A DNA stretch of 64,000 nt. Source: an uncultured delta proteobacterium. GTDB taxonomy: Bacteria > Desulfobacterota > Binatia > UBA9968. Made by a program: the position numbers and the translations under genes. Positions 1-64,000 of the stretch are shown here, one piece after another (within the stretch, counting starts at the first letter, position 1; each line of letters begins with the position of its first letter). The DNA lies in contig CAVSHR010000002.1 of assembly GCA_963727625.1 (NCBI GenBank), forward strand, positions 256,001 to 320,000. Reading direction: 5' to 3'. Below the pieces are notes generated by a model. The model worked only from the letters and a program-made list of their open reading frames with translations, searched no databases and was not told where the DNA came from.

Positions 1-921
1 ACGGGCGGCCGTCAAAACGTGACCGCAGAAACGATTTTGTCGCGGCTCAACGCTGAGATTTGCCGGGATAATGACTCCTGCATGTTCGTAACCGTCTTCT
101 GTGCGCTTCTCAATGTCGGAACCGGTCAGGTGGAATATAGCAACGCAGGCCACAATTTGCCTTACGTTCTGTCCGATGGAGCTGTGACGGCGCTCACCAA
201 TACCGGCGGCATGGCCTTAGGTGTAAGCGAGTCAGCCAGCTTTCATGCCGGCTGCATCGTCCTCAAACCGGGAGACCGCCTGGTTTTGTATACCGACGGA
301 GTCACGGAGGCTATGGACAGGAATGATGAACTGTTTTCCGAAGACCGTCTGGAACAAACGTTGCATGGCGTGCAGGGCCAACACAGCAAGAAAATCATCG
401 AAAAAGTCACGCAAGACGTGCAGCGTTTTGCCGACGGTGCGCCCCAATCCGACGATATTACACTGTTGGTGCTCGGTTATATCGGGCCCGACCAGGCAGA
501 TGAACGCTATTTGACGATCTCTCTAAAAAATGATCTTGCCGAGCTCCCATCGTTGAGTGAGGCAGCGACCGAGTTCTCCGAGCGCCAGGGTCTTCCTATC
601 GAACTAGTGAATCGCGTAAATCTGGTATTGGAGGAAATCGTAACGAACGTGATTTCCTACGGATACGACGACAGTTTGGAGCACGAAATTGCCGTCCGTC
701 TTTCGTGGAACAAACCTTGGATCGAGATCGAGATCGAAGATGACGGACGCCCCTTCAATCCGCTGGAGGCTCCCCCACCGGAGATGGAAAAACCCTTAGT
801 CGAAAGGCAGATCGGCGGATTAGGAATTCACCTGGTTCGGAACATGATGGATGATTTGGAATACCGGCGCGAAAACGGCAAGAATTGTTTGCGTCTCAAG
901 AGCAATATTGGGGAGACTTAA
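1..921 (+). CDS. SpoIIE/RsbU-type PP2C phosphatase fused to C-terminal RsbW-like HATPase (anti-sigma kinase) domain; 5'-truncated by window edge
   Basis: Motifs MFVT, NAGH, LYTDGVTEA and SDDITLL (PP2C_SIG), then LEEIVTNVISYG, DDGRPFNP and GGLGIHLV (HATPase_c_2). Frame is open from base 1. Confidence 0.92.
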   Translation, partial: TGGRQNVTAETILSRLNAEICRDNDSCMFVTVFCALLNVGTGQVEYSNAGHNLPYVLSDGAVTALTNTGGMALGVSESASFHAGCIVLKPGDRLVLYTDGVTEAMDRNDELFSEDRLEQTLHGVQGQHSKKIIEKVTQDVQRFADGAPQSDDITLLVLGYIGPDQADERYLTISLKNDLAELPSLSEAATEFSERQGLPIELVNRVNLVLEEIVTNVISYGYDDSLEHEIAVRLSWNKPWIEIEIEDDGRPFNPLEAPPPEMEKPLVERQIGGLGIHLVRNMMDDLEYRRENGKNCLRLKSNIGET

Positions 922-924
922 CCC

Positions 925-1263
925 ATGGAAATCACCGAAGAACGAAGAGCGGATGTTTTGATCATCCGCATTATTGGAAAATTGGACGCTTCCACAGCGA
1001 AGGCGCTGGAGGATAAGATTTTGCCCATCATTGCGTCCAACCAAGAGAAACTGGTCGTAGAGCTATCCCAGCTCGACTACATTAGTAGTGCCGGCCTGCG
1101 CGTGTTTCTCCTCGCCGCGAAACGTATGGAAGAGTCAAAGGGCAAAATGATCCTTTGCTCCCTAAAAGATAGCGTGAAGCAAGTTTTTGATATCGCTGGT
1201 TTCTCTTCTTTCCTAAGCCTTGCTGGCTCAACCGAAGAGGCGATCAAAAGCTGTTCGGGCTGA
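925..1263 (+). CDS. STAS-domain anti-anti-sigma factor (RsbV/SpoIIAA-like)
   Basis: GKLDAST and LDYISSAGLRVFL with the phosphorylatable Ser; starts 3 bp after the phosphatase/kinase gene. Confidence 0.93.
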   Translation: MEITEERRADVLIIRIIGKLDASTAKALEDKILPIIASNQEKLVVELSQLDYISSAGLRVFLLAAKRMEESKGKMILCSLKDSVKQVFDIAGFSSFLSLAGSTEEAIKSCSG

Positions 1264-1303
1264 GGCCGAGCTTCCCTCATGCCGTTACACAACGGAGCGG
1301 CTT

Positions 1304-1486
1304 ATGGTGAGAAATCTTGTCCGCCGAAATTTCAACAAACTCGTTTCAACCGCTCTTGGAGGCATGCTGCCTGCGCGTTTTAGCGGTACCTTTTCGAACC
1401 GCATGGCACATATTGCCCGTTGGAATGCGGTAATGCGCGAGAACGATGATATAATCAAGCGCTGGAACGAATTCATTTTAGGGTGA
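1304..1486 (+). pseudogene. Collapsed remnant of a Tat-exported ABC solute-binding protein (signal peptide joined directly to extreme C-terminus)
   Basis: GGAG RBS and ATG; VRRNFNK is twin-arginine-like; the tail GTFSNRMAHIARWNAVMRENDDIIKRWNEFI resembles the C-terminus of PotD-like SBPs; only 60 aa. Confidence 0.55.
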
Positions 1487-1562
1487 CACCTCCTCGACGC
1501 GCACTTCAGAGTCCTCGCACGAGGCCACGGCTACGCCGAACAGCTTTAACAAGCAGCGGGTT

Positions 1563-3434
1563 TCATCGCTTGGCTTGGCTTGATCCTTCGCCGTCCGCCC
1601 AGTTTTTTGATCTCCGGTTCCGTATTTCGTGTTGCCCCGAAATCGTCGGTAGACACAATTCCGCTAACTTCTTTTCCGGGACAAATCCGTTTTCGTCCCA
1701 GCCTCGCGCCCGGTAGTAGCTCAGAATCATGTCCCGGAGTTCGTCAGGACTCAATCCGACGCCCACGCCGACCCCGGTGGGGAGCACTTCGTTTAACAAG
1801 CGCTCGGGCAACCAATCGTCTTTGGGTTGCCAGCCCTCACGGACATTAAACAGTTTCTTCATCGTATGAATCCGCGCGCCGCTGCGCCTGATCTCAACGT
1901 CTGAACAGTCCCAGCCGGTGACCTTGCTCAATAGCTCAGCGGCCTCTCGATAAAAATCATTGAAACACTTGCGCAAGAATTTGCAGACGATCAATGAGTC
2001 GAGCACTGCGGCGAAATCTTCCGAATCACTCACCAACGCCCCTCGACTCGGATCTGCTTGGAAGCGGTCGACGGCTCCGGAGAAATCAGCTTCGTAGGCG
2101 CCGGAGCGATTGTGACAAGCCCCGCGCGGGCTCACCGCCAGTCCGAGCGCCATAGTCTTCAAGCTGCGCGGCTCATAGCCGGGAAGCTCCAATCCCTTGA
2201 CGTGCATAGCCCAATATAAAGCATCCCCGCCGATTTCCTGGGCGGCGCGTCGCGAACCATCGGCCAGCAACTCGCCGATGCCGTTTCGCTCCGCGGTCGC
2301 CGCAATTGCAGCAAGAAACCCATCGGCTTGACCAAATCGCAGCTTTTGAGATTGCGGCAGCTGGCCCTTTTCGCTGCACTCCATCGCCCAGGCTAGAGTT
2401 CCGCCAGCGCTGATTGTGTCCATTCCATAATGGTCGCAGAGCTGGGCGGCGCGCAACACCACATCGGGATTGTCAATGCCGCAGAGCGGTCCGAGAGCGA
2501 AAAGAGTTTCATATTCCAGGCGCTGTTCCTCGCCGTTCAAAGCTTTGAACAAGCGCTCGCACTGGATCGTGCAGGAGGCGCAACCATGCCGGCGGCTAAA
2601 ATTATTTTCCGTTAAAGTCTCGCCGCTCAGGGCTTCGGCGTGATCGAAGGTCGATTGCTGAAAGTTATGCGTCGGCAGCGTGCCGAGGCGATTGAAGACC
2701 GCCAGGTTGGCAATCGTGCCGATCTTTCGATACTTGTCGGTGAGCGAACCGAGACTCTTTTGACGCAGAGAATTCGCGATCGCTTCGACGCCCGCGGGAT
2801 CCGCCACCTGGGTCCCACGATCACCGCAAACAGCGACGCCTTTCAAATGCTTCGATCCCATCACCGCGCCGACACCGCCGCGGCCGGCATGGCGTCCCTC
2901 GTTGCTGATGGTCGCGAAGCGCACCAGGTTCTCGCCGGCTTTGCCGATGGCGGCAACGCGCAGCGCCGGCGCGCCGAGCTCGGCGCGGATCGCGGATTCA
3001 GTTTCGCCGGGACTTTTGCCGCGCAGATGGCCGGCCTCGCAGATCTCAACTTTTTGATTGTGCAGATGGATGTACGCCATCGACGCGGCACGACCGGTGA
3101 TGATGAGCGCATCGAGGCCGGCACGCTTAAGCTCCAGCGCAAAATGGCTGGAGGACAGCGAATCGGCGATGAAACCGGTGAGGGGAGACTTGGTGACCAC
3201 GGCAAACTTGGCGGTCGTGGTGAGACCGGTGCCGACCAGTGGCGCGCTGGTAAAAATCAATGGGTTGGCGGGTGCGAAGGGATCGACTCCTGCCGGCGCA
3301 TAGTCGTAGAGCAGACTTGCGCCCAAGCCGATGCCGCCGAGAAACGCCCGCAACCGCGTTTCCTCGAGATCGATCCAGGAGCTTTGTCCGGTGCTGAGAT
3401 CGATATGCAGCAGGCGGCCGTGAAATCCGTACAT
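1563..3434 (-). CDS. aor: Aldehyde:ferredoxin oxidoreductase (tungsten AOR/WOR family)
   Basis: KSPLTG, AGRGGVGAVMGSKHLK, CASCTIQC, EYET, GMDTIS, RGACH and DSLIVCKF motifs. Confidence 0.95.
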   Translation of the reverse strand: MYGFHGRLLHIDLSTGQSSWIDLEETRLRAFLGGIGLGASLLYDYAPAGVDPFAPANPLIFTSAPLVGTGLTTTAKFAVVTKSPLTGFIADSLSSSHFALELKRAGLDALIITGRAASMAYIHLHNQKVEICEAGHLRGKSPGETESAIRAELGAPALRVAAIGKAGENLVRFATISNEGRHAGRGGVGAVMGSKHLKGVAVCGDRGTQVADPAGVEAIANSLRQKSLGSLTDKYRKIGTIANLAVFNRLGTLPTHNFQQSTFDHAEALSGETLTENNFSRRHGCASCTIQCERLFKALNGEEQRLEYETLFALGPLCGIDNPDVVLRAAQLCDHYGMDTISAGGTLAWAMECSEKGQLPQSQKLRFGQADGFLAAIAATAERNGIGELLADGSRRAAQEIGGDALYWAMHVKGLELPGYEPRSLKTMALGLAVSPRGACHNRSGAYEADFSGAVDRFQADPSRGALVSDSEDFAAVLDSLIVCKFLRKCFNDFYREAAELLSKVTGWDCSDVEIRRSGARIHTMKKLFNVREGWQPKDDWLPERLLNEVLPTGVGVGVGLSPDELRDMILSYYRARGWDENGFVPEKKLAELCLPTISGQHEIRNRRSKNWADGEGSSQAKR

Positions 3435-3437
3435 CCC

Positions 3438-4334
3438 TCAGCCTCCCGCATCCGCCGACAGAATTAAGATCTTATCTCCTGAACTGACTTTGGCGCCGGG
3501 AGTGCGAACAAAGTCCATACCGTTAATGTTGCAGCTATAGCCGCTCACCAGACCTTCGGCGTTGATGATGCGGCCGGCCAGTACCGGCAATTTTTCAGCA
3601 AGGGCTGAAAATACCTGTGTCAGTGTCGCATCCTGCGGCAGCGATAGCGAAACTTCTTTGGTCTTCGCCAGCAAGCGGGGGACGCCGAAAAGCTCCACCG
3701 AGACAAATATGGCATGAGAGGACTGTCGCGTTTTCCAGAGCACTAAGGCTGCTTCGTAGTCCTCAGGGCTGTTCATGTTGACAAAGCTCAAGCCCTCGGG
3801 ATCAAACCGGCGGATTTCATCTTTGTCGATTTTTCGGGTGCGGACCTTGTCGTAGAGAAAGATCGGCCGTAGCTCGCCCCGCGCAAGTTGATCTCTGAGA
3901 AGCGGCGCGACGCTGGTCCGGTACACTGCGTGCAACGGTTGAAATCGATCTTGCAAAAACGGCACGACTACATCGTAGTCCGGGATCTTCGATAGGAGAT
4001 GCGCGATCAGCGCATGGTTGAGAAACGGCGCATCGCAAGATGTTACGAAACAGACCTCTCGGGTCGAAGCCTTCAGACCGTGGTAAATGCCGCTCACCGG
4101 ACCTTGATACGCGACCGCGTCGCGCACCAGCAGGGCCGGCAAGTCGGGCAGCTCCTGCTCGGGTGCGGCCACGACGACAGTTTCGGCAAACATCTCCTTG
4201 AGGCCCCGAACGACATGGACGACGAGCGGCTTGTCATCGAACGGCAGCAACGCTTTGGGTCGCCCCATGCGTGAACTCTTGCCTCCGGTTAAGACCACCG
4301 CAGTCGCATCAGCAATCGTCCGGTGAACTTTCAT
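3438..4334 (-). CDS. mobA: Molybdenum cofactor guanylyltransferase MobA fused to C-terminal MoaD/ThiS-like ubiquitin-fold sulfur carrier
   Basis: LTGGKSSRMGRPKALL, GPVSGI, CDAPF and NMNSPED, then an ~90-aa beta-grasp domain ending SADAGG. Confidence 0.9.
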   Translation of the reverse strand: MKVHRTIADATAVVLTGGKSSRMGRPKALLPFDDKPLVVHVVRGLKEMFAETVVVAAPEQELPDLPALLVRDAVAYQGPVSGIYHGLKASTREVCFVTSCDAPFLNHALIAHLLSKIPDYDVVVPFLQDRFQPLHAVYRTSVAPLLRDQLARGELRPIFLYDKVRTRKIDKDEIRRFDPEGLSFVNMNSPEDYEAALVLWKTRQSSHAIFVSVELFGVPRLLAKTKEVSLSLPQDATLTQVFSALAEKLPVLAGRIINAEGLVSGYSCNINGMDFVRTPGAKVSSGDKILILSADAGG

Positions 4335-4430
4335 GATTTCGAGTACGGCACCTCTGCCGAGATCCTAGGGTCGCACGAACTGCATAGTCAAGGCGCTGGG
4401 AGCCTGGCGCGGCGGAGCCACAACCGCATT

Positions 4431-4535
4431 TCGGAGTTTCTCCCGCAAAGTTGCAAAGGCCGCAAAGAAACAGAAAAAACAATTTTCCGAACTTTGCGCT
4501 CTTGGCGCCTTGGCGCGAGAAATATCCCAATCCGA
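4431..4535. repeat. Intergenic imperfect inverted repeat built from tandem (C)GCAAAG / CTT(T/G)GCG units (MITE/REP-like)
   Basis: tttctcccgcaaagttgcaaaggccgcaaag ... ctttgcgctcttggcgccttggcgcgagaaa, flanked by tcgga/tccga. Confidence 0.6.
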
Positions 4536-4592
4536 GATGTTCCTTCTGGATTTAACCGACAGAGACGCGGTAGGAATCGGATGCGCACAAAA

Positions 4593-6755
4593 TTAATACC
4601 GGCCCCTTTCCACTTTTCCCTCGGGTCGCGCGAGTTGGTCTTTCGTGACCGGTACGACGCGCACGGCGCAGGCTTTGTACTCGGGGATTTTTGCGAGCGG
4701 GTCCAGGGCGTCGATAGTGAGCAAGTTGGCGGCGGCCTCATGAAAGTGCATCGGAATGAAAACCACGCCCACGGTGGTCCGCTGGGTGACCCAGGCGCGC
4801 AGGACGACGGTGCCGCGGCGCGACGAGACGCGCACGGCCTGCCCGTCTTCGATTTTCAAGCGGGCGCCATCCGCGGGATTGATTTCGATGCGTGCCTCCG
4901 GATAGAGCTCGTCGAGCTTCGAATGGCGCGTCAGCGTGCCGCCATGCCAGTGCTCGAGCAGCCGTCCGGTGGTCAAGATGAACGGGTATTCTTCGTCGGG
5001 CATCTCCACCGACGGCACGTATTCGAGCGGGTGAAACTTGCCCCTGCCGCTGGGAAAGCTCTCGGCGAAGAGATAGGGAGTGCCGGGATGACTGTCGTCC
5101 CACACCGGCGTCTGCAAACCCTCGTCTTCGATGCGCCGGTACTTTACGCCAGCATATTCCGGCACCACGCGGCCCATCTCTTCGAGCACTTCGGCGGGAC
5201 TCGGGTATGACCAGACTGAGGTCTGCGGACGGCCGAGTCGCTTTTCGATGCGCCCGGCGAGATCGCAGATGATCTCCCAATCGGCGCGCGCCTGGCCGCG
5301 CGGCTTCAACGCCTTGCGCACGCGCTGGACGCGGCGATCGGTGTTGGTGAAAGTGCCTTCCTTTTCCGCCCAGGAAGTTGCGGGCAAGAAAACGTCGGCA
5401 TAGGCGCCGGATTCGTTGATGAATAAGTCCTGCGCCGCCAAGAACTCTAACTGTTCGATCCTATGGCGCGTGTGGTTCAAATTGGGCTCGGACATCATCG
5501 GATTCTCGCCCATGATGTGCAACGCGCGCACTCCGCCCGGCCTGACTTCGCTCATGATTTCCGTCGTCGTCAGCCCTAACTTCCGGTTGAGCCCGCCCGG
5601 CTCGATGTTCCAGGCCTGCTCGAATTTACGCGCTGCCGCGTCGTCATCGACGCGTTGATAGCCGGGATAGTGCCACGGCATGGCGCCGGAATCCGAGGCG
5701 CCCTGGACATTATTCTGTCCGCGCAGCGGATTAAGACCAGTGCCTCTGCGGCCGATGTGGCCGGTGAGCAACGCAAGATGAATGAGCGACATCGCGTTGT
5801 CAGTGCCGTGGGAGTGCTCGGGAATACCCAGCGCCCAATAAATCGCCGCGTTCTTCGCCGTCGCATACATGCGCGCCGCCTGGACGATGAGATTGCGGTC
5901 AACGCCGGAAATCGCCTCGGCATATTCCGGCGAGAATTTTTCCATGGACTTGGAAAACTCTTCGAAGCCTTCGGTGCGCCGGTCGATGAAGTCCTGATTG
6001 TAGAGCCGTTCCTTGATGATGACATGGGCCATGGCGGAATAGAGCGGAACGTCGGTGCCCGGCTTCTCGGGCAGCCAGAGCGCCGCCCAGTTGACCATCT
6101 CCACCCGCCGCGGGTCGACGACAATGAGCTTCGCGCCGTGTTTTTCCACGGCGGCTTTCATCTGCAGGGCGATGATCGGATGGGTCTCCGCCGTGTTGGA
6201 GCCGGTCACGATAAAAACATCGCTGTGAATCACTTCGGCGGCGGTATTGCTCATCGCCGAGGAGCCGAGCGCCATCTGCAGGGCGACGACGGAGCCGGCG
6301 TGACACAGGCGTGTGCAGTGATCGACGTTGTTGCTGCGAAACAGGGCGCGGAAAAGTTTTTGCAGGAGATAGTTGTCCTCATTGGTCGCCTTGGCGCAGC
6401 AATAAACCGCCATGGCCTCCGCGCCGTCGCGCCGGTAAATCTCGACGAGCCGATCCGCGGTGTAATCGAGGGCCTCGTCCCACGAGACCTCGCGCCACTG
6501 GTCGCGGTCGAAGGCTTGGGTGCGCGCGCCGGGCGCCTGCGGTCTTTTGCGAATCAGCGGTGTCGTCACCCGGTCCTTGTTGTAAATAAAGTCGTAGCCG
6601 AAGCGACCTTTGACGCAGAGGTTGCCGTGGTTGACCGTCGCATCGAAAGGCGAAGTCACTTTGTAAATATAGTCGTCCTTGATGTGCAGCTCGAGATTGC
6701 AGCCCACGCCGCAGTACGGACAGGTGGTCGGGACAACGCGATCAGCGGTGATCAT
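4593..6755 (-). CDS. fdhF: Formate dehydrogenase alpha (Mo/W-bis-MGD) subunit, Cys-ligand form
   Basis: CPYCGVGC...[46 protein letters not shown] and KIPEYK. Confidence 0.95.
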
Positions 6756-7456
6756 GGCGTTTTCCTCCGGCGTTTTTTTCCGCCGCCGCGAGTTGCTTGC
6801 AGGATTTCATCCAAAGAAACTCCCTGCTCGAGCAGCGACTCGCGCTTGGGCTTGAGCGCTCCGGTGGGGCAGACGCCGACGCACTGGCCGCAAAATACGC
6901 AGCTGGTTTCCGGCATGGGCTTGTCGAAAAATGTGCCGATGCCGGTGTCGAAACCGCGGCCTTTAAAATTAATCGCATAGGTAAACTGGGCGTCGTCGGC
7001 GCACACCTGAACGCAACGCCAGCAGAGTATACACTTGGAGTAATCGCGGACGTACATCGGGTTATCGTCGAGCACCGGATACTCGCGCCGCTCCGCTTGC
7101 GGAAAGCGCGCCGGGTTGGCGCGATACTCGCCGATGAATTTTTGAATCTCCGGCGCCTGGGAAAGATCTACGGCCGAGGCGAGCAGCTCCAGAATGGTCC
7201 GGCGGCTGCGCTCGGCGCGCGCGCTCGAAGTCGTAACCTTCATGCCTTCGCTCACCCGGCTCAGGCAAGCCGGCAGCAGCGGCTTTACGCCGTCGACTTC
7301 GACCACGCAGATGCGGCAGAGGCCATTGGCGGTGCAGTGATCGTGGTAGCAAATCGTTGGGACTTGTTTGCCAAGCCGTTCGGCTGCTTTGAGGATCATT
7401 GTCCCGGCAGGAACGGTGACGGTGTTGCCATCGATAGTGAGTGTGACGTCAGTCAT
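6752..7456 (-). CDS. Stand-alone NuoG/HydA-N-terminal-like Fe-S subunit (2Fe-2S plus 2x4Fe-4S) of the FDH complex
   Basis: [25 protein letters not shown] and [12 protein letters not shown]; its stop overlaps the FDH start (ATGA). Confidence 0.9.
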
Positions 7457-7471
7457 GCGTGCGATTAGGCA

Positions 7472-7499
7472 GTAGGGGCGAAAAATTTTTCGCCCCTAC
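7472..7499. repeat. GTAG-type REP-like perfect palindrome
   Basis: GTAGGGGCGAAAAATTTTTCGCCCCTAC, a 28-bp perfect inverted repeat in an intra-operon gap. Confidence 0.7.
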
Positions 7500-7521
7500 A
7501 AAAATTCCTCCGTTGTGAATC

Positions 7522-9246
7522 TTATTTTGTTGCTTCAAACATCTCCGGCCAGAGTTTCATCGCGCTAAGCACCGCCGTGGGTGCCGTTTGGCCCAGGCCG
7601 CACAGGGATGCATCGATCATCGTGGCACCGACGTCCGACAAGCGTTCGCGATCGCCGGCAACGGAATGACCGGCCGCGGCCCGGTCGAGAATTTCAAACT
7701 GGCGCCGCGCGCCGAGCTGGCAGGGGTAGCATTTGCCGCAGCTCTCGTCGGCAAAGAAGTGCGCCAGCCGCTTCAGCATATCGCGCATATCAGCGCTATC
7801 GTCGAAGACCATGACCGCGCCGGAGCCGAGGGGCAAGCCCGCGGCGGTCAGGTTCTCGAACGACAGGATCACATCCAGGTCTTTCTCGATGGCAAATGCG
7901 CCCGCGGCGCCGCCCATCAGCACCGCTTGAAGCTTGCGCCCCGGCTTAAGCCCGCCGCCGAGATCGAAAAGCAAATGGCACAAGGTGACGCCGAATGGCA
8001 CTTCGTAAAGCCCGGGCCGTTGGATGTGGCCCGACAAACAAAAGAGCTTCGGGCCGGGCGAGCGCTCGGTTCCGACCTTGCGATAGTCGGCGGCGCCCCG
8101 TTCGATGATGAGCGGGACATTGCAGAAGGTCTCTACGTTGTTGATCACGGTGGGCTTGCCGAACAAACCGTGAGTCGTGGGGAAGGGCGGCTTGATGCGC
8201 GGCAGGCCGCGCTTGCCTTCGATGGATTCCAACAGCGCGGTTTCTTCGCCGCAAATGTAGGCGCCGGCGCCCAGGCGCATCTCGATATCGAAGTCCAATC
8301 CGGAGCCAAAAAGCTTCTCGCCGAGGGCGCCGGCCTGGCGAGCTTCTTTCACGGCCTCGCCCATGACATTGAACGCATAGGGATACTCGCCCCGCACATA
8401 GATGTAGCCCCGGCGAGCGCCCACGGCATGAGCTGCGATAATCATTCCTTCGATGGTGCGGTGCGGGTCATCCTCCATGAGAATGCGGTCTTTGAAGGTT
8501 CCGGGCTCGGATTCGTCGGCGTTGCACACGATATATTTGGGCTCTCCGGCTGCCTGTGCGGCTCCCTCCCACTTGATTCCGGTGGGAAACGCCGCGCCGC
8601 CGCGGCCTACCAATCCCGCGGTTTTCACCTCCGCAAGCACGTCTTGCGGCGTCATCGCCAGAGCTTTTTTCGCTCCGGCGTAGCCGCCGCTGCTGCTGTA
8701 ATCGGCGAATGAGGTCGGTCGGCCTTGGCCGCAGTTGGCTGTAAGGATGCGGATGTCGCCGCCGACGAAGCTGATCGGCCGCTCTGCACTGCCCGCGCAG
8801 ATCGCGGCTGCTTGTGCGGGATCAGCGCGTCCCAAAGCGGCTTCGCCCACTAGCACTGCCGGCGCGTGATCGCACAGACCCAAACAGGGAGCATGTTCGA
8901 CGGTGAACCGACCGTCCGAGGTGACGTCGCCCGGCGCAACTTTCAAATGGCGGCAGAGTGCGTCAGCCAAGGCTTCAGCGCTCGCGAGGGCACAAGAGGG
9001 CGCGGTGCACACCCGCGCCACGCTTCGGCCCATTGGCTCGCGCGATAGCATTTCATAGAAGTCGATGACGCCATGCACGTCGGCGAGCGGCACGCCCAAG
9101 GCGCGGCCGACTTCTGCCGCGATTTCCTCGCTAATCCAGCCGTGGAGTCGCTGCGCCGCGTGTAAGGCGGGCAGAAGCGCGGCGCGACCTTGCGGCGCTA
9201 ACTCGGTAAGAAAGGAACCTAAAGTATTGAGTTCGGTGTCAGTCAT
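7522..9246 (-). CDS. NuoE-NuoF fusion (NAD(H) diaphorase subunit: 2Fe-2S, FMN, 4Fe-4S)
   Basis: CTAPSC...CLGLCD (NuoE); GRGGAAFPTGIKW, NADESEPGTFKDR, GAGAYICGEET and ESCGKCYPC...SLCGLG (NuoF). Confidence 0.93.
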   Translation of the reverse strand: MTDTELNTLGSFLTELAPQGRAALLPALHAAQRLHGWISEEIAAEVGRALGVPLADVHGVIDFYEMLSREPMGRSVARVCTAPSCALASAEALADALCRHLKVAPGDVTSDGRFTVEHAPCLGLCDHAPAVLVGEAALGRADPAQAAAICAGSAERPISFVGGDIRILTANCGQGRPTSFADYSSSGGYAGAKKALAMTPQDVLAEVKTAGLVGRGGAAFPTGIKWEGAAQAAGEPKYIVCNADESEPGTFKDRILMEDDPHRTIEGMIIAAHAVGARRGYIYVRGEYPYAFNVMGEAVKEARQAGALGEKLFGSGLDFDIEMRLGAGAYICGEETALLESIEGKRGLPRIKPPFPTTHGLFGKPTVINNVETFCNVPLIIERGAADYRKVGTERSPGPKLFCLSGHIQRPGLYEVPFGVTLCHLLFDLGGGLKPGRKLQAVLMGGAAGAFAIEKDLDVILSFENLTAAGLPLGSGAVMVFDDSADMRDMLKRLAHFFADESCGKCYPCQLGARRQFEILDRAAAGHSVAGDRERLSDVGATMIDASLCGLGQTAPTAVLSAMKLWPEMFEATK

Positions 9247-9514
9247 CGAATCTTCCAGGGACAAGATTCAGTTCACGTGCTGTCGCAATTGATCGCTGGC
9301 AAGTTGATGTCCGATGAAAATAATCGTGCCCGACTTGGGCGCAGTGTGCAAGCCTTTCTCTTGAATGAAAAAAGGTAACCGCCGGCGGGTCGCTTCGGAT
9401 TCACCGGATGGAGAAGAAACGGCTTAGCTGAAGCGCCTGGGGCGCGATCCCAACCCTGCGACACTTTCCGGATCCGGATATTCCGTGCACTGGGACGCAA
9501 AGGTCGCCAACGAT

Positions 9515-9541
9515 AAAAAATCCGAGCGGCCCATTGCTCGG
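9515..9541 (-). terminator. Probable intrinsic terminator downstream of the CADD-like gene
   Basis: Minus strand CCGAGC-aatgggcc-GCTCGG-a-TTTTTT. Confidence 0.5.
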
Positions 9542-9580
9542 CTTTCGGTGCGGGAGAGTCCGAATTGCGGCGTCGCCGAG

Positions 9581-10375
9581 CTACGGATTGTATGGATGGT
9601 CCAGCGCCGCCTGTTTCATCTGGGCGTGGAGATCGACCATCGTCAAGGCGCAGTACTCGATCGAGTAGCCGGCGCGAAACTCGACGCTGTCCTGCAGCGC
9701 GCGGGTGAGCACCGTGCGATTGAATGCGCCGTGGCCCATCGCCTCTTCGTCGCTGTCGCCGAGCTTGTGCGTGTCCATGTCGGCTTCTTCGTGGGTCGAA
9801 AAATAGATCGCATCCGCTTTGCTGAAGCCATAATGGCTGGTCAACGCGGTGAACCACTGGCCCGACCACATGGACAGCGATTCCTCGAAAACATGCAGCC
9901 CCCAGAGCTCAACGATGGAGCCGTCGATGAAAATCTTATGGCAGAAGTCGTTGATCGCACGGGCGGCGGGGAGATAGGGATCTTCCAAAACTTCTTTTTT
10001 GTTGAGGCCCATCTTTTCCGCGGTCTGCAGCAAGACCAAAACATGGCCCGGCGCGCGCGGCGAAATCAACTCGTCGGCGATTTTGCCGCAGAAGGGGCCG
10101 AGCAGATCGAAATTGCGCACGAAAAAAGGTAGATGAGTGTAGTAGGAAACCGCGTTCAAGGCATTGACCTCGAGGGAAAAGTGCCCCCAATTTTTAAAAA
10201 ACTGGCGCATCACCGGGAGCGGCAACTTGCCCTCGCGCAGCTCGGTCATGAACCGGCCTTGGTAAACTTTTTCGTAGGCGTATTTGTAAAGCGTCGTGTA
10301 AAGATAGTCTACGTAGGCTTTTGCTTCCGCTGCGCTGAGCTTTTCACCGGCTTTTGGTTCTTTCGGCTTGCTCAT
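9581..10375 (-). CDS. Heme-oxygenase-like diiron protein (TenA/PqqC/CADD family)
   Basis: DELISPRAPGH, FEE and YFSTHEEADMDTH resemble the CADD/PqqC metal ligands; AGGAGG RBS before ATG at 10375. Confidence 0.75.
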   Translation of the reverse strand: MSKPKEPKAGEKLSAAEAKAYVDYLYTTLYKYAYEKVYQGRFMTELREGKLPLPVMRQFFKNWGHFSLEVNALNAVSYYTHLPFFVRNFDLLGPFCGKIADELISPRAPGHVLVLLQTAEKMGLNKKEVLEDPYLPAARAINDFCHKIFIDGSIVELWGLHVFEESLSMWSGQWFTALTSHYGFSKADAIYFSTHEEADMDTHKLGDSDEEAMGHGAFNRTVLTRALQDSVEFRAGYSIEYCALTMVDLHAQMKQAALDHPYNP

Positions 10376-10497
10376 ATGAGCCTCCTGAAAACAGCTTTCT
10401 CCTGCAAAGATTTCCCCTTGGGTTATCATCGGCCCCCAGCCAAGTCAAGGTAACTTGGCGATTTGGAAATGCTTTTGCGTCGCGCTAAGATCATCCC

Positions 10498-10854
10498 ATG
10501 CTGACCAGCCCAAGCCCTGAGTTAGAGACTTTCAACAATCCGCGACCGGAGCGTGATTACGAGATCAGCATGGAGTGCCCGGAGTTTACCTGCGTGTGCC
10601 CGCGCACCGGCCAGCCTGATTTTGCCACGATTCGGATCAAATACGTGCCGGCGGAACTCTGCGTCGAGCTCAAGTCGTTGAAACTCTATTTATGGTCTTA
10701 CCGCGACCAGGGAACTTTTCACGAGGCGGTGGTCAACAAAATTCTCGATGATCTGGTTCAGGCCTGCCGGCCAAAGAGTATGACCGTTGTCGGCGACTTC
10801 AACGTGCGTGGCGGAATCCACACCGTGGTCACGGCCGAGCATCTCCGGTCGTAA
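10498..10854 (+). CDS. queF: NADPH-dependent preQ0 reductase QueF (short type)
   Basis: [28 protein letters not shown] and RGGI. Confidence 0.96.
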
Positions 10855-10902
10855 CCGCCGGCCGCGCGCCCCGCGGCTCGCTAAACATATTTCCTCTTCA
10901 TC

Positions 10903-12894
10903 ATGCCCGAAGTTCATTTCCTCGAAGAGCTGTTGATCGTTCTTGCCACAACGATCTCGATTGTATTTTTGTTTCAAAAGATGCGCGTGCCGGCGATCGT
11001 CGGCTTTCTTCTGGCCGGCGTGGTGATCGGTCCGGGAGGGCTGGGGCTCATCGAGAAAGTCAACCAGGTCGAAACCCTGGCGGATATTGGCGTCGTGCTG
11101 CTGCTGTTCACCATCGGCATCGAGTTCAGATTAGAAACAATTCTTGCCATGAAGCGCCGGATCATTTTGGCCGGTTTCCTCCAGGTGCTTTTAACGATCC
11201 TCGCCGTAGTCGGCATCGCGCTCGCCTTGCGCGCTTCTCTCGGTATTGGCGTCTTCTACGGTTTCCTTGTCACCATGAGCAGCACGGCGATCGTCTTGCG
11301 CGCCTTTCAAGAGCGCGGCGAGATCAACGCGTTGCATGGCCGCTTGGCGAGCGGCACGCTGTTGTTCCAAGACCTTTGCATCGTGCCGATGATGCTAACC
11401 GTGCCGTTCCTTGGTGGTTCGGGAGAGGGTTATGGGCTTGCCATCCTGTGGGCCATGGTCAAATCGTTGTTAGCCCTTGCCCTGATCGTCTGGACTGCGC
11501 GCAAGGTTTTGCCGTGGCTGCTGCGCCATATGGCGCCGGCAAGAAACCGGGAAATTTTCGTCCTCTTTATTATTTTAGTCTGTCTGGGCACGGCGTGGTT
11601 AGCGTCGATGGCTGGGTTGTCGCTGGCGCTTGGCGCGTTGATCGCCGGACTAGTCATTTCGGAGTCCGAGCTGAGCCACCAAGTCGTCGCCGATGTGCTG
11701 CCGTTGCGCGACTGTTTCAGCGGCATCTTTTTCATTTCCATCGGCATGCTGCTCGATCCACGCTCGCTCGGGCAGGATTGGCTCACGCCCGCGCTCGGCT
11801 TGTTGGCCTTGGTCAGTCTCAAGATGCTCGTGATCATACTGGTATTCTGGTGGCTTTATCGCTCGCTGCGGCTCGGCATCATCTTGGGCTTGAGCCTTGC
11901 GCAAATCGGCGAGTTTTCTTTTATCTTGGCTAAGGCAGGCATCGGTTACCAGCTATTAAGCGCCAGCGAGGAACAAACATTTCTCGCCGCATCGATCTTG
12001 AGCATGATCCTCACGCCGTTCTTGATCCAATCAGGGCAAGGGATTGCAGCTCGTGTGAGCGGCGCTGCCGGCTCGCGGCTAAGCGCTGAATCGTTGACCG
12101 ATCCGGCGCCGAAGCAGAGCGGCGCTGAAGATCATGTCGTCATCGTCGGTTATGGACTCAACGGGCAAAACCTCGCCCGCGTGCTGCGCGAATCGGGCAT
12201 TCCCTATCGGGTCTTGGAACTGGATCCCGAGCTGGTGCGCGAAGGCATTGCGGTCGGAGAACCGATCACGTTCGGCGACGGCACCCGCACCGAAATACTC
12301 GATCAAATTCGCATCGATCGGGCCAGAGTGCTGGTGATTGCCATCTCGGATCCGGCCGCTACCGCCCGCATCGTGTCGCAGGCCCGGCGGTTGCGCCGCG
12401 ACATCGACATCATCGTCCGGACCCGCTACGTGGCCGAGATCGAGCGGCTTTACCGGCTCGGCGCCAACCAGGTCATTCCCGAGGAGTTCGAAACCTCGGT
12501 GGAGATCTTCGCGCGGGTTTTGCAGGAATATCACGTGCCCCGCAACGTCATCGCGCTGCAAGTCGATTTGATCCGCAAGGAACACTACGGCACCCTCCGC
12601 GGCTTGCGATTGCAAGGCAAACAGCTCGACGAGCTCAACCAGTACCTGGTCGGCACGACCACGGATATCTTTTCGGTGCCTAATGGTTCGCTGTTGGTGG
12701 GCCGGAGCTTGCGGGAAATCGATTTGCGCGAACGCAGCGGCGTCACGCTGATCGCCGCGGTGCGCGACGGCAAGCCGCTGCATAACCCGGGGCCGGAGTT
12801 CGTCCTCGAAGCGGGCGATCGACTGGTGCTGCTCGGCGACCACAAGGCGCTTGACGAAGCGGCGCAGATCATCTCGCCGCGCGCGGATGCTTAA
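10903..12894 (+). CDS. CPA2-family K+/H+ antiporter (KefB/KefC-like) with TrkA-N and TrkA-C domains
   Basis: Multiple TM segments; GVVLLLFTIGIE, SSTAIV, FQD, LAQIGEFSF; GYGLNG RCK domain. Confidence 0.92.
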   Translation: MPEVHFLEELLIVLATTISIVFLFQKMRVPAIVGFLLAGVVIGPGGLGLIEKVNQVETLADIGVVLLLFTIGIEFRLETILAMKRRIILAGFLQVLLTILAVVGIALALRASLGIGVFYGFLVTMSSTAIVLRAFQERGEINALHGRLASGTLLFQDLCIVPMMLTVPFLGGSGEGYGLAILWAMVKSLLALALIVWTARKVLPWLLRHMAPARNREIFVLFIILVCLGTAWLASMAGLSLALGALIAGLVISESELSHQVVADVLPLRDCFSGIFFISIGMLLDPRSLGQDWLTPALGLLALVSLKMLVIILVFWWLYRSLRLGIILGLSLAQIGEFSFILAKAGIGYQLLSASEEQTFLAASILSMILTPFLIQSGQGIAARVSGAAGSRLSAESLTDPAPKQSGAEDHVVIVGYGLNGQNLARVLRESGIPYRVLELDPELVREGIAVGEPITFGDGTRTEILDQIRIDRARVLVIAISDPAATARIVSQARRLRRDIDIIVRTRYVAEIERLYRLGANQVIPEEFETSVEIFARVLQEYHVPRNVIALQVDLIRKEHYGTLRGLRLQGKQLDELNQYLVGTTTDIFSVPNGSLLVGRSLREIDLRERSGVTLIAAVRDGKPLHNPGPEFVLEAGDRLVLLGDHKALDEAAQIISPRADA

Positions 12895-12950
12895 GCGATT
12901 CGACCGCACGACGGTAAAGGGCGACGCCGATTGGGCTCGAACGCTGACAT

Positions 12951-12971
12951 TGTGAATACCTCTGTGCATAA
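12951..12971. promoter_or_regulatory. Tandem DnaA-box-like sites upstream of dnaB
   Basis: TGTGCATAA (12963-12971) matches TGTGNAWAA exactly; TGTGAATAC (12951-12959) has one mismatch; an AT-rich tract follows at ~13081-13160. Confidence 0.45.
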
Positions 12972-13196
12972 CACGTTGGTATCGTTCCCAACTCCGCAGG
13001 GGAACTTCTGAACTTACCTTTTATGATTTACCAACAAGGCGATCCTCGCGATCGATCGAAAAAAAATCTTACCGCGGGCACAAAAATTTGTTGCATTTTG
13101 ATTCTGTTCAGTTGCATATTCATATTGTAACTGTTTTTTTTGAAACGACCATGAAAATTCCTTCCGCAGATTATCCCGGAATCAAATGACACAGCG

Positions 13197-14573
13197 ATGG
13201 CGGCCCTAGAAGATAACTTGCGCAAGGTTCCACCGCAGAACCTCGAAGCGGAGTCGTCCGTCCTGGGCGGCATATTGCTCGAGAACGAGGCGATCAATCA
13301 GGTCTTGGAGTCCTTGCGGCCAGAGGACTTTTATCGCGAATCGCACCGCAAAATTTTGCGCGCCATGATAGAAATCACCGATCGCGGCGAGCCGGTGGAC
13401 TTGATCACCCTGAGCGAGTTTCTCAAAAGCAAAAACGAGCTCGAAAGCGTGGGCGGCACGGCCTATCTGGCGTCTTTGGCCGACTTCGTGCCGACCGCTG
13501 CGAACATTTCCTACTACGCGCGCATCGTGCGCGAAAAGGCGATATTGCGCAGTCTGATCAGCACCGCGACCGAGATTGCCACGCGGGGTTACGAAGAGCA
13601 GGGCAACGTCGACGAGTTTCTCGATACCGCCGAAAAAGTCATCTTCGATATCTCCGAGAAAAAGGTCAAAGCATCCTTCGTCGCCGTCGGCGACATGATC
13701 ACCGATACGCTCAAGACCATCGACAAGCTTTATCAGCGTAAAGAGATGATTACCGGTGTGCCCACCGGTTATGAGGAGCTCGACAAGATTACCGCGGGGC
13801 TGCAGCCGTCGGATCTGATCATCGTCGCCGGCCGTCCGGGCATGGGCAAGACCGCGTTCGCTTTGAACATCGCCGCCAACGCCGCGTACACCGGTGTTGG
13901 CGCGGCGATATTTTCTCTGGAAATGGCCAAGGAACAGTTGGTGCTGCGCATGCTTTGCTCCGAGGCGCGGGTGAATAGCTCCAAGGTGCGCTCTGGTTAC
14001 CTCGGCGAGCGCGATTTTCCACAACTTGCAAAGGCAGCCGGCCGCTTGCACGAAGCGCCGATTTACATCGACGATACGCCGGCCATTTCGATCCTCGAGC
14101 TGCGCGCCAAGGCGCGCCGCTTGCTCCGCGACCGTACCAAAAAAGTGGGCCTGATCGTTGTCGATTATCTTCAGCTCATGCGCGGCATGGGCAACGCCAA
14201 CAATCGTGAACAAGAGATTTCAGAAATTTCCCGCTCCCTCAAAGCGCTCGCCAAAGAGCTGAGCGTTCCAGTAATTGCATTATCGCAGCTTAATCGCAAG
14301 GTTGAAGATCGGACCGGGAGAAAGCCGCAGATGTCAGACCTCCGTGAATCCGGAGCGATCGAACAGGACGCCGATGTAATTATGTTCATTTACCGGGAAG
14401 AGCTTTATGACAAGACCAACGAGGATGTGAAGGGCAAAGCCGAAGTCATTGTTGAGAAACAGCGTAATGGTCCCACCGGAACGATCACGCTCACTTTCCT
14501 CGGCGAGTATACCCGCTTCGAAAACTACACCGAACGGGACGATTACAGTTACGACGAGGCGGACGAGGCGTAG
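13197..14573 (+). CDS. dnaB: Replicative DNA helicase DnaB
   Basis: PPQNLEAE, GRPGMGKT, FSLEM, VDYLQL, LSQLNR, DLRESGAIEQDAD and KQRNGPTG. Confidence 0.98.
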   Translation: MAALEDNLRKVPPQNLEAESSVLGGILLENEAINQVLESLRPEDFYRESHRKILRAMIEITDRGEPVDLITLSEFLKSKNELESVGGTAYLASLADFVPTAANISYYARIVREKAILRSLISTATEIATRGYEEQGNVDEFLDTAEKVIFDISEKKVKASFVAVGDMITDTLKTIDKLYQRKEMITGVPTGYEELDKITAGLQPSDLIIVAGRPGMGKTAFALNIAANAAYTGVGAAIFSLEMAKEQLVLRMLCSEARVNSSKVRSGYLGERDFPQLAKAAGRLHEAPIYIDDTPAISILELRAKARRLLRDRTKKVGLIVVDYLQLMRGMGNANNREQEISEISRSLKALAKELSVPVIALSQLNRKVEDRTGRKPQMSDLRESGAIEQDADVIMFIYREELYDKTNEDVKGKAEVIVEKQRNGPTGTITLTFLGEYTRFENYTERDDYSYDEADEA

Positions 14574-14657
14574 TTAGACCGGCGCTCAGCCAATTTAGAA
14601 TTTCAGTCGTAAGATCCCACCAATTCAAGTTCGGCGGGTTGCCGGGAGGGAGCGAAG

Positions 14658-14912
14658 TTGCGGTTAGCCAAACCCATACGGCTCTCGATTCTGTTTTGAC
14701 GCTGTTTTTCGCTCGCCTGTTTTCACGGCGTCGCGCCGGCGGGCGAAGCAAACGCGCCGCCTTTGCTCCTGGCCAACGGACTGGGGCCGCGGGTCGATCC
14801 CGCCAAATATCTGGTCAGCGAGCAATACGACGGTGTACGAGGTAAGGAGCAGACGGCAAGCGTAAGCTCACCCGAGGGTTTGGCGATCGCTCTGAAGCGA
14901 AAAGTTGGCTAG
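14658..14912 (+). pseudogene. N-terminal remnant of a secreted-type ATP-dependent DNA ligase (LigE-like)
   Basis: RBS and TTG; signal-like stretch with in-frame TGA at 14697; then PPLLLANGLGPRVDPAKYLVSEQYDGVRG (motif I KxDGxR with K replaced by Q); homology ends at ~14843. Confidence 0.7.
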
Positions 14913-14946
14913 AAAAAATAGAGTAGGCATGAAGTGCTACACGAAT

Positions 14947-15651
14947 CTATTTTTCTTTGATTGCCGACTGATCTGGAGGAGCAACGCTAGGATGTTCGGC
15001 GGACCAAGAAAAATAATCGGCCCGGCTGCGGGCCTTAAACCGCTCGGCACTGAATCGATCCGCCCAACCAGATAGCGGTTTTAGATTCATCCCGTAGGCA
15101 GGATCGAACCGGGACCAGTTGCGGGCGTGCTCTTCCGACCGGAAGAGATTCATACCCGCTCATCGGTACGCCCGGCCTTCAGGCGGTCCGCCAAATCCGC
15201 TGTAGGCGTAGCCGACCATCATTTCAGGTTGAACCGACAAAACCGCGTCGTCCCGCATCTCTACCACGATCGGCTCTCCACAATCGAGACAGGGAGCGTC
15301 CACACGTACCATTTTTCCAGGAAATAGCCAGCGAACCGCCAGCGCTTCCAGCCCTCACTGAGCGAACCACTTCTGCTGACCGTTGATGGTGATGCGATAC
15401 TGAGTAGGCAGATTGTTAAACGGGGCAAAGGAAGCGATATAATCGGTGCCCGGAAAAAGCCAGCCTGGGTAGCTCCCACCAGCGTATGAGGGACAGGGTG
15501 CTTCCATCAACTCGTGAAGCAATTTTCGACCCTCCTCAACGGAGACGCCTAGGTCCTTTGCTAGCTCGGTATAATGGGGCGCCTGCCCCGTAGCAATGAA
15601 GCGTTGAATGATTAGGTGAAATACCCTGTCGAGAAGTTTTAAATCGGCCAT
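14947..15651 (-). CDS. MerB (alkylmercury lyase)-like protein with two in-frame UGA codons, probable double selenoprotein (234 aa; U99, U164)
   Basis: Continuous frame: N-terminal winged-helix-like region...KWFAQ-U-GLEALAV...DAPCLDCGEPI...AYR-U-AGMNLFRSEEHARNW. TGAs at 15355-15357 and 15160-15162 align with MerB C96 (CALD) and C159, and a hairpin follows each. Confidence 0.85.
15121..15159 (-). promoter_or_regulatory. Bacterial SECIS-like hairpin after the second UGA
   Basis: UGA-GCGGGUAUG-AAU-CUCUUCC-GGUC-GGAAGAG-CACGCCCGC; loop G is the 20th nt after UGA. Confidence 0.8.
15320..15354 (-). promoter_or_regulatory. Bacterial SECIS-like hairpin after the first UGA
   Basis: UGA-GGGCU-GGAAG-C-GCUGGC-GGUUC-GCUGGC-UA-UUUCC; loop G is the 18th nt after UGA. 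Confidence 0.72.
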
Positions 15652-15737
15652 GGGTTGTGCCTCCTTAATTCAGTCAGTTACTTCACAGCACCTTTCTTAG
15701 GCTGCTTTCGCATGCCAACCCGCGCTGCCTGTTCGCT

Positions 15738-16784
15738 TCACACTAACGGGATCTCGCTATTTTCCAGCATGTCCGATGGCATGTGTGATACTTTGATAGC
15801 TTGCTCGATATCGGCGTGGTCCCAGAGCATGAGCCGCCCTCCGTCGTATACTTCGCCGTGGTCGATGGTAATTGACTGTTGGAAACAGGCCACGTCGATG
15901 GGCGCGTGGGAGCGACCCACGTGGAAATGGACGATCATTGGGCTGCAGTGGGAGTAGCTGTACCACTCTACCGGGTTGGTCGCGCGGGCATAGGGGACCA
16001 CGGTCATCGGATTCACACCCGCATGCCAGGAATCGATGTAGCCGTCGGTCTTGTTAAGCGCCGCCAGCATGCGTCCTTCGCCGTCTCCACCTTTGACCGA
16101 AACGACACGGCCGTCCTGCAACTCCAGGGTCAGCGGATTCGTCTCGTTCATAGAGCCGAAAGCGGCGATATGATCTGCAACAATGACGCCTTCTGTCGCC
16201 ACTGCAACCGCCGGACTGTGCACTCCACCCGGAAAGTTTCGCCGCGCACGGCCACCTTCCTCCTCTACGAAATAGGCTTGTGCCACCGTGCTTTCGCGGG
16301 GGCCGAACGTGCCGCGCACGTCGGTGCCGTTGGGACTCGTGATGCGCCATGATTTGCCTGGCGCCGATAGGGTATCGATGGTCGCCGCCATGGCTTTTTG
16401 CACGGAGTACGGAAACGCCGCCCATTTCGTTGCCATGAGTTGTACCGTGCGCGCGCGATTGGGCACCCGGGTGCGTTTTTCTCCGGGAAAATGCGGATGG
16501 AGCGCCTCGCGCTTCAGCGAGGGATAGTGGGAAAAAAGCACGTCGGCTTTAGCGTAGGCGTTCAGAACATTCGCCGGAATGTCATCGGGCCGGTCTTTGG
16601 GTATCTTCGGTCCCCAGATGACGTTGACCTGTGCGCCACAGTTCTTGGCTTTCTCGGCAAGCGCAGCGGCAACCGGCTTGTCTGCCGCGCCCTCTTCGCT
16701 CACCACGTAAACCCTTTGCCCGCGCTCTACCGCGCCACAATCCTCGACACAGTTCTTTATGCCGGCTTCGAGCTTGTCAGTCAT
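15738..16784 (-). CDS. M29 aminopeptidase-fold / NicX (2,5-dihydroxypyridine dioxygenase)-like metalloprotein
   Basis: RITSPNGTD, NFPGG, TEGVIVAD, LELQDGRVVSVKGG, DSWHAGVNP and HFHVG layout typical of the M29/NicX fold. Confidence 0.6.
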   Translation of the reverse strand: MTDKLEAGIKNCVEDCGAVERGQRVYVVSEEGAADKPVAAALAEKAKNCGAQVNVIWGPKIPKDRPDDIPANVLNAYAKADVLFSHYPSLKREALHPHFPGEKRTRVPNRARTVQLMATKWAAFPYSVQKAMAATIDTLSAPGKSWRITSPNGTDVRGTFGPRESTVAQAYFVEEEGGRARRNFPGGVHSPAVAVATEGVIVADHIAAFGSMNETNPLTLELQDGRVVSVKGGDGEGRMLAALNKTDGYIDSWHAGVNPMTVVPYARATNPVEWYSYSHCSPMIVHFHVGRSHAPIDVACFQQSITIDHGEVYDGGRLMLWDHADIEQAIKVSHMPSDMLENSEIPLV

Positions 16785-16840
16785 GGTTTGTCCGCTCCTT
16801 CCTTTCGAGATCTAGGTTATCTACGATCGTAGGAATTTCT

Positions 16841-17632
16841 CTACCCGACGCGTTCCCACTGGTTTATGCCGACTTCCCAGCCTTTACTTTGGGAGAGATC
16901 CAAACGGTTACCTTCAGGGTCGGTAATCCGATACTCCGCGTAAGGCCGGTCATCGGGCCGTTTGTTGACTTTCACGACGCTGCTCACATCCTCCATGGTC
17001 GCTTTCAAATCGCGCACGAGAAAGCCGATATGATTGATGCCGAACTTCATCTCATGTCCTTTCGAGCCAGAATTGTAGAAAGGATGGATGGCCAAGTTGA
17101 TGTGCTCGTCGCCGACGAAGCGGTTGAGCTTACCGGCCTTGCGATAGTCGAATCCGCTTGGCACTTCGACAAAACCAAAGACCTCGCTGTAAAACTCTCT
17201 CATCCCCTCCGGGTCCATGGCGTTGTAGGCGATATGGCGAATGCCCGGTATGCGATGCTCTTCGATCACGCCGAAGGACTTTTCTGAAATACTCACCGGA
17301 TTGCCATCGGGATCATGAATGCGAATGACTCCGTGATGCAAATCCCCGTCTTCCGGAATCACCGGCCCGCGCGGAAAAAGTTTCAAGTAGCGGTTCTTTG
17401 TCTGCTCGACGCTCTCGACTTGAATACCGATGTGATTGAGACCCGTCTCCATGCGCGGCTCGCAGAGCGCCGGGCGCTTCTTGAAAAAAGTCAGGTTCAA
17501 AAAGCCGTCGGTGATCGAGACATCACCCGCGGACGACCTTCCCAGTTCCTTGGTGCCCATATAGCGCCCATAAAACTTCGCCAGCTCCTCGGGGTGGTCG
17601 GAAATGAAAGCAAGGTATCGGATGGTCGCCAT
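16841..17632 (-). CDS. Two-domain VOC (glyoxalase/extradiol dioxygenase superfamily) protein
   Basis: Internal duplication: IRYLAF...GLNHIGIQV...DPDGN and IRHIAY...GINHIGFLV...DPEGN. Confidence 0.88.
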   Translation of the reverse strand: MATIRYLAFISDHPEELAKFYGRYMGTKELGRSSAGDVSITDGFLNLTFFKKRPALCEPRMETGLNHIGIQVESVEQTKNRYLKLFPRGPVIPEDGDLHHGVIRIHDPDGNPVSISEKSFGVIEEHRIPGIRHIAYNAMDPEGMREFYSEVFGFVEVPSGFDYRKAGKLNRFVGDEHINLAIHPFYNSGSKGHEMKFGINHIGFLVRDLKATMEDVSSVVKVNKRPDDRPYAEYRITDPEGNRLDLSQSKGWEVGINQWERVG

Positions 17633-17881
17633 TGGTTCGCCTCCGTTAGGTGAGTTGCAGAAAGTGAGGATTTCGATCGCTGCCGAATTTAAAGATCGGA
17701 ATAGATCACGCTCCGGGCTGCGTGATTCTACGCGAGTATCGAAACGCCGGATAAACCCGTGTCATGAGTGAAACCTAGTCGAGCCCGGTGTCGGGAGTCA
17801 AGGACTTTTGAAACTGTATTCCTGCCGATGGCGATCCTTAGAGCAACGACTAAAGTCCAACTGTTCCGCCGGACCGCGCCG

Positions 17882-18325
17882 TCAATCGGCAGGTCGATAG
17901 GCCCACGTTTCAACCCCGCCCCCGACGACCTTTGAAAAGAGCGCAAATTCGGGCTCCGTGGAGGTTCTGAACAGGTGAGAATCGCACTTGCAATCGCTGC
18001 AACCGAATCCTTGAATCGAAGACATCCCCTCCGTAGCCGAAAAGACACCCGCCCATCGATGCTCAAGGCGCCTTGTTTCGTAGCTGTACCAAGAGCCGAT
18101 GGGGCGTAAAAATTCTCGCAGATAGTCGATATGCCAATGCAGCCGCTTGGCCTTTCGACAATGTCGCATTACCCGGGCTCGCACGCCGCCCGGTCCGAAG
18201 GCGCTGCCGACGTAGATATAGTACCCCGGGATCAGGTCGAGTTGACCCCAACGACCAACTTGGACCATAGCCTTTGATCGACTTTTCAAAATCAGTGCAT
18301 ATGTTCCAGGTTGTGATTTCATCAT
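17882..18325 (-). CDS. GIY-YIG nuclease family protein (DUF123 type)
   Basis: GTYALIL, YIYVGSAFGPGG..RVMRH, HWHIDYL and GFGCSDCKCDSHL. Confidence 0.85.
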   Translation of the reverse strand: MMKSQPGTYALILKSRSKAMVQVGRWGQLDLIPGYYIYVGSAFGPGGVRARVMRHCRKAKRLHWHIDYLREFLRPIGSWYSYETRRLEHRWAGVFSATEGMSSIQGFGCSDCKCDSHLFRTSTEPEFALFSKVVGGGVETWAYRPAD

Positions 18326-18336
18326 GCAGTATGGCT

Positions 18337-18418
18337 GGCTAACGCGAAGGCTGGGCGGCTAAAAAATGGAGTCATTCGATCACCCAATCCAGTCATCGGC
18401 TCAAGCTGCGGGTTATGC
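18337..18418 (-). mobile_element. Integron attC-like recombination site (degenerate)
   Basis: R'' GCATAAC overlaps the upstream stop codon; L''-like GCTTGAGCC; L'-like CGCCCAGC; R' GTTAGCC lies 11 nt before the next ATG; 82 bp. Confidence 0.55.
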
Positions 18419-18881
18419 GGCTGGCTTCCCCCGCAACGCCTCTACCCACTTATTCGCTCGACCGGCGAAATAGTCGAGGCGCCTATCCTCCACATGTGCA
18501 AGGTCCCACACAGCAGCCTGCTTGACGTCTCTACATTCGTGGGCATCGCAGGGGTGCCAGATACACCGTCGTAAGTCAGAACAATCGAGTCTGTTTTCAA
18601 AGGGTCTTGATTGAACCGGAGAACCTTCTTGGGAAGCTCCGCCGTGATGGGAGCAAATCCAATCTTGGTCCACCTTCCTTTAGAATATGCGTGACGAATA
18701 ACCCATATAAGACTCTCTCCGATACGACCTCTTCGGGTGCTGGCATTGTCTCGCCAGAGACACGAAGTTCAATAAGCGCCTATTCAGGCTCATCAAGCAT
18801 TTGGCCGAATCCAAAGTAGCCGTCACCCAGCGAAATCGAGACTAAAACTCTCTTGGAGCATCTCTGTCGCGGCTTAGTCAT
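18413..18881 (-). pseudogene. Immunity protein 26 (Imm26)-like pseudogene
   Basis: MTKPRQR...ISLGDGYFGFGQMLDEPE*ALIELR / WVIRHAYSKGRWTKIG...RFNQDPL / ECRDVKQAAVWDLAHVEDRRLDYFAGRANKWVE; one TAG at 18780 and two frameshifts; lower GC than flanks. Confidence 0.7.
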
Positions 18882-19172
18882 ATGGGTATCTGCACAACTA
18901 TTGAGTGAGTTGTTCAGCCTGCGCTGTTTTTGACGGCTTATACCGGCCGGATTTGCTTGATGCTCCAGAATAATTTGCTCACGTATTTCGCGCATTTCCA
19001 ACGCCAACGTCAAGCCAATCTCTCCCAACAACTGCCGCCGGCGCGGATGCTTAATCCCCAATCGGCCGGCATTCAATCCCCGAAGTAACGTCGTGTTTTC
19101 AAGTTCTCAGAACCGGTGCGCTGGATTGTGAAGCCGTAGAATTCCGAGGACGTTCTAACACTAAAATTAATT

Positions 19173-19661
19173 TTATTTAGGGACCGAGCTTTCTCGACAA
19201 CACACGAAGTTCACCATCTTCATGCTCATCACCACTTCCTTTTTCTGGTTAAGCACTTCGATGAAAGTGCGGACGATGCCGCGGTCGGGGCGGGATTCGG
19301 AGCGGCGGGCTTCCAAGACGGTTGCGCGGACCGACAATTCATCGCCGGGAAAGACCGGCTTGTCCCAGCGCAGCTCGTCGCCGCCGGGGGAGCCTAAATT
19401 CGCGACCTTGGAGAGATAATTTTCCGTGTAGATGCGCATCATCAGCGCGGCGGTGTGCCAGCCGCTGGCGATCACGCCGCCGTAGATGCTCTGTTTCGCC
19501 GCTTCTTTGTCAACGTGATAGGAAAGCGGCACGTAACGCTTGCCGAAGGCGAGGACTTCTTCTTCGTCGACGGCGATGGAGCCGAATTCGTGCACGGTGC
19601 CGGGAACGTAATCTTCAAAGTAACGATTTTCGGGGGGATGGGCAAAACCGGAATCGTCCAT
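19173..19661 (-). CDS. MaoC-family dehydratase
   Basis: YFEDY, GGVIASGWHT and LRWDKPVFPGD. Confidence 0.92.
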   Translation of the reverse strand: MDDSGFAHPPENRYFEDYVPGTVHEFGSIAVDEEEVLAFGKRYVPLSYHVDKEAAKQSIYGGVIASGWHTAALMMRIYTENYLSKVANLGSPGGDELRWDKPVFPGDELSVRATVLEARRSESRPDRGIVRTFIEVLNQKKEVVMSMKMVNFVCCRESSVPK

Positions 19662-19683
19662 CTTTGCCTCAACGGTGAAACTT

Positions 19684-20322
19684 TTATTGCTGTTGGCTGG
19701 TCGGCTGTTGCTGCATCACGCGTGCGACTTTGCCAGTGATGTCGTCGGCACGCAGGATGTCGCTGATGATCGCCACCGAGTTGGCGCCCGCTTGCCAGAC
19801 TTGCTGGACGTTTTGTTCCATGATGCCGCCGATGGCGACGATGGGGAGTTTCACGCCCGCGCGAATCTGCCGAAGCATGTCGAGACCGCGGGCGGCGAAG
19901 CCGGTGTTTTTCGTCGAGGTGCCGAACATCGGCCCGAAGCCAATATAGTCGGCGCCGTTTCGCTCGGCTTCTTGGGCCTGCGCAAGATCGTGGGTCGAGA
20001 TGCCGATGATTTTGTTGCCGACCAGCTTTCTGCCGGCGACGAGCGGCAAATCCTCTTGGCCCAAGTGTACGCCGTCGGCGGCGCAAGCGAGAGCGATATC
20101 GACGCGATCGTTGATGATCAGCTTGCAGTTCTGTGTGCGGGTTCGCGCCCGAACATGCCGCGCCAACTCACAGAAATCGGCCGGCGTCAGCGATTTCACC
20201 CGCAGCTGGAGCCATTGAACGCCGCTTTTTAACAATTGTTCGAGAACCACCTCGGTGGACCGTCCGGCGGTTTGCTCGGGGTCGAGAATCGCATAGAGCG
20301 CTGGAAGGTCGAGCAGCGGCAT
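19684..20322 (-). CDS. thiE: Thiamine-phosphate synthase
   Basis: QLRVK, IINDRVD, GVHLGQED, GISTH, TSTK and AIGGI. Confidence 0.96.
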   Translation of the reverse strand: MPLLDLPALYAILDPEQTAGRSTEVVLEQLLKSGVQWLQLRVKSLTPADFCELARHVRARTRTQNCKLIINDRVDIALACAADGVHLGQEDLPLVAGRKLVGNKIIGISTHDLAQAQEAERNGADYIGFGPMFGTSTKNTGFAARGLDMLRQIRAGVKLPIVAIGGIMEQNVQQVWQAGANSVAIISDILRADDITGKVARVMQQQPTSQQQ

Positions 20323-20328
20323 GGGTGC

Positions 20329-21774
20329 TTAAGCCGGTTGTTTTTTAAGCTCGATACGCAGGTCGGTGATTTTTTTGCGCAGGGTATTGCGGTTGATGCC
20401 GAGAATTTGCGCGGCGCGGATCTGATTGCCGCGGGTTTTTTTGAGCGTCAACTCGATCAACGGCCGCTCGACCCTTTCGATGACCAAGGCATATAAGTTG
20501 TCGACATCGACGCCTTCGGTGCGGCGAAAATAATCTTCGAGCTTGTGGCGGATGATTTCCTCCAAGGAGAGCTGGTCGACCTCCATGGATGTCGCCGCCG
20601 GCTTGCTTTGCAGGGTGAAATCCTTGGGGAAGAGGATCGGACCCGAGGATAAAACCGCGGCGCGGATCAGCGTGTTCTCCAACTCGCGCACGTTACCGGG
20701 CCAGGAGTGTTCTTCGAGCCGCTTTTGCGCTTCGGGCGAAACCCCGGAAATCTGCAAGCCCATCTCGCGGTTGATCTTGTCGATGAAATAGCCGATCAGC
20801 AGTGAAATATCACCGCGCCGCTCGCGCAGCGGCGGCAGATAGATGGGGATTACCTTCAAGCGAAAGTAGAGATCTTCACGAAAACGTTTTTCCTTTACGG
20901 CTTTGTCGAGATCCTGATTGGTGGCGGCGAGAATGCGCACGTCGGCTTTCAGGGTATCGCGTCCGCCGACCCGGCTGTATTCGTGATCCTGGAGCACGCG
21001 CAGGAGTTTGGTTTGCAGGTCCAGCGGGATATCGCCGACTTCGTCTAAAAACAGCGTGCCGCCCTCGGCCAGCTCGAATTTGCCCAGGCGGCGATCCAAC
21101 GCGCCGGTGAAAGAACCCTTTTCATGGCCGAAGAGCTCGCTTTCCAGTAAGTCGCGCGGGATGGCGGCGCAGTTGATCGCTACGAAAGGCTGGTTCCAGC
21201 GCGGGGAGTTGTAGTGGATGGTCTTGGCGACGAGCTCCTTGCCCGTGCCGCTCTCACCCAAGATTAAGATCGTTGCCAAAGTATCGACGACTTGACCGAT
21301 GGTTTTGTAGACCGACTGCATGCTTGAGCTGGTTCCGATGATGTTGACGCCCGGCTCGAAGCGTTTCTTGACTTCTTCCTTAAGCTCGCGAAAGTCGCGA
21401 CTGAGCTTGTGGCTGTCGATGGCGCGCTTGACCAGCACCAGCACTTCATCGAGGTCGAAGGGCTTGGTGATGTAGTCGAAGGCGCCGTTCTTCATGGCGC
21501 CGATGGCGTTGCGCATGGTGTTCTGCGCGGTCATCAGGATCATCGCCGTGTCGATACCGTTTTCCTTGAGGTCTTTGAGCAGATCCAAACCATCGACGTC
21601 GGGCAGTTTGATGTCCATCAGCGATACGTCGAAGTGGCTGTCGGCGAGCAGCCGGCGGGCGGTGGCGCCGTTGGCCGCAGTCTGCACCCAGTAACCCTCG
21701 GTCTCGAGGGCCTTCTGCAAGACAAATCGCAGCGACTCTTCATCTTCGGTAATTAGAATTTTTCCTTGATCCAT
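20329..21774 (-). CDS. ntrC: NtrC-family sigma-54 response regulator (REC-AAA-Fis HTH)
   Basis: REC domain, [33 protein letters not shown] and [12 protein letters not shown]. Confidence 0.88.
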
Positions 21775-21776
21775 TT

Positions 21777-22883
21777 TTAGTCGGCCACCACCAATGAGAT
21801 TCTAAATGTGCTGCCCTTCCCCTCCGTGCTTTCGACCCGGATCGTGCCGCCATGCTCCCTGATGATGCGATAACAGGTCGCCAAGCCGAGCCCGCTCCCG
21901 TTGTTTTTGGTCGTGAAGAACGGCGAAAAAATATGCGGCAAATCTTCTTCGCGAATGCCCCGGCCTTCATCGGCAAGATCAACCCATATGAAACGATTGG
22001 GTTCCGTGCCGTGCTCCCGGATATGATAATCGGTCTCCACCCTGGTGGTTACGAGCAGCGTCCCGCGGTCCATAGCTTGAAAAGCATTTTTTACCAGATT
22101 GAGAAATACTTGGGTGAGTTGGGCGCGATCACCGCGGATCGGCGGCAGGCTCGGGTCGAACCACTTCCGCACGGTGATTTCCTTGTCGTCTTTGTTTTGG
22201 CCTTCGAGCAGCAAAACGTCTTCCAAAATTTCGTGGATATTCACCGGGGCGAGCGTCAACTGCGCCGGGCGCGATAGATCGAGCAGCTGCTCGATTAGCT
22301 GATTTACCCTGTCTACTTCGCGGATCATGATGTCGGTGAACTCCCGCACCGACGGTTCGCTGTCGCTGGAACGGCGCAGTAGCTGGGCGGCACCTTTGAT
22401 GCCCCCCAGGGGGTTACGTATTTCATGGGCCAGGCCGGCCGCTAACGTGCCCATCAAGGCCAGGCGATCGGCCCGTTTGAGATCCTCCTCGAGTTCCTTG
22501 CGGCGCTTGATGTCGCGCAGTAGTAGGATCGTGCCGACAAAGTGGCCGTGGCGGTCTTGCAGCGGCGAAACCGTGACGCCGACGGGAATCTTTCTGCCCC
22601 AACGAGTGATAAAATCGCCCTCGCCGCGGGCGCGCTTTTGGCGCGGCGGATGGGTTCGTTTGACCAGATCGATGAGCCAGGGCTCGCGCTTGAAGATTTG
22701 CTCCAGCCGCTGCCCGACCGCGGCTGCCGAAGAGATGTCGGTGAGCAGCTCCGAAGCTTCGTTAAAGAAAATGATCTTACCGTCGGTGTCGAGCGAGACC
22801 ACGCCGTCGTCAAGGTTGGCGAGGATTTGCTCCCAGGAAATTTGCGCAGGCGAAATTCGTTTCGCTGGACTCGAAGCTTTCAT
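21777..22883 (-). CDS. ntrB: NtrB-like PAS histidine kinase
   Basis: PAS domain, LAHEIRNPLGGIKGAAQLL, NLVKNA and FSPFFTTK..GSGLGL. Confidence 0.88.
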   Translation of the reverse strand: MKASSPAKRISPAQISWEQILANLDDGVVSLDTDGKIIFFNEASELLTDISSAAAVGQRLEQIFKREPWLIDLVKRTHPPRQKRARGEGDFITRWGRKIPVGVTVSPLQDRHGHFVGTILLLRDIKRRKELEEDLKRADRLALMGTLAAGLAHEIRNPLGGIKGAAQLLRRSSDSEPSVREFTDIMIREVDRVNQLIEQLLDLSRPAQLTLAPVNIHEILEDVLLLEGQNKDDKEITVRKWFDPSLPPIRGDRAQLTQVFLNLVKNAFQAMDRGTLLVTTRVETDYHIREHGTEPNRFIWVDLADEGRGIREEDLPHIFSPFFTTKNNGSGLGLATCYRIIREHGGTIRVESTEGKGSTFRISLVVAD

Positions 22884-23015
22884 GGACGGTGCGCCGATTA
22901 AAAACAGAATCATAGCAAATACCCGCAGGCGTGCAACGCCGCGAGCGAACCCAGGCCTTGCATTGCCGAGCTCCGGTATGGTATCAATTTTCTTACACTT
23001 TAGGAGTCAACACTC

Positions 23016-23046
23016 AAAGTGGGCTTTGCCCGCTTTTTTTGTTTTT
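23016..23046 (+). promoter_or_regulatory. rimP leader terminator-like hairpin
   Basis: AAAGTGGGC-TTT-GCCCGCTTTTTTTGTTTTT just upstream of the rimP ATG, like the conserved rimP-leader motif. Confidence 0.75.
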
Positions 23047-23059
23047 AGAGGCCGCAAGG

Positions 23060-23548
23060 ATGGATGCGACCATTGCCCGCATTTGGGAGCTAGCCGCGCC
23101 TCTGGCGGAAACCCAGGGCATGGAGATAATCGACATTGAACTCCGGCGCGAAGGGAGCCGTACCGGTCGCGTTCTGCGCTTGTATCTCGACAAAGACGGC
23201 GGTCCGAAGATGGACGATCTAACCCTGGTGAGCCGGGAATTGAGTGCACTGCTCGATACGCACGACGTAGTGGAGGGCGCTTACACTTTGGAAGTGTCCT
23301 CGCCAGGCATCAATCGGCCGCTCAAGCTTCCGGAACATTTTGTGCGTTTTGTCGGCAAGACCGTTCGCGTGCGAACCCGGGAGTTAATCCAGGGCCGAAG
23401 GTCGTTTCTGGGCCGGCTGTTGGAGGTCTCGAACGATAAGATCGTCGTGAATCAAGACGGAACGCGTTGCGAAATCCCGTTTTCGCTGATTGAAAAATCA
23501 AATTACGAGCACGACTGGAGTGCCGAATATGCAGCAGGATCTAAATAG
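23060..23548 (+). CDS. rimP: Ribosome maturation factor RimP
   Basis: LRLYLDK and YTLEVSSPGINRPL; first gene of the nusA-infB operon. Confidence 0.95.
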   Translation: MDATIARIWELAAPLAETQGMEIIDIELRREGSRTGRVLRLYLDKDGGPKMDDLTLVSRELSALLDTHDVVEGAYTLEVSSPGINRPLKLPEHFVRFVGKTVRVRTRELIQGRRSFLGRLLEVSNDKIVVNQDGTRCEIPFSLIEKSNYEHDWSAEYAAGSK

Positions 23549-24908
23549 AGTCATCGAACAGGTGAGCAAGGAAAAGGGAATCGACAAGACGATTCTCATC
23601 AGCGCCTTGGAAAATGCCATGGTCTCGGCCGCCAAGAAGAAATTCGGCCACAATCGCAAGATCGAGGCGCAGTTCAATACGGAGATCGGCGAAGTCGAGC
23701 TGTTCGAAGCCAAGACCGTGGTGGAACAAATCCAAGACGAGGCGACCGAGATTACCTTAAAGGAAGCCCGGGAGACCCTCGATCCCGACGCCGAGGTCGG
23801 TGACGAGCTGTTGTGCAAGCTCGATTCGAGCCTGTTCGGACGCATCGCGGCCCAGGCCGCTAAGCAAAACATCGTGCAACGGTTACGCGACGCCGAGCGC
23901 GAGATCATCTACAACGAATTCAAGGGCCGCGAGGGCCAGTTGGTCAACGGCATCGTGCAGCGTTTCGAGAAGCGCAACATCATCGTGAATCTCGGGCGCA
24001 CCGACGCGATTCTGCCGGAAAAGGAACAGGTGCCGCGCGAGCGCTACCGCCAGGGCGACCGGATCCGCGCCTATATTGTCAGCGTCGAAATCACCAGCCG
24101 GGGGCCGCAAATCGTGCTGTCGCGCACCCATCCGGGCATGTTGATTCAACTCTTCGCACAGGAAGTGCCGGAGATTTATGAAGGCATCGTCGAAGTCAAA
24201 GGCGCGGCGCGGGAGCCGGGCGGACGGGCCAAGATTGCCGTGGTTTCGCACGACTCTGACGTCGATCCGGTGGGAGCCTGTGTCGGCATGAAAGGCACGC
24301 GGGTGCAATCCGTCGTCCAGGAGTTGCGCGGTGAGAAAATCGATATCGTGCACTGGATTCCCGATCAAGCCGAATATGTCTGCCGGGCGCTTGCGCCGGC
24401 GAAGGCTTCCAAAATCATCATTGACGACGACGATCACACCATGGAAGTCATCGTTCCGGACGATCAGCTTTCGCTGGCGATCGGGAGAAAAGGTCAGAAC
24501 GTCCGCTTGGCTTCTCGTCTCACCGGCTGGCGCATAGATGTGCGGAGCGAGGCGGAGGCTGAAGAAGAGACGCGTCGGGCTCGCCAGTCGATCGGTGCGA
24601 TCCCGGGCATCGGCGATTTTGCCTCCGAGTTGCTTTATCAAGAGGGATTTAAGTCGGCGGAAGATATCGCGGACAGCGAGCTGGCGGAAATTCTCGATGT
24701 CGAGGGTATCAGCAAGGAAAAAGCCGAGGCTTTGCATATTTCGGCAAAGCAGTACGTGGCCGAGAAGCGAGCTCAAGAAGCTGAGGCGGCGGCGAACGAA
24801 GCAGCCGCTAAAGAAGCCGCTGCGAAAGAAGCGGCTGCGAATGCGGCGACCGCTGTGGCAGAGATTCCTCCGGAGAGCGCGCCCGAGCAAGAGTCGCAAC
24901 CCGAATAG
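23529..24908 (+). CDS. nusA: Transcription termination factor NusA
   Basis: FGRIAAQAAKQ, AREPGGRAKIAV, DPVGACVGMKG and AIGRKGQNVRLA. Confidence 0.98.
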   Translation: MQQDLNRVIEQVSKEKGIDKTILISALENAMVSAAKKKFGHNRKIEAQFNTEIGEVELFEAKTVVEQIQDEATEITLKEARETLDPDAEVGDELLCKLDSSLFGRIAAQAAKQNIVQRLRDAEREIIYNEFKGREGQLVNGIVQRFEKRNIIVNLGRTDAILPEKEQVPRERYRQGDRIRAYIVSVEITSRGPQIVLSRTHPGMLIQLFAQEVPEIYEGIVEVKGAAREPGGRAKIAVVSHDSDVDPVGACVGMKGTRVQSVVQELRGEKIDIVHWIPDQAEYVCRALAPAKASKIIIDDDDHTMEVIVPDDQLSLAIGRKGQNVRLASRLTGWRIDVRSEAEAEEETRRARQSIGAIPGIGDFASELLYQEGFKSAEDIADSELAEILDVEGISKEKAEALHISAKQYVAEKRAQEAEAAANEAAAKEAAAKEAAANAATAVAEIPPESAPEQESQPE

Positions 24909-24910
24909 GC

Positions 24911-25180
24911 GTGACGCAAACTAGATGGCAGCCGCAGCGAACTTGCCTGGGCTGTGGGGCGCGAGACGATCAAAGACGGCTGCTGCGCTTGGCGGTGACG
25001 GAGCAGGGCCGGCTGGTTGTCGATCGCGCTAACGGACGCGGCGGGTATTTGCATCGTTACGAGCAGTGTTGGCGAAAGTTCTTGGGACGAAAAGGATTGT
25101 ATCGCGCCTTTCGGGTTGAAGTTAGCCGAGCCACGAAGGAACAGTTGATGAAGGAACTCAAGGGTCGAGACTGGGAGTAA
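24911..25180 (+). CDS. ylxR: YlxR/DUF448 (RnpM-like) RNA-binding protein
   Basis: PQRTCLGC and GRGGYLH; located between nusA and infB. Confidence 0.88.
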   Translation: MTQTRWQPQRTCLGCGARDDQRRLLRLAVTEQGRLVVDRANGRGGYLHRYEQCWRKFLGRKGLYRAFRVEVSRATKEQLMKELKGRDWE

Positions 25181-25186
25181 GCAGAG

Positions 25187-27922
25187 ATGGGGAAGACAAG
25201 AGTCCATCTATTAGCCAAGGAATTGGAAGTTGAGACCAAAGATCTCATCGCTCAGCTTGATAAGCTGGGCATAAGAGGGCGGAAAGCCCAGAGCGCGCTT
25301 GAAGACGACGACGTGGTGCGCGTGCGCGCAGCTTTTGCGGCTCAGGAAAAACCTCAAGTCCATGTCGGCGAGGAAAAAATTGTCGCCGATCGCTTGGTTA
25401 AAAGCGAAGACGAAGGCGACGGAACCGAAGCCCGTGAAACCGTCGTCGAGCGCCGCGTGCGCGCCAACGTGATTCGCCGGCGGGTCAATCGCACGGAGGT
25501 TGCACCGAGCGAAACTGCGACCGCCGCGACTGAAATTGCAAAATCTCCGTTCCCAGAACCCGCCGCCCCAGAGATCGAAACGGCCGCGCCGGAAACCCCG
25601 GCTGATATAAACCCAATCGAGATGACACCGGTGATCGAATCTCCCTTTGAACCGGCCACGCCATTGGAGCCTCCAGAAGAGTCTCAAGCGCTTCCTTTGG
25701 AGCATGAGACCCAGCCGTCTTTGGCTGTTACACCGGCGCCGCAACCAGCGTCGTCGCAGAGCGAAGCCGCTGCGCCGGAAGCGCCGCGGGGCGCGCGCAT
25801 TCTTGGCCGCATTGATCTGAAACAAACCATGCGCATTGAACCGGCGCCGACGCCGTTGCGCAAACCGCCGCCAGGCGCTCCGGGAGCCGCCGGCGCGCGC
25901 GCGAGCGAAGCCGATCGAACCCGCCCGGCTGACGGCACGGTCGTGCCAGCGGGCGAGGACAAGCCGAAGGCTGGGCGCCATAAGAAGCGCGTCGTTAAGA
26001 AACAAGACGTGCTGGAAACCAGAGAGAAAGAGCTGCGCGGCGGGCGTTTCCCGCGGAAGAAAAGAGTTTTGCCCGGCAAAGAGGTCAAACAAACCGAGAT
26101 TACGGTTCCGAAAGCGAGCAAGCGGGTCATTAAAATTTCCGAAGTCGTCACGGTCGGCGATTTGTCCAGAGAAATGGGCGTCAAAGCCGGCGAGGTTATT
26201 AAAAAATTGATGGGCATGGGGATGATGGCGACTATCAACCAAGTGCTCGACACCGACACGGCAACTTTGATCGCCTCGGAATTCGACCATCAGGTCGAGA
26301 ACGTCGCCTTCGATGTCGACAGTGCTTTGGAGGTCGAACATCAAGTCGAAGATCAGGAAAGCGCGCTCTTGCCGCGTCCACCGGTGGTAACGATCATGGG
26401 CCATGTAGACCATGGCAAAACTTCTCTATTGGACGCGATCCGCAGCACCAACGTGACGGCGCAGGAGCATGGTGGCATCACCCAGCATATCGGCGCCTAC
26501 CATGTGTGGGTCGACGGGCGCAGCGTGACTTTCCTCGACACGCCGGGCCACGAAGCTTTTACGGCGATGCGCGCGCGCGGCGCTAAAGTGACCGACATCG
26601 TCGTGCTCGTCGTCGCCGCCGACGACGGTGTCATGCCGCAGACGGTGGAGGCGATCAATCACGCCCGCGCCGCCGAGGTGCCGATCCTCGTGGCGGTCAA
26701 CAAGATCGATCGGCCTGACGCTGACCTCGAGAAGGTGAAGCGAGGTTTATCAGAACACGGCCTGGTCGCCGAAGATTGGGGCGGCGACGCGGTCTTTGCG
26801 CCGGTGTCAGCAAAAACTCAACAAGGTATCCCGCACCTGCTCGAAATGTTGCTCTTGCAAGCCGATATTTTAGAACTCAAGGCAAATCCGGATAAGCTTG
26901 CCCGAGGCACTATCGTCGAAGCCAAGCTGGACCGCGGCCGAGGACCCGTGGCGACCGTGCTCGTGCAGGAAGGGACGCTGCGCGTCGGGGATGCCTTTGT
27001 CTGCGGCGTCTATTATGGCAAGGTGCGCGCGATGGTCGACGATCATGGGCGCAAAGTCGAAGTGGCGCCGCCGTCTTTTCCGGTGGAGATTCTCGGGCTC
27101 CAAGGGGTGCCGCTGGCCGGCGATTCATTCGTCGCGGTTGCCGACGAAGCCAAGGCGCGCCAGGTGGCGGAATACCGTCATAGCAAACAAAGAGAGACCG
27201 AGTTGGTCAAGTCGAGCAAGGTGTCCCTCGACGAGCTCTACAATCAAATCAAAGCCGGCGATGTCAAAGAGCTCCGCGTTGTGCTCAAAGCCGACGTGCA
27301 GGGTTCCGTGGAGGCTTTGACCGATGCGCTCAACCGGATGTCCACCGATGAAGTGAAACTCAGAGTCATCCACGGCTCGGTCGGCGGGATCACGGAAAGC
27401 GACATTCTGTTAGCCACGGCGTCGAACGCGATTGTGATCGGATTCAACGTACGACCGGAATCGAAGGGTGCGGCTCTAGCCGCCCGAGAAGGCGTCGATG
27501 TTCGGCTCTATACGATTATTTACGAGGCAGTGGCTGATATTCGCGCGGCAATGGAAGGCATGCTCGAGCCAACGTTCCGCGAACAAATCCTGGCCCGGGT
27601 GGACCTCCGCCAGACTTTCAATATCGCCGGCGTCGGCACGATTGCCGGATGTTACGTCACCGAAGGCAAAATCGCGCGCGGCAATCTGGTCCGCCTGTTG
27701 CGGGACCATGTGGTAGTCTTCGAAGGCAAGTTGGCGAGCCTCAAGCGTTTTAAAGACGACGTGCGTGAGGTGGCGGCCGGATATGAATGCGGTCTTTCCC
27801 TGGAAGGATATCAGGACATCAAGCAGGGCGATACCATCGAGGCCTTCGAGCGCATTCCGGTCGTGCGCCGGATCAGCACCGCGCCGTCCGGGCGCGAAGC
27901 GGCGCGGCTCGGCGGCACGTAG
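25187..27922 (+). CDS. infB: Translation initiation factor IF-2
   Basis: [28 protein letters not shown] and LKRFKDDV. Confidence 0.98.
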
Positions 27923-27954
27923 GCCGCCGGCAGCATGGAGATCCGTCCAGTCCA

Positions 27955-28242
27955 ATGGTCGTGGGAATCCTTAAAATCAAATTGATGATTCCCGAAAACC
28001 ATTCGCTCAAGGGAAAACGCGGAATTTTGAAACGTATTCAAGCGCGGGTTGGCAACCAATTTAACGTCTCGGTGACCGAGTGCGATGATCAGGAACTGTG
28101 GCAAAGCGCGGTGTTGGGCTTTGCCGCGGCCGGTACGAGCCACGCGATCGTCGAAGCGACGCTCCACAAGATCGTTGAATTCGTCGACGGACTCGGTTTA
28201 GCCGAGCTCGGCGAGGCAGAGGTCGAAAGCTTTCATTGCTGA
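27955..28242 (+). CDS. DUF503 (YlxP) family protein
   Basis: MVVG...HSLKGKR...FNVSV; located between infB and rbfA. Confidence 0.9.
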   Translation: MVVGILKIKLMIPENHSLKGKRGILKRIQARVGNQFNVSVTECDDQELWQSAVLGFAAAGTSHAIVEATLHKIVEFVDGLGLAELGEAEVESFHC

Positions 28243-28292
28243 ACCCCTGATCCGTTCGCCGTCGATTTTGAATTCATCCTCCCTGTCCTATC

Positions 28293-28637
28293 ATGGAATA
28301 CCAACGATCAGATCGTGTCGGTGATTTATTGCTTGAAGTGATTGCCGATCTGTTGCGCCGCGAGATCCGCGATCCGCGACTGCAGTGGCTGAACCTCACC
28401 GGAGTGAAGGTCAGCAAGGATCTCCGGCATGCCAATGTGTATTTCAACCTTCTCAGCGCGGCGGAAGATGATAAGGATGCGGCAATGGCCGGGTTAAAGA
28501 GTGCCGGTGGATTCATTCGTTCCAAGGTAGGTAAAAAACTCAATCTGCGGTTCGTGCCAACCATTGAGTTTACCTACGACGAGAGCGAAGAAGAAGCCCG
28601 GCGCATCGACAGTTTGCTGAACAAAGTCAAGCAATAA
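28293..28637 (+). CDS. rbfA: Ribosome-binding factor A
   Basis: RSDRV, IRDPR, VKVSKDL and LRFVPTIEFTYDES. Confidence 0.96.
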   Translation: MEYQRSDRVGDLLLEVIADLLRREIRDPRLQWLNLTGVKVSKDLRHANVYFNLLSAAEDDKDAAMAGLKSAGGFIRSKVGKKLNLRFVPTIEFTYDESEEEARRIDSLLNKVKQ

Positions 28638-28696
28638 ATTCCTATCGCTCGAAGTCTTCGGTTTCATTGTGATACGCCAAATTTCCGGATTTTACT

Positions 28697-29602
28697 ATGA
28701 GCATGACGCGCAGCGGCATTTTGCTAATCGACAAATCGGAAGGGCCGTCTTCGGCGCAAGTAGTGCACCGGGTTAAGACCCTGTTGCAGGCGAAAAAAGT
28801 CGGTCATCTCGGCACGCTCGATCCCTTTGCCTCGGGACTGCTCCTTATTGGCATCAACGAGGGAACCAAAATCGCCGATCTCTTTCTCGGCGGGGTGAAA
28901 AGCTATCGCGGCGTGATTGCCTTGGGAATCGAAACCGACACCCAGGACCGCACCGGTAAGATTTTGCAGGAACGACCGGTAGGAGCGCTCGAAGATGCGC
29001 ATTTGCGCGCCATGGAACAAAAATTTACCGGCGAATTGCAACAGGTGCCACCGATGTTCTCGGCGTTAAAAAAAGACGGTGTTCGCCTATACCGCTTGGC
29101 GCGTCAGGGTAAGGAGGTCCCTCGCGAACCTCGCCGGATTCGGATAGACCATCTGTGGTTAAGCCGGTTGAGCGATTCGGAGCTCGAGTTCGAGACCACC
29201 TGTTCGCGCGGAACCTATATCCGCACCCTGGCCGCCGATATGGGCAAACAACTCGGATGCGGCGCGCATTTAAAGACGTTGCGGCGCACGGCCTGCGATC
29301 ATCTGAAGGTTGAGAATGCGGTCCGAGTCGAGGAACTTGCAAGCCGATGCGCCGCGGGTGGCTTGCCCGTGCTGACGCTGCGAGAAGCACTAAGCCATCT
29401 ACCGGCGGTCACCTGGCAAAGCCGGTATTTGTCGCGTTTGCGGTTGGGGCAGCAGGAATTATTGGCGCAAATCGGCAATCCTCTCGGCGGACAAAATTTG
29501 CTGGGAATTCTCGAACCCTGCGGCGACCTCGCCGCCCTGGTCCAGTGGACCGAAGATCTGCCGGGCGGCCGTTGGCGTCTGTATCGGCTGTTTCAGAGCT
29601 GA
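28697..29602 (+). CDS. truB: tRNA pseudouridine(55) synthase
   Basis: KVGHLGTLDPFASG, QVPPMFSALK and CSRGTYIRTL. Confidence 0.96.
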   Translation: MSMTRSGILLIDKSEGPSSAQVVHRVKTLLQAKKVGHLGTLDPFASGLLLIGINEGTKIADLFLGGVKSYRGVIALGIETDTQDRTGKILQERPVGALEDAHLRAMEQKFTGELQQVPPMFSALKKDGVRLYRLARQGKEVPREPRRIRIDHLWLSRLSDSELEFETTCSRGTYIRTLAADMGKQLGCGAHLKTLRRTACDHLKVENAVRVEELASRCAAGGLPVLTLREALSHLPAVTWQSRYLSRLRLGQQELLAQIGNPLGGQNLLGILEPCGDLAALVQWTEDLPGGRWRLYRLFQS

Positions 29603-29753
29603 GCATTGACATCGCTGCGAGGGATCAGTTACGTTAAAATCTCTCCGAAAACACGCGACCTGAATTTGAGACCATTGAACGGTCGAGTGAAATTTGGTTT
29701 TTGTTTTCCGGAGTTAAGATCGGTGATCTTAGGAAAGGAATGATCGGAATCTC

Positions 29754-31526
29754 ATGAACCAGTCGACAGGTGCCATGCCGTCAAATTTGCATATTCAGAA
29801 TTGGGTCAAAGAAATGGCCGCGATGTGTCAGCCCGATGATATCTATTGGTGCGACGGATCGGAAGAAGAAAAGGAAAATCTGACCGAGGTAGCGGTCGCC
29901 AGCGGTGATCTCATGCCGCTGAACCAAAAGGAGTTGCCGGGTTGCTATCTGCATCGGAGCGCGGCCAACGACGTAGCCCGGACGGAAAATCTCACGTTCG
30001 TTTGCACCAGAAGCCAGGAGGAAGCCGGCCCTAATAACAACTGGATGGAGCCTGCGGAATCTTACGATCGCCTGGGTAAAATCTTCCGCGGCGCGATGCG
30101 CGGCCGGACCCTCTACGTGATTCCGTTTCTCATGGGGCCGCAAGGCTCGCCGTTTAGCAAGGTGGGCATTCAGGTCACCGACAGCGTTTACGTCGTGCTC
30201 AATATGCGCTTGATGACCCGGATGGGCAAAGTCGCTCTCGATCATCTTGGCGCCTCCGACGATTTTACCCGGTGCCTGCATTCCAAGGCCGACCTCGACA
30301 TGGAGCGGCGCTTCATTTGTCATTATCCGCAAGACAACACGATTTGGAGCGTCGGCTCGGGGTACGGCGGCAACGCGTTGCTGGCAAAAAAATGTCTTGC
30401 GCTGCGCATCGCCAGCAAGCTCGGCCAAAAAGAAGGGTGGTTGGCCGAACATATGCTCATCGTCGGTATTGAAAGCCCCGACGGCGAAATCAGTTATGTT
30501 TGCGGCGCGTTTCCGAGCGCCTGCGGCAAAACCAATCTCTCCATGTTGGTGCCGCCGCCGAGCATGAAGGGCTGGAAGATCCACACGATCGGTGACGATA
30601 TTTCGTGGCTGCGGATCGGCTCGGATGGACGGCTCTGGGCGATCAATCCGGAAGCCGGCTTTTTCGGCGTAGCGCCGGGCACGAGCTCCAAGACCAATCC
30701 GAACGCCATGGCGACGATTAAGAAAGACGCAATTTTCACCAACGTGGCGTTGCGCTCGGACGGCACGGTTTGGTGGGAGGGTCATGACGATCCGACGCCG
30801 AACAACGCGCATGACTGGAGGGGCAGAGCTTGGGACCCGCAGAGCGGTCATCCCGCGGCGCACCCCAACGCGCGCTTTACGGCGTCGATCAAACAGTGCC
30901 CGACCTATTCTCCCGAATGGGAAAAACCCGAGGGGGTGCCGATCAGCGCGATTCTTTTTGGGGCGCGGCGCAACAAGTTGATACCGCTAGTCTACCAATC
31001 GTTTAACTGGCAGCACGGCACATTTCTCGGCGCTACCCTGGCGTCAGAGACCACCGCGGCGGCGACCGGTGCGGTGGGCGTGGTGCGCCGCGATCCGATG
31101 GCGATGCTGCCTTTCTGCGGTTACAACATGGGCGACTATTGGGCCCATTGGCTTTCGATCGCGCGTCGGGCGAGCAATCCACCGAAAGTTTTTCGCGTCA
31201 ATTGGTTTCAGCGAAATGATCAAAACAAGTTTATCTGGCCGGGCTTCGGCGAGAACTTGCGTGTGCTGCGTTGGGTGATCGAGCGCTCGAAGGGCGGCGG
31301 CGCGGCGGATGAGACGCCAATCGGATTCGTTCCCAAGGCATCCGCGCTCAATGGCGGCGATTTGAAAATTTCAAAGGGCGATCTCGATCGGCTCGTTCGC
31401 GTTGATCGCGAAGGTTGGAAGAGCAATTTAAAAAGTCAGGGCGATTATTTCGCTACGTTCGGCGATCATCTGCCGACGGGTATCAAAGACGAACACAAAG
31501 CCCTGGCAAGTCGCCTTAAGGCATAG
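29754..31526 (+). CDS. pckG: GTP-dependent phosphoenolpyruvate carboxykinase
   Basis: GSGYGGNALL, WLAEHM, AFPSACGKTN, GDDI, HPNARF and DPMAMLPFCGY. Confidence 0.97.
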   Translation: MNQSTGAMPSNLHIQNWVKEMAAMCQPDDIYWCDGSEEEKENLTEVAVASGDLMPLNQKELPGCYLHRSAANDVARTENLTFVCTRSQEEAGPNNNWMEPAESYDRLGKIFRGAMRGRTLYVIPFLMGPQGSPFSKVGIQVTDSVYVVLNMRLMTRMGKVALDHLGASDDFTRCLHSKADLDMERRFICHYPQDNTIWSVGSGYGGNALLAKKCLALRIASKLGQKEGWLAEHMLIVGIESPDGEISYVCGAFPSACGKTNLSMLVPPPSMKGWKIHTIGDDISWLRIGSDGRLWAINPEAGFFGVAPGTSSKTNPNAMATIKKDAIFTNVALRSDGTVWWEGHDDPTPNNAHDWRGRAWDPQSGHPAAHPNARFTASIKQCPTYSPEWEKPEGVPISAILFGARRNKLIPLVYQSFNWQHGTFLGATLASETTAAATGAVGVVRRDPMAMLPFCGYNMGDYWAHWLSIARRASNPPKVFRVNWFQRNDQNKFIWPGFGENLRVLRWVIERSKGGGAADETPIGFVPKASALNGGDLKISKGDLDRLVRVDREGWKSNLKSQGDYFATFGDHLPTGIKDEHKALASRLKA

Positions 31527-31535
31527 AGTATTTCT

Positions 31536-31760
31536 GGCGCGGGGATATCACGACGTCGGCGGACTTCCAGGGGCGGGAACGATAGATCAAAGCCAGCACG
31601 ATGTTTCCGACTGGGAGATTCGCGCCGACGCGGTGAACCAAGCGTCGGGTGCAAAGGGCATCAAACGAACCGAAGGGAACGGACGGTTGGACAGCAGCGA
31701 GAGCTGTCCAACTTAGCAAGTCGGGATAGCAAGATCGGCGTGATGGACGCATTACCCGCC
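31536..31760 (+). ncRNA. Candidate structured non-coding RNA of unknown class
   Basis: The ends pair (ATCACGACG/CGGCGTGAT); inner stems TTCCGACT/AGTCGGGA, CCGACGC/GCGTCGG and GTTGGACAGC/GCTGTCCAAC; no credible ORF. Confidence 0.35.
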
Positions 31761-31870
31761 ATTCCTGAAAAGTACCGAAGAGTTTCCTCGATAATCTTTA
31801 AGCTCCGCAACCGCCAGTTACGTTGGAGTACTGGCCCTCGAGAGGGCCAAGGGTGAGCTTAATTTTTAAG

Positions 31871-31899
31871 TTGCATTTTTCGGCTACTGTTCGTACCAT
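31871..31899 (+). promoter_or_regulatory. Sigma-70-like promoter
   Basis: TTGCAT-17 nt-TACCAT upstream of the ORF at 31974. Confidence 0.5.
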
Positions 31900-31973
31900 T
31901 TACACTATAAATTAGGTAAATGCGTTTTTTAGAGCCTCCATCAATCCATCGACCCAATGCAAAAGCGTGCAAT

Positions 31974-32450
31974 ATGGCCCAGGTAGCCTACGCTACGGCC
32001 TTGCGCTGTATCGGCCAGGATCTGGAGCGGCGGGGATTGAAGGCTTTTGATGTTCGCGTTGGCCGAGACGAATACGTTGTCGATTGCGCTTACCAGGAAC
32101 CACCGGCGCCGACTCCGGTTTCGATTCGTTATGCTATTGACGATATCGAAGAGCTCAATCGAGCCGGTGAAAGCAAACGCGGCACGATACTGCCGGCCAC
32201 GGAATTTATCAATCATGTCCAGATGTTTCGGACGATCGGCGGCTTCCTTGACAATAATGAGGCGCAACTGATCCGCGTGACCAACAATGACGCGACCCAA
32301 ACGGGATCGTTGATAAGAGTCGAATACTTCACAAAAGATGGCGAGCGAGTCGTAGATGACCGAGCAGGCTCAGCAATTTACGACATGTGCGTGCAAATGT
32401 ACAAGCAGAGAGGCAAACTAACCGGCACCAGTGGTCAACGCGGACGCTGA
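31974..32450 (+). CDS. Hypothetical protein
   Basis: 158-aa ORF that appears internally duplicated (LRCIGQDLE / FRTIGGFLD); preceded by a promoter. Confidence 0.75.
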   Translation: MAQVAYATALRCIGQDLERRGLKAFDVRVGRDEYVVDCAYQEPPAPTPVSIRYAIDDIEELNRAGESKRGTILPATEFINHVQMFRTIGGFLDNNEAQLIRVTNNDATQTGSLIRVEYFTKDGERVVDDRAGSAIYDMCVQMYKQRGKLTGTSGQRGR

Positions 32451-32538
32451 GGGCTGAGTCTAGCCGGATTGAACTCAACGAAGAGAATCCTTTGCAGCTT
32501 GCATGGCGAGATAATTTGTCTCGGGGGCGTCGCGAATA

Positions 32539-33039
32539 TTGGACACGAATTTCGACTACTATTCCCTTTTGAATCTCAAGCGAAGCGCGAGCCAGGAAGA
32601 CATCAAGCGGGCTTATCGTAAAGCTGTCTTTCGCTACCATCCGGATCGTAATCCCGGCGACGTAGAAGCGGCGGGAAAATTCAAGCAGGTATTAGATGCT
32701 TACGAGGTGCTGTCGGACGCAAGTAGGCGCGCCAACTATGATCAAGTAACCCGCCCCGCCGAAGCTGAAAACGAAGTTGAAGATGAGCCAACCAAAGAAG
32801 AAGCTCCGCAATTCGGCTCCGATCCCGGCAACGGTTTTCATTTCACCCAGGATTTTAAGCACAAGGTCGAGCCGGAGCCGAAGTGTCCTTCCTGCTCGGT
32901 CGTGGGCACCGACCATATCGTCTCGCGCAAAGCCGGATCGAGCTCGGCGCGCGGCAAGCAGTTCATCCTGTCGCCTTTCAACATTATCTTCTGCAATTCC
33001 TGCGGCCACGTTTACGGTGTGACGCCGTCGTCCAGCTGA
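32539..33039 (+). CDS. J-domain protein with C-terminal CxxC...CxxC zinc ribbon
   Basis: DYYSLL...IKRAYRK...YHPDRNPGD...AYEVLSD, acidic linker, then CPSC...CNSCG. Confidence 0.88.
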
Positions 33040-33226
33040 TATCCGATAGATTCTTTCTTCGCCAGCGGCTGTGGACTCGCTCAAACTCGGAAACCGGCCG
33101 CGAATACGTGGACCGACAGTCCATCTCTTGAACCGAGTTTAAGATTTTCGCCGAGGTTGAAATTCGCGCGTCCAAAACGTCAAAGAGGGGATATCGATAA
33201 CTGGCTAGAGAATTCCTATTCCTGAC

Positions 33227-33988
33227 TCAGTGCATCACCCCACCGCCCTCGACGACGAGCAGTTGGCCGGTGATGAAGTCGCTGTCGGAGCTCGCCAAGA
33301 AGAGCGCGGTGCCGACGATGTCGGCCGGGGTTTCGACGCGGCGGAAGGCGCGCTTGTCGATGCTGCCCTCGCGCCGTTTCAAGACTTCTTCAGACACCGA
33401 CTCTTCGCTCATGGTCGAGCCGGGCGTCATGCAATTGACGTTGATGTTCCATTCGCCCAGTTGGCGCGCCATGACGCGGGTCAGCGCGACCACGCCGCCT
33501 TTGGCGGTGGTGTAGTGTGGCATATTGCCCGAGCCGCTGAAAAAAGTCCCGGAGGCGATGTTGATGATCTTGCCGCTTTTCTGCTGCTTCATTATCGGAA
33601 TCACCGCCTTGCTGCAGAAAAAGACGCCGTTCAAGTTGACTTCCATCACCCGGTCCCATTCCTCGATTGCCAACTCTTCCACCGGCCCTTTCCACAATCG
33701 TTGCGTGACGTAGATCGCCGCGTTGTTGAGCAGCACGTCGATGCGGCCGTATTTCTTGACCGTCTCCTCCATCAAGCCCTGGACATTGGGAAAACTGCGC
33801 ACGTCGGACGTCCTTGCCCAGGCCGAGCCGCCGCTTTCGGTAATCGCTTTAGCTGTGGCTTCGCCGCCCGGCGCGTCGATGTCGGCGATAACCAGATGTG
33901 CGCCCTCTTCGGCGAAGCGCCGGGCGTAGGCTTTGCCGATGCCGTGGGCAGCGCCCGTGATGATGGCGACCTTGTCTTTTAATCGCAT
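33227..33988 (-). CDS. SDR family oxidoreductase
   Basis: TGAAHGIG, NNAA, YTTAK and FITGQ. Confidence 0.95.
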   Translation of the reverse strand: MRLKDKVAIITGAAHGIGKAYARRFAEEGAHLVIADIDAPGGEATAKAITESGGSAWARTSDVRSFPNVQGLMEETVKKYGRIDVLLNNAAIYVTQRLWKGPVEELAIEEWDRVMEVNLNGVFFCSKAVIPIMKQQKSGKIINIASGTFFSGSGNMPHYTTAKGGVVALTRVMARQLGEWNINVNCMTPGSTMSEESVSEEVLKRREGSIDKRAFRRVETPADIVGTALFLASSDSDFITGQLLVVEGGGVMH

Positions 33989-34048
33989 TCGTCCTCCCAA
34001 ACGGCGTTGCCGCCGAATCGTTGGTACTGCAAGCGGCAGGTGCACGGT

Positions 34049-34909
34049 CTATGAGAAGCTCGGCGTTTTGCCGCTAAAGAACTTTTCAAGTTGCGCCGGC
34101 GGAAAACGCAGGCCGATGAAAAACGCGCCGAACAGGCCGTAGGCGGCGCTGGCTTCATCGAAACGCATCTCGTAGACAAGTTTTTTAAACACCAGCGGGT
34201 CGTCGGCAAAAAGGTCGACGCCCCATTCCCAGTCATCGAAGCCGATGGAACCGGAGATGATCTGGGTCACACGGCCGGCGTAATGGCGGCCGATCATGCC
34301 ATGCTCGCGCATCATACGCTGGCGCTCGCGGATTGGCTCGCTGTACCAGTTTTTCGTCTCACCGCGGAACTTGTTCATCGGATAGAAACACAGGTAGCGC
34401 CGCTGGGGAATTTCCGGCCAGAGGCGGGGCGCTGAGTTTTCACGCTGCTTGGTCAGTTCGGCCTCGACTTCACGGTTCCATTCGGCGGTTCCCGGTTTTA
34501 GTCCCTTCGCCGTCCACTCGTCGTACGCTTTGACCGATGCCTCGTAAAGCCCTAGTTCCACCACCGACACATAGGAAGACGTTGGTTCGAGAAACTCATT
34601 CAGCTCGGAGCGGGCGACGTTCAGCTCGGCGTCGTTCAGCTCATCCAAAGTCTTGCGAAAATGCACCAGCATCAAATCGGCCTTGTGTCCGACCATGGAG
34701 AAAAGACCGGTCGTTGCTTGCGTTTGCTGCGCCATGATGCCGAGCATCGCCCGGGAGCCGTCGAGAATATGTTTTTGATCCGAAGAGCCGAGACCGCGCC
34801 ACGCGGTCCAGCGCACGCGAAACATCTGATGAAGTATGAACGAGCCGTCGAGAGTCAGCGGCGTAGTGGGCAGCTCGGCGTTTTGTCGGTTGGCTGGTGG
34901 GTGTTCCAT
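34049..34909 (-). CDS. hemQ: Coproheme decarboxylase HemQ/ChdC (chlorite dismutase-like family)
   Basis: GHKADLM, YPMNKFR, WY, EHGMIGRHY, GFDDWEWGVDLFADD and YEMRFDE. Confidence 0.85.
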   Translation of the reverse strand: MEHPPANRQNAELPTTPLTLDGSFILHQMFRVRWTAWRGLGSSDQKHILDGSRAMLGIMAQQTQATTGLFSMVGHKADLMLVHFRKTLDELNDAELNVARSELNEFLEPTSSYVSVVELGLYEASVKAYDEWTAKGLKPGTAEWNREVEAELTKQRENSAPRLWPEIPQRRYLCFYPMNKFRGETKNWYSEPIRERQRMMREHGMIGRHYAGRVTQIISGSIGFDDWEWGVDLFADDPLVFKKLVYEMRFDEASAAYGLFGAFFIGLRFPPAQLEKFFSGKTPSFS

Positions 34910-34950
34910 GGTGCCAGTTGTATTTTGCTGTCTTCGCGCGCGATTCGGTT

Positions 34951-35592
34951 TTACATCGGCTGGGGCGAAGAGCCAGGCGGCGTAGGCTGATCCGGTTTGA
35001 CGCCGCGCATTTTGTTCCGTAGCGCTTGAAAACCGTGTTTTGCAAGACGAAAAATTTTCGGTATCAGCCACACCATCAAACCGAGGAAGGCCAACACCAG
35101 GATCATCATCACAATCGGGTGATTGAACATCAGCCAAACACTGCCTAAAACGGTGACGTCTTCAGCGAAGCTGGCGATCCAGTTGCTGAACGGCTCCGGA
35201 CTGGCGTTGATCGCCAGTCTCGTCGTCGCCTTGGTGCCGTGCGCGACTAGTGCGATGGTGCCGCCGCCGAGCACGGCCATCAATTCCAACGCCGGATTCA
35301 CGTCGCCGAGCGAGCGCGCTGCCAGGATCGCACCGGCCGGCACGCGTATGAAGGTGTGCAGGACATCCCAACCGGTGTCGACGTAAGGCACTTTGTCGGC
35401 GACGAATTCGATCACGTACATGATGCAGGCGATGGCGATGACGCCGGGATGGGACAGGACTTCGAGACCCGGCGGCAACTGGATCATCTCCAAGCGATTG
35501 GCGATGCCCAGCGCCGCGACGGTGGCATAGAGATTGATTCCCGAGGTCCAGGCCGTGCCCATCGCCAAACTCAATGCTTCAATCGTGCCCAT
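34951..35592 (-). CDS. DUF4126 membrane protein
   Basis: WTSGINLYAT, EFVADKVPYVD and SPEPFSNWIASFAED. Confidence 0.9.
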   Translation of the reverse strand: MGTIEALSLAMGTAWTSGINLYATVAALGIANRLEMIQLPPGLEVLSHPGVIAIACIMYVIEFVADKVPYVDTGWDVLHTFIRVPAGAILAARSLGDVNPALELMAVLGGGTIALVAHGTKATTRLAINASPEPFSNWIASFAEDVTVLGSVWLMFNHPIVMMILVLAFLGLMVWLIPKIFRLAKHGFQALRNKMRGVKPDQPTPPGSSPQPM

Positions 35593-35693
35593 TGGATCAC
35601 CTCGATCCCGGTTCTTATAAGGACCGGTGTATTATAGCTTTGACGTTGCTATGGGCAAAACTATAGCAAAACTTCGGGGCATGAATCATGCCA

Positions 35694-37124
35694 TTAAATT
35701 TTATACTTACCGGCAATCCGGTCCTTGTATTCCTTGGTAAATGCGTTCACCGCCGGGAACTGGTCCATCCACTTATAGGGCCGGCAAGCGTCGATGAGCA
35801 CGCGGTCGGATGTGTAACCACGCGGTGAGCGTTCTTCCGGTGGCATGGCCGGCTCACAAACTGAAGCCCAGACGTCTTTGATGATGTCGATGCCGCCGCG
35901 CACGTAGCAGCGCGTGGCGATGGCCCAGATCACTTCGCCCGGGTTGGTGATGTCGATGTCGTCATCGACGACGACAACAAACTTGCCGCCGTAGGCGCCG
36001 GCACGGGCGCCGGCAGCGACTAGCAACGCTTGCTTCGAGTGGCCGGCGTAGCGCTGCTTGATCGAGACTACGGTGAACGGCCCCGGCTGCCCACCGTAGA
36101 CAAATCCCCACACGCCTTTGACTTCCGGAATGCCGGCCTTTTCCAACTGCTCCCACAAAGTCGCGGCGCCCAGTGGCATCGGCAGGTAACTCGCCGGCGG
36201 CTTGAGCGGCGGCGCGCCGAGCAGGATCGGATTATTTCTGTAGTACACTCGCCTTACTGTCATCACTGGAGTTTCGCCGACGTTTTCTTCCGTAAAATAT
36301 CCAGGCCACTCGCCGAAGGGGCCTTCCTTCGGCATATCCTCGTCTTTCATCGGCGGTAGTTCGCCTTCGAGGACGATCTCGGCGTTAGCCGGAATCGGCA
36401 GACCGGTGGCCGCGCCGCGCGCGACGGGAACCGGCGCGCCCTGTAAATAGCCGGCGAATTCCAATTCGTTGACATCCGGCGGCAGCGGCATCTGCGCGGC
36501 GAGAAAAACCGCCGGACCCTGGCCCAGCGTGATCGCGATCGGCAGCGGCTTGCCGGCATCGCGGGCGCGTTCGAAGGCGAGCCGGCCGTGTTTGCCCATG
36601 TTCATCTTGACCGAAACGTGATTTTTATCCTGTACCATCACGCGGTACGTGCCGATGTTGACCTTGCCGGTTTCCAAATCTTTGGTGATGACACCGCAGC
36701 CGGTGCCGATAAACGGCCCGCCATCGAGATCGTGCCACTTGGGTGTCGGGAATTTGTACAGATCGACTTGATCGTCGACCATCTGGTTTTCCATCACCGG
36801 GCCGCCTTCAACTTGCTGCACTGGGACAGGTTTGTAGGCCGCAAGTTTTTTGCGCCAAGCATAGAGAAAATCGATGCCGTTCTCTTCATTGATGCCCATC
36901 GCCGGGCCGGTGCGCTTGCAAGTGCGAAAAACGTTGGAGATAACGCGGAAGCCCGACGGATAGTTTTTGAAATTATTAAACAGCAGCGCCGGTCCTTCTT
37001 GCTCGGCCGCCCGTTCGGTGAGCGCGCCCACTTCCAGGTTCAAATCCACGCCGTTGAACTCGCGCAGCTCTCCCATCTCTTTGAGCAATTCGACGTAGCC
37101 TCTCATATCGGTAACGTCAGCCAT
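35694..37124 (-). CDS. UbiD-family (prFMN) decarboxylase
   Basis: GPALLF, DGGPFI, NIGTYR, EGPFGEWPGY and VVVDDDID. Confidence 0.94.
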   Translation of the reverse strand: MADVTDMRGYVELLKEMGELREFNGVDLNLEVGALTERAAEQEGPALLFNNFKNYPSGFRVISNVFRTCKRTGPAMGINEENGIDFLYAWRKKLAAYKPVPVQQVEGGPVMENQMVDDQVDLYKFPTPKWHDLDGGPFIGTGCGVITKDLETGKVNIGTYRVMVQDKNHVSVKMNMGKHGRLAFERARDAGKPLPIAITLGQGPAVFLAAQMPLPPDVNELEFAGYLQGAPVPVARGAATGLPIPANAEIVLEGELPPMKDEDMPKEGPFGEWPGYFTEENVGETPVMTVRRVYYRNNPILLGAPPLKPPASYLPMPLGAATLWEQLEKAGIPEVKGVWGFVYGGQPGPFTVVSIKQRYAGHSKQALLVAAGARAGAYGGKFVVVVDDDIDITNPGEVIWAIATRCYVRGGIDIIKDVWASVCEPAMPPEERSPRGYTSDRVLIDACRPYKWMDQFPAVNAFTKEYKDRIAGKYKI

Positions 37125-37346
37125 TTGTCCTCCTGATTTGCGGTTTATAGTATTGTGGCAAGTCAGGCGAGTCAAACGAGCTGCGGGATGTCATGCCGCA
37201 AGGGTTTTGCTCACCGCATTGTTGCAGGCCTATAAGTGAGCGGCTATACGGTTCAGGTCGATGAATCAAATCGAAAACCGCTATTGCAGTTGACGCACAG
37301 CAACCCCAACTTGACTTTAAGCCTCCATCCTTTACTTTAATTTGTG

Positions 37347-38672
37347 ATGCAGCGATTCTGTTTTGGCTTTTTACTTGCCTTGCTTTCGGTTTTCACCGGA
37401 TTAGCCCCCCTCAACGCAGCTCAGGTGCAGGAATTCGTCCTCGATAACGGTCTCAAGGTTTTACTCCTGGAGGATCACAAGAGCCCGGCGGTGACCTTTC
37501 AAGTCTGGTACCGCGTCGGCGCGCGCAATGAAAAAGACGGCAAAAGCGGCTTGGCCCATTTTCTCGAGCACATGATGTTCAAGGGCACGCCGACCACCGG
37601 GCCGGAGGAGTATTCGCGCATCATCGCCAAAAATGGCGGGCGCTCCAACGCCTTCACCTCGTCGGATACGACGGTCTATTTCGCGACCATGAGCCGGGAA
37701 AAAATCGACATCGAGCTCGAACTGGAAGCCGACCGCATGGCTAACGCGCTCCTGGGTGAGAAGTATTTCGAGCCAGAAAAAAAAGTCATTCAAGAGGAAC
37801 GCCGCCTGCGCACCGAAGACAACCCGATCTCGGCATTGAGCGAAGTCGCGAGCGCGGTCGCCTTTACGATTCACCCCTATCGCCGGCCGGTGGTGGGCTG
37901 GATGGAGGATATTCAACACCTCACACGCCAGGACCTGGTAAATTTTTATAAGCTCTATTATGCGCCGAACAACGCCTATATCGTCGTTGTCGGCGATTTC
38001 TCAACGGAGGAAATTCTGCCGAAAATCAAGTCAGCCTACGGCAAGATTCCGCGCGCCGCGCCGGCTCCGAAAGTATGGGCCGAAGAGCCGGAACAGCGTG
38101 GCGAGCGCAGTGTAGTATTGAAAAAGGAAGCCGAGCTGCCGTTTACGCTCATGTTCTACCGCGCGCCCAACCTCAAAAGCCCCGACAGTTTCGCGCTCGA
38201 TCTTTTGTCGGTGGTTCTGGCCGGCGGCCGCAGCTCGCGGCTTTATCATGAGCTGGTTTATCAGAAGCGTTTAGTGCGCAGTGTGGATGCCGACTACAGC
38301 GGTGTTTCCATCGATCCCATGGGATTTTCCATTTATGCGCAGATGCTTCCCGGGATCGAGCCCGCTCGCGTCGAATCCGAAGTTGATAGTCAGCTGGAAA
38401 AAGTTAAGGCTGAATTGATCAGCGATCGCGAATTAGTAAAAGCTAAAAATCAAATCGAAGCTGCATTTGTTTTCGCACAGGATTCGATTTTCGGCCAGGC
38501 GATGAAGATCGGTTACTACGAAGCGGCCGGCGGCTGGCGGCAGATGGACGATTATCTCGATGGCATTCGCAAGGTTAGCCGCGAAGATATCCGCCGGGTG
38601 GCGCGGCAATATTTAATTCGCGACCGCCGCACCGTCGGCACGTTGATTCCAACCAAAGACAAGCCTCAATGA
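37347..38672 (+). CDS. M16 zinc peptidase (active subunit), secreted
   Basis: Signal peptide, GLAHFLEHMMFKG (HxxEH) and NAFTS. Confidence 0.95.
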   Translation: MQRFCFGFLLALLSVFTGLAPLNAAQVQEFVLDNGLKVLLLEDHKSPAVTFQVWYRVGARNEKDGKSGLAHFLEHMMFKGTPTTGPEEYSRIIAKNGGRSNAFTSSDTTVYFATMSREKIDIELELEADRMANALLGEKYFEPEKKVIQEERRLRTEDNPISALSEVASAVAFTIHPYRRPVVGWMEDIQHLTRQDLVNFYKLYYAPNNAYIVVVGDFSTEEILPKIKSAYGKIPRAAPAPKVWAEEPEQRGERSVVLKKEAELPFTLMFYRAPNLKSPDSFALDLLSVVLAGGRSSRLYHELVYQKRLVRSVDADYSGVSIDPMGFSIYAQMLPGIEPARVESEVDSQLEKVKAELISDRELVKAKNQIEAAFVFAQDSIFGQAMKIGYYEAAGGWRQMDDYLDGIRKVSREDIRRVARQYLIRDRRTVGTLIPTKDKPQ

Positions 38673-39994
38673 AAAATCTCCGCTTGTGGTTGCTCGCCGT
38701 CCTGGCAGTGATCCTATGCTTGCGACCGGTGCAGGCGGGCATGGTGCCCAAACGCATGGTGCTCGATAACGGTCTCGTGCTTCTGACCTCGGAGCAGCGC
38801 GCCTTGCCGATGGTTTCGATCGAGATGCTGATCGACGCCGGCTCGCGCTACGAAAGCGCGAGCCAGGCGGGCTTGGCCAACTTAACGGCGAGACTTCTGA
38901 CTTATGGGACACAGGGGCGCAGCGCTTTGCAGATCAGCGAGGCGCTCGATTTTATCGGCGCTCGTTTATCGGCCGGCTGCGGCGAGGACGTTGCCAGCGT
39001 CAGTCTGACGATTCTAAAAAAAGACCTCGCCACGGGACTCGAACTGCTGGCGGAAATTTTGACAGAATCGACGTTTCCCCAGGCGGAAATCGACCGCCAG
39101 AAACAAGCCATCATCGCGTCCATACGCGCCCGGGAGGAAGATCCCGGTGCGGTGGCGGCGACCCAATTTGCCGCTGCTCTGTTTCCGCGAAGCCCCTACG
39201 GCCGGCCAGTGGAAGGCGCCGAGGATTCGGTTAAGGGCCTGCAGCGGAAAAGCCTGCAAGAGCATTTTGCCCGCTATTACCGCCCTAATCGCGCGATCAT
39301 TGCGGTCGTCGGCGACGTCGCCGAAAAGGAGATTGCCCAGGCCCTGAACAAGTCCTTCGGCGGATGGAACAAGGGCGAGCCGAGCGGCAAGCCGCTGGTG
39401 CCGGCAATCATCGGCGCGCCGGAGCAACTGCGCGTCAATAAAGACTTGACCCAGTCGAATATCATTCTCGGACACAATGGCATAACGCGCGGCAACCCAG
39501 ATTACTATGCTGTTCAAGTGATGAATTATATTCTCGGTGGCGGCGGATTCTCCTCGCGGGTGATGGATTCCATCCGCAACGAGCGCGGGCTGGCCTACTC
39601 GGTTTACAGTTACTATGCGGCGGAAAAGAGCCACGGCAGCTTTCAGTTCGTGATGCAGACCAAAAACGAAACCGCCCTGGAAGCGATTCGGATCGCCAAG
39701 TATGAAATCCGCCGGATGCGCGAAGAACCGGCGAGCGAACAAGAATTGAACGATGCGAAAGACTATTTGATCGGCAGCTTCCCGCTGCGCTTCGACACCA
39801 ATCGCAAAGTTGCTGGCTTTCTCGCCCAGGTCGAATACTATCAGCTCGGTTTGGACTACCCGGAGCAATATGCGGCGCTTATTCGCAAAGTTAGCGGCGC
39901 GGATGTGCAGCGCGTCGCCCGACAGTATTTGCTGCCGGAAAAGCTGATCACGGTAATCGTTGGCAATTTAAAGAAGTTGGGCGACAAGCCATAA
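38669..39994 (+). CDS. M16 peptidase inactive partner subunit
   Basis: Signal peptide, no HxxEH, ILGGGGFSSR...RNERGLAYSV; ATGA overlap with the previous gene. Confidence 0.93.
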   Translation: MKNLRLWLLAVLAVILCLRPVQAGMVPKRMVLDNGLVLLTSEQRALPMVSIEMLIDAGSRYESASQAGLANLTARLLTYGTQGRSALQISEALDFIGARLSAGCGEDVASVSLTILKKDLATGLELLAEILTESTFPQAEIDRQKQAIIASIRAREEDPGAVAATQFAAALFPRSPYGRPVEGAEDSVKGLQRKSLQEHFARYYRPNRAIIAVVGDVAEKEIAQALNKSFGGWNKGEPSGKPLVPAIIGAPEQLRVNKDLTQSNIILGHNGITRGNPDYYAVQVMNYILGGGGFSSRVMDSIRNERGLAYSVYSYYAAEKSHGSFQFVMQTKNETALEAIRIAKYEIRRMREEPASEQELNDAKDYLIGSFPLRFDTNRKVAGFLAQVEYYQLGLDYPEQYAALIRKVSGADVQRVARQYLLPEKLITVIVGNLKKLGDKP

Positions 39995-40175
39995 CGCCGA
40001 TTCGAAAGACAATCATGGCCGTCCAAATCGTGGTCGAATTCTTCTTGAGCATGGCACCAGGTTTGCTGTTAGAATAACCAACCGGCAATTAAGAGCTTGA
40101 CAGCCGGTGACGGGCTGCGCCATATTCGCTCCGAGTGTCGAATGGCAAGTCGTCCCGCGATTGAGTTCCCGGTTT

Positions 40176-40568
40176 ATGTCGATGAAGACCATATTGATCA
40201 TTGAAGATCATAGCGACATGCGCGAGCTGCTGATGTGGCAGATTGAGCTGATGGGGTTTATGCCGATCACAGCCAAGCGCGGTAAAGAGGGCGTCGAAAT
40301 GGCACTCAGCGAGAAGCCTGAGCTGATTATCATGGACATCATGATGCCGGGCATGGATGGCTGGGAAGCGGCCCGGGAGATTCGCGCCCATGCCGAGACC
40401 AAGGAAATTCCGATTTTAGCCGCGACGGCGCTGTTTCGCGACTCCGACCTCAAAACGTGCATCGAAGCTGGTTGCAACGATTATATCGTTAAGCCATTCA
40501 CGTTCCAGGAGCTGCAAGGGAAGGTGCGGGAATTGATCCCTTCGACGAGCACGACCTACCCGCTCTGA
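40176..40568 (+). CDS. Single-domain response regulator (DivK/CheY-like)
   Basis: ILIIED, MDIMMPGMDG and DYIVKPF. Confidence 0.93.
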   Translation: MSMKTILIIEDHSDMRELLMWQIELMGFMPITAKRGKEGVEMALSEKPELIIMDIMMPGMDGWEAAREIRAHAETKEIPILAATALFRDSDLKTCIEAGCNDYIVKPFTFQELQGKVRELIPSTSTTYPL

Positions 40569-40629
40569 TTTCTGCTCCACTGCCTTTCCCGTCGCCAATC
40601 GAATTCTTGCTTGAGAATGGGGCACGTCG

Positions 40630-41943
40630 ATGTCGGCGCGTGAAAGAGCTGTCTTTGTCGTTCAACGTCTTCGCCAGGAAGGCCATGAGGCTTATTTTGC
40701 CGGCGGTTGCGTGCGCGATATGCTGCTCGGCAAAACGCCGAAAGACTACGACATCGCTACCGGCGCCAAGCCCGACGACATCCAGCGTGTTTTCTCCGAC
40801 ACCGTGCCCGTGGGCGCCGAGTTCGGCGTCATTCTCGTGCTGGTCGACGGCCGGTCCTTTGAGGTCGCCAGTTTCCGCTATGACGGCCCTTACTTGGATG
40901 GGCGGCGGCCCAGTCAGGTGCGCTATGGCAGCTTGCAAGAAGATGTCTTGCGCCGCGACTTCACGATCAACGGTATGCTTTATGATCCCATCGAGGACCG
41001 GGTGATCGATCTGGTCGAAGGCCGCAAGGATCTCGGGCTGCGCCGAATGCGCGCCATCGGCGACCCAGCACAACGGTTTTCAGAGGACCGCCTGCGCATG
41101 CTCCGCGCCGTGCGTTTCGCCGCCAGCTTGAAATTCGAGATCGATGACGCGACCTTTACGGCTATCCAGCAGATGGCCGCAACCATCACGATGATCGCTT
41201 GGGAGCGAATCGGCGACGAAATTACACGCATATTGACCGAAGGAGGCGCGCGCCGCGGCTTTGAGCTGTTGGACAAAAGCGGTCTGCTAAGAATTTTGTT
41301 GCCTGAGATCGATGCCCTCAAAGGCACCTGGCAGAGCCCGGATTACCACCCCGAGGGCGATGTTTTCACGCATACCCTGTTGTTGTTGAACCACTTGGAG
41401 GCGCCGAGCGAGACCTTGGCCTACGGCTGTCTGCTGCACGACGTGGCAAAGCCGCTCTGCTTGCGGCGCGACGGCGAGCGCGTGACTTTTTATGGCCATA
41501 CGGAACAAGGCGCGGCGATGGCCGAAGCTATTCTCAAGCGACTCAAGCGCGGCCGTGCGGTCTGGGAGCGGGTCAGCTTTCTGGTGCGCAATCACTTGCG
41601 TCATGTGCAAGCGCCGGAAATGCGCTTAAGCACGCTCAAGCGCTTCTTGCGCGAAGAAGGCATCGATGAGCTACTCGAGCTGACACGCATCGATGCTCTG
41701 TCATCCAACGGCGACCTGAGCTATTACGGATTCTGTAAAGAACGGTTGGCTGGACTCGAGGAGGAAGAAATTCGGCCCGCGCCGCTCGTGCGCGGCGGCG
41801 ACTTGATCGCCATGGGATTGACGCCCGGGCCGCTGTTCGCAGACATTCTGCGCCGGGTCGAGGATCAGCAGCTCGGCGGCGAGCTTAACAGCCGAGAGGA
41901 AGCGCTGGAGTGGGTCAAACGAAATTATTCGCATCGAGGTTGA
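40630..41943 (+). CDS. cca: CCA-adding tRNA nucleotidyltransferase / poly(A) polymerase family with HD domain
   Basis: GGCVRD, DYDIAT, RRDFTIN, EDRLRMLRAVRF and HPEGDVFTH...LLHD. Confidence 0.88.
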   Translation: MSARERAVFVVQRLRQEGHEAYFAGGCVRDMLLGKTPKDYDIATGAKPDDIQRVFSDTVPVGAEFGVILVLVDGRSFEVASFRYDGPYLDGRRPSQVRYGSLQEDVLRRDFTINGMLYDPIEDRVIDLVEGRKDLGLRRMRAIGDPAQRFSEDRLRMLRAVRFAASLKFEIDDATFTAIQQMAATITMIAWERIGDEITRILTEGGARRGFELLDKSGLLRILLPEIDALKGTWQSPDYHPEGDVFTHTLLLLNHLEAPSETLAYGCLLHDVAKPLCLRRDGERVTFYGHTEQGAAMAEAILKRLKRGRAVWERVSFLVRNHLRHVQAPEMRLSTLKRFLREEGIDELLELTRIDALSSNGDLSYYGFCKERLAGLEEEEIRPAPLVRGGDLIAMGLTPGPLFADILRRVEDQQLGGELNSREEALEWVKRNYSHRG

Positions 41944-41946
41944 TGA

Positions 41947-44238
41947 ATGAAAAAAGCACAGGCCTATAAAGTCGTCGGGCACGCCGAACCGCGCTCCGAT
42001 GGCGCGGAAAAAGTTACCGGTAAAGCCATCTATACGGTCGACGTGAAGCTGCCCGGAATGGCCCACGGCAAGATCCTGCGCAGCCCCTACGCGCACGCCC
42101 GGTTGATCCGCGTGGACGCCGGCAAAGCGGAAAAACTGCCGGGTGTTTTCGCCGTGATCACCCGCGAAGATCAGCGCCACTTCGCCATGTTCGGCGCGGC
42201 CTACAAAGATCAAACCATCGTCGCAGTGGACAAAGTGCGCTACGCCGGAGATCCGGTGGCGGCAGTGGCGGCGGTCGACGAAGCGACTGCGGAGGAGGCG
42301 CTGGCGTTAATCGAAGTCGACTACGAAGAATTACCTTCGGTGACCGGTTTGGATGAAGCTTTGGCTCCGGGCGCGCCGCTGGTTCACGATGTTTCGGCGA
42401 GCGGCGGCGAGCTGATGGGCCAGCGTTACGAGGCGCCCAGGGAATTTTCCGGCACCAATCTTTGCTACCGCTTCAGCTACGTTAAGGGAGACGTGGACGA
42501 GGGCTTTAAAAAAGCTGCGCATATTTTCGAGCACATTTTCACCTTTCCACGGGTGCAGCACTTTTCCATGGAGCCGCACGCGACGGTGGCCCAGGTGGAA
42601 AGCGATCGCATGACGCTATGGGCCGGTACCCAGGAGCCGTTTACTCTGCGCGAACATCTCGCCTATATTTTCCATATGCCGCTCAACAAAATTCGCGTCA
42701 TCGTGGCTTATCTCGGAGGCGGCTACGGCGGCAAGTTGGCGGTGAAGACCGAGCCGCTGGCGGCGGCGTTGTCGTGGAAGGCCAAGCGGCCGGTGCGTCT
42801 GGTGCATACCATCGAAGAGAGCTTTCGCACGGTGACGCGCCACCCGGCGCGGGTGAAAATCAAGACCGGAGTTTCCAAGGAGGGCAAGCTGGTCGCGCGG
42901 CAATGTGTGATTCACATGGAAACCGGCGCCTACGCCGATGCCGGACCACGGGTGACGCAAAAGGCCGGCTACCGCTGCTTTGGTCCTTATCGCATGCCGC
43001 ACATGAAAACCGATGCCTTTACGGTTTACACCAACACCGTGCCCGCCGGTGCCTATCGCGGATTTGGCACGCTGCAAGTGACTTGGGCCTATGAGTCGCA
43101 GATGGATATCATCGCCGAAGAGCTCAGCCTTGATCCGTTGGAATTTCGCCTCAAAAATCTGCTCAAGAAAGGCGAGGTCTACACCCCCGGCGACACCCCG
43201 GTGGATTGCGATCTCAAGGCAGGGCTAAAGCGCGCCGCGAAAGCGATCGGCTGGGGCGACAAGAAAAAGCCCAATCGCGGCCGCGGCCTCGCGGTGTGCA
43301 TAAAGGACGGCGGTGGCACGTATAAAGTTTCTTCCGCCGCGGTGAAAATGAACGCCGACGGCAGCGTGGTTTTGCTTACCGGGACGGTGGAAGTTGGGCA
43401 GGGCGCGCGCACCGCGCTGAGCCAAGTGACCGCGGAAGAATTGGGCTTGCCGTTTGCCGCCGTGACCGTGGCGCAACTCGATACCGACGTGACCCCTTAC
43501 GACGTCAATACCAACGCCAGCAGCTCGACGGTAGTCATGGGTCTTTCGGTCCAGCGGGCGGCGCAGGATTTGAAGCGGCAGCTGCTCCGTCACGCTGGTA
43601 AAATCCTCAAAGCTAAACCGGCACAGCTCACGCTCCACGGCGGCAAGGTGCACGGCCCGCGGCGGCAAAGCCTGTCGTTCGAGCAGCTGATGCACAAAGT
43701 ATTTCTCTCCAAGGCCGGCGAAATGATCGGCCGCGGCGCCTATCAAGACATCAAAAGCTCAAAGGCTGCGCTTGGTTCGCCGACGACTTTTTGGGAGATC
43801 AGCTGGGGCGGGGCGGAAGTGGAAGTGAACCGCGACACCGGCGAAATTAAACTGATCAAATATGTCTCCCTCGCCGACGTCGGCAAGGCGATCCATCCGG
43901 TGCTTTGCGAAGGTCAAGACGAAGGCGGCGTGATGAATGCCATCGGTCACAGTCTGTTGGAGGAGATGATTTACCAAGACGGCCAGTTGTTGAACCCCAA
44001 TCTGGTCGACTATCGGGTGCCGACCTTCGAGCATATGCCCAGGGTGTTCGAGTCGATTTTAGTGGAAAGCCAGAACGGTCCCGGGCCGTTCGGCTCCAAG
44101 GGTACCGGCGAAGGGGGCTTGTTGCCCGTCGCCTCGGCGATCGGCAATGCGCTTTACCAGGCGACGGGCTTGCGGCTCTATGATCTGCCGCTCACCCCTG
44201 AGAGAGTTTGGCGTGGGTTGCAATCGCTCGAACTGTGA
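41947..44238 (+). CDS. Xanthine dehydrogenase-family molybdopterin-binding large subunit (CoxL-like)
   Basis: KVTGKAIY, MEPH, GGGYGGK, AYRGFG, GQGART and GSKGTGEGG. Confidence 0.94.
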   Translation: MKKAQAYKVVGHAEPRSDGAEKVTGKAIYTVDVKLPGMAHGKILRSPYAHARLIRVDAGKAEKLPGVFAVITREDQRHFAMFGAAYKDQTIVAVDKVRYAGDPVAAVAAVDEATAEEALALIEVDYEELPSVTGLDEALAPGAPLVHDVSASGGELMGQRYEAPREFSGTNLCYRFSYVKGDVDEGFKKAAHIFEHIFTFPRVQHFSMEPHATVAQVESDRMTLWAGTQEPFTLREHLAYIFHMPLNKIRVIVAYLGGGYGGKLAVKTEPLAAALSWKAKRPVRLVHTIEESFRTVTRHPARVKIKTGVSKEGKLVARQCVIHMETGAYADAGPRVTQKAGYRCFGPYRMPHMKTDAFTVYTNTVPAGAYRGFGTLQVTWAYESQMDIIAEELSLDPLEFRLKNLLKKGEVYTPGDTPVDCDLKAGLKRAAKAIGWGDKKKPNRGRGLAVCIKDGGGTYKVSSAAVKMNADGSVVLLTGTVEVGQGARTALSQVTAEELGLPFAAVTVAQLDTDVTPYDVNTNASSSTVVMGLSVQRAAQDLKRQLLRHAGKILKAKPAQLTLHGGKVHGPRRQSLSFEQLMHKVFLSKAGEMIGRGAYQDIKSSKAALGSPTTFWEISWGGAEVEVNRDTGEIKLIKYVSLADVGKAIHPVLCEGQDEGGVMNAIGHSLLEEMIYQDGQLLNPNLVDYRVPTFEHMPRVFESILVESQNGPGPFGSKGTGEGGLLPVASAIGNALYQATGLRLYDLPLTPERVWRGLQSLEL

Positions 44239-44332
44239 TCATTCGTCATTCGTGAAGATGGCCGGGTTGAAGCGATGCGTCAATCAATGCGGCCGGCAAC
44301 GAGGCGTCGCCCCACCGCGCGACTCGTTTTTT

Positions 44333-46363
44333 TTACTGCCCGCCTTGTATCAGCGTGATCAGGTAGCCTTCGGGAAATGGCACATTGAGCATCTTCTCAA
44401 ATAGGCCCCAGTAAAATAACCAGGAAAAAAATGTTACGGACGCGGTAATAAACCAGCTTTCCTTGGCGAACCTCAAGTAGAACAGGATTGTCAGAGGCAC
44501 CGCGTAAGAGAAGCCGAGCAGCCAAATCGCCAGGAAGAAAGCAACAATCCACAAGATGATCGCGACGGTTCGCTTGCGAACCAGTTCAGGGGCAATTTCG
44601 ACTTCAGTTTCCACCGACTGCGCCATCCCACCTACGGTTTTTTTCTTTTTGCCACGAAGATCTCTGAAGAACTGGCCGAAGGCTAAAATCAACGTCGGCG
44701 TGCCGATGACCCAGGGGAAGAGACCGGCACGGTAGCCGAAATCGCGGCTGTTCCAGAGCGCGATAGCGAGTACCACGATCACCGCTAAGGTGAACAGTGT
44801 CGGCGCGCCGAATTCGAGCGGCTTATGGTCTGGCTCATCCGCCGTCGACTCTGGTTCATTCTCTGCTTTGGCCGTCTCCCGCGCTTCCCGGTAGCTCTTG
44901 ATCATCGGGTAAAAAACTCCAAACAGCGTCAAAGCAAAAATTCCCAGCACTCCGGGCCTGGCGGTCCAGCTCAAGCCGTAATTGTCGGTGGATAAGAACA
45001 GCCGGTTCTCCGCCAGGGGGCCGAGCACAAGCCCCAGCAGCACCGGCGGCCGCGGCCACTCCAACTTCTCCATGACCCAGCCGAGCGCGCCGAAAAACAT
45101 TACGATGACCATGTCCTCGAAGGCGTTCTTTTCGGCGAAGGCACCGAGGTAAATCAAGATCAAAATGATGGGAATGATGATGCTGCCACGAACCTGGGTG
45201 ACTTTAGCCAGCGGTTTGAGAAACAAAAAACAGATCGCCACGGTGATCATATTGGAAATAATGATGACCCAGACAAAGGAATAGGTCAGGTCGAGCTTGC
45301 CTCTCGGCGGCGGGAGCAACATGTCCGGGCCGGGAACGATTCCCTGAATGATAAAGGCACCGAGCAGGATCGCCATGGTGACACTGGCGGGGACGCCGAA
45401 GGCGATCGTGGTGATCAAGCTGCCGCCCAGGGTGGAATTGTTCGCCGCTCCGGGACCCAAGACCCCGCGCACATCTCCCTTGCCGAACCTTTCTTTATCC
45501 GGCGAGCTCTGTACGGCGTGGGCGTAGGCGAGCCACTGCGTGGTCGCGGCGCCCATGCCGGGAATAATTGCGGTTAAGGTGCCTAGGGCGCTGCAACGAA
45601 TGACCAACCACCAATGGCGAAAGGTGTCCTTAACGCCCTCCATGACGCCGCCAAGTTCTCCGACCTCCTGCTTGGCGATGCTGGTACCTAGCACGGCAAG
45701 CTCGATGGTTTCAGGAATGGCATAAAAGCCGATGGTGATCGGCACCAGGCCGATGCCGTCCCAGAGGAAAAGCTGACCGAAGGTGTAGCGTTGAATTCCC
45801 GAAATCGGATCCAGACCGATAGTGGCGAGCATGAGACCGATGCCGCCCGAGACCATGCCCTTAAGCACGTCCTCACCGCTGAGCGCGGCAACGAAAGAAA
45901 TGCCAAGAATCGCCAACATGAAAAATTCCGGCGAGCCGAAAGAAAGCACCAGCGGGCGGATGATCGGCACGGCGGCCCCGAGAGCGACGCCGGCAAACAC
46001 GGCGCCGACCAGCGAGCTCATGAGCACGGCGCCCAAGGCCCGCCCCGCCTCACCATTGCGCGCCATGGCGTGGCCGTCGATGATCGTCGATGCAGTGGTC
46101 GGTTCGCCGGGAACACCGAAGAGTACCGACGTAATGTCGCCGGTGGTCGCGGTAACTGCGGTCATGCCGAGCAGGAAGGCAAATGCCTCGACGGCGGTCA
46201 TCTTAAATATAAACGGCAGCATGAGGGCCATTGCCGTGGGTCCGCCTAAGCCCGGGAGGATCCCAACCACGAAGCCGATCGCGATGCCAACGATCATCAA
46301 ATTGAAAGTCGACAAATTGAAGCACTGAAGAAAACCGGAAACGAGTGCGTGTAACATGTCCAT
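44333..46363 (-). CDS. Tripartite tricarboxylate transporter TctA with fused C-terminal TctB-like domain
   Basis: VGILPGLG, GVPGEP, DGHAMA and AANNS, followed by an extra ~150-aa 4-TM TctB-like tail (FPWVIG...LFEKMLNVPFPEG). Confidence 0.88.
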   Translation of the reverse strand: MDMLHALVSGFLQCFNLSTFNLMIVGIAIGFVVGILPGLGGPTAMALMLPFIFKMTAVEAFAFLLGMTAVTATTGDITSVLFGVPGEPTTASTIIDGHAMARNGEAGRALGAVLMSSLVGAVFAGVALGAAVPIIRPLVLSFGSPEFFMLAILGISFVAALSGEDVLKGMVSGGIGLMLATIGLDPISGIQRYTFGQLFLWDGIGLVPITIGFYAIPETIELAVLGTSIAKQEVGELGGVMEGVKDTFRHWWLVIRCSALGTLTAIIPGMGAATTQWLAYAHAVQSSPDKERFGKGDVRGVLGPGAANNSTLGGSLITTIAFGVPASVTMAILLGAFIIQGIVPGPDMLLPPPRGKLDLTYSFVWVIIISNMITVAICFLFLKPLAKVTQVRGSIIIPIILILIYLGAFAEKNAFEDMVIVMFFGALGWVMEKLEWPRPPVLLGLVLGPLAENRLFLSTDNYGLSWTARPGVLGIFALTLFGVFYPMIKSYREARETAKAENEPESTADEPDHKPLEFGAPTLFTLAVIVVLAIALWNSRDFGYRAGLFPWVIGTPTLILAFGQFFRDLRGKKKKTVGGMAQSVETEVEIAPELVRKRTVAIILWIVAFFLAIWLLGFSYAVPLTILFYLRFAKESWFITASVTFFSWLFYWGLFEKMLNVPFPEGYLITLIQGGQ

Positions 46364-46423
46364 GGATATATCAATCCTCCACGCCAAGCGCGCGGTGTCC
46401 GTCGCTAAATATCAGCGGAGCAT

Positions 46424-46700
46424 CTAGTTGTAAAGAACCTCTTTCAGCTTGGCTACCGAAGTAGGATCGAGGTTGAACAGACCGGAAAGGGCCTTCTCTA
46501 TTTCGTCGGCCGGGTGACGAGCCGGACGGGCAGTCCGACTGCAGTTTTTAGAATTCGGGTGGCTTTGTCCGGCGTCTAAGTGCCGCGCGCGATGCCGCCC
46601 ATCTTCCCCGGGGTCTTCGACGCCGGCCATTTCTCCACGCTGGTGATGCCGCTCGCCTTGGTCATCGCTCAAACGACATGGTCGCTGATCGGCGCGCCGG
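46424..46700 (-). pseudogene. TctC (Bug) substrate-binding protein remnant with internal deletion
   Basis: GAPISDHVV*AMTKASGITSVEKW...GGIARGT*TPDKATRILKTAVGLPVRLVT joined out of frame to C-terminal PADEIEKALSGLFNLDPTSVAKLKEVLYN. Confidence 0.72.
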
Positions 46701-46936
46701 CTTGTGCGCTTGCTCATTACGATGGCAGAGAAAAGCGCGAGGCTGCCTGAAGCTAGCCGATCGAAAATTGCAAATCATTTCTTCTATGATCTAAACCTCG
46801 TTTTTCTGCGTGCAATGCCCTAAACGTGAATAGTAAGATGGCATTGTGTTCGGCACAGGAGGTCACTAAAATAAACCCGGTCCCGAGCGTTGAGCTGCGT
46901 CGCGATGGAATTGCTGCGAAATCCAGGAGAACGGCT

Positions 46937-48424
46937 ATGGCGGATCAATTCAAAAACTATGTCGATGGTAAATGGCTGGCGGCGAAATCGGAGAAGGTTT
47001 TTGAAAACCGCAATCCCGCCGACCGCAACGACCTGATTGGTTTATTTCCCGCTTCTGCAGTCGAAGACGTGGACGCGGCGGTGCAGGCGGCGAAAAAAGC
47101 GTTCACCGCATGGCGTTCGGTGCCGGCACCGAAAAGGGGTGAACTGCTCTATCGCGTCGGCGAGCTGTTGCGCCAGCACAAAGAAGAGATCGCCCGCGGC
47201 ATGACGCGCGAGATGGGAAAAGTCATCAAAGAGACGCGCGGCGACGTGCAAGAGGGGATTGACACGGCTTTTTACGTTGCCGGGGAGGGGCGGCGGCTTT
47301 TCGGCCAGACCACTCCGGCCGAGTTGCCCGACAAGTTCGCTATGTCCGTGCGCACGCCGTTAGGTGTTTGCGCGTTGATCACGCCATGGAATTTCCCTAT
47401 GGCGATCCCGACCTGGAAAATGTTTCCGGCGCTGCTTTGTGGCAACACCGTCGTGCTCAAGCCGGCGGAGGATACGCCCCACACGGCGCAGCGACTGATC
47501 GAAATTCTAACCGAAGCGGGTATTCCTCCCGGCGTGGCAAACTTGGTGCACGGCCGCGGCGAAGAGGTTGGCGCGGCGTTGGTGCGCCACCCGGATGTTC
47601 AGCTTGTGTCATTCACGGGCTCGGCTGCGGTGGGACGCGAGATCGCGTCGGTATGCGGCCAGCATTTAAAGCGCGTTTCTTTGGAGCTCGGCGGCAAGAA
47701 CGGGCAGATCGTGATGGAAGACGCCGACTTGGAGCTTGCCATCGAAGGCGCGCTGTGGGGCGCTTTCGGCACCACCGGTCAACGTTGTACCGCGACGAGC
47801 CGGCTGATCGTGCACCGCGACGTTGCGAATACCCTGACCGATGCGCTGGTGGCGCGTGCGCAAAAAATAAAGATCGGCGACGGTCTCGATGAAAGCGTCG
47901 ACATGGGACCGTTGATCAATCAAACAGCCCGAGAGAAAGTTCTGCGATACATCGACATTGGTAAACAAGAAGGCGCGCGTGTACGGACCGGCGGCTCGAT
48001 CTACGAATCCAGCTCCTTCGCCAACGGTTATTTTTTCCAGCCGACAATCTTTGATCAAGTGAAGCCGGCCATGCGTATCGCCCGGGAAGAGATCTTCGGT
48101 CCGGTGCTGTCGATTATCGAGATCAACAGCTTCGAGGAGGCCATCGCGGTGCTGAACGGTACGGCTTACGGTTTGTCGAGCTCGATTTATACTCGTGATG
48201 TGGCCCGCGCGTTTCGCGCTATGCGCGACATCGAAGCGGGCATCACCTATGTGAACGGGCCGACTATCGGCGCGGAAGTTCATCTGCCCTTCGGCGGCGT
48301 TAAGGACACCGGCAACGGCCACCGCGAAGCCGGCACCACGGTTTACGACATATTTAGCGAGTGGAAGTCGATTTACGTCGATTACTCGGGCAAGTTGCAA
48401 AAGGCGCAGATCGACAACAACTAA
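46937..48424 (+). CDS. Aldehyde dehydrogenase (semialdehyde dehydrogenase-like)
   Basis: [30 protein letters not shown] and PFGG. Confidence 0.95.
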
Positions 48425-48517
48425 GAGCTTAGAGTCCAGAGTCTCGGCTCTAAGGTTATTGAAATTCGTCTTTCAACCCTAAACACGTGACTCAAGACGC
48501 TAGACGGAGAATTTTAA

Positions 48518-49840
48518 ATGAAAGCACCCCAAATCAAGACCTCCCTGCCCGGTCCCGAAGCAAAAGCGATCATCGAACGGGACCACCGAGTCACCGCGCC
48601 GGCCTATGGGCGGGTCTATCCGCTGGTGGTCAAGCAGGCCCAAGGTATGGTCGTCGAAGACGTCGACGGCAACCTGTTTCTCGACTTTATGGCCGGCATC
48701 GCCGTGGCCAACACGGGTCATTCGCATCCTCGCGTGGTACAGGCGATCGAAGAACAGGCAAAAAAGTTTCTGCATATTTGCGGCAGCGATTATTATTACG
48801 AACCCTTAGTCGAGCTGGCGGAGAAGCTCAACCGGCTGGCGCCGGGCGCGGCCCCGAAAAAAGTGTTTTTCACCAACTCCGGGGCGGAAACCGTGGAAGC
48901 AGCGTTCAAGCTTGCGCGCCATCACAGCAAGCGTCAGCATATCATCGCCTTCCACGGCTCTTTTCACGGCCGGACGCTCGGCGCGCTGTCGCTGACCGCC
49001 AGCCGTTCCTCGCACCGTGCCCACTTCGGCCCGCTGATTCCCGGCGTGCATCATATCCCCTATGGCTTCTGCCACCGCTGTCCCTACCAGTTAAAATATG
49101 GCTCTTGCGGTATCGAATGTGTGCGGGTGCTGGAAAAGATTGTTTTTCGTTACGAGGTCCAGCCGGAGGAAGTGGCGGCGATTTTCGTCGAGCCGGTCCA
49201 GGGCGAAGGCGGCTACGTGGTGCCGCCGCCGGAGTATCTACCCATGCTCCAGGAGCTTTGCCGTAAGCATGGAATTCTCTTGGTGGTGGACGAGATTCAA
49301 TCCGGCTTCGGCCGCACCGGCAAAATGTTTGCGAGCGAGCATTGGGGTATCGAGCCCGACATTCTTTGTGCCGCCAAGGGCATCGCCAGCGGCATGCCGG
49401 TCGGCGCGATGATTGCGCGCGCGGATATCAGTACCTGGGGGCGCGGCGCCCATGGCAGCACTTTCGGGGGCAATCCGGTTGCTTGCGCCGCGGCGCTGGC
49501 GACGATCGAATTACTCGAAGCGGGTCTGGTCGAAAACTCCGCCAAAGTCGGCGCCATCCTCAAGGACCATCTGAGCGCGCTCAAGGCGCGTCACTCGGTG
49601 ATCAGTGACGTGCGCGGTTTGGGTCTGATGATCGGCGTCGAATTCGAAAAAAGCGACGGCAGTGGCGCCCCCGATGGCGAGCTGCGCGATCGCGTCATGC
49701 AAAAATGTTTTGAGAAAGGCTTGTTGCTCCTGAGCTGCGGCGAGAGCACGCTGCGGTTTTGCCCTCCGCTGATCGTCAAGCAGGAGGAGGCGAACACCGC
49801 CGTGACGATTTTCGATGCAGCGATTAGCGCGGCCGCATAG
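48518..49840 (+). CDS. Class III PLP aminotransferase (4-aminobutyrate/ornithine type)
   Basis: NSGAE, SFHGRT, EPVQGEGG, DEIQSGFGRTG, AKGIASG and HGSTFGGNP. Confidence 0.94.
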   Translation: MKAPQIKTSLPGPEAKAIIERDHRVTAPAYGRVYPLVVKQAQGMVVEDVDGNLFLDFMAGIAVANTGHSHPRVVQAIEEQAKKFLHICGSDYYYEPLVELAEKLNRLAPGAAPKKVFFTNSGAETVEAAFKLARHHSKRQHIIAFHGSFHGRTLGALSLTASRSSHRAHFGPLIPGVHHIPYGFCHRCPYQLKYGSCGIECVRVLEKIVFRYEVQPEEVAAIFVEPVQGEGGYVVPPPEYLPMLQELCRKHGILLVVDEIQSGFGRTGKMFASEHWGIEPDILCAAKGIASGMPVGAMIARADISTWGRGAHGSTFGGNPVACAAALATIELLEAGLVENSAKVGAILKDHLSALKARHSVISDVRGLGLMIGVEFEKSDGSGAPDGELRDRVMQKCFEKGLLLLSCGESTLRFCPPLIVKQEEANTAVTIFDAAISAAA

Positions 49841-49881
49841 TGGTCGCCGAGCTGCACACGCCGTTTCAGCCGGCCGTCCGG

Positions 49882-50367
49882 CTACTGGAGTTTGGTTTGT
49901 AATTCTTCGACGAGCTGAGCAAGCTCGCCGTCGTCGGGATTGAATTTCAGCGCACCGCCGAATTCATCCAGCGCTTTCTGGATCATGCCTTTGGTCAAAT
50001 AAATCCGGCCGAGATTTATATAAGGAAAGTGACGCGGCTCGTAACGTTTTGCTGTCTTGGCGCGTTCGAGCCAGGGAATTGCATCGTCCGGCCGCTGTTG
50101 CTGCATGAGATACACGCCGATATCGTTGTATGGGTTGCCGAACTCGGGATCGAGCTCGATGGCAATCTCGCACTGGGCGATGGCCTCGTTAAGGCGGCCA
50201 AGAAAACTATAGGCCCAGCCCAAGTAGGTGTGCGCATCGGCAGTGGGATGGAGCGCGATGGACTCTTTATACAAGCGAATCGCCTCGTCGAACTGCTTTG
50301 CAATCTGATGGTTCATCGCCTCTTCGATCAGCTCGAGGGCGCGTTTTTGCTCTTTAGTGGTTGCCAT
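49882..50367 (-). CDS. Tetratricopeptide repeat protein
   Basis: TPR repeats (AHTYLGWAYS, PYNDIGVYL, PYINLGRIY). Confidence 0.9.
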   Translation of the reverse strand: MATTKEQKRALELIEEAMNHQIAKQFDEAIRLYKESIALHPTADAHTYLGWAYSFLGRLNEAIAQCEIAIELDPEFGNPYNDIGVYLMQQQRPDDAIPWLERAKTAKRYEPRHFPYINLGRIYLTKGMIQKALDEFGGALKFNPDDGELAQLVEELQTKLQ

Positions 50368-50414
50368 CGACATCCCCTACTCAATATTGTCTGTCCGTCA
50401 CTTCGTCATCGTTT

Positions 50415-51152
50415 TTAAACGCCCCAGGCGCCGCTCAGTTGAATGTTGGCGCCATTGACGTAGCGGGCCTCGTCCGACAACAAGTATCGCACCGCGGCAG
50501 CGGCGTCGTCTACCGTGCCGACGTAGCCCGCCGGGATGAACTTGACCATTCGCTGGAGCTCTTCCCTGGGGGCGCTACCGGAATCGATGAAGCCGGGTGA
50601 TACGCAATTCATCGTGATGCCATCGGCGGCGATCAGCTTGGCGAAGGAACGGGAGAGCGCCAGCAACCCGACTTTGGTGATGTAATGGGCCGTGAGCTGG
50701 GGTTGGGCGATCAGTTGCTCGGCATTGGCCATGCTGAAACAGACGATGCGTCCCCAGCGGCGCTCTTTCATGATCGGTATGACCGCTTGGCTCAAATAAA
50801 AAACCGGATGGAGGTTGTTGTCGAACATGGAATGCCAGCCGTCGTGGGTTTCCTCCAACAGGTTCACGCGGTGGTAGGGGCCTGCGCCGTTGATCAGGGC
50901 GTCGATCCGGCCCCATTCCCGGTGCACTCGCCGCACTAGTTCACTCGCCGCCTCGGGATCGGAAACGTCAGCCTGAACGGCCAAAGCTTGCGCGCCGGTT
51001 TGCTGGGCAGCATGGATGACCTCGGCCGCGTCTTTGGCGCTGGTACGGTAGCATATCGCGATCGCCCAGCCGCGCGTGGCGAGATCCAAGGTGACCGCGC
51101 GGCCAATGCCGCGAGCGCCGCCGGTAATCAAGGCTACTTTTTGATCGATCAT
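50415..51152 (-). CDS. SDR family oxidoreductase
   Basis: TGGARGIG, YITK, SPGFI and YVNG. Confidence 0.92.
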   Translation of the reverse strand: MIDQKVALITGGARGIGRAVTLDLATRGWAIAICYRTSAKDAAEVIHAAQQTGAQALAVQADVSDPEAASELVRRVHREWGRIDALINGAGPYHRVNLLEETHDGWHSMFDNNLHPVFYLSQAVIPIMKERRWGRIVCFSMANAEQLIAQPQLTAHYITKVGLLALSRSFAKLIAADGITMNCVSPGFIDSGSAPREELQRMVKFIPAGYVGTVDDAAAAVRYLLSDEARYVNGANIQLSGAWGV

Positions 51153-51205
51153 GAATACTACCAACGAACTATTGCGGGCCTTCGTCCGGGTTAAGGATTC
51201 ACTCC

Positions 51206-53482
51206 TCAGTTTGCATCGCCTAGCGCTAGCTCCCCATCCTTAGCTGTTTTCTCTTCGATCCAAGGTCTAAACTTTTCGTACAATTCCTTGAGCTTTGCCT
51301 TATAGTGTTCGACGTTTTCATCGGGATGCTGCGGATCCCAGTCCTTTGCCAGCTTGCAGTTGTCGCTGATTCTTACCTTCGCCTTCGCGCCGGTGACGTA
51401 GTACGAGATCTGGTCGCCGGGCTGATAAGGTCGCTCGGACTTCAGCGCCAGCTCGTAAGGCGCCGCGGCATTGCGTTTCTTCGCCTTGACTTTTGTCCGG
51501 TAACCGTCGAGCGAATCCTGCAAGGTTTCGGTTTTCATCAGCCAGGAAATATCCTTCCGATGTTTTTCGATGCCTTCGAGATAACGCGTGAAAAGCGCGG
51601 GAACTTGTTCCTTCTGCCCTTTTAACAAAAGCAATAGCATCTCTTCCAGCCATTCGCGTTGAAAAAGCTCCAGACCGCGCGAGCGCAACCCCGAGCCCTT
51701 GATGCGTAGTCTACCCTGCTCGTCGAGCAGGGCATAGTTTTTCATCTTGTAGCTGAACATGGCCGGGTAGCGGCCATCGAGTTCGAGTTCAATGCCTTTG
51801 GGCAAGATCTCGCCAAGCTGGAGGATCAAGCGCTGTTCGTCGGTTTCGGTCTTGACCTCGTCCGGGGGCACGAAGTAGATCCCGTCGGTATCCACTTCAA
51901 TAATTTTCGCATTTCTTTCCTTGAGCCATGCGACCGCCGATTGAATCAGTTCGCGCCCCTTGGAGGTGACCCGATTGGCAGCTTCGAAATCGTTGAAGTG
52001 GCCCATTTGAAACCCCAAATAGCCGTAGAACGAATTGATCAGAATTTTGAACGTCGATTGCAGCGCGTTGAAATAAACTTTGCTTTCCTCGTCGGCCGCG
52101 TCGCGCGCCAGCTCTTTGGCTTTGACGCGGAAACCGCGCAGATCCCGCAGCAGTCCGGCGAAGGCGCCAAGTTCGTCTTTCTTCGGCAGGTAATCGTAGA
52201 CCAGCATGATCGATGGATACAGCGAGGTGACATCGCAGTGCAGCACATGCCGGGCCGGCCCCTGGTGTTCCATGTGGGTAAAGCCGCCGACAACCTCGCG
52301 CCCCGCGTCGGCGTAAGGCACGGCGTGGCGTTGATGCAGATACTCGCGCAGGAACAGCCCGTCGATCTTGGTTGCGTTGCCGCGCAGCGGAATGTTCTGA
52401 TAGCTGAACGGGAAAATTTGCGCCTCGACGAAGTAGCTCGGCGAGAGAATCTCCGAGATGGCGCGGGTCTCGCGCACGTCGTCCAGGGCGTAGCGAAACA
52501 ACGTGTCGGGATCGTGGTCGAAGTACCAGCTGGTCTTGTCGCCGGGAATGTAGGTGCGGTTGTCGCCGGCGAGACCGAAGTGCCGGGCGATGTCTTTTAG
52601 ACCGAAATTTTCCAGCTCGCGGGTGGCCACGTCGTAGTGCTGGGCAAGAATCCAGGTGTCGATGATATGGCGGCCGAAGATTTCATATTTGCGGTAGTTG
52701 ATGGTGCGCTCGGCGATTTGCATGCGCGAGGCATGGCCGCCCAGGCGCGAGCCGTCCCGCCCCAACTTCAAACTTACTTTGTGTCGCTTGGCTCGCGCTT
52801 CGATATATTCCAGATCGAAGCGAAAAAGATTGTGCCCCTCGACCACGTCGGGGTCGCGTTGTTGGATTTCTTTGACCATCTCGCCGAGCATCTCGGCTTC
52901 GTCAAACTCTTTGCCCGAAATCAGTCGCTCCCAGCCAGTGGAGTCGGACATGGCGATGGCGGTGATCCGGTCGCTGTCGCGCGCGGCGTTGGGAAAACTA
53001 AAACCTTCTTGGCAATAGGTCTCGATGTCGATCTGCAGGCGCATGAGTTCGCTGAAGCTCATGCCGAGAAAGTGGGTCTTGCCGGAAAGCAGAAAAAACT
53101 GCTGCAATGGGTCACTGAAATACCAATAGGGGGCGTCGCCTGCCGAAGGTGTTTTCCCGGTTGCTTTTTGCAAGAATGTTTTGGCGTCGTCGAGTTCCCT
53201 AAGGCCAGGAAACAGCGCCAGACGATTGAATGCGCCGTTACCCGCCAGCCGTTCGATCTGCGCTTCGCCCTGCCAGCCCTTCAAGGGGTCGTCTCCGGCC
53301 AGGAACAGCAGCGGTTGAAACGGCACGGTTTCAGAGCGCGTGGCGCCGTCGTCGCGGGCATAGATCCGCATCTGATCGTCGTTTTCAATTTCAAACGCGA
53401 TCAACGCAGGCGCGCCGTCGTGACCGAACAGCACTTCGTTTTTCTGAAACAACGGCGGGAGTAAGGGACGTGATCCTTTCAT
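51206..53482 (-). CDS. Family B DNA polymerase with 3'-5' exonuclease domain
   Basis: Exo motifs DIET, GHNLFRFD, YALDD; Pol motifs DVTSLYPS, KILINSFYGY, DTDG. Confidence 0.93.
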   Translation of the reverse strand: MKGSRPLLPPLFQKNEVLFGHDGAPALIAFEIENDDQMRIYARDDGATRSETVPFQPLLFLAGDDPLKGWQGEAQIERLAGNGAFNRLALFPGLRELDDAKTFLQKATGKTPSAGDAPYWYFSDPLQQFFLLSGKTHFLGMSFSELMRLQIDIETYCQEGFSFPNAARDSDRITAIAMSDSTGWERLISGKEFDEAEMLGEMVKEIQQRDPDVVEGHNLFRFDLEYIEARAKRHKVSLKLGRDGSRLGGHASRMQIAERTINYRKYEIFGRHIIDTWILAQHYDVATRELENFGLKDIARHFGLAGDNRTYIPGDKTSWYFDHDPDTLFRYALDDVRETRAISEILSPSYFVEAQIFPFSYQNIPLRGNATKIDGLFLREYLHQRHAVPYADAGREVVGGFTHMEHQGPARHVLHCDVTSLYPSIMLVYDYLPKKDELGAFAGLLRDLRGFRVKAKELARDAADEESKVYFNALQSTFKILINSFYGYLGFQMGHFNDFEAANRVTSKGRELIQSAVAWLKERNAKIIEVDTDGIYFVPPDEVKTETDEQRLILQLGEILPKGIELELDGRYPAMFSYKMKNYALLDEQGRLRIKGSGLRSRGLELFQREWLEEMLLLLLKGQKEQVPALFTRYLEGIEKHRKDISWLMKTETLQDSLDGYRTKVKAKKRNAAAPYELALKSERPYQPGDQISYYVTGAKAKVRISDNCKLAKDWDPQHPDENVEHYKAKLKELYEKFRPWIEEKTAKDGELALGDAN

Positions 53483-53614
53483 GGCGTTTCTCGGAATATA
53501 GCAAACCGTCGGCGCAACTCCTAGTCGAAGGAGCGCCGCGAGGTCGACGCACGCTGCCTTACCTAGGCGATTTTTTGCTGGAGCGATCCGGCGAAGTTAT
53601 GGTACGATATCCGT

Positions 53615-54394
53615 ATGGAAGCTCTGAGTTATGATAGCCGTCCGGCGTTGCGCGCCCCCGTGCTGGTTTTATCTTTTGCCGGATGGAGCGATGCCGGTGC
53701 TGCGGCGACGACCGCGGTTCGCTATCTCGTCGATCAGCTGATCGGTAAAAAATTTGCCGAAATCGATCCCGAAGAGTTCTATGATTTTTACCGCCAGCGA
53801 CCGGTGGTACGCTTGAACGAGCAGAAGATGCGCGAGATTCATTGGCCGTCTTACGATTTCTACCATGGAGCCGGCACGGGCATCGACAAGGATTTCGTTT
53901 TCGGTATCGGCGCCGAGCCGCACTTGCGCTGGCGGACTTTTACCGAGACCATGCTGCGCTTTGCGCGCGACTGCCAGGCTGAAGCGGTGGTCACGCTGGG
54001 CGCCTATCTCGACGAGGTGCTCTACACGCGGCCGGTCCCGCTCAGCGGGTTTTCGACCGACCCCAAGCTGATGGAGGAATTGAATCTGCTGCCGTCGCGT
54101 TATCAAGGGCCGACCGGCATCATCGGCGTGCTTGCCGACGCCTGTCGCGCGGCCAACATACCGCACTTGAGCCTGTGGGCTTCGTTGCCTCATTACCTCG
54201 CAATATCGCCCAACCCGCGCGGTACCCTGGCGTTGCTGCTGCGGCTCAATCAATGGCTTGGTCTGCGCGTGGACACCGGTCCACTGGAGCGTGCCGCGGC
54301 CGACTTCCAGGCCAAGATCAACGAAGCCGTCAACGCCGATCCTAAACTCACCGCATTTGTGCGCGAACTAAAGAAACGCGAATTCGAACAGTGA
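53615..54394 (+). CDS. PAC2 family (proteasome assembly chaperone-like) protein
   Basis: FAGWSDAG, DPEEFYDF..RP, EPHLRW, YQGPTGI and WASLPHY. Confidence 0.88.
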   Translation: MEALSYDSRPALRAPVLVLSFAGWSDAGAAATTAVRYLVDQLIGKKFAEIDPEEFYDFYRQRPVVRLNEQKMREIHWPSYDFYHGAGTGIDKDFVFGIGAEPHLRWRTFTETMLRFARDCQAEAVVTLGAYLDEVLYTRPVPLSGFSTDPKLMEELNLLPSRYQGPTGIIGVLADACRAANIPHLSLWASLPHYLAISPNPRGTLALLLRLNQWLGLRVDTGPLERAAADFQAKINEAVNADPKLTAFVRELKKREFEQ

Positions 54395-55101
54395 AGCTCT
54401 CTGTCCTGGTTCCCGTCTACAACGAAGAGCGCACCCTGGAAGAGCTCATCCACCGCGTTTGCGCGGTGCCGATGGCGAAGGAAATCATTCTCGTGGACGA
54501 CGGCTCGAAGGATCGCAGCCGGGAAATATTGGCTCGATTGCAGGAGGAATATGCCAAAACCGGGGACGCGCTCAATCGGATTAAAGTTATTTTTCAAGCC
54601 CAAAATGAAGGTAAGGGGGCAGCGTTGAAAGCCGCCATCAGCCAGGTGACCGGTGAAATTGTGATCATACAAGACGCCGATCTCGAGTACGATCCGAAGG
54701 ACTATCCGAGCTTGCTTCAGCCCATTGAAGCCGGTCTGGCCGACGTCGTATACGGCACCCGCTTCGCCGGCGGCGGCGCGCATCGCGTGCTGTTTTTCTG
54801 GCATTCCTTGGGCAACCGCTTGCTGACGCTGCTGTCCAATATGCTCACCAATCTCAATCTCTCCGATATGGAAGTGGGCTACAAGGTTTTTCGCGCCGAG
54901 CTATTGAAGGGCATCGAGCTCAAATCGAAACGCTTTGGTTTCGAACCCGAGATCACCATCAAATTGGCGAAGAAGCGCTGCCGGTTTTACGAAGTGCCGA
55001 TTTCCTACCACGGCCGCACTTACGAAGAAGGGAAGAAGATTACCTGGAAGGATGGCCTTGCCGCATTGTATTCCATGATCCGCTTTCGCTTCAGCGATTG
55101 A
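54391..55101 (+). CDS. GT2 glycosyltransferase (polyprenol-phosphate mannose synthase-like)
   Basis: PVYNE, VDDGS, GKGAA, QDADLEYDP, FGFEPE and EGKKITWKDG. Confidence 0.94.
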   Translation: MKLSVLVPVYNEERTLEELIHRVCAVPMAKEIILVDDGSKDRSREILARLQEEYAKTGDALNRIKVIFQAQNEGKGAALKAAISQVTGEIVIIQDADLEYDPKDYPSLLQPIEAGLADVVYGTRFAGGGAHRVLFFWHSLGNRLLTLLSNMLTNLNLSDMEVGYKVFRAELLKGIELKSKRFGFEPEITIKLAKKRCRFYEVPISYHGRTYEEGKKITWKDGLAALYSMIRFRFSD

Positions 55102-55176
55102 ACTGACGGCGTCCAGGTGTAGCACCGCCGCCGAATGTCAAGAGGCGCACGAGCCACCCCGTCGTCAATCGACCAT

Positions 55177-56127
55177 CTAACCGCGTGCTCCGTCGGCCCA
55201 CAGATCGTCCATGTAATCGCGCAGCGCGTCTTTCAGAGGGAACTTCGGCGCGTAGCCTAACTCAGCCTTTGACACGCTGATGTCCATCGGGATGCTGCGG
55301 CTTTTATCGGCGCTGCTGGTGCCGCTGACGTTGACGTCGATATTGGGCGCCAGTTCTTTGACGACTTGGGCAAGCGCGTCGGGACCATGCACCGCGCCGG
55401 ACCCCGCGTTATAGATGCGCTGCTTGAGACTCTGCGCTTGGCAAGCGAGGAGTAGTGCCGAGCCGACGTCTTTGCCGTAAACATATTCGTTGGGACCGTA
55501 GGTTTTGGCCGCGATAGTGATCGGATCGCCTTTGATAATGCTCAGCGCCAGATCGCGCATGACCCTGCCGACGGTGGAGCCGCCAACGTAAAAACCGCGG
55601 CCGAACACGCCGCCGGGCCGGATAATGACGGTGTCGAGGTTGTACATGCTTGCATAAGCGTGAACCAGATACTCGGAGCAGACTTTGGTCGTGGCGTAAA
55701 GGTTGTGGCCGCCGATCGGATGGGTTTCATGGATGACCGTATCTGCAATTTTGCTCCGATCGTAGACGCCGAAGGTGCTTACGTAAACCACCCGGCGCAG
55801 CTTGCGCAGCCGCGCGGCTTCCAAAACATTGATCGTGCCGAGGATATTGTTGGTGGCGCCGGTGTAAGAATTTTCCTGGACGCGGCCGCCGATCAAGCCG
55901 GCGGTGTGCACCATCGTATCGACGTTGAACTTCTCCATGGCGCTCAACAGCGCGGGTAAATCGCGCATGTCGGCTGCGACTACGTCGGCCTTGTCCTTGC
56001 CGACGATTTTCTGGATGTAATCGCGGTTGGGAGAAAGATCGAAAAGTACGACCTTGTGGCCGGCGTCTACGGCGTGGCGCGCGGCGTTGGACCCGATCAA
56101 TCCGGCTCCGGTGATGAGGATGTTCAT
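55177..56127 (-). CDS. NAD-dependent epimerase/dehydratase
   Basis: TGAGLIG, GTINVLEA and YATTK. Confidence 0.92.
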   Translation of the reverse strand: MNILITGAGLIGSNAARHAVDAGHKVVLFDLSPNRDYIQKIVGKDKADVVAADMRDLPALLSAMEKFNVDTMVHTAGLIGGRVQENSYTGATNNILGTINVLEAARLRKLRRVVYVSTFGVYDRSKIADTVIHETHPIGGHNLYATTKVCSEYLVHAYASMYNLDTVIIRPGGVFGRGFYVGGSTVGRVMRDLALSIIKGDPITIAAKTYGPNEYVYGKDVGSALLLACQAQSLKQRIYNAGSGAVHGPDALAQVVKELAPNIDVNVSGTSSADKSRSIPMDISVSKAELGYAPKFPLKDALRDYMDDLWADGARG

Positions 56128-56239
56128 GGCGGGTAGACTCCTTCTAGTTTTGTCGCGGCGCGGCGCCGTCGGTCCCGGCGATTATTCGTCACGGATGAGA
56201 TGCGATGCTTAGATGGTTAGCGCCAGCGCGCGCTGAAAT

Positions 56240-57220
56240 TCATTTGATCCCCAATTCCTGATTCACTTCGCGTTGCAAGCTGAAATCAAAGATCCGTGAC
56301 GCAGGCACCGGCGCGCGGAGCTTGAGCAGCTCGGCGTCGGCGCGTAAGAAGTCCGCGACTTCTTTGTCCGTCGGCAAACCGTTGGCCGTAAATGCCGGGC
56401 GGGCGAGCCGGTAGGATTCCAGGGCGACCGGAATGTCCACGTTTAAATATTTCGCCAGGACCTCGGCCGTGCCGCGTTCGTTGTCCCAGAGGTAACGGTG
56501 CGCGCGCGAGCGGGCGCGCAGGATGCGCTTGACCAAGTCTCTGCGCTCGCGCAGATTTTTTTCCGTCACGGCCAGCCCATTCTGCAAGTTTGGCAGGTCT
56601 TCGAGCGTGCTGCCGTGTATCCTCAATTTAAATTTATCGCGCGCCAGGATGACCGTGGGAGGAGACAGCGCGGCCAACTGGATGACGCCGTTGACGAGAC
56701 TTTGCAGCTGTGCCGGAACATCGCCGCCGATGACCGTGGTTATATCTTTTTCGGGGTCCAAGCCGGCTTTTTTCAGTAGCCGCAGGGCGGCCATATGCTG
56801 CGAACCGCCAAAGGTCGTGGTGCCGAAGACCTTGCCCTTGAGCTCGGCGAGAGACTTCACTTCGGGCTTGGTAACCAGCCAAAAGAGATTTTTCTTCAAG
56901 CTCTGCGAGACAACTTTTAACGGCAGCTCGGATCGTTCCATAGCGCGGATCACCGTGCCGACGTTATTGATCGCGTGGGCCTCGCCGCTCAACAGCGCGG
57001 TGACGGCGATATTGCCTCTGACCTGCACGACCTCGGCGAGCAGCCCTTCCTGGCGGAAGAAGCCGCGATCCTGAGCGATGTAGAGGTCGACGGACGCGAT
57101 GCTGCGGCTCGGGTAGGTGATCACAATCCGCTCGAGGCCTTGCTGCCCCGGCGCGCTGGCGGGAAAATTCAAGCCGAGCAAGAGGGCCGCACAAAATAGC
57201 TTCAATGCTAATCTTATCAT
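56240..57220 (-). CDS. ABC transporter substrate-binding protein (NMT1/THI5/SsuA-like)
   Basis: Signal peptide, GFFRQEGL and LKGK; no adjacent permease. Confidence 0.88.
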   Translation of the reverse strand: MIRLALKLFCAALLLGLNFPASAPGQQGLERIVITYPSRSIASVDLYIAQDRGFFRQEGLLAEVVQVRGNIAVTALLSGEAHAINNVGTVIRAMERSELPLKVVSQSLKKNLFWLVTKPEVKSLAELKGKVFGTTTFGGSQHMAALRLLKKAGLDPEKDITTVIGGDVPAQLQSLVNGVIQLAALSPPTVILARDKFKLRIHGSTLEDLPNLQNGLAVTEKNLRERRDLVKRILRARSRAHRYLWDNERGTAEVLAKYLNVDIPVALESYRLARPAFTANGLPTDKEVADFLRADAELLKLRAPVPASRIFDFSLQREVNQELGIK

Positions 57221-57371
57221 CAGGCTTTCGATGTTTATTAGTGCATTCAGCGCGGATGTCAAGAAGTTAGCAGCGATCGGCAGGCCTCGGCCCGCAGCCC
57301 CATGCTCGTCGGTCTCTTGAAACCGGCCGGCGAGTTACAGTATACAAATGCCAGCAAGGGGGACCAGTCGG

Positions 57372-57791
57372 ATGAAAGTTAAACAAATCTACCATATCGG
57401 TTTGCCGTGCAACGATCTGGAGCGGGCGGTGAAATTTTACAGTGAAGTGCTCGGCATGAAGTGCACCAAGATCGGCTACGACACCGAAAGCGGCGGTCCC
57501 TACAAAGACAAATACGGTATGTTTCCCAACATCGCCCGGCTATTCATGGAAGACGGCATGTGTCTGGTTCTGTTCCAAAGGCCGGCGGCGCTGGAGCGGG
57601 GCGACTTCGACGAAGGCACTTCGCACTTGGCGTTGGAAGTCGGCTCGGAAGACTTCGGCAAGGCCACCGATGAATTGAAAAAGGCCGGAGTCAAAGTTTT
57701 GATCGACACGCCTGTGGTTCGCCCGACCGGCAAGGCGATCTATTTTTTCGACACCGAGCAGAATTACATCCAGCTCTGGTCGCGCGCCTGA
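57372..57791 (+). CDS. VOC family (glyoxalase-like) protein
   Basis: HIGLPCNDLERAVKFY, HLALEV and YFFDTEQN. Confidence 0.9.
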   Translation: MKVKQIYHIGLPCNDLERAVKFYSEVLGMKCTKIGYDTESGGPYKDKYGMFPNIARLFMEDGMCLVLFQRPAALERGDFDEGTSHLALEVGSEDFGKATDELKKAGVKVLIDTPVVRPTGKAIYFFDTEQNYIQLWSRA

Positions 57792-57887
57792 AAGCTAAGG
57801 TCAATTTAGAGTTTCGGTGGTCGCATCCCGGGTTGACGCAGCTCCACCAACCCAAATCTAGATTTCCCGAGTTTTTGGACGGATCGT

Positions 57888-58709
57888 TCAGGGGGCTCGG
57901 GGAAGGTCTTTTTCCCCGTCCGCCAAGCGGCGCGCCGATGTGAGAAAACCGGTGTGCGCCACCATGCGATGCTGCGGCCGCGCGCTCATGCCTTTGAAGT
58001 GCCAGTATCGCATCAAGGTTTCGGTGGTTTCGATGCAGGCGAAGCGTTTGTCGTCGCGCAGGGCGTCGACCAGATTTTTGACCTGCAACACCGTCGGCAA
58101 ATAACTGAGTAAAAAACCGCCCGGCCGCAGAACTTTCCAGGCCCGCTCGACGACCTTCCACGGTTCGGGGAGGTCGAGAAGCACGCGATCGATATTGGTT
58201 TCGTCGAGCTCAAGCGCTACGTCGGCGATTTTCACGGTCCAATTGGGCGCGGCGCCGAAGTAGCGCTCGACGTTTTTCTGGGCGAGCTCGGCGAAATCTT
58301 CGCGGATTTCGTAGGAAATCAATTGACCGGAATCGCCGATGGCGCGCAGCAGCGCCATGGTCAGCGCGCCGGCACCGACGCCGGATTCCACGACCCGCGC
58401 GCCGGGAAAAAGATCGGCCCAGAGCAGGATCGGACCGATGTCTTTGGGGTAGATCACCTGGGCACTGCGCGGCAGGTTGGGAATCAACTGCGGCAGACTG
58501 GGGCGGAAAATTAAAAACGGCTCGTTCACCGAAGAGCGCACCACGCTGCCTTCTTCGCGACTGATAATCTCGTCGACGGCGATCTTGCCGCCGCGGATTG
58601 AGATGCCGCGGCGCTGATCGAGGCGCGCGAGGTACTCGCGGTCCTTGCGATCGAGCAACACCACGGCTTCGCCGGGCTGAAACGGACCCTTGGGGTAATG
58701 CGTGTTCAA
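57888..58709 (-). CDS. trmI: tRNA (adenine-58-N1)-methyltransferase TrmI
   Basis: PRSAQVIYPKD, ESGVGAGAL, LDLPEPW and RPQHRMVAHTGFL; start codon approximate. Confidence 0.92.
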   Translation of the reverse strand: MNTHYPKGPFQPGEAVVLLDRKDREYLARLDQRRGISIRGGKIAVDEIISREEGSVVRSSVNEPFLIFRPSLPQLIPNLPRSAQVIYPKDIGPILLWADLFPGARVVESGVGAGALTMALLRAIGDSGQLISYEIREDFAELAQKNVERYFGAAPNWTVKIADVALELDETNIDRVLLDLPEPWKVVERAWKVLRPGGFLLSYLPTVLQVKNLVDALRDDKRFACIETTETLMRYWHFKGMSARPQHRMVAHTGFLTSARRLADGEKDLPRAP

Positions 58710-58737
58710 AATATTGACGGAGTTTACGGTCAAATAG

Positions 58738-59847
58738 CTAAACGGTATAGGAGGCAAATCCCTTGCGCTTCAACGCGTCGACCAAGTCGCGCACTTCCTG
58801 CGAGCGTCGAAGGTCGCCGACCAAAAGCGCGTCCGGTGTGTCAACGACGACAGTATTTTCCATGCCTAAAAGAACGACCAAACGATCGGGCGCGTGGACC
58901 AGGCAGTTTTTCGCGCCGAGGCCGAACCACCGGCCGGCGCTGGCATTGCCATCGGTGTCTTGCTTCATCATGCGATGCACCGCCGCCCAACTTCCGACAT
59001 CGCTCCAGCCGAAGTTGGCTTCGACAGTCAAAACATTTCCCTCGGCGCCGGCCTTCTCCATCACCGCGAAATCGATGGAGAGACTGGGCAGCTTAGCATA
59101 CTCGCGCGCGATAATGGCGCGAAGTTTCGGGGTCAGCCTGGAAAGCGATCTTCCCTTGGCGGCGCGCTCGATGGTTTCGAGACCCTTGGCGATCGCCGGC
59201 TGATACCGCGACAGCATCCGAAGCAGGGTAGCGGCTTTCCAGACGAAGATTCCGCTGTTCCATAAAGAGCCTTGGCGAAGCAGCCGGCGGGCGACCGCAA
59301 GCTTGGGCTTCTCGGTAAAACGCTTCACCACGAAGGCATTCGCGGTCTTTGCGCCGATCGCTTTGCCTTTCATGATATAGCCGTAGCCCGTTTCCGGATA
59401 ATCCGGCCGGATGCCGATGGTTACCAACTGGTCGTGACGCAAGGCGAGCTTGACGGCGGCTTTGAGAGCGCGCCGAAACCTCGCACTATCGGCCACCCAA
59501 TGATCGGCGGGCAGTACGATCATGACCGCGTCGGGATTTTTCCGGACAACTTCCAAGGCGGCTAGACCGATACAGGGCGCGGTATTTTTACCCACCGGCT
59601 CGGCGAGAAAACTGTTTTTTGGTAATTCAGGCAAGTCGCGGCGCAACGCGTTAATCTGGTCGGAGATGGTAACGACCAAGGTCTGCTTGCGGCCGCTGAG
59701 CGCATGGATGCGCTCGGCGGTCTCTTTGAGCAAGCTTTTCCGGCTCAAAATTTTCAGTAACTGCTTCGGCCTTCGGGCGCGGCTGAGTGGCCAGAAGCGC
59801 GTCCCTTTGCCGCCGGCGATGATCACACTAAAACAGTTGGTCGGCAT
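58738..59847 (-). CDS. manC: Mannose-1-phosphate guanylyltransferase
   Basis: AGGKGTRFWPLSR, PKQLL, NTAPC, PADH, ETGYGYI, WNSG and WSDVGSW. Confidence 0.94.
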   Translation of the reverse strand: MPTNCFSVIIAGGKGTRFWPLSRARRPKQLLKILSRKSLLKETAERIHALSGRKQTLVVTISDQINALRRDLPELPKNSFLAEPVGKNTAPCIGLAALEVVRKNPDAVMIVLPADHWVADSARFRRALKAAVKLALRHDQLVTIGIRPDYPETGYGYIMKGKAIGAKTANAFVVKRFTEKPKLAVARRLLRQGSLWNSGIFVWKAATLLRMLSRYQPAIAKGLETIERAAKGRSLSRLTPKLRAIIAREYAKLPSLSIDFAVMEKAGAEGNVLTVEANFGWSDVGSWAAVHRMMKQDTDGNASAGRWFGLGAKNCLVHAPDRLVVLLGMENTVVVDTPDALLVGDLRRSQEVRDLVDALKRKGFASYTV

Positions 59848-59895
59848 TCGCTGGTCCTCATTGATGAGATCGCGAGTTATAGTACGGTAGTCGGT

Positions 59896-60864
59896 ATGGC
59901 GGATCAAGTAAATCCCAACAGGACGCGATCTTGGACGCATGGCGCGGAGCGTGAGCCCATTCGCCTGGACGCATTTATCCGCGAGTGTCTGCCCCACTTA
60001 TCTCGGCGGGAGGTCGATATCGCGATCCGCGAGGGTCTATTTTGCATCAACGGCATAGTGAGTAAGAAGGGCGAGCGGCTGCGCGGCGGCGATTCTCTCC
60101 GATTCGCAGGCCCCGCAGCCTGGTTGGCGTCAAGACCACTAGCCGATTTCGAGCTCGATGTGCCGATCGTGTACGAAGACTCAGGGATTTTGCTCGTCAA
60201 TAAACCCGGCGGCATGGCGACCCATGGCTTTTCCGGACGCGACCGCGGCACACTGGCGAATTTTTTGCTTGCTCGCCGGCCCAACCTCATCAACATCGGC
60301 AAGAATCGCTGGGAGCCGGGAATCGTGCATCGGCTGGATCGCGATACCTCGGGGCTCGTGTTGGTCGCCAAAACCCAGGCCTCCTTCGAAAATTTGCAAT
60401 TGCAGTTCCAGCGCCGCCAAGTGGAGAAAACCTACCGGGCGCTGGTTTTGGGAAAGACTCCGGCCGCAGGGACGATCGATTTTCCGCTCGCACACGCGCG
60501 CGGCGACAAGCAACGGATGATCGCGTTATTTCGGCCGACAAAAGAATCGAAGCTCCGTAAATGGAACGCGATCACTCGGTACCGTAAACTGGCCGGCGCG
60601 CGGGGCCTTAGCCTGCTAGAAATTGTTATGGAGACCGGCGTGACCCATCAGATCAGGGTTCATTTGGCCGCGCTCGGCCATCCAATCGTCGCCGATCCGC
60701 TCTATGGCGCCGAGGGCGCGGATAGATACACGCTCGAACGCCATTTTTTACATGCCTATGGCCTAAAGTTTTACCATCCTGAGGACGGCCGATCTTTGGA
60801 AGTCGTAGCGGATTTACCGGCTGAACTGGCGGAGCTTTTGCGGCGCCTTAAAATCGCGGTCTAA
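59896..60864 (+). CDS. RluA/RluD-family pseudouridine synthase
   Basis: S4-like N-terminus, NKPGG, HRLDRDTSG and TGVTHQIRVH. Confidence 0.94.
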   Translation: MADQVNPNRTRSWTHGAEREPIRLDAFIRECLPHLSRREVDIAIREGLFCINGIVSKKGERLRGGDSLRFAGPAAWLASRPLADFELDVPIVYEDSGILLVNKPGGMATHGFSGRDRGTLANFLLARRPNLINIGKNRWEPGIVHRLDRDTSGLVLVAKTQASFENLQLQFQRRQVEKTYRALVLGKTPAAGTIDFPLAHARGDKQRMIALFRPTKESKLRKWNAITRYRKLAGARGLSLLEIVMETGVTHQIRVHLAALGHPIVADPLYGAEGADRYTLERHFLHAYGLKFYHPEDGRSLEVVADLPAELAELLRRLKIAV

Positions 60865-61220
60865 GCAGCGCTGCTGCGGATGCCTTTGGCTTTGGCGCAA
60901 CTGCCGCAGTAGTTGTTGAGTGTGACGGCTTCTTCCATCCAGCCTTCATCGAGGTTGTGACAGATTTTTTTGCACTCGAAGCAGATGAAGTAGAGGCCGT
61001 CGATGCTCTTGTTGATCTTTTCCCGATTGAGCACCCGGCCCCTGAGCTTCTCGATACGAATGCCAAGAAGCTCTTCATAGTTCTTTTTGATCTTGCGACG
61101 GCCCGCTTCGTCACTTGGAAGATCTTCGTCTTCCGATTCATCGTGGGTGCCGTCGTCGATATAGTCGTGAGTTCGGTCTTTTGCGGCACGACCAGCGTTT
61201 TTCTTTTTTGCCCGTGGCAT
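60861..61220 (-). CDS. Small hypothetical protein with CxxC...CxxC putative zinc site
   Basis: AGGAG RBS; basic/acidic N-terminus; CFECKKIC and YCGSC. Confidence 0.75.
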   Translation of the reverse strand: MPRAKKKNAGRAAKDRTHDYIDDGTHDESEDEDLPSDEAGRRKIKKNYEELLGIRIEKLRGRVLNREKINKSIDGLYFICFECKKICHNLDEGWMEEAVTLNNYCGSCAKAKGIRSSAA

Positions 61221-61474
61221 CTTGCGTTTGATACTCCTAAATCCGACTGGTCTGTTTGATCTTTTGTTTTACGGTTGTCTGGACGATTTTATTTCATAAT
61301 GAACGGTGCGGAGCTTGTCAATAGCGGTCCGCTTGACGCCCTTCGCTGATTGCGTTGACTTCGCTCGCTGATCCCGTTACCCAAGTTTCAGGAACAGGAT
61401 TTCCCGTTCGCGCTTGTCTTCGCTTGCCCAATATCGCGGATCCGGAGCTGCCAACTTTAATCTGAGGAGCCATC

Positions 61475-63166
61475 ATGAAACCAATCATTCAACTTTTCTG
61501 TTTGTTCGGGTCGCTCGCGGCGTTGTTCCAATCCTCTGCAGCAGCGCAGGAGCTGCCCGCCGCCGCAGCCTTCCGTGACACGCCGCCAGCGGCGCAGATT
61601 TTCTCGAATCAGTGGTCCGAATGGCCATCGGTCCCCAGCCGTTTCGATCTCGAGCTATTGCGCAACGCGGACCGTGAGACCGTCAGACTCGGGCTTAAGG
61701 ACGCAATCTTGACTGGGCTCAAAAACAATCCGGGCATCGAAGTCGAGCGGCTGGAGCCGGCGCTGGCGGTGGAGCGAACTTTCGGCGAGAAAGCGATTTT
61801 CGATCCCACGTTAAATTTTGAATTCAAGAAGAATTATAGCATCGATGCCTACGGCACCGCCGCGAGCCCGTTTTTTCAGCCAGCGCAGACCAACCGCAAT
61901 CAGGACTGGAATCTATCGCTCAAAAAACTTTTCATCACTGGAACGCAATTCGAGATGTTTTTTCTCAACAATCGCTTCGTCGGCAGCCTGCCGAACCAGG
62001 TTCTCAAACCCCAGTATATGCCGCGCCTGGGCTTTTCATTGAATCAACCGCTGCTGCGCGATTTCGGTTGGGGCTTGACCACGATTTTCGTGCGCATCAG
62101 CGAGAATCGCGAGGGCATCAGCCTGCTCGGCTATCGCGCCAAGCTGGCGCAGTTGGTACAGCGCATCACCGAAGTCTACTGGGGAGCGGTGTTTGCGGTC
62201 GGCAACCTGCGCGTCCAGGAGAAAGGCATCGAACTTGCCGATGCCCTGCTCCGCGATGCCGAAGCGAAAGTGCGGGTTGGGTTGTTTCCGGCGACTTCGG
62301 TGACCGAGGCGCGAGCGGAGCGAGCGCGGCGAGAAGAACAATTGATAGCCGCGCAAAATACTCTTGAGGTCTCGCGGTCGAATCTAAAGTTGGTCCTCAA
62401 CCTCAACCCGAACCAAACATTCCTGCCGCGCAATGTCGAACCCACCGATACCCCGTCGGTAGAGCCCCTGATCATCGATCGGCAAAAAAGTTTTGAACAG
62501 GCGATGACCCAACGGGCGGAAATTCAGTCGGGTGCGCTCAACCTGCGCAATCGTGAGCTGCAGCTACGTTTCGCGGAAAATCAGTTGCTGCCGCGCCTGG
62601 ACCTGCGCGCCGGCGTCGGGCTGACGGGCATCGCCGGCGATCTGAAGCCAGGCGCGGTCAATCCGTTTCCGGGCGGTTACGGCAGTTCACTCGGCAGGCT
62701 CGGCAGCGGTAATTTTTACAACTACAGCGTCGGCATCATATTGCAGGTTCCGCTGGGTAACGGGCAAGCTCGCAGCCGCTATTCTCAAGCGCGCATCGAG
62801 CTTGCGCAGGAGCGGGCGCGCCAGCGCGAGCTGGTGAACCAGGTCGCCCTCGAGGTCGAACGGGCATCGGCCGACGTGGGGGGTAATTTTAAGCGCGTCC
62901 AGTCGGCGCGCCGAGCCAAGCAGCTTGCCGAGGAAAACCTCCGCTCACAGGAAAAAAGATTTCAGGTGGGGCTGATTACACAGAAAGATGTGATCGATTT
63001 TCAGGCAAAATTCCTCGAGGCTGAGGGCACCGAGCTGCGTGCGATCACCGACTACAACAATTCGCTGGCGCGTCTGAAATTGGCTGAAGGCACGCTGCTC
63101 GAAAGTTACAACGTTAAAATCGAAGGCGGTAAGAAAGAAGCCGACCCCTGGTGGGCAAAATTTTAA
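61475..63166 (+). CDS. TolC-family outer-membrane efflux protein
   Basis: Signal peptide, QPLLRDFG, YW, LLPRLD and VPLGN repeat architecture. Confidence 0.92.
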   Translation: MKPIIQLFCLFGSLAALFQSSAAAQELPAAAAFRDTPPAAQIFSNQWSEWPSVPSRFDLELLRNADRETVRLGLKDAILTGLKNNPGIEVERLEPALAVERTFGEKAIFDPTLNFEFKKNYSIDAYGTAASPFFQPAQTNRNQDWNLSLKKLFITGTQFEMFFLNNRFVGSLPNQVLKPQYMPRLGFSLNQPLLRDFGWGLTTIFVRISENREGISLLGYRAKLAQLVQRITEVYWGAVFAVGNLRVQEKGIELADALLRDAEAKVRVGLFPATSVTEARAERARREEQLIAAQNTLEVSRSNLKLVLNLNPNQTFLPRNVEPTDTPSVEPLIIDRQKSFEQAMTQRAEIQSGALNLRNRELQLRFAENQLLPRLDLRAGVGLTGIAGDLKPGAVNPFPGGYGSSLGRLGSGNFYNYSVGIILQVPLGNGQARSRYSQARIELAQERARQRELVNQVALEVERASADVGGNFKRVQSARRAKQLAEENLRSQEKRFQVGLITQKDVIDFQAKFLEAEGTELRAITDYNNSLARLKLAEGTLLESYNVKIEGGKKEADPWWAKF

Positions 63167-63187
63167 GTTGGGTTTTGGACCGAAAGC

Positions 63188-63230
63188 GTCAAAGCGGAAG
63201 GCCGGTTTAGCACCGGCCGTCCGCTTTGAC
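63188..63230. terminator. Bidirectional hairpin between convergent tolC-like and mlaA genes
   Basis: GTCAAAGCGGAAGGCCGGT-ttagc-ACCGGCCGTCCGCTTTGAC. Confidence 0.65.
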
Positions 63231-63259
63231 TAAGAATGCGCAACTCGCGCAGCTCAGGC

Positions 63260-64000
63260 TTACTGCTTGATCGCTGCGGCGCGTCGCTGCAGATAGGCGT
63301 TACGCACCGCGCCGTAGAGATCGACCGTCGATTCGGTGACCCTCTCGAAACGATCCAAGTTGAGCGACCGCTCGTTTACGGTACTCGTCGCGGTACCGGC
63401 GACCGTGCCCCACCATGGAATAAAATAAGTGTAAGGGGTCATGGCGGCGTCGAAAGCGTAACCGACGCCATCGCGAATCGTCAGCGGCGGCAGGAACGGC
63501 AGCACCAGATATGGGCCGGGTCCCATGCCCCACACACCAAAGGTCTGACCGGTGTCCTCGTCTTTTTGTTCGATGCCGAATGCATCCTTGGCAACGTCGA
63601 AAAAGCCCACCAGACCGATGGTGCTGTTGATGGTAAAGCGCGCGAGCTCCGTACCTGCGCCGCCAAGCTTCAACTGCAAGCTATTGTTGACAACACGCCG
63701 GACCACGCCCAGATTTTCAAAGAAATTATGTACGCCGCGTTGCACCGGGTCGGGGAAGATAAAATCCCATCCAATGGCGACCGGCTTTAAGAGATAACGA
63801 TCGAGGACTTCGCGATTGAACCAGAACATTTTCTCGTTGAAGCCTTCCCAAGGATCTTCATCGAAGTCTTCTCCCGGGGCAGTGGCGGCGGACGCTCCGG
63901 ACATAGCGGCGCTGACCGTGAAGCCCGGCAAGGGTTCGCTTGGGTTAAGCGCGACGATTTGCTGCGCTTGGTCGCCAGCGAGCTCCAGCGCCGGACGACT
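63260..64000 (-). CDS. mlaA: MlaA/VacJ family lipoprotein (5'-truncated by window edge)
   Basis: DPWEGFNEKMF, RFTINSTIG, EDTGQTFG, GPYLVLP and DLYGAVRNAYLQRR. Confidence 0.93.
   Translation of the reverse strand, partial: SRPALELAGDQAQQIVALNPSEPLPGFTVSAAMSGASAATAPGEDFDEDPWEGFNEKMFWFNREVLDRYLLKPVAIGWDFIFPDPVQRGVHNFFENLGVVRRVVNNSLQLKLGGAGTELARFTINSTIGLVGFFDVAKDAFGIEQKDEDTGQTFGVWGMGPGPYLVLPFLPPLTIRDGVGYAFDAAMTPYTYFIPWWGTVAGTATSTVNERSLNLDRFERVTESTVDLYGAVRNAYLQRRAAAIKQ

Follow-up and report, generated by a model that had tools for sequence, protein, structure and literature searches.

The locus considered here raises the question of whether two short open reading frames, lying in one frame of the minus strand and set apart by TGA codons, are the remains of a broken gene, or whether both TGA codons are read as selenocysteine (Sec) in a single protein related to MerB and, in that case, what such a protein might do. 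The stretch of DNA that was analysed, referred to below as the window, is 64,000 nucleotides long. On its minus strand the frame runs from an ATG at 15651-15649 to a TAG at 14949-14947 and is uninterrupted apart from two internal stop codons, both of them TGA. Because of these two in-frame codons, translation table 11 displays only a 98-residue piece (15355..15651) and a 68-residue piece (14947..15153) in this frame; codons 100-163, between the pieces, are stop-free. The first TGA, codon 99, stands in the context WFAQ-U-GLEAL, and the second, codon 164, in the context AYR-U-AGMNLFRSEEHARNW. The sequence-only reading had joined the two pieces into one gene, and on re-reading of the frame all of its coordinates and residues were found to be correct, namely the frame itself, both TGA codons, E102, C121, C124 and the 65-residue spacing. 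The features of the gene are as follows.

15660..15666, minus strand: Shine-Dalgarno sequence AAGGAGG, 8 nt 5' of the ATG (sequence inspection)
14947..15651, minus strand: complete predicted selenoprotein gene of the MerB fold, with Sec99 and Sec164 (234 codons plus TAG)
15355..15357, minus strand: UGA codon 99, predicted Sec, in the column of the first MerB metal-binding Cys, C96 (PDB alignment)
15346..15348, minus strand: codon 102, Glu, in the column of the MerB proton donor Asp99 (PDB alignment)
15280..15291, minus strand: C121-L-D-C124, with C121 in the MerB C117 column and C124 an extra Cys (PDB alignment)
15160..15162, minus strand: UGA codon 164, predicted Sec, in the column of the second MerB metal-binding Cys, C159 (PDB alignment)

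Fold and active-site columns

The translated protein was compared with Pfam, NCBIfam and PDB, with Cys placed at both TGA codons for the Pfam match. It matched the Pfam MerB family PF03243 above the gathering score (E 2.4e-17; 63.6 bits against a cut-off of 27), and a sequence search of PDB returned matches only to MerB2 (5c17, E 4.1e-4) and MerB (1s6l, 3f2g and others, E about 0.2-0.5). In the alignment with MerB from PDB, the Cys of 'awCald' is matched by codon 99 and the Asp three residues after it by Glu102; C121 lines up with the Cys of 'sshCaatG', and the first of the two Cys in 'sfCC' with codon 164. The active site of MerB is made up of Cys96, Asp99 and Cys159, as given in the available text of a preprint by Haft and Gwadz (bioRxiv 10.1101/2022.07.06.499078).

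An AlphaFold2 model built from an alignment of 47 sequences had a mean pLDDT of 94.1 and a pTM of 0.90. When this model was compared with PDB by Foldseek, the 11 top matches were all MerB or MerB2 (E 1.3e-10 to 2.6e-7, TM 0.46-0.67), and the twelfth-ranked match dropped to E 0.47. The layout proposed in the sequence-only reading, that of a MerB-like protein in which both catalytic cysteines are encoded as TGA, was thereby borne out: the two codons lie on the metal-binding cysteines of MerB, and the fold matches MerB alone. A single MerB-domain locus is present in the host genome.

Codons 99 and 164 in the host and in the family

The host genome (6.6 Mb in 15 contigs, 98% complete) was found to carry selA (607.5 bits), selB (397.5 bits) and selD (377 bits), which adjoin one another on contig C5 and all score above their NCBIfam cut-offs, and a single tRNA-SeC(tca), detected with ARAGORN on the same contig. 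The selD gene itself carries one in-frame TGA. TGA is also the commonest terminator of long open reading frames in this genome, ending 645 of the 1589 that reach at least 400 residues; therefore the genome is not TGA-recoded. Within the window, TGA ends 10 of the 34 open reading frames of at least 300 residues.

The use of the two codons was then followed in relatives. A scan of one genome per species gave at least 491 confirmed relatives from 596 pattern matches, and the best 80 of these, with the window's own locus and one locus from the same genus, form a genome set of 82 loci, in which codons 99 and 164 are TGA/TGA in 56, Cys/TGA in 25 and frameshifted in one. A metagenome set of 80 loci, from a scan seeded with four Cys/Cys proteins, contains 50 TGA/TGA and 30 Cys/TGA loci, proportions that are biased because one of the two search patterns demanded Cys at column 99. 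Of the 162 loci in the two sets, 161 have TGA as codon 164 (81/82 genome, 80/80 metagenome); as codon 99, 107 have TGA (57/82 and 50/80) and the other 55 Cys (25/82 and 30/80), and TGA stands at both codons in 106. In 161 of these 162 loci TAA and TAG are absent from the two codons and no residue other than Cys takes the place of TGA; in the exception, L067, codon 99 is TGA but the frame shifts directly past codon 164. Sampling the window's phylum evenly, at 401 genomes, gave a similar picture, with 42 matches at E <= 4.4e-50 in 37 genomes (the host genome included), of which 41 have exactly two TGA and the other has one TGA and one TAA. With TGA the commonest terminator of long reading frames in the host, its recurrence at these two codons in relatives from many phyla reflects more than chance.

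Residues around these codons are conserved as well. Glu102 is invariant (82/82 genome and 80/80 metagenome loci, 162/162) and C121 nearly so (82/82 and 79/80, 161/162). The extra CxxC pointed out in the sequence-only reading is present here and in most relatives, and to that extent the observation stands, but it is not a constant feature of the family, since C124, found in 143 of 162 loci (77/82 and 66/80), is replaced by Gly in the remaining 19 (5/82 and 14/80). The flanks of both TGA codons are conserved up to the C-terminal region, and conservation of the protein runs past the second TGA to about residue 215 (MNLFRSEEHARxW..LxPLxxWxxRFSxxxFRxRxRxDYxSW).

In protein databases, 876 proteins matched at E <= 0.001. 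Among the 120 of these that were listed, 53 have Cys at column 99 and terminate exactly at residue 163, a further 12 are 155-157 residues long with Cys at column 99 and a local alignment that ended before the end of the protein, 46 have Trp at both columns, four are genuine Cys/Cys proteins and five are other fragments. An exhaustive profile search of cluster representatives returned 1302 at E <= 0.001, 378 at E <= 1e-10 and 48 at E <= 1e-30, many of them about 90 or about 155 residues long and stopping at the two TGA positions.

The 46 listed proteins with Trp at both columns could be taken to mean that the host decodes TGA as Trp or Gly (genetic code 4 or 25). This is given a negligible chance, and the recoding reading was rejected for the host genome, where TGA is an ordinary stop, as the 645 long reading frames ending in it attest. 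Several homologous genes use TGA as their own terminator, and homologues at these columns, among both the genome loci and the database proteins, have Cys and never Trp apart from the W/W translations themselves. The W/W entries are located on metagenome contigs of about 1 kb, and presumably a gene caller may choose code 4 on such short contigs and so keep the frame open.

RNA elements resembling SECIS were found downstream of each TGA and are described here by coordinates.

15322..15348, minus strand: SECIS-like element 1, with an upper stem GCUGGCG/CGCUGGC (15343-15337 with 15333-15327), a loop GUU (15336-15334) and a 3-bp lower stem (alignment and RNAalifold)
15121..15159, minus strand: SECIS-like element 2, with an upper hairpin CUCUUCC-GGUC-GGAAGAG (15147-15130) and a lower helix GCGGGU/GCCCGC (15159-15154 with 15126-15121) (folding and alignment)

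A hairpin after each TGA had been noted in the sequence-only reading, and both hairpins proved to be conserved, starting 11 and 12 nt downstream of their respective codons. In element 1 the upper stem has 7 bp, begins 11 nt past UGA-99 and encloses a loop that is G-U-N in the family. Over 56 distinct sequences 96.7% of 392 cells are paired, compared with 17-56% after a shift of one arm by 1-3 columns, and the closing pair is G-C in 27, A-U in 6, C-G in 6 and G-U in 5, with 12 unpaired. RNAalifold, unprompted, returned the same helix together with the 3-bp lower stem; the element is absent from the single-sequence MFE fold (z -0.74) and emerged from the alignment only. In the 25 loci with Cys99, pairing falls to 75.4%. 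Two synonymous columns and one loop column follow the same division: the Sec loci have an unvarying G at column 18 (57/57) and C at column 30 (57/57), where the Cys99 loci have G16/A4/C5 and C15/G6/A3/T1, respectively, and G at loop column 25 is found in 57/57 Sec loci against 9/25 Cys99 loci, a contrast between Sec and Cys99 hairpins whose weight is limited by kinship among the loci. Several Cys99 loci in which the hairpin is retained look like recent conversions.

The upper hairpin of element 2 is 18 nt long and begins 12 nt past UGA-164; together with the local lower helix it folds with -25.1 kcal/mol (z -2.1). Pairing in its upper helix reaches 98.0% over 79 genome sequences and 97.3% over the 80 metagenome loci, and the exact 18-mer is retained in 53 of the latter. 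The element shows almost no covariation because it is nearly invariant: all six synonymous sites of the encoded L-F-R-S-E-E are near-fixed across phyla, a pattern that, as far as the sequences go, selection on the protein alone would not readily account for. Loci with Cys at codon 164, which would serve as a control for this element, were absent from the 80 metagenome loci, all of which have TGA there despite the Cys/Cys seeding of the scan. The lower helix is only 63.7% paired across the family and is therefore no family feature. In both elements a GU is placed about 21-24 nt 3' of the UGA, and their geometry and the GGUC loop are, we assume, similar to those of the E. coli fdhF SECIS. An Rfam scan of positions 14000-17000 at E <= 10 matched neither SECIS nor any other credible RNA family. 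A scan for promoters and terminators gave no signal exceeding the shuffle expectation; one of its 'terminator' predictions was SECIS hairpin 1 itself.

These comparative data also bear on the fate of the gene. If it were dead, two nonsense mutations having struck a former Cys/Cys MerB-like gene, the appearance of nothing but fragments under table 11 would follow. However, in 106 of the 162 independent loci both codons are the same stop, and codon 164 almost always so; the other two stop codons do not occur there; the protein is strongly conserved beyond both stops; and the conserved SECIS hairpins are accompanied by a complete Sec machinery. The data on both TGA codons contradict a pseudogene, which is hardly credible and was rejected, and the frame from 15651 to 14947 is almost certainly a real two-Sec selenoprotein gene of the MerB fold, as predicted.

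Relation to MerB, MerB2 and SaoL, and distribution of the gene

With MerB (EC 4.99.1.2) of plasmid R831b (PDB 3F0O, 3F0P, 3F2F, 1S6L) the protein shares its fold over the full length (Foldseek E 1.3e-10, TM 0.53-0.62), and both metal-ligand positions, the acidic residue and the equivalent of C117 coincide. The residues themselves are analogous chemically but not identical, MerB having Cys ligands and Asp99 where the window protein has Sec, Glu and Sec at the aligned columns. Identity between the two is 17-19%, and the window protein is about 20 residues longer at the C-terminus. Scores for the NCBIfam MerB equivalogs fall well below their cut-offs (NF009710, 42.3 against 193 bits; NF033555, 33.2 against 200 bits). 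MerB2 (PDB 5C17), which we take to be from Bacillus megaterium, is the best PDB sequence match (E 4.1e-4) and has the best TM-score (0.60/0.67); it too has Cys ligands and is 18% identical to the window protein. The context also differs from that of MerB, in that a mer operon and MerR are absent nearby. As the sequence-only reading had remarked, neither mer nor sao genes lie alongside: the ten neighbouring reading frames that were scanned gave no match to Pfam families of mer genes, and in the host genome neither MerA (380.7 against 454.45 bits) nor SaoP (166 against 295 bits) exceeds its cut-off.

SaoL, the nearest published counterpart, is described in the available part of the same preprint (bioRxiv 10.1101/2022.07.06.499078) as a MerB-like organometallic lyase selenoprotein of the nine-gene SAO locus (NCBIfam NF040728), with one Sec in a CU motif and Asp102 kept, and as exclusive to anaerobes. 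Measured against that description, SaoL and the window protein both belong to PF03243, both have Sec at the MerB Cys159 column and both are cut by gene callers at that UGA. They differ in that SaoL has one Sec, whereas the window family additionally has Sec (or Cys) at the C96 column; in the motif, which is C-U in SaoL and R-U-A (Y-R-U-A) in the window protein; and in the acidic residue, Asp102 in SaoL and Glu here. The residue preceding U164 is R, A, N or S and never C in the 81 genome loci with U. The protein is not SaoL by the model for that equivalog either, scoring 38.6 bits against a cut-off of 140, and an SAO neighbourhood was not found, as judged by SaoP, by the single MerB-domain locus and by neighbours that are not conserved. 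In contrast to the restriction of SaoL to anaerobes in the text cited, members of the window family are also found in Acidimicrobiia, Binatia and Entotheonella, lineages generally classed as aerobic, and in Methylomirabilota and Dehalococcoidia.

SaoL is the sole MerB-like entry in the accessible text of a 2022 review (PMC9312934) and in that of a 2026 review covering 119 selenoprotein families or subfamilies (PMC13188914), and it is the only published MerB-like selenoprotein found in the available text of such sources. A two-Sec MerB-like family is not described in the accessible portions of the literature found, and the supplementary tables of large selenoproteome surveys might carry one under a different name; among the models of NCBIfam release 20.0 there is none for it. 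As judged from sequence, the predicted two-Sec MerB-like proteins are a large family, distinct from MerB and SaoL, that is uncatalogued and systematically mis-annotated. If this reading is true, an entire selenoprotein family with at least 491 loci is missing from the catalogues and misnamed everywhere, its database entries being 90-residue and 155-residue stubs or translations with Trp in the active site, and the protein would have the first MerB-type site composed of two selenolates.

Among the best 80 of the at least 491 relatives, carriers of the gene belong to Syntrophobacteraceae, Binatia, Dehalococcoidia and other Chloroflexota, Methylomirabilota, Entotheonella, Acidimicrobiia (including the sponge-associated Poriferisodalis), Nitrospinota, Acidobacteriota and Desulfobacterales. 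A maximum-likelihood tree was made from the 79 full-length translations that represent the complete genes among the 82 genome loci (L067, L084 and L096 being left out), with three fusions of 376/377 residues trimmed to 235 residues. On this tree of 79 proteins at least nine Sec/Cys changes occurred at column 99, and Sec is constant at column 164. The clade that holds the window protein (100% SH-aLRT, 79-85% identity) also contains the proteins of two Binatia MAGs, a Syntrophobacteraceae MAG and a MAG labelled 'Deltaproteobacteria'. The gene is present in only one of 24 other genomes of the same genus, where the copy is 50% identical and falls in a different clade, and in none of 16 genomes from other families of the order. 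Since it is rare in its own genus and order, the gene looks patchy in its distribution and is probably mobile.

Clustering of gene neighbourhoods over the 82 loci revealed no conserved neighbour, the commonest cluster, a luciferase-like oxidoreductase as judged by eye, occurring at 17 of them. Upstream on the same strand in the window are a 348-residue reading frame without a Pfam, NCBIfam or PDB match and a VOC/glyoxalase protein; these two and a DUF123 protein, the neighbours in the window, have no counterparts beside the other loci of the family. For the VOC protein an assignment to ArsI/CadI was considered and dropped (20.7 against 116 bits).

In the phylum sample MerA is found in one of 36 carriers and in 15 of 364 non-carriers. 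HgcA exceeds its cut-off in 18 of 36 carriers and 100 of 364 non-carriers (odds ratio 2.6, Fisher p 0.007, uncorrected for kinship), and two more carriers have an HgcA split at contig ends. HgcA is absent from the host genome. With relatives that are not independent and a host genome that lacks it, co-occurrence of HgcA with the gene is a lead only.

Predicted activity and competing functions

From the fold and the three aligned active-site positions we infer a mechanism like that of MerB. A cytosolic protein of 234 residues would be translated through both UGA codons as selenocysteine, with the SelB and tRNA-Sec of the genome reading a separate SECIS hairpin 3' of each UGA. The two selenolates, Sec99 and Sec164, would then grip the soft metal or metalloid of an organometallic substrate, with organomercurials such as methylmercury as the foremost candidates, and Glu102 would protonate the leaving carbon, splitting the metal-carbon bond and releasing a hydrocarbon. 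As a stand-alone enzyme without MerA, it would need cellular thiols or C121/C124 to remove the bound metal. Taken as a whole, the statement that this is a two-Sec selenoprotein of the MerB fold acting as an organometal lyase is given a probability of about 0.55. The narrower proposal, that the activity is specifically that of a metal-carbon lyase, is tentative and falls slightly short of an even chance.

Several considerations weigh against the preferred reading. Identity to MerB is low and the MerB equivalog cut-offs are missed, a MerA above its cut-off occurs in only one of the 36 carriers and not in the host, and conserved neighbours are lacking. Glu replaces Asp99 in every one of the 162 loci, and an Hg(II) bis-selenolate product is expected to be very hard to release, so that the tightness of this product argues against turnover on mercury. 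A wider proposal, under which proteins of this widespread family demethylate methylmercury or another organometal independently of MerA, activating the metal-carbon bond at a di-selenolate site, is doubtful; if true, it would supply a candidate for the 'mer-independent' breakdown of methylmercury in anoxic sediments, soils and the ocean interior. Because the lineages concerned are dominant in soils and sediments, in the deep ocean and in sponge microbiomes and mostly lack MerA, the family may be regarded as a candidate for organometal chemistry, including methylmercury turnover, outside mer.

The same loss of the catalytic Asp would suit a protein that binds soft metals and hands them over, in sequestration or as a chaperone or sensor, its selenolates trapping Hg(II), Cu(I), Cd or similar without cleavage. 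Here the metal-binding pair is retained and, with Sec, strengthened, and neither the host genome nor the phylum-sample carriers, with one exception, have a MerA over cut-off to receive a product. According to the available text of the preprint cited for SaoL (bioRxiv 10.1101/2022.07.06.499078), MerB binds other heavy metals and a change of a single metal-site residue converts it to a copper binder; a mercury-bound D99S mutant is represented in PDB by 5c0t. Yet the Glu is a conservative and invariant substitution still capable of proton donation, the whole MerB core is conserved together with the motif after the Cys (MNLFRSEEHARxW compared with HFFAS..A..W), and two Sec would be costly, and hence unusual, for a stoichiometric binder. 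A function in binding and delivery alone is on the whole unlikely.

A redox enzyme unrelated to metals, cycling between di-selenol and diselenide, or through a selenenyl-sulfide with C121/C124, would be in keeping with the general rule, given in the accessible text of the 2026 review (PMC13188914), that bacterial selenoproteins are mostly redox proteins. It would also make use of a site in which two Sec bring two chalcogen atoms close, next to a Cys pair that most members possess. The protein has neither a thioredoxin-like fold nor a CxxU or UxxC motif, however; the fold matches MerB alone, and C124, one half of the Cys pair, is missing in 19 of 162 loci, all of which makes a redox function improbable.

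For the question of what selenium contributes at a metal-binding active site, the Sec/Sec, Cys/Sec and Cys/Cys members of the family would constitute a natural series.

Genes adjoining the MerB-like gene and the selenocysteine machinery

Three genes upstream of the MerB-like gene lie on its strand, with a helicase gene on the downstream side:

13197-14573, (+): DnaB helicase gene
15738-16784, (-): 348-aa ORF, 86 nt upstream of the MerB-like gene
16841-17632, (-): two-domain VOC/glyoxalase protein, farther upstream
17882-18325, (-): DUF123 protein, farther upstream

The 348-aa ORF had no match in Pfam, NCBIfam or PDB sequence searches, and no counterpart of it was found next to other MerB-like family members in the neighbourhoods of 82 loci. 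For the VOC/glyoxalase protein, the sole similarity to ArsI/CadI was sub-threshold.

Genes for selenocysteine incorporation are located outside the window, on one contig (C5) of the same genome:

C5:715112-719466: selA, selB and selD, adjoining one another
C5:768830-768924: tRNA-SeC, about 50 kb from selA/selB/selD

Because selD has one in-frame TGA of its own, its product is a further selenoprotein.

Distribution of the family

Only one other genome of the same genus (G013) carries a MerB-like gene (L016:1501-2211), and its product is 50% identical to the window copy and falls in a separate clade, which together suggest that the two copies were acquired independently, in two events. Five genomes in the phylum sample have two MerB-like copies each. 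In the same sample the mercury-methylation gene hgcA was enriched among carriers of the family (18/36, versus 100/364 non-carriers, in a count that ignores relatedness).

Irregular and extended copies

In a Nitrospinota MAG (locus L067, about 6001-6642), a frameshift immediately follows the second TGA, reflecting either an assembly error or else a decaying copy. One TGA and one TAA interrupt G365:C14:4116-4754, the only such case among the strong matches in the phylum sample; this may be a pseudogene, or a match overrunning the true stop.

Among the loci listed, three chromosomes of Candidatus Poriferisodalis, a sponge-associated member of Acidimicrobiia, encode MerB-like proteins with an extra C-terminal extension of about 140 aa (L085, L094 and L095; at about 5980-7107, 376-377 aa in total). 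These have Cys99/Sec164, and Gly replaces C124.
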